DNA from: Vitrella brassicaformis CCMP3155
Lineage: Eukaryota > Protista > Chromerida
Length of the DNA: 64,000 bases
Direction of reading: 5' to 3'
NCBI GenBank assembly: GCA_001179505.1
Contig: CDMY01001019.1
Span: 62,001 to 126,000, forward strand
Below are positions 1 through 64,000 of this stretch, piece by piece. Every line of letters starts with the position of its first letter. The first letter of the stretch is position 1. The translations under genes were made by a program, and so were the position numbers. The notes beneath the pieces were generated by a model. That model ran no database searches. It was not told where the DNA came from and was given only the letters and a program-made list of their open reading frames with translations.

Positions 1-2305
1 TTCAACTCGCCCCACGCAGCCTGTGTGAGCACACCGCACACACACGTGCACACGTCTGAGAGAATGAAAGACAGCGAATGGGAAGGCTTGCTCACTTTGC
101 TGAGGTTGTGGCTGCCGACATATACCCACGCAACCTCCGGACGCCGGGCGGAGCCCGTCGAGCGGTAGCCATACCTGAAATACACACACGCCAATTCGGC
201 TGCTGCTGCCTGCCTGCCTGCCATATGCAGGTGTTTCCGCCGCTCACACACTTGAGGAATGTCTTCAAGTGAGGGCACGATGACGATCTGCCTGGAGGGT
301 AGGGAATGGCGGCCTCTTCGCACACCTGCCTGCCGTCGACGTCGTGCGTGCCCCATCTGTGGAGGGCGCCGCGCGGCAAGTCCCGCTCGCTCTTGTCCGC
401 CTTGTCGGCTATCTGCAGACTCTCCCGCGCGACCTTGATCGAACTGAGCAATCAATCATCGACATATGGATAAGAGAGAGGGAGGTTGTGTTGTGTTGCG
501 CTGTCCTTTGTGTCAAGCTCACCCTCACCTGCCCCCTGGCCATCCCTCGAGTGACGTCCGCACCTGCACACAGAGCGCATGAGAGGCTGTGACTGCATGG
601 GAGGATGCATGGCATGGAGGCCAGTGTGCTTGCCTCGTGCTCGGTGGGCAGGACCAGCTGCCACGGTATGTCGGCCTTTATCTGAGGGTGGGACCCACTC
701 GAGCACAGACTGCCTGCACGACCACACACACCACACACATGGCCATCCACAGGAACTGTGTGCATGATAAGCTTTGGGGCTGACTTAGGAACTCTTCGAT
801 CCAGTCGGCATCGAGGCTGCCGATCGACGACACCTGACACACCACACTAAAGCTGACACACAGACACACATAAACAGGTCCGGTGAGCGACTGGCAGATC
901 ACGAGCATGAGTCTATCCCTCGCGCACTCGGCCATGTTCTGAGGGTCCGCCTGGTGCCTGAGCAGATGGCGGAGCCGCATGTGGCCCCAGCGGTTGACAC
1001 TCGGCCCCACAACGGTCTTGTTCGAACACACGTGGTTGCCCTGCAACACACGGACGCACATCAGTCTTGTCCCGGCTTGAGCCCTTCTTCTGTTGGTTGC
1101 CTCACCTACCTCGACTGACGGCACGGAAGCGACGATTTGTCCGATGGCTGTCGAGTAGTCGAACGCTTTGATCTTGTCACACCAATCGTCCGCCTTTGTG
1201 GTGGCGCCAATGAAAGCCGACAACTGATCTGAGAGATGACAAGACAGACACCAACACTTACAATAGATAGAAGGAATTTGTCCTGACCTTCCATGTCCTC
1301 GCCAAGTGAGGATCGCAGCTCGGCGCCGTCCTCTTGCTTGCGTGGGAAGTCCTGCACGTAGACGGTCTGGTTCTTCTTCCACCTGAACACACACACAACA
1401 CGCACACACGTGTGACCCCATGCGCCAGCCACGAAGCGCTCCTCTCTCCCTCTCTTTGGTCTCACCACTCGTCGTAGAGGAAGTTTGCAGATGTGATGCA
1501 CACGCGGATGCGGTCAGCGTACGCCAGCAGGATCAGCTTGGGGTGGAAGGTGCTGTGGGTCCCTTTGGGCAGCGGCACCGCCTCGACAGCCACCGTTGCT
1601 CCAGACGAGGCGAGCATATCATCAGCAGACCGGCGGAGCGATTCGAGCCGCAATACTACACACACGCGCACACATAAGGGTTCGCACGGAAGTGGAGTGT
1701 GGGCGAATGTTGCCTGCTGACTTCTTCGCGGCATATTGTGTGTGTCCCCGGTGAGGATGGTGATGTGGCGCATCGTCTGCATCACGGGGCACTCGGACAC
1801 CAACCACGGCTGATGGAACAAAGGACAGCAAGAAAGAACGCGTATGCGTCTGTGTGGATCTATCTCTGACCGGCCTGCCTGCCTGCCTGCATTCTCTCAC
1901 CGTACCTACCAGGTCAAATCTCATGCAGCATATCAACATCTGCAAAGGGGAAACAGAATCTCATAATTCCATTGCAAAGGGGCACAGACAGGCAACGTGC
2001 ATATATCGTGCACCTCCCCTCCCAATCCACCTCACCTCCTCTGCCGGCCCATCGATGACGTCCCGAATGCTCAAGCAGCCCTCGTTGCCCTCGCCATCGC
2101 CCCCATAGTTCACTATCGCGTTGAGGTAAAACGGCTGGCAGCGCCACAGCCAGGCGGTCTCACTCGCCCGTCCCTTCTTGCGGGCGGGCTCTGCTCGCTT
2201 GGCCGGGGCGTCGTCGTCTTGAGTGAGGTCTTGAGGATTCTCGGCAGTGCCGTCGTGTGCGTCATCTCGCGTCAGGTCGATTTCGGCAGAGATCCTTCGC
2301 TTCAT
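1..2305 (-). CDS. TDP1: Tyrosyl-DNA phosphodiesterase 1, multi-exon, 3' end runs off the window
   Basis: Spliced minus-strand exons carry both HxK catalytic motifs (FHPKLILL...RVCITSANF; GRSSSCPHLKTF). They also carry KNQTVYVQDFP, IVASVP, GHMRLRHLL, QVSSIGSL and WVYVGSHNLSK|AAWGEL at bases ~1-120. ATG at 2305. Confidence 0.93.
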
Positions 2306-2874
2306 GGCTCATCTACCGCTCGTCCAGCTAATAGCCTTCGAGCCGTCCCGCAGCCCGTCCAATGCAAAGGCAAACACAGAGAATGAGAATGAGAGATAAA
2401 CAGCGAGGAGTGCATGAGTCCAGGTCCGATCTCTTCCCACATGCGTCACGCACCTGGTCTGTCGGTGTGCGGCGCTGCACGACGGAGTCGTAAGACTCCT
2501 CCTCGACACACGCACCTGTCAAGCCAACATACATTCAGCACATCCACGCACGCTGAATGCGAGTACCCGTCGTGATGGATCTTTTGCACCTTCTTCCTCT
2601 GATTCAGACCCCAACACGTGCTTGAGCAGCCACAAAGCCGTCCTCTGTAGCGAGCTCAGAGAATCTGTGTGGAGCATTCTTGGCATCTTTTCGATGCTGT
2701 GGGTGCCAGAGGAGGCGGCTGACCCGCCTGCCTCGATTATAGGCCTCCACTGAGAGGTTGTACACACATCTGAGTTGGTGAGCACGTCGTTAGAGATGAG
2801 GCAGAGGCATGGATAGATGCCGAGAGTGATGTGATGTGCCTCTTGTTTGCAGGCGTATACGACCCTGGCCAGCC

Positions 2875-4424
2875 ATGGCGGCTGCAGCGTCATCCTCATC
2901 CGCTGCTGCTGCTGCTGTAGCCGACTTGCCTCAGCCACAGGTGAACGAAGGACGCACACACGCACACACAGAGATATCATTTGCCACATGCATCGCGGTG
3001 GCTTTTTGCTCTCTTCATTGGTTTGTTTCATCCATCAGGCAATGTCCTCGTCGAGCCATGGCCGCCCCACCAGGCCTCAACAACTGCTACCCTTTTTGAT
3101 CAGCGAAGTGGCCCGCTCGGTGGCCATCATAGGCGCACTCCTCGCACAAATCGCCAGCGGCCCCCTCACCCAGCAGCAGAAGCTGCTGCACCATAGCAAG
3201 GAGACCATCGAGAGCACTCTGCTGCAGCGCGTCAAGAAGCACATAGAAGCACATAGAAGCACATAGAAGCCCAGCTCGCCGCCAAGGGCCTCAAAGACAT
3301 CATCACCCTCTCCCCTGACCTGACATCGCTCGACGTGCTGCTGCGGCTGGCGTACTTCATCGACAACAGCGGCGAGTGGTCGGCGACGGTGCCGATCATC
3401 AGAGTGGCCAAGCATCAGGGGCGGGTAAAGCGGTTGCCCATAGAGCTGGTCAGCGCTGATGTGGAGGGGGTCGGCAGCCGGGCGGTGTACGACAGCCGGT
3501 GTGAGGCGCTACGCCAGATCTCACTCATCGGCCGCCAGATCGGGCCATTGGTGCGGCGCGTCAATGGCGCGGAGCTGCTGGGTGGGCGTCCGCTGACCAT
3601 CCGCACCCGGCAGACGCTGCCGGCCGACCACCCCTTCCGCGATAGATACGACGAGGCCAACCCCGTGTGTCAGGAAGACGGTGAGGGCGGGAGGGATAGC
3701 AATAGGAGGGGGACCATTGGGCTGTGTGTGTGTAGGTGAAGAGTTTGCTTCAATTCGCGACATTGTGTTGTATCGGTGAGAGAGATGAGCAGAATGACAC
3801 ACACGAACACTTATACGCATTGGCTGCACCGCTCTGCCATGGTGTGTCTGATCGGTCAGGATGGATCATGGAGGGTGGGAGGTCGCGAACAAGATGGTCT
3901 ACCAGTTCGACGATCCCCAACGCTGCGAGCGACTGGTCAGTCACACAACCACACACACACGAAGCACTTCACCAGCCGCCCCACTCCCTCATTGTCATAT
4001 CTCACTCTCTCTTCAGCGGGTCCTCGCCTCTCAGCCGCCGCCCATCTGGGACTGCCGCAGCACCAGCACCAGCACCAGCAGCCGCTGGGTAGCAAGAAGC
4101 TTCTACCGAATGATACTGCTGCACGGCGACCAGCCCGACCACACCTTCGAGGCGCACGTCATCATCTGCAGCTCCGACGCCGACGCCCCAGCCGACGTCT
4201 CCCTCCACACGACGGAGCGGCCGGTGGATGGCAAGGAGGGTGCGGCGGCGCTCCCCGAGACAGTGAGGGTGGTGCGTGATGTGATGGGAGCCGACGCACA
4301 AGTGGCGTTCGGCAACTGGCTGGACGTAGCCCTCCCCCCAGCTGCTGGTGCTGGTGCTGGTGATCAGGGTGGCGAGCAGACCTCAGGCAAGCACCTGAAG
4401 GGGCGGCACGCGGACGAGCTATGA
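2875..4424 (+). pseudogene. Lineage-specific hypothetical gene with its frame broken by a 10-bp tandem triplication
   Basis: Exons 2875-2940 and 3039 onward join in phase. ACATAGAAGC x3 at 3241-3270 gives a stop at 3264-3266. Removing two copies restores KKHIEAQLAAKGLKDIITLSPDLTSLDVLLRLAYFIDNSGEW, which continues into ORF 3335-3739 and later exons ending at 4424. Confidence 0.55.
3241..3270 (+). repeat. Tandem repeat (ACATAGAAGC)x3
   Basis: Read directly from the sequence. Confidence 0.95.
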
Positions 4425-4603
4425 ATGGATCAGTGTGTGTGACTGTCTGTGGGTGCTGCTGCCGCCTCTTCGTCATCTGCTGCAGGTTCGGCGATGGGCT
4501 ACCCTTCGCAACACACTGGTACATACACACATCTACACAACACGCGGCACACAAGTGCACCATGGTCGTTCGCCTCCTTGTCCAACACTACAGGCGGTGA
4601 TTT

Positions 4604-5426
4604 GATGGACATAGACAGCGGTGGCGGCCCGGCATTCTCTGCAGGTCTAACAGGGCGCACCTGATTGACAGCTTCCGTGTGTTATGCCTTGTGTGTCCTG
4701 GCTGTGTGACTTAGGTTGGCAGGGCGGCGGGGCGGGTGGCGGCGGTAGCTCCCGTGATCTCCTGCAAAAGATACGTTCGATGCGTTCGGTGAGAGGAAGA
4801 GAAGAGGGCTCAACACATGCAGCATTAGAGATGTGAATGGGTTGGTTTTGGCTTGCAGGTCGCCTCGCAGTTGGTGTCTGATCTTGACGGGGCAGAGCGC
4901 ATGATAGCCTCACAAGCTGACAGCACACTGGTCCGCACGAAACACAACATAGCCGAGCAGCAGCACTCTCTTGCCATTCGTGTGTTCGTCTTTTGCCTGC
5001 AGGATGGTGCGTCGGCCGGCAGCCTCTCTGCCCTCCTGGAGACCCTCACCAAGCAGCTGGCAGAGATCGCTGACCACGACCCACAGGCAAGGCTGCAATG
5101 TCATATCACTAACACACACAGGCCGACACACAAACTCAGGTGGACCATTCATTTTATGTGTTCAGGTGCCTATTAGTGTCCCTTTGGTGTCTGCTGGCGT
5201 GTCGTCATCTTCTGCCGCCCCCGCTGCGGCCGCCTCAGCTGGTGGTGGTGGTGGTGGTGCTGATGGCAATCGTGGCGGGAAGCGCAAGGCGGCCGCATCA
5301 TCGGCATCGACTTGCCTCGATGGCGGAGAGGGTGACATGGCGGCCGACGACAGACGGGCGGTGAGGCGGCGTCGCAAGCAGACGGCGGAGGGCGCAGATG
5401 GCGGCAGCGTGATGGGGGAGCAATAG
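4604..5426 (+). CDS. Hypothetical low-complexity protein, multi-exon
   Basis: GT-AG bounded segments read MDIDSGGGPAFSA / VASQLVSDLDGAERMI / DGASAGSLSALLETLTKQLAEI / VPISVPL...GSVMGEQ*. No recognisable domain and the start is uncertain. Confidence 0.4.
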
Positions 5427-5838
5427 CTGATACCACACACACGGACTGACTGACTGATTGGGGGAGGGAGGGGCTGACTGAGTGACCGAGTGAGCTGACG
5501 GACGGACGGACGGACAGAGAGCTGATAGACAAGCAGAGGGGAGGGCGTCGGAGGGAGGGAGGGGTGGCTGTAGTGATGGCCCCACCCGTGGATGGCTGGG
5601 TGTGGGTGACTCGACGTGTGTGTGAGATGCAATGCATGATCGGCAGTGCTGGCCGGCTCACCGTCCTCACATCCAAACAAATGCCATCGATTCAATGGTC
5701 CTTCCTCTCTGCGAGCTTTGAGCTCGCGGAGGTGGAGTTGCCACTTGCTATGATGGTGAGGAGATCTGCGCGTCGATGAATGACACCTCACTTGCGCGTG
5801 TTATGCGCTTTCTCTGCATTCATTCACAGGTCACCGCT

Positions 5839-7867
5839 ATGGCATCTGCGCTTTCCCTTCTCCTGACTGCGTGTCTTGCCTTCGCTCATGGGGTGGCTGG
5901 CGTGCGCCAATCGGCTCGTCTCACCTTTCAGATTGCCCCTGTGGCGGCTCGCCAGGAACGCCCGACTCATCGCCCCGTGCAGAGGGCGACTGCCCTTCAC
6001 GCAGAGGAGCCAGAGGAGGAGGTACGTACGTGATTGGCACAGCCGGGCGTGATAAGTGCATTTTTGTGCATTCATTCGTCTGTCTGTCTGTCTGTCTGAC
6101 TTGCAGGCCTTCGCCGAAGCCATGACGGCCAAAGCGATGCCGAAGGGCAGATTGAGGGGTTTCTTCACGCGTCCAGACATATTGAAGCGATACTGGGAGT
6201 CAGTGGATCCCATCGGCCTCAAGGCAGCACCAAACAAGATACCTCTCACGGGGGGTCAGAAGTTGCTGGTCCGCGAGGGCTATGTGGACATCGCCAAGAT
6301 CATTGTGGACGTGTTTAAGAAATTCAACAAGAAGATGTCTTCATTTCCGGAGGGCTTTCGCGTTCTGCTGCGTGGCTCATCGGGCGTCGGCTTGTCTTGG
6401 TTTCTTCTCTTCTTCTTGGCCGTGCTGAAAGGCGAGATGCACCGAGGCGAGAACTTCAAGATCTGGTTCGTGAACAACTCCTGTGGGTAAGTCAGCAACG
6501 ACTTGCTGGCGGCCAGACGTGATGTTACCTGTTCGCTCCTCCTGGTTTTCATTCAGGTCATCGAATGTCGACCGGAAGGTGTATGAGCTGTGGAAGGACG
6601 GCTTTGTGAGAGTTTGCGACCCGCTAGAGACGTTGTTCCAGTTACAAGAGACGCAGCCGCTGGACTCATTACAACGCGACTGGCTGCTGATCGACGGTTA
6701 GCAGGGCGTGAGGGAGAGGGGCTGCATGCCTTGTGTGTGTGTGTGTGCAGGCTTTGAAGGTGCCCTGCATGATTTGTGGCCGGGCAGCGTCTTGCTGGCT
6801 GCATCGGCGCGCCATGATAACTACAACCAGTTCAAGAAAAGGCTCACACTCGATCTAGTCATGCCCACCTGGGCTGAGGAGGAGGTTGCTGCAGCCCTTG
6901 AGGGAACCGAGTGGCTCGACCAGCTGAATGACAAGCGTCCCTATGCGGGTGGCATCATTCGCGATTACTTTAGGCCTCTCTCTTCGCTCAAGAAGGATAT
7001 GAAACTCGCCGTTGCCTTTCTGAAGTATGAGGACGCTCGACGATGGAGGGGAGAAGCCCCAAGGGGTCCGTGGCTAACAAATTCCCTGAGACCGTTCTCA
7101 TGTCGCTCGATCCCGGTACCAACGGCCTCTACACCTTTGGGAAGGTCGGCTGGCGCTCGTCTTATATCCTCGGCGAGTTCATCCGAAAGCTGACCAAGCA
7201 GGAGCTGGAAGATGAGCTCGACCTCATCCATCGCCCGAGAACGATCATCGACAAAGAACGGCTGTTTGAGGGCCTCGTTAATGAATTTCTGGCAAAGACC
7301 AGGCGCCCGATAAGTCTGGAGCCGCTCAACCACCATATGAAACGTGTGAGCAACAGCACTCGAGCGTCAAGGATGCAGACGCCGCAGAACAAGCTTAGGG
7401 GTGTGATCCGAGTCTCGCTGGACACCACCCAGCACGAACGTGAGCCCCGTCTGTTTACTCGCAGCAGAGACCAGAAGAGGCCCTATGCCAACGTGCACGA
7501 GCCTGGCTTCTGGGTGCCCGAGTCCAAGAACTGGCCAGTCATCGACTCGCTGTACATCGACAGCGCTAAAGACGTTATCTACCTCATTAAGGTCACCGCC
7601 AACAGCGAGCACTCAGCCAGTGGATTCGATCAATCGTTGATCGCCAACTTGAGGACAAGCTCAGCGATCGGGGATGGCAAGAAGACCTGGCGCATCGTAT
7701 GGGCCATCCCACAAGGCGGCTCGATCACGCCGCAATGGCCCAGGGACCCGACTACACGCGAGGACATCAAGGACCGGCTGCTGTTCCAGGAATACGTCTT
7801 TGCGCTTCCTGCTGGGCGAGCGCTAGAGGAGATCAGCGCTGATCCGGTAAGTAAGGGCAGTCAGTGA
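5839..7867 (+). pseudogene. Crinkler/RHS-like protein: N-terminal leader + degenerate P-loop NTPase + PD-(D/E)xK REase-like domain, with an apparent frameshift
   Basis: Hydrophobic leader MASALSLLLTACLAFAHGVAG. Walker-A-like VLLRGSSGVGLSWFLLFFL, then WLLIDG, LVMPTWAEEEV and AGGIIR. The C-terminal FWVPESKNWPVIDSLYI...IYLIKVTANSEH matches the CRN REase pattern. The frame changes between ORF 6708-7193 and ORF 7043-7867 near 7031-7045. A GTAAGT donor near 7847 suggests one more exon. Confidence 0.65.
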
Positions 7868-9392
7868 TGTGGAGGCGGGGAAGGCGGAGGAAACGATGCT
7901 TGCTTCGTGTTATGTAGACTGGTACCCCGCAGCGAGGTGCAAAGGGATTGTTTCGCCGCTTTCTTCAAGAGTTCTTCAGCCGCTCGAAGAGGAATTGATT
8001 TTCCGTCCTCTTGTGGCCTGCTCGATGAGTATCTTCCGTGACCACTTTAGTGTTTTATCGTTGTTATCAGCTTCGTGTATACAGATTTCAGGCGCTAGCG
8101 ATGTCCATGTATGTCTCCCCACCGTGGACTGACAGACACGGAATGCAATGAACGACCTGCCCAGAGATGGATGGACAAAAGAGCGGAAATGCGTGCGTAG
8201 ATCTTCGTAGATCTGTCCGCTGCCATGCCTTCAGCCATTCATCCGATGTGAATTTTCTTCCCTCTAAGCTCGCATGACCGATCGCTCCCTGTGCCAAGGA
8301 TACCGTGCACATGCAGCATGCTTTGCTTTCCCATTGGAAGTGTCTATGAGGCCACCACCTTGCTCATCTGGACAGCTCATTGACCATCGCTGACATCGTA
8401 GGTACGCAGATCTGGCGCAGCACATGGTGATTGCCATCTGTGTGCTTAGCGAGTGAGCGACTGACTGACTGACTCGCCTACACACAATCGAGTCGACATG
8501 GCTGTCTGTCTGTGGAACGAATTTGGAACGGTCAGGCGTGTGGCTGACGCCGTGTCGGGTGGCAACAAGAATCATCCCCTCTCAGTCCGGCGGCTCCGTC
8601 GCGTCCACTCGGCCGCCTACAACGCAGACCACCGCCCCGTCCGTCACCCAACCTACAGATGGATGCACCAGAGAATGAATGTTTGTGGGACATCCGCCTA
8701 CATATGTCTCCCTGTCTGCGTCTGTGTCTGTGTGTGCAGGGGGGCTGCACGCGCAACATGAAGCAGCCGCTGGTGCAGGGGGGCAGCCGGGGTGTCAGGG
8801 GCGTCGCGAGCGTCCACCTCAGTGACGACGCATTCTCGACGCTCAAGCCGTGCGGCGCCTGCAAGAAGCGCAAGAAAGGCGCAGACCCAGAGGGCCTTCA
8901 CATCAACTGCAGGTGGGTCGGTGGGTGGGGTGGGTGAGTCAGAGGAGGAGTCTCTCTCGCGCGCGTCGCGTGCTATTTGCATACGCGTGGGCCGGTGCGG
9001 GTGTGTATGTGTGTATGTGTGTGTGTGCGCTGCACGCGGGGTGCAGTGCCTTCATCTGGCCCGCGATTGCGACGCTAACAGGGACCAGACCGAACGTGAC
9101 GTCGCCCAAAACACCATCGGCGCACGTAATAAGGAGGCCTGCTGAATATCTATCATTCATTCACACGCCACACATGCATTCCTTCTTTCCCCCCTCCCCC
9201 TCCCTCTCTCTCTGTGACAATTGTGCGTTCAGTGGTCCGGGCCTACACGAACGTTCGGTCGCGTGACGGGTCTGCCCGCAAGGGCGACAAGCAGCGGCGC
9301 TAAAGGCAGAACAAGAGCAGCACATTGCAGCACAAGAGCCTCGCAACGGCCGCCGCGGCTGACCACAGACAAGGTCGGCCAACTCACCAATA

Positions 9393-10636
9393 CAGTCCGG
9401 ACCGCGTAAGTGGGTCAGTACAGGGCTGACCCACTTACGCGTTTGACCCGCTTATACGTACTACAGAGCTGACCCACTTGTTTTCCAGCGACTTTTGGAG
9501 TGATATTTCGCTGTGAATGAATCACAGGAACCTCTCAGAGGCCCATTGACTCTTTTTTTCTCGCTCAAAGTCACTCAAAACGACGAAAAACCGTCTGTTC
9601 GTTCTCTCATTCATTCAATCAGACCTTGGATGGCTGCGAGAGCCATTGGATGTCTCCGNNNNNNNNNNNNNNNNNNNNNNNNNNNNNNNNNNNNNNNNNN
9701 NNNNNNNNNNNNNNNNNNNNNNNNNNNNNNNNNNNNNNNNNNNNNNNNNNNNNNNNNNNNNNNNNNNNNNNNNNNNNNNNNNNNNNNNNNNNNNNNNNNN
9801 NNNNNNNNNNNNNNNNNNNNNNNNNNNNNNNNNNNNNNNNNNNNNNNNNNNNNNNNNNNNNNNNNNNNNNNNNNNNNNNNNNNNNNNNNNNNNNNNNNNN
9901 NNNNNNNNNNNNNNNNNNNNNNNNNNNNNNNNNNNNNNNNNNNNNNNNNNNNNNNNNNGCCATGACGGCGCGAAAGGCATGACAGCAAGCATGACAGGAA
10001 CTTCAGGAAGCAAATCACATCAATCATGCCGCCCCGCCGCCTGCAGCAGTGAATGCATCAGACGAATGCATCAAGCCAATTGGCATCGCTCTCACGATAT
10101 GAGTGGGTGGGTGGGTGGATGGATGGGTGGGCGGAGGGCGAAGTGATGCATCATGCATGGAATGACTGCAGTCACATCATGGCTGCACAAACGTGTGTTC
10201 GGCTGATGAATGACGCCAGATGCCTCAGGTGACTCTGTTGACCACCCTCTTGTTTGTCACAAATGGGTGTTCGTGCCTCAAACGTGAAGCAGCTGCTCTT
10301 CCGTTTACATCGTGACTCAACCTCGCCAAGCAAACTCCGCTTCTCGTCGCAGATCACCATCGAGAATGGATCATCTCGAAAGATGACCATCAAAATGTCT
10401 GTATTTCTCCATGGAATCACTCTTTCATCGGTCCGCTCTTTCACAGAGAGGTTCGTCATCGTCTTGCGGTCATTTTGAGCCACGAATGGTCGGTTTGGAT
10501 GGCTGATTTGAGTCTCTTTGGGAACTGACCCGGTTATCCGGCCCTTTTTTGACTGTGTACGGAGTGATCGGGAGGGGCTGACCCACATACGCAATTGACC
10601 CGCTTATGCGGTGACCCACTTACGCGGTCCGGACTG
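9393..10636. mobile_element. Non-autonomous TIR DNA transposon (MITE-like, Tc1/mariner/pogo-type ends)
   Basis: Perfect 25-bp TIR CAGTCCGGACCGCGTAAGTGGGTCA at 9393-9417, with its reverse complement at 10612-10636. TA dinucleotides flank it at 9391-9392 and 10637-10638. Subterminal TGACCC(A/G)CTTA-like repeats occur at both ends. No transposase is visible and the element spans a 300-N gap. Confidence 0.85.
9659..9958. other. Assembly gap (300 N)
   Basis: Run of N. Confidence 1.
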
Positions 10637-11895
10637 TACACAAAAAGACAACAAAAAGATGGGATGGGATGTGTGTGTGTGGGGTGGGTGAATGCAGGCG
10701 TTCTCCTGTTTGTATTGCTCGGCCTGTCGCCCTCACTCGACCCTCTCCACTACTTCCGGCAAATAGATAAACACACACTCACCCAAGACACACAGTCGAC
10801 CGACCTGTCTAGCTTCGTGTGTGTTCGTGTGTCTCATATCAGTGTGCCGACGTTCTTCGCTCTCCCAGGCTGGCCGATCCTCCTCGCAATCTGGGTCAGT
10901 CCGTCAGTCAATATTTGTATGCACAATCATGCCTTTCGGGTGTGTGCTGCTGCAGGCGTGTGTGTTTGCTGTCGGCGCGCGTGTGCATCTCGTGAGGTAA
11001 AACAGTGACGATATAGACCACTGATGGCCACTGACTTAAAGCAATTTTGAATTCTATCTCACAGGGAGGAGCAGCGCAAGTACGGCACCACCAGCCCCGA
11101 CACGACGACCACCGTGTGAGCCACACAACGACAGACAGACAGACAGACAGACAGACAGATATGACTGACACAGAGGGAGGAGAGACGTGAGTGACGGATA
11201 GAGGGCTGACTTGATGGATGGATGGATGCAGTAACTGCTGTAAAACGATGACATGACTTGATCGTGTTTTTAATCGCATCCAGTCTTACTTGTGGCGTCA
11301 TTCAACGTGCATACCGGATGAAGGCCAAATTGCCGTAGTTCCGCTGAGCTGTGCATGTGGTGCATGGCATTCATGCGGCCATATGTGGTAATGTTCACAC
11401 AGGGGAGCACACACACGGACAGCCACACGCACGTCTCGCACACCCACTCGTTCCTCTCTTCTCCTCTCTTGCTGCCTTTATATATGTACACGTGTACATA
11501 CATGGGGAAGCTGGCTGTCTTATTTGGTTCTCTTTCTTTCTCGCTCCTTGCTCGTCAATCAATGACTCGGCCGCAGCTGCGGTGAAGTATAACTGTGTCT
11601 TGAATGCAAGTCATTCTACCTGATGCCAAAAAGGGGCTGACGATCGCTACAATGCGGTACTTCACGGCCACTTACAACATGCACCGACACAGACGTACTG
11701 ACGCCCAGTCGTCTCGCAGCACATGAGAGAGGGTCGCTCCCTCCCCGACTTCCCACCCCTCCATCCCCCATGCACAAGACACCGATACATGTACTCGGCC
11801 AACACACAGGAGGGGCCGTGGATTGCAGGCCCGTGTATTTTGCGTGCGTCGCACTCTGTGTACATCTATCTACAGAACAGAAACCAACAATCCAT

Positions 11896-12909
11896 TCAGT
11901 CACGCTTGACTGGCAGGGTGGCGGCCCATGCGTATGTGATGGCTGCGGGATTGTAGATGGTAGTATCTTTGTAGTTATTTATAGCCATTTCTAGCTCATG
12001 GAATTGAATATGAAACCACAGAAACACGAGCGCGAGTGCGCTACCCCCATTCTTCCTCCCCGGAAGACCAGGCCCAATCCTGAGCGGACACGCAGAGACG
12101 CACGCACGCACACAAACACACATACGCACACGGAGCCTCTCTGTCTGTCTGTCTGTCTGTCTGTCTGAGCGAGCTCTGCAGCCATCAGGTCTACACACAC
12201 ACACACACACACATACACAACACACGCACACACAATGCGACATTGTCAGACACGCCCAGACACACAGACAGATGGTGTTCTTACAAAAGTTTGCCATGCC
12301 CCTTTTCAATTCCGGCAGGCCTTGACGCAAGAAAAACTCCGCTTCTTTCCTGTCAGCAGAAGACAGCCTGCAGCAAGCAAGCACAGAAGCCACGAGACAC
12401 ACGCACATAACTAGACGCACTCTCTCGCACGCACGCAATTCATTGCATTGCAGCCACGTAGGCTACAACCCACCTTGCAATTGCTTTCGGCAATCGTTTC
12501 TTCAAGCGATTCTCGCCGTCAAGTAGTACATACCATAAACATGTTCTCCCCGTCAGTCACCCACTGGCGGAGCTCATCATCGGACGGCGGTGGGCCTCTC
12601 TTCCCAGCCATCCGGCCCTGCCACACGCACAAACACACTGGTTGAGAGATACGTCAGTTTGCGCGTTCCACTCACTGCTCACTCACCGCTGCTCTTGGTC
12701 CAATGCTGGGATGGTCATGGCATGGCATGGCGCACCACCCTGTCAGCGAGCAGACGTCCTTCTCTGGGCTTGCAGGTGATGCCATGGCCCCTGTTGGGGA
12801 AGCTGCTCGTGCACTGGTGATGACGGATGAGGAACGACAATGCTCTTAGAGTGGTTGTGCATGACGCCGCTGTCGTTAGGCAGATGGCGGCAACGAACGC
12901 ATACATCAT
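11896..12909 (-). CDS. Hypothetical small protein with a possible signal peptide, multi-exon
   Basis: The N-terminus MMYAFVAAICLTTAASC is followed by splice-bounded segments such as LSSADRKEAEFFLRQGLPELKRGMANFCKNT. The model is uncertain. Confidence 0.3.
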
Positions 12910-13008
12910 CCAAAGACAGAGAGATGAGTTGCTAGTCTCCCTTGGTTAGTCTCCCTTCACAGAGCCGAGCCCATCTTAGGCTCGCAAACATCGTTCGGCG
13001 AGCGGTCG

Positions 13009-16000
13009 ATGGCGATGGAGTGCTCTCGACATCTCCTTCGGCCTATGGCTGCATCCCCTGCCCTTTCTGCGGCAAGGGCGCATTTCCTCGTGCTGTCGAA
13101 AGGCTCGGCGTCGTCCACAGCCACTGGTGTCCCCCGCCCAGCACTCGGAGCGCCATCCATTCTCCCCAGGCAGCAGCTCCAGTGGCGTTTCTTCAGCTCT
13201 GCTGCTGCGGTGTCATCCAGCAGCCTTGAGGCGCGGTTCAACGAGATGCTGGCGAAAGGCAACTTGCAGGCCAACGAAGCGCAGAAGGCGCTGGTCAAGA
13301 AGCTGATGGCGCTGCAGGGGAGAATAGACGCGCAGGGTGACGTGCCCGCCCCAGCGGCACCCGCCGACTTTAGTAGGACTTCGCTAGGAGGGAGGACCGC
13401 AGCAGGGGCGGCCCCTGCAGGAAGCGGCTCCTTCTTCGGGCGGCTGGGGGGTTTGTTCGGTGGCGGGGCGGTGTCCGACACAGTGGCGAAGGACAGTGCT
13501 GGTGCGGACGGTTTCGGTGGTAGTTTATCAGTGAGTCCCGCTATCAAGGGGCTGTATATCTGGGGCGGCGTTGGGCAGGGCAAGACCATGATCATGGACA
13601 GGTGGGCCAAAGATTGATAGACAAGACACAGAAGCACCAAGGAGAGCGAGCGGCTCTCTCATCCATTCGTGCCTTCTTTCTCCCTGCTCCCCCCGTGTGT
13701 TTATACATACGTGTCTGTGGGTCGCTTCATGGTTGGCTGATACATACAGCTTTTATGACACGACGCATCTGTCGTCCAAGAAGCGCGTGCACTTCCACCA
13801 GTTCATGCTGGACGTGCACGCCCGGCTGCACAAGAAGAAGGCGCAGAACAAGGCTGAGGGGCGCGCCGACGCCGACCCGCTCATACAGGTGGCGTACGAC
13901 ATCCGCAGAGAGGCCCAGCTGCTGTGCTTTGACGAGTTCCACGTCGTTCACATCACCGACGCCATGATACTCAAACGACTCTTCGAGGGGCTCTTCCAGG
14001 TAGGGAGGTGAGGACATTGGCTGCCTGGCTGCATGGCTGCCTCGCTGCCTCGCTGCGTATCGTCGAATGAGTGCGACCATCGATCGGTTGTGTCTTGATT
14101 CCTTCAGAGCGGGTGCATTGTGGTGTCGACGAGCAACCGGCCGCCAGATGATTTGTACAAGGGCGGTCTGAATCGCAGCCGATTCGTGCCCTTCATCGGT
14201 CTGCTCAAGCAGTGCTGCGAAGAGTTCCAAATCGAAACCAACAAGGACTTCAGGTGACTGACTGAAACGGTGACCCACAGGAACAAGGCTGAACGAATCA
14301 ATGATCAGGTTGACGAAGCTCGTGGCGCAGCATCACGGCCTCTACAATGTGCCCAGCAGGTGTGTAAGGGATGGACAGGGCCGGCCATCAATCACATGAC
14401 ATCTGCTGCTCTTGATTGACATCCGTGCTGCATCCATCGTATGTGTCAATCGTGTGTGTCAGGTCTGAGGATGAGATCCTCAAGCACATGCAGTACCTGA
14501 CCAGGGGGCACCAGCTGGAGGAAGCGGAAATCGACGTCATGATGGGCAGGACCCTTAAGGTCACTCAACACACACACACACACACACACACACAACTCCA
14601 GCCCTCAGTCACCCAGCCAGCCGCACATGGTACGTATGTACACAAGCTCTACCAACTTGCCTGTGTGTCTTGTCTGTCTGTCTGTCTGTCTGTCTTCCCA
14701 TGCACCAGGTGCCTCATCAAGCGTCCGGGGTGGCTCACGTGACCTTTCCGGCCCTCTGCGCGACGAGTGTCGGTGCGGCCGACTTCATAGCGTTGGCTTC
14801 GACCTATCACACAGTGTTTCTGAGTGACATCCCCAGCCTTGAGAACATGGACGAGTCGCCCAACGAGATCAGGCGCTTCATCAACCTCATTGACATCCTC
14901 TACGAGAGGGGATGCCGCGTCATTTTCGACGCCCAACTCCCGCCATTCAGGCTGTTCGGCACCACCCGGACCACTGAGGAATTCGAGAAGCTGCGCCAGT
15001 GTCTGAAGAAGCGGTGGGAGCGGCTCCAAGACGCGCTCGACAAACTGGCAACGGTGAGTGAGTGAGTGGGGCAGAACGATCTATCGATGGATGGATGGAT
15101 GTATCTGTATGTGTTGCACGATGGGTGGTCTGGCGGGTGGTCTGGCGGGTTGCATATGTCAGCGGCCGAGCGCGGGTGAGCTCAATCAGGAAGAATTCGC
15201 CACTGCGGTCGTCGACGTCAGTGGATGCGAACCAAGGTCGGTGTGTGAGTGAGAGAGAGAGTGAGCGAGTGAATCGGAAAGCGAGAAGGTCACTCATTCA
15301 CTCGCAGCACATGCTTACATAGTTGCTTTCATGTTGGTTGATGTATGTCTCCCTCCCTCCCTTTTTGCCTCCCTTTATGACCCACCCAGGTGTGCGCAGC
15401 ACATCTTTGAGGTGCTCGACACCAACCACGACGGCAAATTGCACGTCGAAGCTCTCAGGTACACACACCACACCTCCAGTCAGTCAGCAAACGACTGGCC
15501 TCTCCCTTGGTTCCCTGCTTTCCCCGGTTGTGTCTGTCTGTCAGGTCTGCTTTGTTCTTCCACGCCATGAACTACGACATCCACCCGCCGTCCGAGACCG
15601 ACGCGTGGTTCTTCGACAGAGAGAAGGCGGCCAACGAGGCCACCAGGCTCAGCGAGGGGCGCTCGGAGCGCATCACCACCAGGGAAATGGGACTCGGATA
15701 TGAACTGTACAAGTAAGGGGCACCGACCGACAAACGGACGGACGGACCGTGGCCTGCCTACATGCTTTGCCTTTTTGGTGCGTGTTGTGTGATTGTGTAC
15801 AGTGAGGGCGGGTCATCATCCAAGGAAGACAACAAGTTCGCCTTCGTCAGGACCGTCTCCAGGTAGGTGACTCACTCACAATTACTTCAGAAACCAACAG
15901 CAGAGAGCACCGCTCCTCCCTCCCTCCCTCCCTCCCTGGGCCGTCCGTATGTGTGTGTGTCAGGATGCGTGACATGATCAGCCTACCGTACTTGCAGAAG

Positions 16001-16240
16001 CATCAAAAGGAGTTCCACCTGGACGACCTCTCTCAGCTCGGCCTGAAGCGCCCCCAGCACGATCAAACACCACCCCCACCAAGTGACGCCACCGAGGCAA
16101 TGAGTGAACCGAGACACAGGGAGAGGGACCACAGGCCCACGAGGCCTCCCAAAGAGCGGCCCGTCGACACACACGAGAGGCGGCCTTTTCCAGCAGAAGA
16201 GGGCACCTACCCACAGCCGGCCTTTGCCTTTTCGGGGTGA
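13009..16240 (+). CDS. AFG1: AFG1/ZapE (LACE1)-family ATPase with a mitochondrial-type N-terminus and an EF-hand-like insert
   Basis: GLYIWGGVGQGKTMIMD (Walker A), KKRVHFHQFMLDVH, LLCFDEFHVVHITDAMILKRLF (Walker B), VVSTSNRPPDDLYKGGLNRSRFVPFI, RRFINLIDILYE and FAFVRTVSR. Confidence 0.93.
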
Positions 16241-16805
16241 TTTACTGACTGGGCTTCTAGATGTGTGTGCACCGGCTTTTTCTTTGGTTCTGTCTATCTG
16301 CCTGTAAGGGGCTTTTTCGTCTGTACAGATCGATTGGTAAGAGAAGCGGGCGGGTTTTAATGCGGGTATCATATGCATCCATAGTGTGTCTGATAAGGAA
16401 CGGTCCGTGGCTGTATGTGATGGTTACGTTACGCTAGTAAGCAGGCTGAGGGGCAGGAGTGGGTCATGACGTCTCACTCGCTCTTGGGAATGCGGCGGCC
16501 CCTTTTTGAAGGCATGCGCCTGGCGATGAGTGAATGGCTGTGCGTGTTGCGGGCGCGATCCAAAGACTTTACTGGAGAAGCTCCCCTCATTTTCATTCCT
16601 CAACGCATAGCAGCACAAAGAGCGAAAGTGAGCCGGGCCGGCGCCTGTCTCGCGTTGACGTCGTATATCACTGATTCACCACTTGCAGCCATCCATCCAT
16701 TCAGTCACCCAGCCACCCACCCATCGATATCACTCACTCACTCAGTCACGCACACAAAACAAGCAACAAGCAATCATGTGTCTCACCTAACGGTATGTTT
16801 GCAGG

Positions 16806-17732
16806 ATGCAGCCAAGCCGCAGGTGGGCCTGCAAGAAGGCACAGGTTGCCTTGGGGAAAGGGCACATCACAAAGTAGGCAATGGACATCGGCACAGACTA
16901 ACTTCAATCTGTCTCTGTGTCCGGAAATGATGCATGTGTCTGTTTATTGCTGCAATCAGAATGCCGTCTGATGCTCGTCTGGTGGGTTGATGTAGGGAGT
17001 ATCTCAAACAGCAGCGAGAGGCTAAAGTCATCAAACAGGTAAGGACAGCGCACCAACAGACGCAGACTTTACTGACGTGCGTGCTGCAGAGACACAGCTG
17101 AAGGCCTTGTCAGCCGATATCATGACCACCACCACTCACTGCTCTGTTGTTGCTGCTACGTATGTATGAGAGCGGATGAGAGCAACACACATACACACAC
17201 ACGCGTGTGCCATCACCTGACGACAATTGAGAGCATGTCTCCCCCTTTAAAGGCTCTCCCTGTGTCTAGGTGGCTTGGGCGGTATCTGCAGGAGATGGAG
17301 GACGAGATCGAAGGCCTTCACCAACCTCAGACAATCCGCCAAGCGTCTGTCTATAAGGGTGTCACTATGTGTGTGGGTCTCCGTTCGCTCATTGGTCAAT
17401 TGGCCCATTGACTGCTGTGTGTGCATTCTGGGATGGGTGGGTGCAGTCGAGAAGGGCGAGAACATTGGTTTCAATCCCGACACGGCCGACGCCCAACAAC
17501 TTGTGCAGTGGTCGGTGGGCAGACAGGATGAATGGATGGATGGCCTTGATTGTGATTCTCTCATCCTTCTCAGCCTCCTTCCTGGCGCGTATAGGTGTGT
17601 GCAGGTATACGGATCTGAAGGCGTCGATTGAGCTGGCTCGAAAAGCCGTGAAGAAGATCAAGGCTCATGAGGTCCCTTTCAACCTGGTGCGTCCATCCGT
17701 CCAGGAATGCACGAGTTCCTCCACCCACCCAC

Positions 17733-17769
<37 letters not shown>

Positions 17770-18216
17770 TCTGTGTGTACCCAGGAGACGGCATCTGACC
17801 ACCACATCGTGTGCCTTCATCGACTGGTCCTCGAGGAGAGGAAGCACCAACAAATCATCGAAGCGCGAAAAATCAAATTCGTGAGAGACGAACAGACAGA
17901 ACGGCAGACAGGTCCCACACACACAACACGCAGACCTTCAACGCACTCTGCTTTGCTGTGCTGTCTGTGTCTCGTGCAGGCCTAGCTGGGCGCGTGATTT
18001 GTATTCACTTTGCTGAGCCGCTTGCTCGCGGGAGGAACATTCAAGACTTGCAAGCCGCGACCGAAAAATGTGCCGCCGGTTTTGGACATACATTTGTTCT
18101 GCCCCATGCCTTGGTCTCGATTGTGCTGTCGGCGCGTTCGAAATGGATGGCCGGTTTCTATGTTTTGTGCCTCCTTGTTCTCTTGCCTAGGTATTTGTGT
18201 GGGTGCGTAGTGTGAG
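16806..18216 (+). CDS. Hypothetical multi-exon protein, helical/coiled-coil
   Basis: A series of short GT-AG exons (REYLKQQREAKVIKQ; YLQEMEDEIEGLHQ; DLKASIELARKAVKKIKAHEVPFNL; HRLVLEERKHQQIIEARKIKF). No family recognised and the ends are approximate. Confidence 0.5.
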
Positions 18217-19189
18217 GCTTTAGGATATGACGTGTGTGTGATTTGTGGCTCACATGGATCCACTCGTCCATTCCATCGATGCATCCCACGAGATCGCACC
18301 TGCCCTCCCAGCCGGCTGGCCGCTTGAGTGCATTCTTCCGCTTTGTGTGTGTGGATGTGTGTGTGGATCGATCCAATAAGTGAGTGGTGTGGATGGCCTG
18401 CCTTGGTGGAGACCTGACCGTGGTGATGATGGGATGAATGTTATGTCACCTCTCAGCCGTTTGGCCATGTTTGTATATATATACTCAGTTCCCATTCATC
18501 GACACACTGTCAACCAACACGCACCAGACATGCACTCGCACACACACGGAACACACACAGACACACACACAGAGAGAGAGAGAGAGAGGAAGGAGGGGAA
18601 GAGTCGGCCCACGCATGCATATCATATGGGCCTATCCTGTGTATGTATGTATGTTATGTGTGTGAGTATAAACACCGCAAGCACCGCACCAGGTGACAGA
18701 CAGATCATATCATATCGATGGTATATACACAGAAAAGAGAAACGACCCACACCCACTCACCTCACTCCACCCACGCACCCACACCCAGTGAGTGATCGAA
18801 CGGCGGGACAGTGTGTGTGGGTGTGTCCAACTAAGCATACATACATACATACATATGTGTGTGTGTCAGTGCGACAGCCACCCACATAAATCGACGCGAC
18901 CTCAGCACCGTCCGTCTCTCTCTCTTTCCTATCCGCCCGCCTGGTGCCCTGATGGACAAGCGAACGAATCGATGGACCACACCACACCACACCACACCAG
19001 ACAAACGAAGCAGTGCGGTGCTGTGGATGGATGTGCCCTCTGAGATGTGACGGATGTGTTATGTTGTTGGCTTGCCTTCTGACTGCGAATAGAATTTGGA
19101 CAGAGTCTGCGAACCAAACGACACGCACACAGACGTCTTGTTGTTTGAGCGATGCTCGCACTCCCTCCCTCCCTCCCTCTCTCTTTCGT

Positions 19190-23482
<4,293 letters not shown>

Positions 23483-23810
23483 GTCAACATCATGTCAGAG
23501 AGGTGGCAAGCGTGGCATGCAATGCAGTCCTTTTGTGTTTTGGTGTGTCGTGGTCCGTGTGGCTTTGACCTCAAGTACTTTTGCGATGGTAGGATGCGAT
23601 GACGCTGTGCTTGGAGGCTAACGGAACCAAAAGAACAGATCTCGGCTTCTTCGAATTGCGATCGCTGCGAGCTCACGCTTCATCCGCTCTGACATGCTGC
23701 TAATATCACCCATTCTGAACCGGCTTGCTGCGACTCAGCCAGCAACGTCGTTGATCTACGAGTGTGCATCTGTCACTGATCTACTGGTGATGATCTGAGG
23801 TGATCTGAGG

Positions 23811-26800
23811 ATGACTCCTGCACACTCCGGACACCGATGCAAGACCGCCCTCCGTCGGGTCGCCCCTGCATCCGTATCCGTCCCGCTGGCCGCCCTGGTG
23901 CCACTGATCTGCCTCCAATCAGCCCTCTCATTCATCCCCCACCCACACCCCCTTCATGCACAGCTTTCCCACAGGCCACCAGCGCGGCTCAGACGGCCTA
24001 GGCCATCTTCCACCCTGCAGATGTTCCTCTTTGGCGGCGGTGAGGCCATTGACCGAGGTGGCCCGAACAGGCACCAGCAGTCTGCCTTCTTCGGCTCGTT
24101 CGACGCCCTGGAGAGCGAGGTGCAGCACTACCTGGGCGACAGGGAGCGGCAGATAATCACCGGCGCACCAGCAGCAGAGGGAGACCATGGCAATGGCGGT
24201 TTGCAGGCCTTCATTAGGTGGCCGTTCGGGCGGAGCGAGAGGCATCGTCAGGGTGACAGTGACGGCCAGCAGTCCCCCTTGTCAGCTCAGGATGTTCGTG
24301 AGAGGCTTGCACGTGCTCCACTAGAGTATGGGGAGTTGAGCCGGTATGGGTATGGGTATCTGGTGGACCCTATCATGCGCTACCACGGCGGATACATCCG
24401 CGTGTCGCAGCGGCTGAACCTGCCTTACATGTCGGCACAGAGGTGGCATCCGGAGGTCCTCGTTGACCAGCTCAATACAAGACTGCAGAAACAAACCGCC
24501 AAGTGGGCCTAAGAGTCAGGGAGTGATGGGCAGAATGAATGGATGGTTGGTGTTGGTTCGCTTGTTTCCCTGTTGCCTTTCAGTGAGGGTGGCGAGTCGA
24601 GTGTGTCGGAGCTGCCATTCCTCGGTGAGCGAGCGGGACGCTCCCCCACATACCCATCCATCCATCCATCCATCCATCCACTATGCGTCGCCGTTTGTCT
24701 GCCTCCCTGCCGGCTATGCAGCTGGTGCCCATCAGTGGGTCAACAGGAGTGCGGACGCCCCTACCCGCGACAATGGCCAGGTTTCCGACGGTCTGGGTGT
24801 GGTGCTGTACCCCAATGTCGGCGACGTGGTGCTCTGCCCAATGGCTGACGGATACTCACTCGCACAGGCACGTTTGCACTTCTATTGCTTGGCAGCCACC
24901 AGCTAGCTATGCAATGCTGCGTATGTGGGGTGGATGGATGGATGGATGTGGATCGTTTCATTCAGGTGCAGAGGTTGCGGGAGATGGAGGGCGGGGTGTT
25001 TGTGGCGACGGTGCAGCGGCTGGTGAGAGACAAACAGTCGGGCCTGTACAAGCCTGACAGGATGGACAAACCCGCCACTAGGGTACGAGCAAACAAACAC
25101 ACAGATTCACACGGAGAGAGGGAGGGGCAAGCCACAGACAGTGATGTATGTACATGTAAGATGACGGACGGGCTGTCTGTGTGTGTGTGTGTTCAGAATG
25201 TGGAGGAGCTGTGTCCGGTGCGTGCCTACTACATCATGGGCAAGCAGGCCTTCCAGGCACAAAACGCACCAAACACACACAGTGCACACACACACGGGCA
25301 TCAATATTTATTGGCACATCCATCCGTCTGTCTGTCTGTCTGTCTGTCGTCTGTCGTGTCTCACTCAGGTTGAGTTTGACAGCGACACAGAGGAGCGGCC
25401 AGCACTGGTGGCCGGCAGATACACGTGAGTAAATCACTGACTCACCCAATTGCTCATCAGAAAGAAAGAAAGAAATCCACACCATTATCCATCCACTCTT
25501 CCTTCCCCGCCCTCGCTCTCCCTGTCTCTCCCTTGCTCTCTCAGGATCGATGCAGATCTGGTCAAGGCCTCTGGTGTCGGCCGTGAGGTGCTCAACCAGC
25601 GGGCCTACGACGAGTACCTCAACGACTACCGAGTGCTCAAGGAGGACCTCATCGTCAAGGCCGTCTATTCGGGCATCGCGGGGTTCGTCCTGACCGACCT
25701 CACCTTCGACCTCCAAACGGCTCTCATATTCCTCATCGGCAACCTCTTTGGGACCGGTCAGCGAACGGCCGACCGAAAAAGCCAACCAACAAACACATAG
25801 ATACATCTATCTGCCGTCATGTGTTTGTTGCATTCCGTTCCTTGTGTGGTTATCCCTCCATCCATCCCTCCGTCCGCCACCCACTCAGCGTACCTTGGTC
25901 TCCTCGAGGCCGGGACGGACACCTTCGGGACGCCCGAAGCACAGGGACCTCTTGGAAGGCTGTCCAACATCAGGTCAGTCGGTCCCGTCAGTGGACGAGG
26001 GGGTGAGTGAATGTGTGAACGAGTGGTGGGGAGGGGGGCCGTCCGCTCACTCCTTCCTGCGTTGTTTGCTGCTTGTGTGGCAGGTTGGCGCTTCCCGTGC
26101 TGCTGATGGTGACTCTGACGCTCTACCGCTCGGCCACGGAGGGCGGCTCCTTCATCCAGGACAACTACCTCACGTGGCTCACCAGGGAACAGTTCTTCGC
26201 GGGCATCATCGGATTCCTCTCATACAGGTGTGCTATAGGCCCAAAACATACGGCACTCAAACACAACGTACATGGACAAAAGAGCGAGCCGAGCCGGGCG
26301 TCCACCATTCCCTCTCCTTGGTCTGCCATGTGCCACGCAGGGTGCCGTTCATTCTGATGGCTTTGCAGAGTCTGTTTGGCGGGCCCGACGGGCAGAAGAA
26401 CATCCCTGGGTCGATCGGAGGTCTCGCCAGGATCAACGACGTGAGCGACAGACGCACACACGCACTCGCACATTCACCTGAGTCATACGCCACACACCTG
26501 CCCCTCTTCCCGTCCCCTGCTTTTTTGGTCTGCAATCAATGCATGCAGTATCTGTCAGAGAAGCGTCGTGGGCGGGAGCAGCCCAACGCCGCGCAAATGG
26601 AGCTGGATGCGCGCGACAACAAAAGGCAGCCGCCGCCCTCCTCTGCGTCCTCTGTGCCCTTCTTCGTTCCCGTGGCGGTGCTATCGGGCCCCATCTGTCT
26701 GGGTCGCACAGACGTCTTATCGGATCTGATGGCTCTTGACGACCGGTTCGCCATGCCGACATGGGTGACGCCCGACATAGACCACTCGCCTTTGACAAGG

Positions 26801-28128
26801 AGTACATCCGGGAGGTCCCGGGAGCTGGAGGGCATGCAGGCGCCCCCAATGCCGCAGGAGGTGCTGAGTATGATGCAGGCTGGCGCGGCTGGTGGTGGTG
26901 GGGTGGAGAAGGTGGGAGTTGGCGAGTTCTGTGAGGGCATGGATCTGATGACGGCTGATGGGAAAGATAGTACTGGTGACCTGCATACTGCTAGGGGTGG
27001 TGCTGGTGATGGCGATCGGCAGCTGGTGCTGGTGCGGAGGGGGCCAGACGGGCGGCTTTATGGACTGAGGCGCAAAGAGATCATCGACACCGCAAGACGG
27101 TGAGTAAGACGGTCGTCGGTCGGCCAACACATGACACCACAACAGGCAACCAGCACGTGTGTGTGCGCATGTTGTTTGTGTGTGTGTGTTCCACATACAC
27201 AGGGGCCGTATTCCTTTGATAGAATGCGATCCGTCCTCTCTCTTCAAGCTCAAGGGTCTGGGTGACGACATCCGCCTGGTGACCATTTGGGTGACCCTGC
27301 CCTCACAGAAAGACATGGAGGCACGACTCAGGCAACAGGTGGGTATTCAGTCATAGACGTAGAAAGAAAGAAAGAAAGAAAGAAAGACAGGCAGACAGAC
27401 GGACAGACAGGTCGACGAGCACTCCCCTCCCCTTGTGCATCCGCCCACGTCGATCATTGCATCTTCTGTTTGTCAACGCCTGACTGCGTGACTGGCAGGT
27501 GTTCGGCCAGGTCCCAATACAACACGAGACCTTTCCTCCTCCCCACAGTAATCGCACAGACACCGCCAGTAGCAGCAGCCACACAAGAGGCGCAATCGGT
27601 GAGGGCAATGACAACAGTACATCATTAGCATCATTGCGTGGGGTGGGTCAAGAGTTCGAGAGGCGTCGGGAAGAGATGCTGCATGAGGTCCAGGTGGGGC
27701 TGTTGAGCGGGCTGGTCGACTACTACGTGTACAATTCACAGGACAGCTCGACCAATGCGGCAAGGCAGGCAAGAGACTGTGTCGACAACGCACTCACAAA
27801 CACATAGATACTTACGTGGATAGATAGCCCAACGAACCAACCGACAAACAGCCTAATGACGGAGGGAGGGAGGGAGGGATTATGTGTAGGCAGGCAGGAG
27901 GGCAGGCAGCTGTGATGCGACAGACAGAGAGATGTGCTGTGAGTGAGGTGCGATCGGTGCCAACTGAGGTGGAGAGTTTGTGCGCATGTGTGCACACGTG
28001 ATGGGACTTCCGATGTCGAAAGCGCCGGTGCGGGCAATCCACCGTCTTGCATCGATCATGCGCCACGTTCGTTTGGTTGGCACCCCATGTCAGACAGGAA
28101 TCAACATACAGCTGCACCACGGCTTGTA
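23811..28128 (+). CDS. Plastid-type presequence + CGL160/AtpI(UncI)-like membrane domain + degenerate guanylate-kinase-like domain
   Basis: Signal-like LAALVPLICLQSALS-FIP is followed by an R/S/P-rich transit region. DYRVLKEDLIVKAVYSGIAGFVL...ALIFLIGNLFGTAYLGLLEAGTD, RLALPVLL and FFAGIIGFLSYR follow the CGL160 pattern. VAVLSGPICLGRT, LYGLRRKEII..ARRGRIPLIECD, IWVTLPSQKDMEARLRQ and DYYVYN follow the guanylate kinase pattern. The 3' end is approximate. Confidence 0.7.
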
Positions 28129-28379
28129 GACCTCGGCACGCGACAGGCGTGCGACAGGCATGGGCCCTCTGTGCTGTGAGTGTCCTCGAATGTCTTCGTA
28201 AGTTTGTGAAGGTGAGGCCCGAAGTGCTTGTGCGAAACTCACAAACGACGCGAGCCATGACGCGAGCACAAAACACTTCCCCATTCCGCAATGACAGGGC
28301 GTCAGTCGAGCCACATAAGCTTAATTAATTAAGCTCATTCACTCATTCACTCAGTCGTGCCTGGAGCCTCATGTGTGCC

Positions 28380-29009
28380 TGACGGGCGCCCCGAAATCCA
28401 ACTATACCGGGAGCCACCTGCCGGCAGCCTCTGCTGCACGGGCAGCCTCTTCAACGGCGAATAGATCTTGAGGTGTGCCTTACGAACAGTCTCTGCATAG
28501 CAGACAGAAGACACACATCCGTGCATGTGTGTAAGTACCGATCAAGTAGGTTAAAATGCAAACGGCGGGTGGGTATTCTTATCCGTCTGTCCGTCTGTCT
28601 CAGAGTCTAACTCACTTCTGTCCTTGTCCCAGTTGTCGTGTCCAGGGAAGAATTTGATGGTATGGTTGCCATCCTCGTCCGTCTCAGTTGACATGAGGTC
28701 AGCGCCCTTGAACACGTGGCCTGGGCGGCTCTGGAACATCTCGACGATCTTCTGTCTCACACGAGGCAAGGCAAGGACACACACAGGATGAGACACGTAG
28801 TTGTTGCAAACACATCTGAGTCGCTGTGGCTTGCTCCTCCTCACCACGACGTTGGCGGCCATGCACCAGGTCTCCGGACCGTCCGAGCCGACCAGCATCT
28901 TACCAGCCGAGTTGCAGTGTTTGGCTTCGTCTTCTTTTGTCTTCACTGTCTCGCATGTGCCCTCTCCCTTGTCAACCCTCTTGTCATCGTCAGTCGGTCC
29001 GCTGGCCAT
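28380..29009 (-). CDS. Hypothetical protein, multi-exon
   Basis: ORF 28551-29009 with intron-like segments (QKIVEMFQSRPGHVFKGADLMSTETDEDGNHTIKFFPG). No family recognised. Confidence 0.35.
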
Positions 29010-30809
29010 CCGTATCTGTCGTCCGGAGAGACAGCACAGACAGAAACGCTCCCGCGTTAAATCGGACAGTTCCTAGATCACCTCGTCGACGACACAGGTC
29101 TGTTTGTCTGGGCACTTCGGGTCCCACATGTGGCTCCCGTACACGTGTGCCTGTGTGTAGACGACACAGAAGCGTCGTAAGGCCATCGTGCGACGTCTCA
29201 CCGTTTTTTGGTTCCCGTGAATTCGGTGTAGTAGGCTATCATGCTGACTTCGCACGGCTCAGGCTCGAGGTTCTTGCAAGTGGCCAGAGCGACGCAGGAG
29301 GCGAGCACCAGGGCCTTAAGCAGAAGGTTCGACGAACCGCAAACTTACCTTATCCGGAGGGCTCATTCGCAAACTCTCCGACAGTGAGACCGCCCGGCGG
29401 TAGACGACCGATGCCGTCTGTCTGTCTGCCTGTCTGTCAGGCGAGTGTGAGGACGATCTGGAGGGCTACTGTCTGCGGAACCACTTCAAGTGCTACAGAC
29501 TCGTGTATGATCACAAGCGCCTTCTCACCGACGCGATTGGAGAATGCAAGGCAAGTACTGGAGGGAGTCATATCTTGTCGATAAACGCTCAATTTGATTT
29601 CATGACCGCATGGGTGGGTGGATGCATCATTGCGTGCAGGCTGCGGGTGAGAAGTGGGATTCGGATTGCGGCAAGAACAAACCCTGCAAACACCCCCTCG
29701 TGTGCACCAAGCGCAAGAGCTCGGGCGTCACGGTTCGTCACGTCTGCCTCCCCCCTGACAGTGACAAGTGATCGAACCTTAAATCCATCCATTCGGTAGC
29801 CCTGCCAACACACACGTGTGGCCTCTTCGCCTGCCTGCCTTGTTTGACTGGTTGTGTCTGTGCATGTGTGTCTGAGTTTGATGTGCGGCGAGTGGGAGTG
29901 TTTTACCGTCCAAAGCGAGCACACAAGTGTCCCTGTCGCATTGACGATCGCCACACAAAAAGGGAGAGAGGACGTGCACACATGCCCTCCCACAAACACC
30001 ACGCGCGCACAAACAGATATGCTGGACCGTTTGTTTTCCTTTGATTTCTGTCCAGCTGCATGGCGTGTTTTATGCTTTAGGGTGCTTGTGTGGATGACAT
30101 GATGTGGTTTGTGCAGTCTGTTGGCAACCTGTTTGATAGATGGATTCAACACGTTACAAATAGGTGAGACGCCGCGTCTCTTCACCGGGAGGGAGGTTTC
30201 TCACGTAGAACGGGCGACGAAGTTCGTCTAAGCATCAGTTCGTATCAAAGAGTCCAAGGGGACACAACCGTGCAAAGCCGATGAACAACGCTCATTTTTT
30301 TCTGCAAACAAATGCATGTCGCACACTGCAAACAAGCGCGAGACATGCACATCCGTAGACACACAGAAACACGCACATACACACCACATCCAGAACCAGC
30401 CAACCACCTGACAGCCCTCGAGGGGTGGTGTGTTTGAAACCGTAACCCCAAAAAACCCTTCACCCCACCTCGCTTCTCACACTCTCATCCTATCCATCAA
30501 AAACCCTTCACCCCCCATATGTATATACGACACAATCCTCCCTGCAGATGAAGAAAGCTGCGTCTGGTGACGATGATCGTCTCGTGCAGCATCTGTAGCA
30601 GCGAATTCACGAGCACAGGGGAGCTCGAGCCGCGGCAACTTTGATTGAGCTGTGGTACATACAGAGCTGTGGTTGTCAGTGACTGTGAGGGAGGGGGCTG
30701 TGAATGTGTGACCGTGGTTTGTTGAGAAGATAATGTCCCCTGCCCGCGTCAATACACTCAACTACACCCAACCGATCAAGCAGTCCCTCTAATTATCCAT
30801 CCATCGCTC

Positions 30810-31340
30810 ACACACACGCAGCCGCCAGCCGTGGAGCGGCTGCGTGGATGGAGTTTGCGACGAGCCCGCCGTGGAAAGAGGCCCTTCACGATGCCACCGT
30901 AGCGACGCACCTCGTGCGCTGCCCGGGACTTGGCCGCTTTCTGGAAGCAGACGATGCAGGGCTGCTGGTCGCTGAAGTGGAAGCCCTTCTTCTGCCCAAC
31001 GCCCCGCAGCCCGTGGTGGGCCACACGAACGCGCGCCTTTTTGTGCTGCAAAGACCACACAGACGGAGAGACAGAGATGGATTCTGTGTGTGAAGGTTCC
31101 CCTGCACATGTGTATGTCGCGTACCAGTTTGCCCGTGTTGAGTGAGTATCGCTTCCTCTTGCGCGACTGTGGGTTGGCCGGCAGCATCTCCTCGTCCTGG
31201 TCCTTGTCCTTGTCTGGCTGAGCAGGAGTCGGTGGTGGCTTGGGGGTGGGGGGGAGGGGGCAGCAGCGGCACGGGAGTTCGCCGGTCTCGGCGTGGTATG
31301 GATCATAAACTTGTCTCTGTTACGCCGCACCTTCGCCTGC
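30810..31340 (-). CDS. Basic, Pro-rich exons; either the distal tail of the DHHC gene or a separate gene
   Basis: Splice-bounded exons AKVRRNRDKF...EMLPANPQSRKRKRYSLNTGKL and HKKARVRVAHH...RRYGGIVKGLFP. There is an apparent frame slip in the poly-C/G tract near 31245-31260. Confidence 0.35.
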
Positions 31341-31849
31341 GCGACACACACACACACAGCGGACCGCAGAGCTAGGGTAACCCCCCTTTCCACTCGTGCC
31401 TTTCCGTGGTTCTCAGTGTTGACTCCAGGAGTCGAACTGCCGACCCCTCCGCATTCTGCTCAGTACATGTTTGCCCGGATGGGTGACAGAGTTGACAAAA
31501 TGCACGTGTATGTATGTATGATTCATCAATCGGTCTGTCTGTCAAAAACAGCACACAACGACTGACTGACTGACTGATGGGGTCTGCACTGGATCAGCAA
31601 GTAAGGCACATAGCATCCGACAGAAGTACGTGCACGTATACCCACCCACCCCGTCCATCCCATCCCGCCTCGTCCGTGCCTGCACAGCAGCAAAAGCCGT
31701 TCCCTCAAAAAACACTGCTGATCACTATCTCCCTTGTTCCCTCCCAGCGCCCTCATGCGCCGCCACTGGAACTCTTCCCTGAGGACACAAAAGACACACG
31801 TCGTTATGTGCCCTTGCGCATGCATATTGAGTCTTGTGTTATCGCCCGG

Positions 31850-34089
31850 CCCACCTCTGCAGGAGCGCTGCGCTGCTCGGTGTGCGATTGCGTTTGTCTG
31901 AGCCCTTGACGGTCATGCAAAGCCATCGATGGGGCCTCAATCGCGTCGGTCGCGCTGCTCTCTGGCCGCACCCCCGGCGTGGGTATGTCCAGATGCACCG
32001 CCCTCCTGCCGCCACCCGAACGATCATCCTCGCGAATGCGGTCGGCCTCATCTCGAGACGCCACCAGAGGCTCTGGCGGCTGCAGAGCTAACGACTGGTT
32101 CACATCGTGGGCAAAGTGGCCCGCCAGCGACTCGTTGCGACCGACGCGAGTCACGGGCAGATCAGTGGGGAGACGGTCATCGTACGGTTCAAGGGTATTA
32201 TCGCCGGGTATGGGTGGGGCGCCGTTCTGTGTGCGGACAGGGCTCTGTGCGGGTGGTGGAGTGTGTATCTGGAGCTCCAGGAAGGGGCCCGATGGGACGG
32301 CTCGCTGCCCTGGGCCCCTGCTAGGGAAACGGGGTAATGGCGGCTCGCCCTGTGGGGGGTGGGGGGGTTGGTGGGGGTGGCCCTCAGGCTGTGTGCTGCC
32401 GCCCTTCGGCTCGCGACGCCTGGCGCGACTGATCGATCAAACACCACACACAGACAGACAGACAGACAGACTGTTGGTGGGAGTGTGTGTGTGTGTGTGT
32501 TGGTTGTGTCCCATGTGGGTATGTCCGTACCGTTTGTTGAATACGATCCAGTCGAGGCATGTTGACGGGAGCGTCTCGTCCGTCCTGCCCTCAGCCCTGA
32601 GGCCGCCACAACATCCTGCAGACACACAGACAGACAGACAGACAGGCAGACAGACAGATAGGCAGCACCAACACGCATACGCACACAGAAAGAGGTACGT
32701 GAATGCACAGAAGGGAATAGGACCGCCTTTCGTTCTGCTATACATATTACGTCATGGTATAATCAATGATAGATGTCGCCTGCCTACTTTGGAGTTGCTG
32801 CCTCAGGCGTTTTGGGTCCAGGGGTGACGTGTCCGCATAGCCGCCAGCGGCACGCAGAGCCTCCATGCGATTCATCTGGATTGATGCACACAGCACAGGA
32901 CAGCATGCTCGTCGTATGTATGCGTGTTGCCTTGCCAGCCACTCAGGCACTCAGGCGCTCACTGCCTCTCCCTTTGTTTGCTGTGTTGGCTCTCTCCTGT
33001 GAGTGACCTTTTCCTGCATTTGTCTGGACTTGAGTACGATGTACTCGTAGGTGGTGAGGTCGTGCCATATGAGCCAGATGTGCAGCAGCACCAGCTGCAG
33101 CACCAGCACGAGCAGAGGCAAGTTGAAGACGCACACCAGGATTAGCAAGATGTAAAAGGCCACTGCCGAGAACTCCCCGTAAGCCTAGTGACAACACACA
33201 CATACATGCACACACAGAGAGAGGCACCTTGCGGACACGTCCACAGATAGGTAGATAGAAGCTAGATGGGCAGCACACTACCTCGATCCACTCGTCCTCG
33301 ACTTTGTCTGTGAGGAGGTGTTGGCCCAGCAGGCTCGCGGCCGTGGCCACCTCCAGACCAGTAAGCACCACCACAGCCACCACCAGCACCAAAAAGTACC
33401 TGCATACACATACACATCCATCCATCCATCTGTGTGTGTGTGGGTGGGTGGGAGCGGACCAGTAGTTGGCCTTTCCGATGCAGTTGTTGAGCCACTTGCA
33501 GTGGTGGTCAAAGTTGAGGACGCACTTGTTGCAGAGGCGGCAGTGCTTGGACTTCTTGTTGACGTAGCTGCTGCAGGTCCCGCACACGTGGTCGTCCTCG
33601 TTCATGTTGACGCACTCGGGCAGCGCGTAGATGTTCATGTCGGCCGGGTCGATGACGGTGCACATGTACGCCGTGTAAAACACCACTATCGACGTCACCC
33701 CAAACACCAGACCCAGGCCAACCTGGTGGTTTGTTGGACACACAGATCAATCAAGGGACGCATGGACACATGGACCGATTCATCCATTCAGTGCATCCAA
33801 TGACACACACACACAACGACCGACCCACCGACAGCCAGCCAGCCAGACAGCCAGCCAGACAGACGACAGCCAGATAGCCAGACATATAGACAGACAGAAT
33901 GACATAGACAGTGAGTGTCGGTGCACACCTGACCCACCCTACCCCACCCACCTTGGCGGGCAGTTCCAGCAGTGGGATGCAGAAGACGTAGTAGAGAGCG
34001 ACGTCGAGTCCGAAGATGGCCCATGAGGCAATCTGGTAGGGGTGGAATGGCGGCTCCATGCCGTTCTTGCGGTACCACTCCCCATGCAT
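31850..34089 (-). CDS. DHHC-type palmitoyl S-acyltransferase with a long C-terminal tail
   Basis: [17 protein letters not shown]; [41 protein letters not shown]; four TM segments; [16 protein letters not shown] (TTxE motif). The 3' end is uncertain. Confidence 0.93.
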
Positions 34090-34502
34090 ACCCACGCACG
34101 AGCTGCTCGGAGTCCTCAGTCGGGGACAAACAGACAGACAGGCCAACGCTCCGGCCGCACACAGACTGACTGCACAACCGGATCACTCACAAACTGCAAG
34201 GCGCTTCGTTTCGGCGGCGTCGCCTCTCCCAGTGACTCAGCTCTGCGAAGGACAGCTGACGGACTGCACCGATTGGCTCACTTCTTCGGTAATCCACGTG
34301 TGCTTCTGCTCTTGTTTCCTCCCCGCGGCCGCGGCTCCGTCTCCTTTTCTGCTTTCCTCTGCGCGCTTGTTGACCCTTGGCGATCCACGAGACGCAACGC
34401 GCATTGTGCTTGAATTAGGAGCGCAGCTCGGGGCATCGCGTCTGGTGGTGCTGCGAGGTTCAGCCTACCGAAGATCTTGTGTGTCCTGGTCTTGTGTGGT
34501 TG

Positions 34503-35733
34503 ATGGGGAGTGCTGAGAGCACATCGGCGGAGGAGGAGCAGGTGGAGATGGAACTCAAAGACATGGAGCAGGGTACGGTACGCAGGCAGGCAGGCAGGCC
34601 TGTTAGTGCTGTGGGAGGCTCATCGGCCTCACGCTTTTCTCGTTTCTTCCTTCTTGCGTCGCGTCTGACAGGTGTGTTGCAGGATGACAATTTTCCATGG
34701 TTCCACATCGTGCAGTGGTGCAGCGAGGAGGTGTCGTCGGACACCGTGTTCCGCTGGTCGCTGGACGAGGTCCGCGAAAGAGTGCTGCGGCTGACCGACA
34801 GCGTCGAGTCGTTTCTGGAGCAGTGCCCTCCGGCTGACCTACCCGACTTCACACTCGATGACACCACCACATTCGTAGAATGGTATGGTCAGTCAGACAG
34901 ACAGACAGACAGACAGATAGATAGATAGATAGATAGAGGAGGGCAGGGAGAGACAGCGCACGTGTGAGTGTCTGTGTGGTGATGAGTGTAGGGCTGGTGC
35001 GTTGTTGGAGCAGCTGCCGTCGCTCAAGGAGGTGCGGTACCGGCTGGTGCCGTCGAGGATCAAGGAGGAACGCTTCTGGAAACGATACTTCGGAGCCATC
35101 AAAAACATTCTCACACAAGAGGTGCATACGCCTGTCTGTCTGTCTGTCAGCCAGAAAGGCAGAGAGATAGAGAGGGAGATACATACATACCTGCATGGCC
35201 ACAGTGGCCCGCACCGTCCCTGTCTGTGGGTGTCGTGCTGGTCCATCATTGTGTCCATTACTCAGTTGCTGGCCACGCCCACAGCTGAGAAGACCCACGC
35301 GCCGCCCACCCCACTCCCCTTCCCCATCAAGGCCTCCCTGCAGAACGGCCTCCCGCCACGCCCGTCATCCATCGCACCCGACGCAGCACAGCCGCACACG
35401 CACTCGATGAACGGCACCGCCCAGCCTAACGGCGTCCCCCACCAGACCGACGCCCCCTCGCCCCCCTACCATCCTCAGCCCATGATGGCCGCTGCGCCGC
35501 ACCATGCCGCTCCCACGATGCCGTACTACGCGCCCCCCAAGATGGCGAGTGGGGTGGACCCCAGGCAGGGACTACTTTCCGCGGCGACGGCTGCAGCCAT
35601 GTGGGGCGGAATGGGCGGTGGGGGTGGGGGTGGGGGTGGCCACCAACAGCACCCACACCACCACCAGTACCACCAGCAGCGACAACAAGAGCAGCATGGT
35701 GGGATGAACGGCCATGTAGGGAACGGCATATGA
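34503..35733 (+). CDS. BSD-domain protein with a Pro/His/Gln-rich tail
   Basis: LLEQLPSLKEVRYRLVPSRIKEERFWKRYF matches the BSD signature. The N-terminal MGSAES is a possible myristoylation site. Confidence 0.8.
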
Positions 35734-36429
35734 ATGCGTTAGACAGACAGACAGACAGGTGGCGGTAGGTAGACAAACGAACGATGGGTGGGTGGGTGGA
35801 TGAGGCAGCCCAGCCAGGCATGGCATGTAGGTGGGCAGAGCAGGGCAGGGCAGCCGGGGAGCGAGTCGGTTCGGTTGCGGGTATTCATTGATTGGTGTGT
35901 ACAAAAAGAGAGACAAGGAAAGCAATTCGTAGCTAGTGAGGTGTTTGTTCGTAGCAGCAGATCTGATGACGGTGCGGTGCGGTGCGGTGCGGTGCGGCGT
36001 AGTGTGGTGTGGTGTGTTGGTTGGTCACAATGAATGGGTAAAATGGGTAGCCAGCCAGCCAGCCTTGTTTTGACCCGGCGAGGGATATCCCGTGTGCACA
36101 CACACACACATGCCCCCACACATGCACCCGTTGAGAACACCCGTTGAAAACACCCGTTCATCGTGCGTGTATGTATCCCTAGAGATCGATGTCGTGCTCA
36201 TTCAATTAGCGATTTGATTGACTGACTGACTGACTGATCGCCGTGCCGTGCAGTGCATGCTGCGGGTTTCAATAATCGTGAGTGATACGATACCGTCCAA
36301 AGGCTTACCGTCCATTCCTTCATTCAGTCGTACTCTCAGTCCACCCATCCATCCATCCATCCATTCATTCAGCTAGTGACTCAGTCGTCGTCTTGCAGCC
36401 CGACCAACGAAAGAGCACCACACACGGGA

Positions 36430-39400
36430 CTAGCGATAGCTATCGACAGAAGAACCCTCAGTCGTACCGGGCTATCTATCGGTCACTCTGTGTACCTGGG
36501 GCAAATGAGCGAGTCGATCACGTAAGGCAGCCCCGACACGGACACCTCTCGCAGCAAACTGCACACACACACACCGCGGATGCACACATGCCAAATCGTC
36601 CGTGTGCATTGGTTGGTTCCACGTGGGCGAACCGTGGCTGCCCGAGATGGAGGTTTGTGAATTTGGCCACTGTCTCGTGCACCAGTACGTGCGTCTCGGA
36701 ACTCAACACATCGCGACACTCCTCATGGGCCCCCTGAAGATGACACACATACACACAGACAGACCGACAGACATATTCACCCGTCTCGCTGTGCGTGTCT
36801 GGTGTCTCTCTCTCTCTCTCTCTCTGTCTGTCTGACCGTTGTCATTCTGCCCTTGCACCAGTGGGATATGGCCACCATCGACCGCAGCGCACCAACCGTG
36901 AAGTCCCCAAAGCAAGGCGACCCGCCACGAGTTTTCTCTCTTTCGACTGTCTGTGCAGGGGGGAACCTCAGCGCGACCATGGCGGTGGCCAGCTGTGCCG
37001 GGCCGTAAGCCACCCCCCTCTCGCCTGAACACACGTGCACTGGCGTGGCAGCCACATGCCGCCTCGTGTGGCGCAGAAGGCCCCCGACCAAGCGACGCAT
37101 TGCCGGGAGGCATGACGGAGGCAGGAGGGCCCAGGGGTAGGTCAGGTACACCGACAGCACGTTGCAGCAACTGCGGTACGGCAGCACAGGCGTCTCCTGC
37201 TGGAGGTGCTCAAAGGCGATGGCCACATAGACGTAGGGGTCCAGGAAGTCGACTTTCTTCAGAGCCATCAGCAGAGCCACCACACCCAAAGACGTCAGAG
37301 GCCCCTCGGGACTGGCCTGCTCTTGTGGTGGTGCCGCGACGGGTCGTGGAATGATGCCGGTGTAGGGGAGGAGGGCTCTCACAAAGGGGGGGTCCCAAAT
37401 GCGCATGCGCGACCAAGCTGTGAGGAGGTTTGCGGCCATCATGGGCGTGACGTCCGGCAGGAGGTCACGGAAGGGCGGTACGTCACCGGGGCCGGTGAGG
37501 AGGCGCTTCTTGATGGCCATGAGTGCGTGTGCGGCCTCGTCGGCCAGGCGAACATCCTGCGACCCCAGCTGCGACAGCTTGAGTACGAGAGTGGTCATGG
37601 TCACCAGAGAGCACTGGTCGGTGCGGACGTCCCTCTGGATCTTCTGCACCAGCAGCCGCAGGAACTCCGATGTGAGCAGGCGGAACTTGATCAGCGCGCC
37701 GCACAGACGGGCCACTGATGAGGGGTGGAAGGTCGACGGCTGCAGGTCCCCGTTGTTGAGCCGCCACCGACACCGATCAAGGATCCTCCGCAAATGGAAC
37801 TCAGTCGACTCCACCCACTGGTCCTGCTGATGTTCATGCTGCTGGTCGTCATCCCCGTAGTAGCCCTCTTCTGTCGTTTCGGCCCTCTCCCTCCTACTTC
37901 TGTCGTCCTTCATGTCCTTCCACTTGGAAAGGGCGGTGAGCAGATTCGCCATCGCCCCGTCGCGGAAGTGCGCCACGTGCGGCAGCAGCCGCCGGCATGA
38001 CAGGTCGAAGAGCTCGTCATCGCAAACCTCTGCATGGCTGAGGGCGCCCAGTGCGGCAATGATGGACCCCGGCTTGACCTCTCTGCGGTCGATGGCCGCC
38101 TTGAGGGCCGGCAGCAGGGCCTGCACCGCCGACAGGATCTCTGGGCGGCGGAAGAGCCACTTGAGCCGGCTGCCGGCCATCAGCAGCTTGGCGATGTCCT
38201 CGCCCATGATGTCGCATTCACCGCTGACATCAACGTCGTTGGCAAATGCGTCCCCGAGCACCACACCGCCCTTTCGTTTGGGAGGGCTATTGGTCACGCT
38301 GACCTGGAGCAGACGGAAGAACAGCGCGTCGTATTGCGGCCTTGGGAACTCCCAACCCAGACGGGCAAAGCTCATCGCACAGGAGGCCAGCTCGAAGAAG
38401 GGCACCACCGAGCCGTCAGCCTCTTGCCTCGCCATGAGCTCCTGAAAGTCGGCATAGAGCGCCGTTTCGAGCAGCTTGATGACGGCCATGTCCATTCGGG
38501 GCAGCTGGATGGCTGCGTCATGCATCGGCTCACAGGTGTCGTCCTCCTCCTCTCGGCCGTGAGGCATCATGACGGGAGCGTTGAAGTCGACCATGGCGAA
38601 CAGGAGGCAGGAGATGCCCGACAGATGCAGCGCCACGTCACCACATCCGTCTGTCAGCCGGCTGTGCAGGATGGGCACGAGTCGCTGCCATGGCTCGATG
38701 AGGCTCACCCGCGCCCCCACCAGACGCCGCAGCTGACACATGAGGCCCATCAGCACGCCAAGCTTCTTCAGACGCACATCCGACGGTCGGTCAGTCACGG
38801 CCAAAGCAACACACGCCAAGCCGCCCACGGCCGACTCGAGCAAGCGCGAGTCAGCTTTGTCGGCCGCCAGGGAGTCAGTGACACCCTTCTGGTCGTCACG
38901 GCTCGCCCCTCCGCCGCCCTTCCTCCGTTGCCCCCGTTTGTGTGGTGGTGTGAGGCGATCTCTGATGGCATTGCAGGCAATCATCATCGCCCGGGCCGTG
39001 TCGATGAGTAGGTGTGGATGATGCTCACGTACAGAGCGCCTCTTGACCTCCCCGACGACCAGCGAAAAGAGCTCCACTTGCAGCCCCCCACCCAGGGTAG
39101 CGAATGGCTTGTCGTCCTTGGCGAGCAGAAACGCCTTCTGGGCCGCGCTGAAGGGCAGCTGCGGCAAGACCTCCTGCCTCAGCCGCTGCAGGCTCTCCAC
39201 GCCCTCACCAGAAGACTCATCAGATCTACTGCACAAGCCACCAACCTCTACATGGAAGCGCCTCAGCGGCGGCGGGCCCTCGGCACTCATCGAGTCGCTT
39301 CGCGCATCTTGGTCACGAGCTGGTGCTGGTTCAGGGATCTCCATCACCAGCGGTTCGTCGTGAGCGGCATCTTGGCGCGGAATCATCGCTGCTGAAAGAA

Positions 39401-39527
39401 GCCTTCTCCGAAAGATCACATGGCTGCAAAGACGCCTTGACACATGGCTGACCAGCCTCGTTGATTGCATGAGAGAAGCTGACTGAGGACTCCAAAGTTG
39501 ACAAGTGCTGGCGCCGGCTGTTGCCAT
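36430..39527 (-). CDS. Organelle-targeted helical-repeat protein (heptatricopeptide/FASTK-like) with a degenerate RAP-like C-terminus
   Basis: 916-aa exon with an R/S-rich N-terminus. Repeats include IIAALGALSHAEVCD, MANLLTALSKW, VARLCGALIKFRL, AANLLTAWSRMRIWDPPF and VVALLMALKKVDFLDP. Later exons include EVSVSGLPYVIDSLI. Confidence 0.7.
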
Positions 39528-39706
39528 GTTCCGACCAGGCCCGATAGGGTTTCAGGGTAGGGTTAGGTTCCGTCAGAAATTAAAGTACGCCAGAATTGAC
39601 AGCGGCAGCCAACCAGGGCGTGCCCAAATCGCGCTCTTCCCCCCTCTCCCAAAACAGGCCGCCCGCCTTTCCCCCCGTTTGCCTTCGCTTCCCTTCCCTT
39701 GCCGCC
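39528..39706. promoter_or_regulatory. Probable bidirectional promoter/UTR between head-to-head genes
   Basis: Only 179 bp separate the divergent ATGs at 39527(-) and 39707(+). No specific element was identified. Confidence 0.4.
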
Positions 39707-42009
39707 ATGCGCGTTGTCTTTGCTTTGGTGGTGTGCGGTGCGCTGCCCCTGTGCGCAGTTGGGTGGTACCTGCCCGGGGTGGCGCCCAAGAACTACCAGA
39801 AGAGCGAGCCAGTGGAGCTGACGGTCAACAAGCTGACCAGCGTGCAGACGCAGCTTCCGTACAGCTACTACCACCTGCCCTTTTGCCGTCCAGAGGCGAT
39901 AGACAGGTCGCCCGAAAACATCGGCGAGGTGCTGGCGGGCGACGTCATCCAGAGCTCCAGCTACGACATCAAGATGCTCGAGGAAAAAACCTGCACCACC
40001 CTGTGCACCGTCCCTCTCAAGGATAAGGCCGACAGCGGCAAAGACAAAGACGAAGACAAGCAAGCCAAGGAGGGAGGGAGAGACAAGCCGGCGTTGAACG
40101 AGTTCAAGAGGGCCATCAAGGAGGAGTACTTCGTCAACTGGATCGTCGACAACCTGCCGGCCGCCATGAAGTACCCCATCTCTGAGGACAACTTCGCCTA
40201 TATAGCGGGATTCCCTGTGGGCTACGCCACCGATGGCGACAAGGCCGAGGACAAGACGGCCTTTCTGCACAACCACGTGGACATCCTCCTCAAGTACCAC
40301 CCCATCAAGACACACCCCACCATGTCGCAGCTCGACTTCGGCGTCACCACCGAGGCCTACCGCATCGTCGGCTTTGAGGTCAAGCCGAGGAGCATCAGCT
40401 GGCCCGCCGACAAGATCAAGGACATCAGACCAAACGCCGACTGTAGCAACCTCATCAGCGAGTAAGAAGCCATGGATGGCACTGCCGGCCTGACTGCCAC
40501 ACACGCGCAATCAGTCGTCGATACCACCTCGCACACGCTCTCTCTGTGTATCTGTGTGCGCGTGTGTGTCAGCAACGGGATGGTTCCCTTAGATTTGGAG
40601 AAGGGCGATGCGGAGCAGGTGCTGTTCTCCTACTCGGTGCAGTGGGAAGAGAGCGAGATCAAGTGGGCGTCGCGGTGGGACCCCTACCTCAACATGACCG
40701 ACTCGCGCATCCACTGGTTCTCGATCGTCAACTCCTTGATGGTGGTCGTCTTCCTCTCGGGCATGATCGCTCTCATCCTCATACGCATCCTACTCAGGGA
40801 CATCTCGCGCTACAATGCCGACGGGCTCGTCGTCGACACACTGGAGGGGCAGCAGGAGGAAACCGGATGGAAACTTGTGCACGCCGGTACAAATGCACCT
40901 ATCTGACTTAGCGAGTGCTTGCTTGTGATCCATCCGCAAATCGATGGATGGTCTGTGGTTGGTGGTGGGTGTCTGCAGATGTCTTCCGCCCCCCGCCCGG
41001 CTCTTCTCTGCTGGCTGTGTGCGTGGCGTCGGGGCTGCAGATCCTGGGCATGACTGTGGTGACGGTGGCCATCTCGGCGCTGGGCCTGGTGTCCCCCGCC
41101 CGCCGTGGTGGCCTGCTTGTCGCCATGCTGGTGCTCTTCGCCGGAATGGGGTGCATGGCGGGGTACATGGGGGCGCGGCTGCACAAGTACTTCGAGCAGT
41201 CTAAGCTGTCGCACATGATCAACCACGGCATGAAGCCGCAGAGCCTGAAGGGCGTCTATCATGACGGCGAGGAGGTGGATGTGATTGTGACGGGTGCCTA
41301 CGGCCAGACGAGCGTCAGCTGGATGACGGCGGTGCTCTTCCCAGGGCTGACCTTCGCCATCTTTTTCGTGCTGGATCTCTTCATCTGGGCGAAGAACTCT
41401 TCGGGAGCGGTGCCCTTCTCGACGCTGGTGACGCTGCTGGTACTGTGGTTCGGCATGTCGGTGCCTCTGGTGATGCTGGGGGCGAGTATGGGGTACAAGA
41501 AGGCGAGCTACAAGAATCCGGTGCGGACGAACCAGATCCCGCGGAACATCCCGCAGCAGCACTGGCTGACCCACCCGCTGCTCAACTGCCTCGTGGGCGG
41601 CATCCTGCCCTTCGGGGCCGTCTTCACCGAGCTGCTCTTCATCCTGTCGTCCATATGGCAGCACCAGTTCTACTACCTCTTCGGCTTCCTCTTCCTGGTT
41701 TTGGCCATCCTGGTCCTCACCTGTGCCGAGACGTCCATCGCCTTCACGTACGTCCACCTGACGAGCGAGAACTACCACTGGTGGTGGCGCAGCTTCCTGG
41801 CCAGCGGCACGTCCGCCCTCTACGTGTTCCTCTACTCGGTGCTCTACTCGACCACCAGGCTGAATCTGACGGGCTTTGTGCCGCAGCTCATCTACTACGG
41901 ATACACCACCATCATCAGCTACGCATTCTTCCTCCTCACCGGAGCGGTCGGCTTCCTCGCCACACTCATGTTCGTCAGGGCCATCTACGCATCCGTGAAA
42001 GTCGACTAG
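39707..42009 (+). CDS. TM9SF: Transmembrane 9 superfamily protein (EMP70/TM9SF2-4 type), 3 exons
   Basis: Signal peptide followed by WYLPGVAP, VNKLTSVQTQLPYSYYHLPFC, WASRWDPYL, IHWFSIVNS, EETGWKLVH|DVFRPP, NPVRTNQIPRNIP, GGILPFGAVFTELLF, ENYHWWWRSF and C-terminal IYASVKVD. Confidence 0.97.
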
Positions 42010-43288
42010 TCGACCCCACGGACCGTCTCTCTCACACCAACGAGCGCACCGGCCGACCCACCGACCGCATCAATGACGTGTTTTATGCACACATAGAGGG
42101 GGGAAGGGGAGATATAGGCGTAGGTCCTGTAGGGGGCCTATGTGCATCCAAGTGTGTGAGATGCGTATAGAGAGACATACATATGCGTGTGTATGCGCCA
42201 CTCACTGCGAAGAAAGTGCGGTGAGCTGTGTGCCTGTCCACTTACTCTATTCGCTCACGCAGCCAGCCAGCTAGATGTTGTGTGGCCGCTTTTTCGGTCT
42301 CCTTCTCTCTCCCTCTCTCTCTCTCTCGTTCTCTCTGCATGTGTTTTATGTGTACGTGTGTGTGTTTCTCTGTGTACACGCACATACGCACTGGGTGGGT
42401 GGGTGGATGGATGGATGGTGGGTTTTCCCTTTCGTGTTGATTGGATAGCATATTGCGTACTCACCGGCCAACTTGTGGCTGTGAGAAATTCATTCCATTC
42501 CCTCTGCTCAGACTGTCTTGGCGAACGGCTCTCACGACAGGCAGCATGTGTAATGTGCACATACATGCTGGGCGTGTGGATGGATGGATAAATGGATGGA
42601 TGGATCTCATTTGGTGCGTGTGTGTATGGGTGTGTGGGTGTCTATCTCGTCAACCTTTATCTGTGAGTGTGTGTGTGTGTACAGACAGACAGCTGTCGAA
42701 AGAGCTGTACCGTGGCTGGGTTGGCGTCCATTGACTGCATTCCTTGCGTGGCGTGACATGGCGTGGCGTGGCGTGTGGGTTGTCCGGCCGGGCGGCCGGC
42801 CGGCCGCCACGCGCGACAAGGCAATCAATGCGGTGGAGCCCAGTCCACACACACACGGTCATCTGAGATGTGTGTGAATGAGGTGCGGCAAGGGAGGGAA
42901 GAAATCACTCACTCCTCATGGCTGAATGAATGGGTAGAATGGGTGGGCTCTCGCGTATGTGATGTGTGCAAATACATAACAATATGTCATATGGACGTAC
43001 GTGGCTTAGACAAAGGCGTTGTTACGACGCCTCGATATACATACATAATGAGTGATCTATGGATGTGTCTGAGTCAGTCAGTGGGCGCTCACTTCACTCC
43101 GTGCGTGACTCAATCGATATCCCCCATGGCCGCCAACCAACCAACCCACCAGCCAAAACCGAGCGACCACCGCCTTGGCTGCTCCTCGATCATCACGGCA
43201 AAACACATACATACTCATAGACTCACTCCCATTGATCAATCCACTCTCTCACTCGCTGCCAGCCACCATGTGTGCCTGTCGTCAGTAG

Positions 43289-45726
43289 TCAGTATCTGAG
43301 TCCCTCGGGCCGTCCTGTGATCCCTCGGGCTTCCCTGCAAGCAACAAACACCAGCCAGAGGAACACACGACCGACCATTGGAAGTGCAGCGCCCCTCCCT
43401 CCCTCCCTGCATCCCACCCACCTGTCGAGAGCTTCATCGACCAAATCCTGCCACGAGTCGGGGAGCTTGCGCAGCAGGTATCGGTAGCTCTTGTTGGGAG
43501 CGCACCGCACCAGGTGGACGATGCGGCGGATCTCCTGGCTCGTGAAGACTTCGTGCTCCGCCTCCATGTAACCCAGGCACGAGGCAAGCAGGCCAATCCT
43601 GTCGACCTCATCCGCCACCAACGACGTGGTAGTGCTCTTCTCGTCGTGGTGGCCTTCTGCCGTGTCGCTGGACTGGACGACGACATGTCCCTCGCCCGCC
43701 GCACTCTCAGCAATCTGGCGGGCTGGCTCCTCCGAGGCGACCGGTGGCTGCTGGTCCGTGTGTGGTGCTGCGAAGTGTGGGTCGTTTGGGTCGGTTGGGA
43801 GGTAGCTGCGGCGAACGCAGACGAGGAAGAAGAAGGAGAAGTCGGTGCGGCTCATGTCAGCCACGCGCATGTGGTGGTGGCGGCAGATGCGTGCTAACAC
43901 CGGCGCAGGCTGACAGCATGATCAACACAACACAACACAACACAGCAAACACAGATGCTTAATGCATCCTCGCTGCAGAGATGACGTCCCCACCCAACCA
44001 ACCAACCACGCACCGAAGGCAGCGCCTGTGCAAGCCGCGCGAACTCGCCGGCCGTGAAGCCATCCGCATGGCCCTCGATCTGTGGAAACGCATACACCAA
44101 CACAGACAGACAGACAGACAGACAGACGGACAGACGTCCATCGGCCCTTTCCTTCTGCTCCGTTCCTCCCTCTTTGGCTGGCTGGCTGGCTGACCATTGG
44201 ATAGAGCGTCGGGAGGACCCTATCGAGCATGCCGAACCTGGCCCACGTCCAGACTGCCTTTGCGAGGAATCTGGGTGTGAGTCCGGTGGTGAGTGTGGGG
44301 TTGACGAGGTCGAGGGTGGCCCTCTCCAGCAGCCTGGGGTGCAATATCTGCAGCCTCGACAGCGACCACATGTTGGTGATGGTGTGCAGCAGCGTCGTCT
44401 GCGGGTACTTCCGCTCGATCTCCGGCAGCAGGATGTTCAGCAAAACCATGTCCTGCTTCGTCGCACCTGAGGCAACCAAGGAACACACACGCACGTCAAA
44501 CAGAACGACACAATGGAACGCAATGGAAAACAGGCGCAGCCGGAGTGATATGCTTGTGCCGTCTGTGTGTGTGTGGAGCTTCCTTCCTTGCCTTCTCTGA
44601 CATGGTCGGCAATGGCGTAGAGGACGTCGTTGAGTTCGAATGAGTCGAAGGTGGCGACGCAGTCCCTGATTTGTGGCAGCATGTAGTCGATCAGCTCTTG
44701 CGGCACGGGGTCCAGCTTGGCCATCACGCGATACACACCCAACAGATTCAAAGGACTGAACTCCTCAAACATCTCCTACACACACATAGCACAGCACACA
44801 TGACACACATGGCACACAGAGAAAGAAATCCCCACATTCGCGCCCTCCAACCCTTCCGCCCCGACTCCCCCACCTCCCACCCCACGCACCCAAATCTTGT
44901 CGACTAGCATGTTCCAGAGTTCCAGGTCGTTGGGTGCCAGCTCGTACATGGGCCAGAGAAGTGTCATGACGTCCTCTGGCTGGAAGCCCACCAGCCGGTC
45001 CTTGATCCACGTGGTCAGCTGGTTCACCAGCACCGCCTGCTGGAAAGGCATCCTCGCGTACGCCTGTGAAAGGCGCGCCAGCTCTGCGGGCGTGTAGACG
45101 CGCAGTGAAAAGACGATTTGGTGCTCGAGGTGTGGCATGAGGGTCTTCTCGAGGTAGTCCTCGGGTATCTTGGCCACCTCGACGACCGCCTTCCTCGGGT
45201 CCTGCGTGATGCGCTGGGGCTCCTTGATCATCTCGTCGATGTCGACCATTGGCGGGTGCTGCGCCAGGTCGACCAGAGGGTTGCCCGGCGGCCGGGACAT
45301 CTCGTACTGGATGCGGGCCTTCTTGATCATCTGCTCACCCAGAAGCCCGCCGTCAGGGGCGGTGGACACCCAACCATCCCGGATGTCGCGGTCCAGCAAC
45401 TCACTCGGCTTGTACGTGGGCGCCAGGCCAGTCGTCACCTCGGTCGAAAGCTCACCCCCCTCCTCTCTCGGCACCACACTCGTGTCGCTGCCCTCTCCTC
45501 CTTGCAACTCGACAGACGATGCATCGCCTTTGTCCGTCGTGAGGCTGTCGTCGGCGTCTTGGCTGTCGTCTGCCTTAGGGCGGGCGAGGCTGGACTGATG
45601 CCGGCGATGGTGAGTGAGGGGCAGCAGCAGAGAGGGCCAGCGGCTGTAGGGATGATGGGTGAGCGAAGCCGATGATGCAGATGAACGCAACAAATGACGA
45701 GATCTCATCCGCCGAAAGATCATCAT
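43289..45726 (-). CDS. Mitochondrial-type helical-repeat (HPR-like) protein, multi-exon
   Basis: R/S-rich presequence MMIFRRMRSRHLLRSS. Repeats of about 37 aa include YTPAELARLSQAYARM, FQPEDVMTLLWPM, FSPLNLLGVYRVMAKL, FDSFELNDVLYAIA, LTPRFLAKAVWTWARFG and FTAGEFARLAQAL. Confidence 0.65.
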
Positions 45727-48249
45727 GTCCAGGCACAGACAGAGCCGAGCGCCACCTTCTGCTTCCTTCCCCTCCCAGCTCCCAAGCTGCCATCCGACTG
45801 CCGCCTAGGGTGCTCCCTGAAACTGCTGCGCCGACTGCTCGGCGATCACACGACCGCTTCCCCCCCTTCTTCCACTCCCCTCCACCACTGAACCATTCTA
45901 ACCACCATCTCGCCATTGCACCCGTCGAATTGGACCTCTAATGCTGAAGTGCTGTGCGTACCGCAGAAGCGAGCGCCAAGAAGCATGGTACGAAAGCATG
46001 GCAGTGAGTGGGTCCATACAAGCTGCTCACTGTGTCTGTCTGTGGACAAACAATGGTGGTGGCACGGTGGTGCATGCAGGCAAGCCATCAACTCATTGAT
46101 GGGAGGGGCTACCTCTCCCATGCTGCTCGACCGCACTGCAGCGGCCGACCCCCAGCTCATTCGTGTGAGAGAGAACTCAGACGAGAAAGGCAAACAGGCA
46201 AGTCAATAACTATTCCATCCCTCTCCTCTTGTCGTTGTATGCCTCAGAATCTGTTTGAGCCACTTCCACCAGGCACCGCGACAATTGCAGCCCCTGCAGC
46301 AACCGCAACGCCCAGCGCTCCTCCCACAGCCTCCCCGGTGTCCCAGGTGCAGCCAGCGTAGAAGCCCCAGAGAAGACGGAGGCCAAAAAGCGCCGAGCAA
46401 GACACCGCAGCAAGCCCCACAGCACGACGTACGAAATATCCGCCCAGACAGATCCACCCACTTTCGTTGTCTGACACGATGCAGATGGCGTCCAACGAAT
46501 GGCGTCTACTACTTCGGGGAAGGGAGCAAAAGTCGGTTGGGGTGATGGTGGGAAGGAGCAGTCGCCGATGAGACATCAGGTGAGAGGCATCACATCACAT
46601 CATATTATCACACCTACATGCCATGCAGAGCGTGTCTGTCTGGTGTGTTCCGTTGGCTTCTGCACAATCAGAGCACACTCCGTCAGCTCCAGGCGCGAAA
46701 GACATTGGACGATAGTGCCTCTTCAAAGATCGGCAGTGCACGTGAGCCACCGTACGTAAGGCACACCAAATCACTGCTCTTCATGCTATTGGCGATAGGC
46801 AGTCTATGATGAGCAAATTATGGGCGCAACACCCGTTCCCGAGGTGGGTTGGATAAGACGCACAAAACATATCCCCGAAGCAGCTCACGCAATTGCCTTC
46901 ATGTCTCCAGGAAGCCTCGTCGAAGGACCTGAGGGAACAGAGAATGAGGGATCTCCAGGGCACACTGAGAGGCTTTGTAGACGTCGGGGGCATTCTCGGG
47001 AGAAGATGGCTTGCGGTACGCTGACTTGTCAATGACTCACACATGCGTACCCAAGGACGATTACACGGACCTCACCAATCCACCCATTATCGAGAGCGGT
47101 GTGTGTGTCCCCCGTGCGTCTTAGGTGGTATTGGTGACTCCTGCTTCTGGCGAGGGCGCTCATTACTACCTGAGGTTCTTCGCAAACGAAAGAAAAGCCG
47201 CAAAGGCGGGGCCGTTATCGGAGGAAAGCAAAGCCAGGTAAATAGAGCCACCATCATGTTAACAACAAGAAAATACCAGACGGACGGTGGCTGTGCAATT
47301 GTGCAATTTTCAGCGATATCAACGCAAGACACATAAAGGACATCAGGATGTCGCCGCGTTCTGATGGCGAGTTCACGCTCCTCGTCGACAGGAAGGGCAC
47401 CGGCGCGTCTGACGAAACCATCCGGCTGCAATGCCCAGACGTACGCGTGGGTATACGTGCCCTACTTACTGTACACGGTGATACACGATAATGGCAGACA
47501 TTCACTTGTCTGTGTGTGTGTGTGTGTGTATACGCTGATGGGCAGAGAGCTGAGCGTGACAGATGGGTACACGGACTGTCCCTGTTTCTGAAAGAGCTGT
47601 CCGAGGGCACAGAGGTCAGAAAGAGGGATAGTGGCAGGTCGAGAAGCGTGGAGAGACGTCAGTAGCTAGGGGGATCCTTTCCGCAAAATGGGTCGTGCAC
47701 TGACTGCATCTATTGAGTTTGTGGCTGTAAGCAGGTGTTTCACCGTGCGTGTGCTGCGACCCACACAGTGCTGATGATGTATGCATTACTTCGGCTGAGC
47801 CATGCACAAAGCCGGCATATGAAGACACATCAGGGCCACATGAGTTTTGGCATCTTAATTTGGCAACTGAATAACCGACACAGCCCCACATGTATCATGC
47901 AGAAGCAGGGATGCACGCACCGACTTTGCCCGCCTCGCTGACCGACAGACGGACACTCCACCTAATCTTCGCCTCCACACCATTACTCAAAAAACGGAAA
48001 AGTCAAGCTATGTTATTTATTTATCTGCTCATGCTTGCCATCACTGGCAGACACGATCGGTTGGACAGACCAAAAAACAAATGGCTGGCAAGATGTTGCT
48101 TTTTCTTTGTCTAGCTAATTTACATACACAACACATCCAAGGCACATCATGACCGTCAGCCACACGTATGAACAGCCCGGATACTGCATGAAAGGAATGC
48201 ATCAGGTTGCCTGGCATTCACATCACATACATACACTTCCCTCCGTCAC

Positions 48250-49450
48250 TTATTTCTTATCTAGCCACGGCCACGAGACCATTGGCTTCACCCCGACCTC
48301 CTTGTCGGGGTCCTCCAGCCGCTCGATGATGTAGTCCAACACGCGCTGGCGCCCTCGCCATCGTCGTCGAAAACGTTCCATGGGTCCGTCGTCGAAACGA
48401 ATTTGTTTTGGTCCTTGTCGTACCACTTCATGTGCCACGTCTCCCCGTCAGTGTACGCGCAGTGCTTGATGTCATTGCGATGGCAGAGCCACTTGAGGTC
48501 CTTTCGACCCTTAGAACGAATCCAGGCCCCCAGCAAGACAGCAAACTGTGTCCCATCCCTGATTGATTGCACACACAATACGCGTGTACAGGAAATCACG
48601 TACTGCTTCGTTGCTCGCTGTCTCATTTAGTGTGTTGTACGCATACCCTTTCCACGGGTAGTCGCCGTAGCTGTCCTTCTGTAGAAATCAGCAGTGTGCA
48701 GTCGTCGTGTTTTCCATCCGGCCCGTCGGTGGCGCTCACGAGGACCCGCCACTCTGTTGGCATGACCAACTGCTGCATCTGAGACAAGCAGAGAGGTGAG
48801 AGGGATAAATTTCCAACCGAACGCCACAGAACACGTGGGTTAACACAATCGATCGATGCCTGGCTGTATTTGTCGTCGCGTCATACGAGATCTCTCTGCC
48901 TGCTGCCTGCCTGCCTGCCTGTCTGTCTGTGTACCAGTGGCCAGAAGTAGTAGCCGCCGGCCATTGCCGCCTGGGAACGCACATTCACCTCCAGCATCCT
49001 GAAGGAACAGACACACGCGCACACAACATCCGGACTACATATGTTGCCTGTAAATGCTGCATTTTGGTGGTGTGTATTGATTGCAGTCAGGCACACACTT
49101 TCACTCACTTGCCAAGGATTCCCTTAACATCGTCACCGTCTGTTGCATCGACAAAAAATTGACGGAGGGCGTGTGGAAGACTTTTGGCAGGGGCTTCATC
49201 CGATTGGCTTTGATGATCGCTTGGTGCTGGCGAAGCATCTGAGCAGAAACGGATTCATCATCATCCTCCTCGTCGACAGCCTCCTGCATGCATCAATCAG
49301 GACACGCGCACACAGCACATCTATCTATCATCTCTCCACGTGAAGTGCAGTCGGCCACTGTGCGTCCTCACCTCCGGAACTTGTGGTGATGCGGTAGGCT
49401 CCACAGGCGGCGACGCCTTCGTGCGACTTCGTCCGTGGCGGACCACCTGC
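48250..49450 (-). CDS. Hypothetical multi-exon gene, probably frameshifted near 48390
   Basis: Phase-compatible exons EAVDEEDDDESVSAQMLRQ... / RMLEVNVRSQAAMAGGYYFWPL / MQQLVMPTEWRVLVS.... The last exon appears to switch between two coding-like frames. Confidence 0.35.
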
Positions 49451-49896
49451 AGAAGCACACGCAAACTACTGAACACCTGATAGTGAGTGCATCTGTCTGT
49501 CCAATTCGCTCGCCTTGTCTGCCTGGTTTCCCGGGACGTACTTTCGCAGGATCCCATTGATGCCTGGACCGGGGAATATGAGGAAGGAAGAAGAGGCTCG
49601 GACAAGCGAAGGCAAGCAGACGAGGGGAAGACAGAAAAGCATTGCCGGGAGCGGCGGCACCCGGGGAGAACGGTTTCACGACAGAAACCACTTCCTTTAT
49701 CGCGCACAGTTTCTCTCTTTGGAGTCGGCGGCGGATGGATCTCCCTGGCAGATGCGCGTCCTCAGCACTCGATGTAGGCATGCCACAAAACACAGGGAAA
49801 GGCTGGGCGAGAGATGCAGATGCGATGCACGCACTGTGTCTGTCTGCTGTGTGTGCGTTCACGCCTCAGCCGAGCAGGTCTCGTGGAGGTCATGGT

Positions 49897-52574
49897 ATGG
49901 CCGTCGCCGCGTCAGAAGTCCACAAGATGAATGGCGATTCAGGCAAAGTGGCATCGACTCGAAGGTATCCCCGAGGTGCCGGCGATGATGTAGAGGAGTT
50001 TGATTGTCTCGCCGAGCGCCTGCTGCCCGTGCTGCGCGAGTATCTCGGTGCCAACAACGAGCTGCAGACGGCCGTGGTTGACCTGAAGGACCCCGCGGAG
50101 CTGTGCAAGCTGCTGGATGCCGACATCAGGGGCCACGGCGTCGGCCTGGTGAGTGAGATCAAAACGCTCAGGACGGCCCGTGACTGGTGTGAGTGTTTTT
50201 GCGCTTGACTGACTTACTGTCTTGCTTGCCTTGCTGCTGGGCTGGGTGTGGTGTCTGATTGTCAGGATGAGTTGCAGCGGCTCTTTCAGCTTGCACTCAA
50301 GTACAGGTAGGTACTCACGGAAGGGTGCGTGGGTAGTGAGTGACATGTGGAGAGAGAGAGACCCCCACCCCTCCCCCACCGCTGCTCCCTCTTGTTTCTC
50401 TCTGCCTGCCACCTCACCTCCCATCACCTCATCCTGTCTGTCTGCCTGTGTGTCTGTCTGTTCGTATCAGCGTGCGGACGGGCCATCCTCTGTTTCTGGA
50501 CAAGCTGTACACGGGCACCGACCCCGTGGGCCAGTTCGCAGAGCTGCTGACATCCATCCTCAACACCAACGTCCACGCATACCACGTCTCGCCCGTCTTC
50601 TCCGTCGTCGAGATCCGCACCATCCACACCGTCGCGTCGCTCATCGGCTACTCGACCGGAGGCCTATCACGTGACAGGGATGACTACGGCGGCGACGGGG
50701 TGTTCTGCCCGGGCGGGAGCTACTGCAACATGATGGCCATGCTGTGCGCCAGAGACCGGGCCTTCCCCCATATGCAGACCGACGGCGTGCGGCCAGACGA
50801 CAGGCCCATCAGCTTCACATCGGAACACGTAAGCAAGCGGGGCGTCCGAGGGAGTCCGTTCATGAGTGAGTGAATCAAGTGGCTTTAGTATGTGTTGTGT
50901 TGTGTTGTGTTGTGTGTGTATGTCAGGGTCACTACTCGGTGCGGAACGCGTCGCTCATGTTGGGGCTGGGTACTCATAGTGTGGCCAAGGTGCGGTGCGA
51001 CAAGTCAGGGAGGATAGACGTGGATTCCCTAAGGCGTCAGTGCGGCGAGGCCAGGCGAGCGGGCCGGCGGGTCTTCTTCATCAGCTGCACCGCTGGAACC
51101 ACCGTCTGCGGCGCATACGACCCCATTGACCAACTCGCCGAGGTCAGTTAGTCAGTCAGTCAGACAGACGAGCCGCACATTCTTGCTACGTCATTCATTC
51201 ATCCATTCGTCGTGTCGATTGGCTTCCTCCGTGCATGTCTTGGCGTGTGTGTTCGTTGGTCAGGTTGCTCGCGAGTACGGTGCGTGGCTGCACGTGGACG
51301 GCGCCTGGGGCGGCAGTGTGATCGTCAGCCACAAACATAAACACCTCATCAAGGTCACAGCACACCAACGACACACACACCACACCCACTGGGCGTTTAT
51401 CGTGCCTGTCTGTCTGTATGTATGTTGCCATTAATTGATGTCAGGGCATCGACAAGAGCGACAGCTTCGCGTGGTGTCCCCACAAGGCCCTTGGCGTGCC
51501 GCTCACGTGCTCAATGCTCATCGTCAAAGAGAGGGGAAGGCTCGAGCGGGCCACGGGACACCACAGCAACACAGGTGCCGCGGCATACCTCCTGCACTCC
51601 CCTCCCTCCCAGGCCGCTGCCAGCAACGCCACTGCCGTGTCCAACGGTGTGGACACGCCGGCCGACACACCATCGGACGCCAGCCAAGATGACTGTTTGG
51701 CAATCTCCTACGTCCAGGGTAGGTCCAGGGGACGCAGGGAGGGATGGGGAGAGCATTCGTTGGTCGTGCAAGCCTGTGGTGTTGTGTGCAGGGAGCAAGA
51801 CGCTGCAATGCGGCCGTCACGGTGATGCGCTCAAGCTGTGGCTCATGTGGAAGTGGCAGGGGACCGATGGTATACAAACAGGACAAAAACAACGTGCACG
51901 AGCCTTCACTCGTTCGTTCACGCAGGTCTTGCCTCTCGCATCGACCTGGCCTTTTCCAACGCGGCCCACCTCACGGCAGAGATCAGGAGGAGACAACCGA
52001 CCTTCCAACCGGTCAGTGCGGTGTGGGTGCGGTCCCACAGGCAAACTGAATCGTGGCCACACGACCGACATTGGTTCCATGGGTGCGGTGCGTGTCTATG
52101 GCCGTCCTGTTTGTGTATGCGACGCGTAGGTGTTGGATGCGTTCGAGTCTCTGAACGTATGTTTTTGGTACGTGCCGGTCTTCCTGAGGGAGTTGATGCC
52201 GCCCAAAGGGTCGGCTGGCCTCGACAGCCGTGTCGACACCGAGACGCGAGCTCTCCTGGGCGCCGCCACAAGACACCTCAGACACGCCCTGCACGAAAAC
52301 GGTGCGTGGGCGACTTGGGCTTGAAATGCGGGAGAAAGGGAGAATGCCTTGCTCTGTGTCATTGGTCGTCTGTCGATCAGGCCGCATGTTGGTCGATTTT
52401 GCGTCCTTGAGTGACTGGGGTTATCCTCCGTTTTTCCGCGTGGTGATCAGCAGCCCCAAGGTGACTCCGGCCGCACTCGACATGGTGCTCAGCGAGATAG
52501 AGCGGCTGGGCGAGGCCATCACCTCACCAGGGCACCTCACTGCACCCACTCACGCAGTGAGAATGGATGGGTGA
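49897..52574 (+). CDS. Group II PLP-dependent amino-acid decarboxylase (GAD/CSAD/GADL1-like)
   Basis: YS|VRTGHPLFLDKL, DGVFCPGGSYCNMMAM, FTSEH|GHYSV, CTAGTTVCGAYDPI, WLHVDGAWGG, SFAWCPHKALGVPLTCS (PLP lysine), LQCGRHGDALKLWLMWK and FFRVVISSP. Confidence 0.92.
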
Positions 52575-53300
52575 CACAGACAGAATGCACGAAGGTGTCA
52601 AGTTTTGACAGGGAACGGAGGGAGAGGGGGGTGGGCCGTTGAGTATGTGATGCCTGTTTTGTTTGCATGACTGTGGGTGGAGGCAGGGGAGGGGGTCATG
52701 AGCGATCTCTGCTTAGTTTAAGGGTCTACCGATGCAGTCAGTGGTTTGCATGTCTTGCCATTTATTCATGATCATGATGCGTGGATGGACTCACAGTTTT
52801 GTGTCTGTCTGTCTGTCTGTCTGTCTACCTGTCTGCCCTGTCCGTCGGTGGCCTGTCGACGCGACAGGAATATCTGCTCCCGGCTGTCGGCGTGTCCCTT
52901 TTCCTGGCTGCACCGTGGTATCATGCGTATCATGCATGGGGAAGTTTGCTAGTGCGATCTGTTTGGTGTCTTCGGGTGTCTTGGTTGTGGTCGGAGCCAG
53001 GCAAGCAGAAGGGGACAAATGCATGTCAGCTGCTGCCGCTGTTCTCCAGTCGCCGTTGCATCGTTTTGATTTCGTCCGGCCATTGCCAACCTCGGATCGG
53101 TTCAACTTGGCCAAGTTGCGTGCGACCGGCCGCAACAAAGTTGAATGAAGCGACATGTGGCTCGATTCATGCAGCCTGAAGCTTGTCCAATAAGTGCTGT
53201 ACGAGCCTGGATCCGTCATAGGGTCTGACGTGACGACGCATCACCCCGGAGACGGGCGCCCCCAGGCACCCCCAAACGATTCTGAGTGTTTCTAGCTGCG

Positions 53301-56300
53301 ATGAAGGAAGACAACAACACCATGTCGACAACGGAGAGCCCCATCAGTGACAGTCCCACCGCTGCATTGGCGGGCCGACTCAGGTCAGAGCCTCACATGA
53401 CATCCGTCTCAGGCGCCTGAGCTCGGAATGATGTGCTTCCCGAATCTTGTGCAGGCAACTCAAGAACGAGAATGCGATGCTGTTGGTAAGACCAAGTCGA
53501 AACTCTTCCTCAGGGACAGAGGGGCAGTAAGATCCCGTAATAGATGTCCTACTGTACCTGACGCATGTTATGCAGACCCGTGTCGAGGAAGCGGCGCTGA
53601 AGGAACGCGAAACAAGGGAAAGGGAAACAAGGGAAAGGGAGGCTCACGAGACGAAACTCCACAGGTGGGTGGGTGGGCAGGTCGGCACCTCAGCCGCATC
53701 ATGCTCGCACCGATACCCCTCCCCGGCCGTCTCGGCCCGTGACGGTGCAGGCTGAGTCAGGAACTCAGGACGGAGCGCCAGAAACGGGAGCGGGAACGGG
53801 AGGAACTCTACAACGGTACACACGGGCTACCAACGTCACACCCCGTCGTCCCCCCTTACACACCCTCCAGTCCCCTCCAGTTACTCACTCACTCTCTGTC
53901 CGTCTGTCTGTCTGTCTGGTGCGGTCTCCGCAGACAACCTCCGCTTGGACGACGAAGCGACACGTGCAGCAGCTGAGATCTCGAAGCTGCAGACAGCCAA
54001 CACGAAGGTAGAGAGGCACGCGAGGCGAGGGCCCAGCCAGTGGCTCGACCCCCCGGCATCTTAATCTTGTCTTTGGGTCGCTCCGCAGCTGGCGGCGGCC
54101 CTTCAAGCCGCGGAAAGGCGTATGAAGGATGAGATCGACATGGAAGACGCCGACATAGCGGTAAGCAGAGAAGGGAGCCTGCCTGACTGGCTGGCTGGCT
54201 GACCAACTGGTAGATTGGAGTCAACTCCTTTTCTTTGTTGTGCAGGAGCTGAAGATGATCGACGAAGCGCGACCTGCACAGATGGGAGGTAACCTAGAGG
54301 ACAGACAGACAGACAGACAGACAGACAGAGAGGCAAACAACGGATGCCGGTAACCCTCCCACGAGCCGTTTCCCCGTCTCCCTCCCACCCTCCCCGCCCC
54401 GCAGCAATGCGCGAAAGGATAACATCGCTACACAAAGAGCTGAAGAAGAGCGAGGAGGACGTGTTGAGGCTTCAGGCACTCACCAGCCAGCAGCAGGTAT
54501 ATAGACATTCGACCGCCACACACACAAAAACACGCATGTATGCCTGAACGCCACCTCACGCCATCCCTTGGGCTGCTGGTGCAGTCGTTGCTGGCCAAGT
54601 CAGAGGAGCAGCTAAGTGAACTTCGCCGCCTTGTGCAAGCAGAGACACAGGCACGAGAACTCGCGGTAAGGAGATGAGACAAAGGCGAACACGAGAGACA
54701 TGGCTTGCACATCCCTCCCGCTCCCTCCCTCCCTCCCTCTCTGGCACTCATTCAATGCCAAACGCCAGGAAGCGGCACTCTCAAGCAAGACCCGGCTTTC
54801 TGACGCCCTTCGGCTGCAGATTTCCCTGCCGGAGAAGCGACGGACGGACCGCCGCACACTGGCCAACGGGGCGTGCGTTGACAAGGCGGTGCAGACAGCC
54901 AAGGGGGACGGAAACATCTGGCTGACAAAAACACCACACCACTCGCACATAGCCCCTGCCGATGTGGCTCATTTGCCCGGCGCTGGTCAGTCAGTCAATG
55001 GATCGACATGTGGACGTCTGGTTGTGGGTGTCACTCGATGACTCGATGCCCTTGTTTATGTCTCTCTTGATGCAGGGGGTCAGAGGAAGAGAGTGAGGTC
55101 TCGCGGGCGAGCGGCACAGCTGGAGGGATCGAACCACTGGACATTTGAGAGCGTGCAAGGCCCCCGTCTCTTCTCAGGTCTCCTCCCGCAGCCCTCCGGA
55201 ACTCCGCCCCCCTCACCCCCCAAGTTCGACGAGTCCTTCCCCGTTCGCATCCCTCCCCCTCCGGGCACTCCCATCCGCCGCCGCCCTTCATCGGCCAAGG
55301 CCGCAGATGCAACCCCCGTGTGTCGACGAGCCAAGGACGCTCGCAAGGTCATCCGTCGCCAGGCAGGCCCTCGTACGCTCGGTGATCTTGCGAAGGAGAC
55401 GAGGCGTGCGGCATCGGTTGATGACGTGTTGTTGAGTTGTGGCGACGGGACGTCCTTTGGCGGGTTTGTGGAGATCCCCGGTGCTGGTGGTGCGCCCTCT
55501 GGGGGCCGGCGCGTGTCCGAAGGCGCGGTAGAGCCGAGGCGGCGTCTCTGTGCGGAGAACGAGATGCTGATGGTCGAATCGGAACTGCAAGCGGGGCAAG
55601 GAGAGGAGATCGGTCAATACGAGGAGACGATCGAGTGGCCGGTGGCGACATGGGAGGGAGGCCATGAGTGGGATCTGGAAGGTCTGCAACGCCTGCGCGA
55701 GCCAGCGCTGCGCGTGAGAGAGGAGGCGGAGACCCCATGGGTGGAGGAGCAAGCCAAGCACCCGACCAGGCAGGAGCAGCCAGCAGCACAGACTAACGGA
55801 CAGGGCCAGCAGGGGAGGCCCGACGTCACCATTAGCGCCTGGCCAGCGAATAACGAGACACAAGACACACCACAAACGGTCTACCCAACTCAGGCGCCAC
55901 ACACACACGAGGCATTCATGAGTGTGGGGTGTAGGTGTGCGGGACACTCGCCTGTCTGTCCGTCTGTCTGTCTGTCTGTCTGTCGTTCAGGCATGGACGC
56001 ATCGGCTGGTCAAGGAATGGCCATCGGTGCTCTACTCGACCGCAGGATGGTTGACGGCGGCGCATCTTTTGCGCAAAGAAGCCAGGTGCGCTCACCAAAC
56101 GGCGTCATGTCGGTTCCGGACCAGCTTTCCGAGCCCATGAAAGCTGCCGACCGATCGTACTTTGGTACGCGGCTGCAGTGACATGGATGGACACAGCCAT
56201 TCATCCATTCACTCACCTGTCTGTCCCCCCCTCCCCCCTTTGGTCAGCCACGAAAGCGCCAGGAAAGGTAGAGATGACGCGGGAGGCCAGGGCGAGAGAG

Positions 56301-57735
56301 ATAAGGCGTGAGATCGATCGCAAGTTTCGCAGCAATTCAGCATCTGCAGCAGGCGGCTTGGCCGCCAAGAGCACCACAGCCGCATCGGCCCCCCTCTCGG
56401 CCGACAGTGGCAGCGGCACCTCAGAGGACAAACAAGACGAGCATGAGATCAACTACCGGCCCCAACACGGTGTGCAGCCCACATGAGGGAAAACACTTAT
56501 GCTACCTACATGCCCACACTCGTGTGTCCCCCTGATCCACCAGAAATCGACAGAAATGCAGGCCAGAGCGGTCGGACGAACAGCGAGAATGCACAGCGGC
56601 AACATGTGTCTCCCTCGCGAGGCAGTGGCGGTGGTGGTAACGGTAATCGCATCTTTGCTTTCACACCTGGTGTTGACTTGAGAGGAGGTCCAATGGGCCG
56701 CTCGGCGGACGGCGTCATGTCCGTGCCAGCTGCACTGGGGACCAACATAGCCCTGCTGGAGGGCAACACCGTGGCCATGGGCAGACAGGGCGGACAAACC
56801 GCAGACACCGACCGTCCAAACGACCAGCTGGCACGCGCAAGGGTAACACACTCATACACACACGCACAGAGAGAGAGAGAGAGAGAGTTCTCATCATATG
56901 CCACTCATCCTCATGTGTTGGTTGCATTGGTTGGCATCAGCGGTCTTGGCAGGAGAATGAGTATACTCATGACAGCCTGAGGGCGCGGCTCGAGGAGTTG
57001 GAGCTGTCAGAGCAAATGATGGCGCGAGAAAGGTACGGTGGTGCCTGTTGTGCACTCACTGCACTGCCTCCAGTGGTCACGTATCGTTTGTGTTATGCTG
57101 TGATGGACATACATCCCTGCAGGGCCATGATAGAGCGGAAGGGCTTCGCCCTCGTGCTGGACATCGAGAGACACCCCCACCAACCCAAAACACCCACACG
57201 CAGACTCTCAAACTTAGCCGGTACGCTCGCCACACATAGCACATCCATCCATCCATCCATCCATGCCTACACACTGATGGGCGCTGCAGGCAAGAACACG
57301 ACGACAGCGCAGGAGACATCAACTGTTCCACAGAATGAGCTCTTGGCAGTGCTGCACAACATCGAATCGCCTCCGATGATCGGCCTGCCTTTCGGCCATC
57401 ACGATAGTCACGGGGCCCCCCAGACACTGACACAGCACCGCTACCAGCAGCAGTACAGCCAGACACCCAAGCGTGTCCCCGACATGCATCGCATTGCCCA
57501 GCTGGCACGGCCCAAGAAGCAAGCCATCATCCTCCAAAGGGACCCTGTAGTGGCGACGAGGGGCATTGTCCGCCCCGACGACCTGATGCGACGGCTGGCT
57601 GTCCACGACAAGGCCGTGTCCATACCATACGGGAAAATAAGGCCGTGTCCGAGGGCCCCCGTTCCGTCGCCCGAAAGACAGCGGGTGCCCACGACACCCA
57701 CCAAGACCAATGGCCGGCGAGTCACCTACATGTAA
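53301..57735 (+). CDS. Large hypothetical coiled-coil/low-complexity protein, multi-exon (possibly more than one gene)
   Basis: Charged coiled-coil exons (ALKERETRERETRE; RITSLHKELKKSEEDVLRLQAL; REIRREIDRKF), a large exon at 55093-56181 and a terminal exon ending at 57735. No domain recognised. Confidence 0.5.
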
Positions 57736-58229
57736 CCATGGCCGGACTGCATGCGAAAATGGATGGGGTGGAGTGGACACGATGATGGATGGATGGATGG
57801 ACCAGGGTGGGTGGCGGCCGGTCGGTGTGATTTGGGACGGATTGTGCGTTTTGCAATGATTTGATTGCAATGAAGAACAGAAAATGGACCATTCACTTGA
57901 CGCGGCAACAGTGTCGGTTCGTTTGGAGATAGGTTCATCTGGCGTGTCGCTTCCCCTGTCTGTCTCGGTTGTCGTCGTTGTCGTCATCCTCACAGCGCCG
58001 CCTCGGTTCTGGCCAGGACCATGCTCAACTTGTTGCTCAACTTGTCTTTCAGGCACGGCTGCAGTGCAGCTTCACTTGGCTGCCCTGCCACTTGTCATTC
58101 ATCTCATCTATCACTAGCGTCACAGTGGCACATGTACACTTCTAGATCCCTCCGCCCGTCGAATGCATTCATCACACCCTCGAAGCACCTGCACACATGC
58201 GACACACATGGGTAAGTAAGACAGACGGA

Positions 58230-59573
58230 CTAGCTACCTTTGAGCATTGGTCGGTGTCTGGTGTTGCGGCCGCTCATCTTCTTCTGGCCCACCAGCACAT
58301 TCGGGACGTACCCACTCGCCCTGAACACACCACAAAACACACAGACAGAACAGACATCCAGCGCCATTTCGCCTGCGAGTGTGTGGCATACGCACATATA
58401 TGAGAAGAGAGGCTCGGCGGCAATGCTCTTGGGGTCGAAGAGTGATCCGTAATTGGACTTTAGCTGCTGCAGCTGTGTGGCCATGTCAGGGTCATCTTGC
58501 TCATCGACCGGCTGCCACTGATTCTGCAGCACGATCCCGCCAGGCTTGAGAGAGCGCTCAACCTGAGACAACATTGGATGGACGATGACATGATGTGTTC
58601 TCTATTGAGCTTGCTCCGTGTCCCACCAGGCCGAGGAACTCAATGTTTCTGCATTGATCTGGCACATGGTTGTCTCGCTCGAAGCAGTCCACGATGACAG
58701 CATCGTACACCTGTACGTGTAGCAAGAGACACAAGAAGCTTCGTCCATCCATCCATCCATCTGTCCCTGCCTGGTTGTTTGTGTCTCTCAGGGCGTCGAC
58801 GCCTGTCTTGACATGGATGGTGCCGCCGGGCGACGGCATCAGGCCGTAAAAGTGCTTCGCCACCGACACAACCCCTGCACACCAGACACACGGAAAGACA
58901 CGTATGGCGGGAGCCGGAAGAGGGGGTTTATCTTACTGTCATCTGGCTCGACAGCATCGACGGTTAGGGATTTGCCGGCACAATCGATGCCAGACAGCGA
59001 CGAGTACAGCGCTGCATGCCATGCCACACAAACCAAGACAGGGATGCGGATCTATATATATGCAATCAATGTCTCCCTCTTCTCTCTTGCTTACCTCCAC
59101 CGCCCAGTCCGATCACCATGACTCGTGGCTCGCCGTCCTCTGGCGTGCGTGTGTTGCAGTGTTTTCTCACGAGTTCATACATCCGCTGATACAGCAGATT
59201 GGGCGGCGGCGAGTCGGCTGCTGCACCACACACATAGACAGAGACATAAAGAGGCCGCACTCACTCTGTGCCATGCTGTGTGCTTACGGATTGTGCATTG
59301 GCATTCTTTGGCACATCCGTCGGCCTGCTGGTCGCTGCCGATCTGACATGAGTTGAGGTCGAAGTCGCCCTCACACCTCACTGCTGTCTGCACGCCTGTT
59401 GCCGGCAGGAATGAAAGAAATCGCTCGTTCGTGTCTGTGTCTGCCTGGACCAGCACGGGGTATGGTTGTGTCTTGATGGTGCAGATGTCGACCACAGACC
59501 CGTGAGTGGCCGTCAGGGCGAAGGCGAGCAGAGAGAGAGACAAGGCGAGAGGCGACATGACCGACGAGCTCAT
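58230..59573 (-). CDS. Signal peptide + spermidine-synthase-fold class I SAM-dependent transferase
   Basis: Leader MSSSVMSPLALSLSLLAFALTATHG, then RVMVIGLGGG, VDAVEPD, VVSVAKHFYGL, VKTGVDAL, YDAVIVDCF and SLKPGGIVLQN. Confidence 0.75.
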
Positions 59574-59816
59574 ATGGTGCAGAGCAGGGCGTGGCGGGCA
59601 AGCAGGTGGAATGGGCAGGAGAGGGCGGGTTTTGCTAGAGCGGGGGCCTTTCCACCCTCGTTGATTGCAGGGGGTGGGTGGGCGTACATGGGTAGGTAGC
59701 GAATGCTTTGATCGTTGCTGTCAATAGTTTAGATGCGGATATGTAATCCACTGTCCCAGCGCATGGACACACGGACAATCTTACCATTAACCACCACCGA
59801 GACGCCCCCCCCCCCC

Positions 59817-60116
59817 NNNNNNNNNNNNNNNNNNNNNNNNNNNNNNNNNNNNNNNNNNNNNNNNNNNNNNNNNNNNNNNNNNNNNNNNNNNNNNNNNNNN
59901 NNNNNNNNNNNNNNNNNNNNNNNNNNNNNNNNNNNNNNNNNNNNNNNNNNNNNNNNNNNNNNNNNNNNNNNNNNNNNNNNNNNNNNNNNNNNNNNNNNNN
60001 NNNNNNNNNNNNNNNNNNNNNNNNNNNNNNNNNNNNNNNNNNNNNNNNNNNNNNNNNNNNNNNNNNNNNNNNNNNNNNNNNNNNNNNNNNNNNNNNNNNN
60101 NNNNNNNNNNNNNNNN
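59817..60116. other. Assembly gap (300 N) flanked by poly-C
   Basis: Run of N between C homopolymers. Confidence 1.
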
Positions 60117-60219
60117 CCCCCCCCCCCCCCCCCTTGAGCCCTGCGTCACTGCACACTGTCTCCATCGACTCCAGTCAGCCAACTGTCGTTGAGAGTCACG
60201 TGATCCTCAAAGTTTCACG

Positions 60220-61360
60220 ATGGTTACGGCCATTCGCGCTTCGCTGGTCGCTCTCTTCGTCTTGTCTGCGGCGGCGGGCAGCATTAGCAGCCCCAAGGAT
60301 GGCAGCGGCAGCAATGCCACGGTAAGCCTTTTGCAATGGACACTTAAGCACGTGTGGTAGTAGTAATGTAACGTACATCCATCCGTGTGCTGCATGAATT
60401 CGCCGACCTCGCGTGCATGTGTGCATCCTTTGCGCACCGGTGCAGGTTCTGGGTCGGTCCGTGGAAGTGTCCGTGGATGGCCCAACTGATGGCCCCGTCG
60501 TCAATGCCCCCGTCGTCACCATTGACGACCTTGAGGACTGGGAAGACATGGAGGAAATCAAACCCGAGGAGCTGAATTGCGTCGTCATTCCCTCTGAGAG
60601 CGACGTGCTTAAAGCCGTCCCCGTCATCGAGGGTGAGTGAGTACTTTAGACACGCTTTTGACGCACACGTTTGCAACATTTGTATGCGCGTAGAGATTGG
60701 GAAACCCCAGGACCTCAAGCCCGTCCACTTGAAAAAGACAAAGAGCGGGTTCCTGGCAGGCATCAAGTGGTTCGGGCACAAGCTGCTGGCGCCCAAAAAG
60801 AAGATCTGCCGCGAAGCCAAGAAACGGGCGTGCAAGGTCTCCACTGCAACCTCCTCTTGCGTGCAGATGAGGTTCTTTGTCCGGTGTTCACGCGTGTGCG
60901 GGTGTGTCGTGTGTATACGTCAGAGGCTGCTAAAGGACCCCGCCAAAGTGAAAGAGCTTGAGGAGCAACTGAAGAAAATCACCGGTGCCGACGACCTCGA
61001 GGTGCAGTCCATGACAGCACCCAACCAGGAGGAGCCCTGCAAGCTGCTTTTGAGCGTGTCAACCAGGCATGAGGAGCTGGCCAGCAAGTACATACTCGAT
61101 AACTTACCACCACACATACGCGCGCATCATGTACGTATGCACCTGCTTCTTCGTTCACAGAGCGGCTCGGATCCAAGCAGAGTGGTGCCCCCTCTTTCAC
61201 CCAGACGCACGGGCATCTTCCCCTCCACTTCGACGGAAACGCCACACACATCACCACCACATCCACGGGGTTCGAAATCCTGCTCGCCATCGGAATCGTG
61301 ATCCTCATCTGTCTGATCTTCGGGGGTTGGAAGGAAGATGAGGGGAAATTTGTTTAGTGA
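60220..61360 (+). CDS. Hypothetical secreted/single-pass membrane protein
   Basis: Signal peptide MVTAIRASLVALFVLSAAAG and phase-0 splicing to an acidic exon. The probable C-terminal TM is FEILLAIGIVILICLIFGGW. The end is approximate. Confidence 0.5.
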
Positions 61361-62570
61361 GACAAGGAAGACTCCAGACAAGCATCGACTCGACGAGCAA
61401 TACGGGATGCGCATGCGCACGCGTGTGTGTGTGTGTGTTTCTTTTTTTTCCGTCGTTTCTTTTTTTCTGCGGTGTCGCCTCGTCTCTGCCTGACGTGTGT
61501 GGGGTTCTGTTTGTCTGACAGGAGGACAAAATCGTTGCAAAGATGAACGAAGAGACGCAGATTTGGCACGAGAGGAAGAAATCACGGATCCAAACTCCCC
61601 CGCCCCGCCAGACAAGATGGGATCGACATCATTTATACACGACAACACACACAGCCAACACATATCAAGGCGACACCCATCAAGCCAACACACTAAGAGC
61701 TGAGCCAGTCCGTCGACTCACTTGAATGCCGCTGCGGTCAGCCTCCCTACTCGAGAAGCTAGCTGACCTGCTCGATGGCGAAAACACCAACGTGCTCATC
61801 ATTGCAGTTTGAGTGAGCATATTACCATTCTACTGCGTGTAGACAGAGGGTGCGCACGTTGGCGACATACAGACGCCGCCCCTTATTATCCTAATGGGTG
61901 CAGACAGAGAGACAGACAGGCAGACAGACAGACAGACAGAAAAGGAAGGGAAAAGAGTCTGTCTTTCTCTCATAAATGAATTGAACTACTTGGCCCATGA
62001 CTGATGTGTGTCGTGTCACGGTGTCCCGTCCGCCCCCATCCCCCATGTGACTGGCACGAATGCGCGTGTGCCTGTTGATCTGTCACTGAAAGCAGCTCGC
62101 TGCTTTCGAGCACACTGACTGACCAGTCGACACCCACACACAGGACAAACGAGTCGCAACGATACACGACACAACACAACAGAACAGAACACGACGCTTC
62201 ACGACATGTACGTACAAACACGTCCCTCTCCCTCTCTCTGCAGGCAAGCAGGCAGTCGTGCGTGTCATGCACAGAAGACCACAGGCAATACACACGCACG
62301 AAAAAATACATTGAGACACCATGCACCAAAAATACGGTGTCTGGTAACACTGCCAACACTGTCACGTACGTAAGAGCTAGAGCACATAGGTACCAGACTA
62401 TGCTATGCTGGTGGGGCTGCAGGAGTGATGTGTATGTGCATGTGCATCTGTATGTCTGTGTCTGCTAGATAGATGTGCGTCTCCGCTATCATATCCACTA
62501 TCGGAATGCCTTTCACAATTGGCCTTTCATCTATCTATCTTGGTGCAGTGATCTGTGTGTCTGTCTCTGT

Positions 62571-62719
62571 GCGTTTCTGTCTGCCTGCTGTCTTGCCTTG
62601 ACGTACCTCTCGTCTCAGTGTCTTGCGGCATTTTTGGCGCGATGTACGAGGGGATTTTTTCAAGGACGCACGGCGTTTCTGTCTGCCTGCTGTCTTGCCT
62701 TGACGTACCTCTCGTCTCA
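62571..62719. repeat. Perfect 47-bp direct repeat x2 with a 55-bp spacer
   Basis: GCGTTTCTGTCTGCCTGCTGTCTTGCCTTGACGTACCTCTCGTCTCA occurs at 62571-62617 and 62673-62719. Confidence 0.95.
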
Positions 62720-63317
62720 AATGTGACTGACTGATTTGCATGGCAATCAATTTGTGTTTATTCATTGGCTGGACTGCAATGAACGAGTGACTGTGGCTGC
62801 CTGTGTGTGTGTCTCTCTTAGAACTGCCCTGCGCATACTGAAACTGTCTGTGTGTGTGTGTGTGTGAATGCCTGCCTGGTTCTGGATGACTTAAAGAAAG
62901 ACAGACAGCTGCAGCTGCACAGCTGAACGAATGTATGTGTGATGGATTGAGTGATGCATGCGGGGATTTATTGGAAAAGAAAAGGATGGATCTGTCCATG
63001 CGGCCTCCCGGCAGACAGTGACACTCAATCTTTTCTATTCAATTATTGCCCGTCAAATCTCTGAAATTGCTCTGGGACTTTGAAACCCCCACAGGCGATT
63101 TACCTCGAACCCTTATGCGAGCTTATGGCGAGCATAAGGGTTCAAGGTACGAGCGCCTTTATATACAACGACCGACGGCGGGCAGAGACTTGACAACACA
63201 AAGAGGGCACTTGTGGCCGATTCGGTCACTTGCAGGTCCAGCACGCACACACCGCCCACACACACCCACGGAAGAAATGCACACACACAACCAGCCAACC
63301 AGCCAACCGTCCCTCTC

Positions 63318-64000
63318 ATGTCTTGACGAGCTTGACGAGTAGGAAGTCGACGAAAGCCGAGTACCAACATGACACTGAGGCCGCAGACACACACACGAGC
63401 AGGGCTTCTTGTTGCTGTTGTACCTTCATTCACTCACTGCCTCCGGTCGTGTGGTGTCGTGTGGCTGTCTGTCACCTTTACTGACGCTCTGCACTGTCCA
63501 AAGGCCCTCGTCGCGCATCTTGGCTTCGAACCTCCCCAGCTCAAAGGGCTCACCCAGATAATAAACGTACTTGCTGAACAGCTAGACACACGCAGATAGA
63601 CAGACAACACCGCACACACAATCCATCCATCCAGCTTTGTGTGTATCGCCCACATCGCCCACGTGTCTACCCCTCTGACGCCTCTGGCGACTCTCGGGAG
63701 CAGTCGGTCGGTGTAGGCGGCATTGCACACGATCAGCGGCGCCTCCCTCTTGATCCACGGTGCCCTTCCCAGGGCCTCGAAGATGTCACCGGGCAGTAGC
63801 ACGATGGTCGTCACTATCAGCACCGCATCGAAAGACGTCCCTTCGGGCGGTGACCAACTGAGAATGTCCCCCTGGACCGCCCGAATGTTGTCAGCAAGAC
63901 CGGCAGCGGCACAGCGCTCTCGCAGCCTCTCAAGCGCAGCCTGCAGCGGAGAAACACACACGCAACAGACAGACAAGTCATTCATTGATCGGTGTCTGGT
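63318..64000 (-). CDS. Class I SAM-dependent methyltransferase, 5' part outside the window
   Basis: ALERLRERCAAAGLADNIRAVQGDILSW...SFDAVLIV matches motifs II-IV of class I methyltransferases. Downstream exons read YYLGEPFELGRFEAKM and WYSAFVDFLLVKL. Confidence 0.65.

What the first reader, a model, noticed from the sequence alone, without database searches (positions are those of the whole stretch)
23811..28128. Plastid ATP-synthase assembly factor (CGL160/AtpI) fused to a pseudo-guanylate kinase
Seen: one exon chain links a bipartite presequence, soluble N-terminal domains, a four-TM CGL160-like domain and a GK-fold domain whose P-loop reads GPICLGRT instead of GPSGxGKS. Established: CGL160/UncI promotes c-ring assembly and CF1 recruitment, and catalytically dead GK domains act as phosphopeptide-binding scaffolds (MAGUKs). 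Inference: a nucleotide- or phospho-sensing module is attached to thylakoid ATP-synthase assembly in a red-derived plastid. I am not aware of a description of this architecture.
Basis: partly seen in the sequence, partly recalled or inferred. Interest (0 to 1): 0.72.

Follow-up and report, generated by a model that had tools for sequence, protein, structure and literature searches.

The report
ATP-synthase assembly factor with kinase-like tail
One spliced nuclear gene of the alga Vitrella brassicaformis encodes a probably plastid-targeted membrane protein that joins the CGL160/Atp1-type domain (known to help build the chloroplast ATP synthase) to a guanylate-kinase-shaped domain with a crippled nucleotide-binding loop. 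The same fusion occurs in other algae, probably including diatoms, and I found no paper that describes or tests it.

Summary
Thirteen exons (23811-27807, + strand; 10 GT-AG and 2 GC-AG introns) form one 882-codon frame. Fully spliced contigs of 2754 and 2695 nt in two studies cover the whole frame. The joint between the membrane part and the kinase-like part (26440>26549) is seen in all four runs laid.

The database protein CEM38990.1 (Vitrella brassicaformis, 812 aa) is the same model from Met71. Its residues 327-449 match Pfam CGL160_C below threshold (22-25 bits, cut-off 34.2). Two relatives with the same architecture pass the cut-off (42 and 43 bits).

The C-terminal third has the guanylate-kinase fold at family level:
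- hhalign against E. coli Gmk gives 88% probability, E 3e-6.
- Foldseek's top 50 hits are all guanylate kinases.
- An Atlas model of the Vitrella protein aligns to guanylate kinases (TM 0.51/0.70).

The Vitrella Walker A reads GPICLGRT. Relatives read GPLGAGRT, GPAGSGIF and, in one case, canonical GPEGTGKT.

The fusion is not unique. It occurs in three other eukaryotic sequences and probably in two mostly diatom Atlas clusters. UniProt already names the protein "Guanylate kinase-like domain-containing". None of the 37 papers that mention CGL160 has a title or abstract on this fusion or on red-plastid algae.

The function (ATP-synthase assembly with a stromal docking or sensing module) is inferred. 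I class it as a new variant of a known kind, of moderate interest.

The parts
23752..23810 (+). 5' UTR as far as transcript contigs reach; holds a 2-codon uORF (ATG ATC TGA, 23790-23798)
   Evidence: Contig starts at 23752 (X7), 23774 (X2) and 23788 (X8); sequence
23811..24502 (+). Exon 1 (first ATG of the transcript's long frame). It codes the signal-peptide-like leader, a transit-like stretch and a Vitrella-specific N-terminal extension.
   Evidence: joint 24502>24584 in X7 and X8
23811..23930 (+). Presequence: basic N-terminus, a hydrophobic core (VAPASVSVPLAALVPLICL, KD 2.09) and a predicted cut ..SALS|F with Phe at +1. This is the pattern of proteins sent to red-derived complex plastids.
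   Evidence: The same signal peptide plus Phe pattern is seen in P0002 (..NVA|F), P0003 (..SAP|F) and L005 (..AHA|F). Read by eye; no predictor was run.
24021..24023 (+). Met71, the start codon used by the database model CEM38990.1, which therefore lacks the signal peptide
24584..24624 (+). Exon 2
   Evidence: joints
24722..24867 (+). Exon 3 (followed by a GC donor)
   Evidence: record arithmetic; present in P0001
24966..25082 (+). Exon 4
25197..25256 (+). Exon 5 (followed by a GC donor)
25369..25424 (+). Exon 6
24796..25422 (+). Family-conserved soluble N-domain (P0001 ~200-300; motif P-x-x-GDVV, beta-rich, possibly a small SH3/Tudor-like barrel). It shows no similarity to the green-lineage CGL160N.
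   Evidence: Alignments; beta strands in the AF2 model of relative L005 (pLDDT 60-73); weak Tudor-like Atlas rows (TM ~0.25); no Pfam hit
25545..25756 (+). Exon 7 (amphipathic pre-helix, TM1, first half of TM2)
25889..25973 (+). Exon 8 (end of TM2 and the loop)
26084..26227 (+). Exon 9 (TM3, loop, start of TM4)
26341..26440 (+). Exon 10 (rest of TM4; conserved GFLSYR-x-P motif spans exons 9/10)
25621..26380 (+). CGL160_C / Atp1-type four-helix membrane domain (P0001 327-460; genomic span includes introns 7-9)
   Evidence: Pfam PF24763, 21.9-24.7 bits, profile positions 10-125 of 133; relatives score 42 and 43 bits; four hydrophobic segments
26441..26548 (+). Intron 10, the intron that separates the membrane part from the kinase-like part. 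It is 108 nt, stop-free and in frame.
   Evidence: Removed in contigs of all four runs; reads through in ORF 25748-27103
26549..27099 (+). Exon 11 (linker, P-loop, first half of the GK-like domain with a low-complexity insert)
26687..26710 (+). Degenerate Walker A: GPICLGRT (canonical GxxGxGK[ST]; here Gly4>Cys and Lys>Arg)
   Evidence: Sequence; family comparison
27203..27338 (+). Exon 12 (GK core beta-alpha-beta: ..IPLIECD.. / ..LVTIWVTLPS.. / EARLR)
   Evidence: aligned to FAP42 GK repeats
27499..27807 (+). Exon 13 with the TAG stop (low-complexity insert, then the C-terminal GK helix-strand-helix, ..LVDYYVYNSQD..)
   Evidence: aligned to the GK C-terminus
26663..27783 (+). Guanylate-kinase-like P-loop domain (P0001 ~520-805; genomic span includes introns 11-12). 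It carries two long Vitrella-specific inserts.
27808..27868 (+). 3' UTR as far as contigs reach
   Evidence: Contig ends at 27830-27868

Best explanation
This is the Vitrella brassicaformis member of a family of nucleus-encoded, plastid-targeted thylakoid proteins of algae, probably those with red-derived complex plastids. An Atp1/CGL160-type four-helix membrane domain is flanked by two soluble domains: a small beta-rich N-domain and a C-terminal guanylate-kinase-like P-loop domain.

Shown here:
- One spliced mRNA and one reading frame.
- Homology of the middle part to Pfam CGL160_C.
- A GK fold for the tail at family level.
- A Walker A loop without its lysine in Vitrella.
- The same architecture in other algae.

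From published work: the CGL160 membrane domain, and cyanobacterial Atp1 which can replace it, promote c-ring (CFo) assembly. The stromal N-domain of green CGL160 recruits CF1 through subunit beta (PMC9806626).

Inferred:
- The membrane domain does the same c-ring job here.
- With four helices and a stromal N-terminus, both soluble domains face the stroma.
- The GK-like domain in Vitrella is not a kinase. It is more likely a docking or ligand-sensing module that couples CF1 or stromal nucleotide status to CFo assembly. In that role it would be a red-lineage functional counterpart of the green-specific CGL160N.
For: - Single transcript: spliced contigs span 23752-27853, and the joint 26440>26549 is seen in four runs.
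- The database model is identical from Met71.
- CGL160_C: P0001 has E 2.5e-4 to 3.2e-5 over profile positions 10-125 of 133. P0002 scores 42 bits and P0003 43 bits against a cut-off of 34.2.
- P0001 aligns continuously through the N-domain, TM domain, linker and P-loop to P0002 (2e-20) and to L005 (7e-25).
- GK-like, P0001 alone: PDB match to the multi-GK protein FAP42, E 0.007. Atlas feature hits are led by guanylate kinase (0.92). The Atlas model aligns to GK clusters with TM 0.51 by the query and 0.70 by the hit over 184 residues.
- GK-like, family level: the 3-sequence profile hits FAP42 at 1.5e-6 and seven guanylate kinases. L005 scores 24.3 bits on Pfam Guanylate_kin over profile positions 6-179 of 182, and matches PDB guanylate kinases at E 1e-4 full length. 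The 4-sequence profile against E. coli Gmk gives 88% probability, E 3e-6, 173 columns. The AF2 model of L005 has guanylate kinases as all top 50 Foldseek hits, best E 7e-8.
- Leave-one-out test: an HMM built from the three relatives scores the Vitrella tail at 22.5 bits, against a maximum of 6.7 in 2000 shuffles.
- Conserved architecture: an intronless ORF in a marine eukaryote contig, an MMETSP transcript, and two mostly diatom Atlas clusters of 58 and 70 members that match by predicted shape.
- Presequence: signal peptide followed by Phe in all four proteins.
Against: - The Vitrella protein itself is below Pfam's cut-off for CGL160_C and gives no Pfam Guanylate_kin hit.
- Its exon 11 has no relative other than itself among 1.84 billion representatives.
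- AF2 on its own tail failed (pLDDT 38).
- The TM profile shows no similarity to E. coli AtpI, and a pattern scan of bacterial genomes found no relative. The link to bacterial Atp1/UncI therefore rests on Pfam and on the literature.
- One family member keeps a canonical Walker A, so 'non-catalytic' cannot be generalised.
- No localisation, interaction or activity data exist.
- Runs X7 and X8 are not on record as RNA, although only cDNA readily explains contigs that lack all twelve introns.
Confidence: 0.62

Rival explanations
1. The GK-like domain is a working nucleotide-binding or phosphotransfer module. It could be a kinase, or a sensor of GMP, GDP or (p)ppGpp. In Vitrella, Arg would substitute for Lys well enough to bind ligand. 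The protein would then tie ATP-synthase biogenesis or activity directly to guanine-nucleotide status.
For: - Relative L005 has an intact GPEGTGKT loop and a TR..R stretch where guanylate kinases bind GMP phosphate.
- It nearly reaches Pfam's Guanylate_kin cut-off (24.3 against 25.2 bits).
- GRT(D) is shared by Vitrella and P0002, which suggests constraint on the loop.
- Core motifs (YG....D, RLR) are kept.
- From my own knowledge: plastid and bacterial guanylate kinases are known (p)ppGpp targets. Diatoms have RSH enzymes (PMC6881373, title and abstract seen).
Against: - From my own knowledge: Walker A Lys>Arg normally abolishes catalysis.
- Vitrella also loses the second loop glycine, and P0003 has GPAGSGIF with neither Lys nor Ser/Thr.
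- The GMP-binding region does not align with confidence and is replaced by low-complexity inserts in Vitrella.
Confidence: 0.22
2. The four-helix domain only resembles CGL160_C, and the protein does not act on ATP synthase. It would be a membrane-anchored GK-like scaffold with another plastid role, for example in nucleotide metabolism or protein sorting.
For: - The Vitrella and L005 CGL160_C scores are sub-threshold.
- There is no match to E. coli AtpI.
- No green-type CGL160N is present.
- No functional data exist for any red-lineage member.
Against: - Two orthologues pass Pfam's curated cut-off with near full-length matches.
- Conserved motifs span all four helices.
- Fristedt et al. already noted conservation of Atp1 in diatoms (PMC4383579).
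- Synechocystis Atp1 can replace the plant membrane domain despite low identity (PMC9806626).
Confidence: 0.13
3. These are two adjacent genes, or an assembly chimera, wrongly joined into one model.
For: Contigs alone cannot prove a single molecule, and no long-read cDNA was available (caveats).
Against: - The joining intron is spliced in frame in four runs from three studies.
- There is no stop codon and no alternative start between the domains.
- Relatives carry the same fusion as an uninterrupted genomic ORF and as a complete transcript.
Confidence: 0.02

Closest known systems
Arabidopsis CGL160 (At2g31040) and Pfam CGL160_C (PF24763)
   Same: A nucleus-encoded, plastid-directed protein with a four-helix membrane domain of ~130 residues that matches the same Pfam model. 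It carries a soluble extension N-terminal to the membrane domain. The expected role is CFo c-ring assembly.
   Different: The green-lineage N-domain (CGL160N, the CF1-beta binding stretch) is absent. A different beta-rich N-domain takes its place, and a ~300-residue GK-like domain follows the last helix. The presequence is bipartite (signal peptide plus Phe) rather than a simple transit peptide.
Cyanobacterial Atp1 (Sll1321) / bacterial UncI (AtpI)
   Same: The literature regards these as the ancestor of the CGL160 membrane domain: small four-helix c-ring assembly chaperones.
   Different: They are stand-alone proteins of ~120 residues encoded in the atp operon. No similarity to E. coli AtpI was detectable here, and no bacterial relative was retrieved.
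Guanylate kinase (Gmk/GUK1, Pfam PF00625)
   Same: The fold and the order of its elements match: beta1, P-loop, helix, core beta-alpha-beta, lid helices, then the C-terminal ..D(F/Y)x(I/V)xN(D/E)D.. strand.
   Different: The Vitrella Walker A lacks the Lys and one Gly. The GMP-binding segment is not recognisably kept. There are two long low-complexity inserts. The domain is fused to a membrane protein. No Pfam hit was obtained for the Vitrella sequence itself.
FAP42 of the Chlamydomonas ciliary central apparatus (PDB 7n6g/7sqc)
   Same: This is the best solved-structure sequence match (E 0.007 alone, 1.5e-6 with the family profile). It holds repeated GK-like domains, and one aligned repeat reads GPSAAGRS, with Arg in place of Lys as in Vitrella.
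   Different: It is a soluble axonemal structural protein of 2540 residues with no membrane domain and no link to ATP synthase. The resemblance is at the level of degenerate GK modules.
MAGUK guanylate-kinase-like domains
   Same: A GK fold that has lost catalysis and serves as a protein-binding module (from my own knowledge).
   Different: Pfam found no PDZ or SH3 context, and no MAGUK chain appeared among the hits shown. Phosphopeptide-binding residues were not examined.

Membership tests
CGL160_C / Atp1-type membrane domain (PF24763) | Match to the Pfam model at or above its gathering score (34.2 bits) | tested here: inconclusive
   The Vitrella protein scores 21.9 bits (whole protein) and 24.7 bits (fragment), E 2.5e-4 to 3.2e-5, over profile positions 10-125 of 133. 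That is below the cut-off. Orthologues P0002 (42 bits) and P0003 (43 bits) pass, and L005 scores 23 bits. The Vitrella protein aligns to them across the domain.
CGL160_C / Atp1-type membrane domain (PF24763) | Four transmembrane helices within ~130 residues | tested here: met
   Hydropathy peaks lie at P0001 335-351, 361-377, 396-417 and 440-456. The corresponding region of the AF2 model of relative L005 is helical, residues 131-272, pLDDT ~65-74 over most of the segment.
CGL160 sensu stricto (GreenCut protein) | Green-lineage N-terminal domain (CGL160N) that binds CF1-beta | tested here: not met
   No Pfam or Atlas match for the N-terminal 300 residues. Relatives' N-domains also have no Pfam family. 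No direct comparison with a plant CGL160N sequence was possible. I therefore file this as a CGL160_C-domain protein, not as CGL160.
CGL160 / Atp1 function | Thylakoid location, and promotion of c-ring assembly / ATP synthase accumulation | not testable with these tools
   The only evidence is a sequence-level presequence (signal peptide plus Phe). Function is taken from PMC9806626 and PMC4383579.
Atp1/UncI (bacterial) | Detectable similarity to bacterial AtpI | tested here: not met
   hhalign of the 4-sequence TM profile against E. coli AtpI gives probability 0.2%. The genome-contig scan found none. The literature calls the relation 'distant'.
Guanylate kinase (PF00625) | Match to the Pfam model at or above its gathering score (25.2 bits) | tested here: not met
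   No hit for P0001 or its tail, even at E 10. The best family member, L005, scores 24.3 bits over profile positions 6-179 of 182.
Guanylate kinase (PF00625) | GK fold | tested here: met
   - Family profile against E. coli Gmk: 88% probability, E 3e-6.
- Foldseek on the L005 model: top 50 hits are all guanylate kinases, TM by target 0.47-0.62.
- Atlas model of the Vitrella protein: TM 0.70 by the hit, 184 residues.
- My own AF2 model of the Vitrella tail was unusable.
Guanylate kinase (PF00625) | Walker A GxxGxGK[ST] | tested here: not met
   The loop reads GPICLGRT at 26687-26710. Relatives read GPLGAGRT, GPAGSGIF and GPEGTGKT.
Guanylate kinase (PF00625) | GMP-binding Ser/Arg/Arg/Tyr/Glu set | tested here: inconclusive
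   This region aligns with low confidence and is interrupted by inserts. The YG and D core motifs are kept.
MAGUK GK-like domain | PDZ-SH3-GK context and phosphopeptide-binding surface | tested here: not met
   Pfam found no PDZ or SH3 domain. No MAGUK chain appeared among the PDB hits shown. Binding residues were not examined.

The most novel reading that the evidence does not exclude
Algae with red-derived plastids independently equipped the ancestral Atp1 c-ring chaperone with their own stromal modules: a small beta-barrel and a GK-derived domain. Together these would do what the green-only CGL160N does, namely recruit CF1. In addition, the GK-derived domain would act as a guanine-nucleotide or (p)ppGpp sensor that gates ATP-synthase assembly or coupling according to stromal energy or stringent-response status. 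Vitrella would represent a later, ligand-blind scaffold state.
Probability: 0.2. Interest if true: 0.78.

Novelty: new variant of a known kind. Interest (0 to 1): 0.55.

Why it matters
CGL160 is so far the only identified accessory factor for CFo assembly, and its CF1-recruiting N-domain is described as specific to the green lineage (PMC9806626). How diatoms, chromerids and their relatives couple CFo and CF1 assembly is unknown.

A conserved protein that carries the same membrane domain but different soluble domains gives a concrete candidate. Its diatom orthologues should be testable by knock-out and domain deletion.

It would also be another natural case of a guanylate kinase fold recruited as a non-catalytic module, here with family members that span canonical to fully degenerate P-loops. 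On the practical side, the public gene model starts 70 codons too late and so hides the plastid-targeting signal.

Tried and rejected
- Exon-by-exon Pfam and NCBIfam scans gave nothing useful. The domains are split over too many short exons.
- A word search with the 451-residue stop-free reference (region = exon 11) found nothing. The true protein (812/882 aa) lies outside that length window.
- The exhaustive search with exon 11 returned only the protein itself. The Vitrella GK-like half is too diverged and insert-laden for single-sequence detection. This search did deliver the database protein id.
- AF2 of the Vitrella tail with a 3-sequence alignment gave pLDDT 37.8 and was discarded.
- The TM-domain profile against E. 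coli AtpI showed no similarity.
- A scan of bacterial and archaeal genomes with the TM-domain alignment gave 78 pattern matches, none confirmed. Synteny with cyanobacterial atp operons therefore could not be tested.
- The Atlas search of the N-terminal 300 residues gave no usable feature hit and only weak Tudor-like shape rows.
- I tried to name the organism behind relative P0002 through its neighbouring genes, but no source names exist.
- The two-gene reading is rejected.
- A MAGUK relationship is rejected as membership and kept only as a functional analogy.


Full report
**What is in the sequence**

The interval lies in GC-rich (~58%), intron-bearing eukaryotic DNA. Reading the + strand gives 13 exons:
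- 23811-24502
- 24584-24624
- 24722-24867
- 24966-25082
- 25197-25256
- 25369-25424
- 25545-25756
- 25889-25973
- 26084-26227
- 26341-26440
- 26549-27099
- 27203-27338
- 27499-27807

Their lengths sum to 2649 nt, and they keep a single frame of 882 codons ending in TAG. Ten introns are GT-AG and two have GC donors.

**Transcript evidence**

Eight public runs hold the stretch. I laid the four whose share of words (0.26-0.52) suggested intron-less copies.
- Run X7 has one contig of 2754 nt and X8 one of 2695 nt. They cover 23752-27853 and 23788-27830.
- Ten GT..AG joints are listed at exactly the predicted sites.
- The record letters between the pieces at 24864 and 25545 number 236, which equals 3+117+60+56. 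The two GC-AG introns are therefore removed as predicted.
- The joint that matters for the fusion, 26440>26549, appears in contigs of all four runs (three studies).

There are caveats. These are contigs, not reads, and X7 and X8 are not on record as RNA. Even so, copies that lack all twelve introns are most simply cDNA.

**Database identity**

- Exon-wise Pfam and NCBIfam scans were empty.
- An exhaustive phmmer search with exon 11 against 1.84 billion representatives returned a single protein, P0001 (812 aa, 100% identical).
- P0001 is CEM38990.1 / UniRef A0A0G4H5C6 of Vitrella brassicaformis CCMP3155, named 'Guanylate kinase-like domain-containing protein'.
- Its sequence equals my exon model from Met71 onward.

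The public model thus omits the first 70 codons, although the transcript contigs begin upstream of the ATG at 23811. Those 70 residues hold a hydrophobic signal-peptide core followed by ..SALS|F. Three relatives show the same signal peptide plus Phe pattern. From my own knowledge, this pattern is typical of import into red-derived complex plastids. It was read by eye, and no predictor was available.

**The membrane domain**
- P0001 residues 327-449 match Pfam CGL160_C (PF24763) over profile positions 10-125 of 133, with E 2.5e-4 to 3.2e-5.
- The score is 21.9-24.7 bits, below the curated cut-off of 34.2.
- Four hydrophobic segments lie at 335-351, 361-377, 396-417 and 440-456.
- Relatives found by word search (P0002, 632 aa; P0003, 605 aa, MMETSP) pass the cut-off at 42 and 43 bits.
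- P0001 aligns to P0002 (E 2e-20) and to a fourth relative, the L005 ORF of 595 aa (E 7e-25). Each alignment is one continuous stretch running from the N-domain through all four helices and the linker into the P-loop.
- Conserved motifs such as AY-x-x-L, R-x-x-x-P and QF..(I/V)GFL.YR.P span the domain.

I therefore accept homology to CGL160_C.

I could not confirm the more distant link to bacterial UncI. hhalign against E. coli AtpI was negative, and a pattern scan of prokaryotic genomes gave no confirmed hit. That link rests on the literature. The plant membrane domain is 'distantly related' to Atp1/UncI, and Synechocystis Atp1 can replace it (PMC9806626). Conservation of Atp1 in diatoms has been noted (PMC4383579).

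**The kinase-like domain: the Vitrella protein alone**

The evidence is modest but consistent.
- There is no Pfam hit.
- The PDB sequence search finds FAP42, a protein made of repeated GK-like modules, at E 0.007. The aligned blocks are the P-loop strand and the core ..YG..IPLIECD..LVTIWVTLPS..EARLR.
- The ESM Atlas feature search is led by guanylate-kinase clusters (0.92, 172 shared features).
- The Atlas's own model of this protein aligns to guanylate kinases with TM 0.51 by the query and 0.70 by the hit over 184 residues.
- My AF2 run on the Vitrella tail with three sequences failed (pLDDT 38).

**The kinase-like domain: the family**

At family level the case is solid.
- A 3-sequence profile hits FAP42 (1.5e-6) and seven guanylate kinases, at both the N- and the C-terminal motifs.
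- L005 reaches 24.3 bits on Pfam Guanylate_kin (cut-off 25.2) over profile positions 6-179 of 182. It also matches mammalian guanylate kinases full length at E 1e-4.
- A 4-sequence profile against E. coli Gmk gives hhalign probability 88%, E 3e-6 and 173 aligned columns.
- An AF2 model of L005 (mean pLDDT 54, but 66-79 in the GK core) has guanylate kinases as all of its top 50 Foldseek hits, with best E 7e-8.
- In a leave-one-out test, an HMM built from the three relatives scores the Vitrella tail at 22.5 bits. The maximum over 2000 shuffles was 6.7.

**State of the active site**

The Walker A loop reads GPICLGRT in Vitrella (26687-26710). The invariant Lys is Arg and the second Gly is Cys. 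P0002 has GPLGAGRT, P0003 has GPAGSGIF, and L005 has the canonical GPEGTGKT.

The GMP-binding segment aligns poorly. In Vitrella it is interrupted by long low-complexity inserts.

'Pseudo-kinase' is thus a fair label for the Vitrella protein. The family, however, looks like a series running from possibly ligand-competent to fully degenerate.

**Distribution and novelty**
- In a marine eukaryote from ENA/TARA assemblies the fusion is a single intronless 1899-nt ORF, flanked by ordinary eukaryotic genes for a proteasome subunit, a DEAD-box helicase and PIP5K.
- It also occurs in an MMETSP transcript and in a JGI contig.
- Two Atlas clusters, mostly diatom, are the nearest shapes to both models. 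One has 58 members, is auto-named GK-like, and has CGL160_C in 17% of its members. The other has 70 members. These clusters matched by predicted shape only, with TM below 0.5 for most rows, and I could not fetch their sequences.
- The organisms behind P0002, P0003 and L005 could not be named.
- Of the 37 papers that mention CGL160, none has a title or abstract on red-lineage algae or a GK fusion. Combined-term searches were also empty.

The architecture is therefore visible in automatic annotation but, as far as this library shows, undescribed and untested. I class it as a new variant of a known kind.

**Mechanism (inference)**

Published work shows three things for Arabidopsis (PMC9806626):
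- The CGL160 membrane domain promotes c-ring formation.
- The CGL160 N-terminus faces the stroma.
- Its green-specific N-domain recruits CF1 through the DELSEED region of subunit beta.

With four helices, the C-terminal GK-like domain of the Vitrella protein should also face the stroma, on the same side as CF1.

I consider it most likely that the membrane domain acts as the c-ring chaperone. The two red-lineage soluble domains would then supply docking or regulatory functions, analogous to but not homologous with CGL160N.

A nucleotide- or (p)ppGpp-sensing role is possible, above all in members with an intact P-loop. It is speculation.

**Rule-bound omission**

The joined 882-residue model, including residues 1-70, was not searched or folded as one sequence. 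Exon 1 was examined by reference, and the rest through the database protein P0001.

Noticed in passing
window 22661-23482, - strand: The divergent upstream neighbour is a kinesin gene. The ORF at 22664-23110 matches the Pfam Kinesin motor domain (29.5 bits), and the next exon upstream reads ..[14 protein letters not shown].., typical of the start of a kinesin motor.
   Followed up: partly
window 24021 (Met71) versus 23811: The public gene model CEM38990.1 starts 70 codons downstream of the first in-frame ATG that transcript contigs cover. It therefore lacks the signal peptide, so targeting predictions made on the database protein would miss the plastid signal.
   Followed up: yes
window 24868 and 25257: Two of the gene's 12 introns use GC-AG instead of GT-AG. 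Both are confirmed by the length of the spliced contigs and by the database model.
   Followed up: yes
window 24643-24686, 24920-24957, 25313-25357, ~27352-27387: Tetranucleotide microsatellites ((CCAT)n, (GGAT)n, (GTCT)n, (GAAA)n) sit inside introns 2, 3, 5 and 12. The reads tool skipped several of them as repeats.
   Followed up: no
window 23790-23798: A two-codon upstream ORF (ATG ATC TGA) lies in the 5' UTR, 12 nt before the main start codon.
   Followed up: no
window 26441-26548: Intron 10 is 108 nt long, stop-free and in frame. Its retention would insert 36 residues between the last membrane helix and the kinase-like domain without breaking the protein. No retained form was seen in the contigs.
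   Followed up: partly
window 24021-24795 (P0001 residues 1-~199): This N-terminal extension is absent from the three relatives. It contains a Tyr/Gly-rich motif (..YGYGYLVDPIMRYHGGYIRV..) with no Pfam or Atlas match. Its function is unknown.
   Followed up: partly
L001 3218-5647 (relative's locus): In the marine eukaryote that carries the intronless orthologue, the divergent neighbour is an 809-residue fusion of UPF0176/rhodanese domains with an O-methyltransferase. The same neighbourhood is conserved in three independent assemblies.
   Followed up: no
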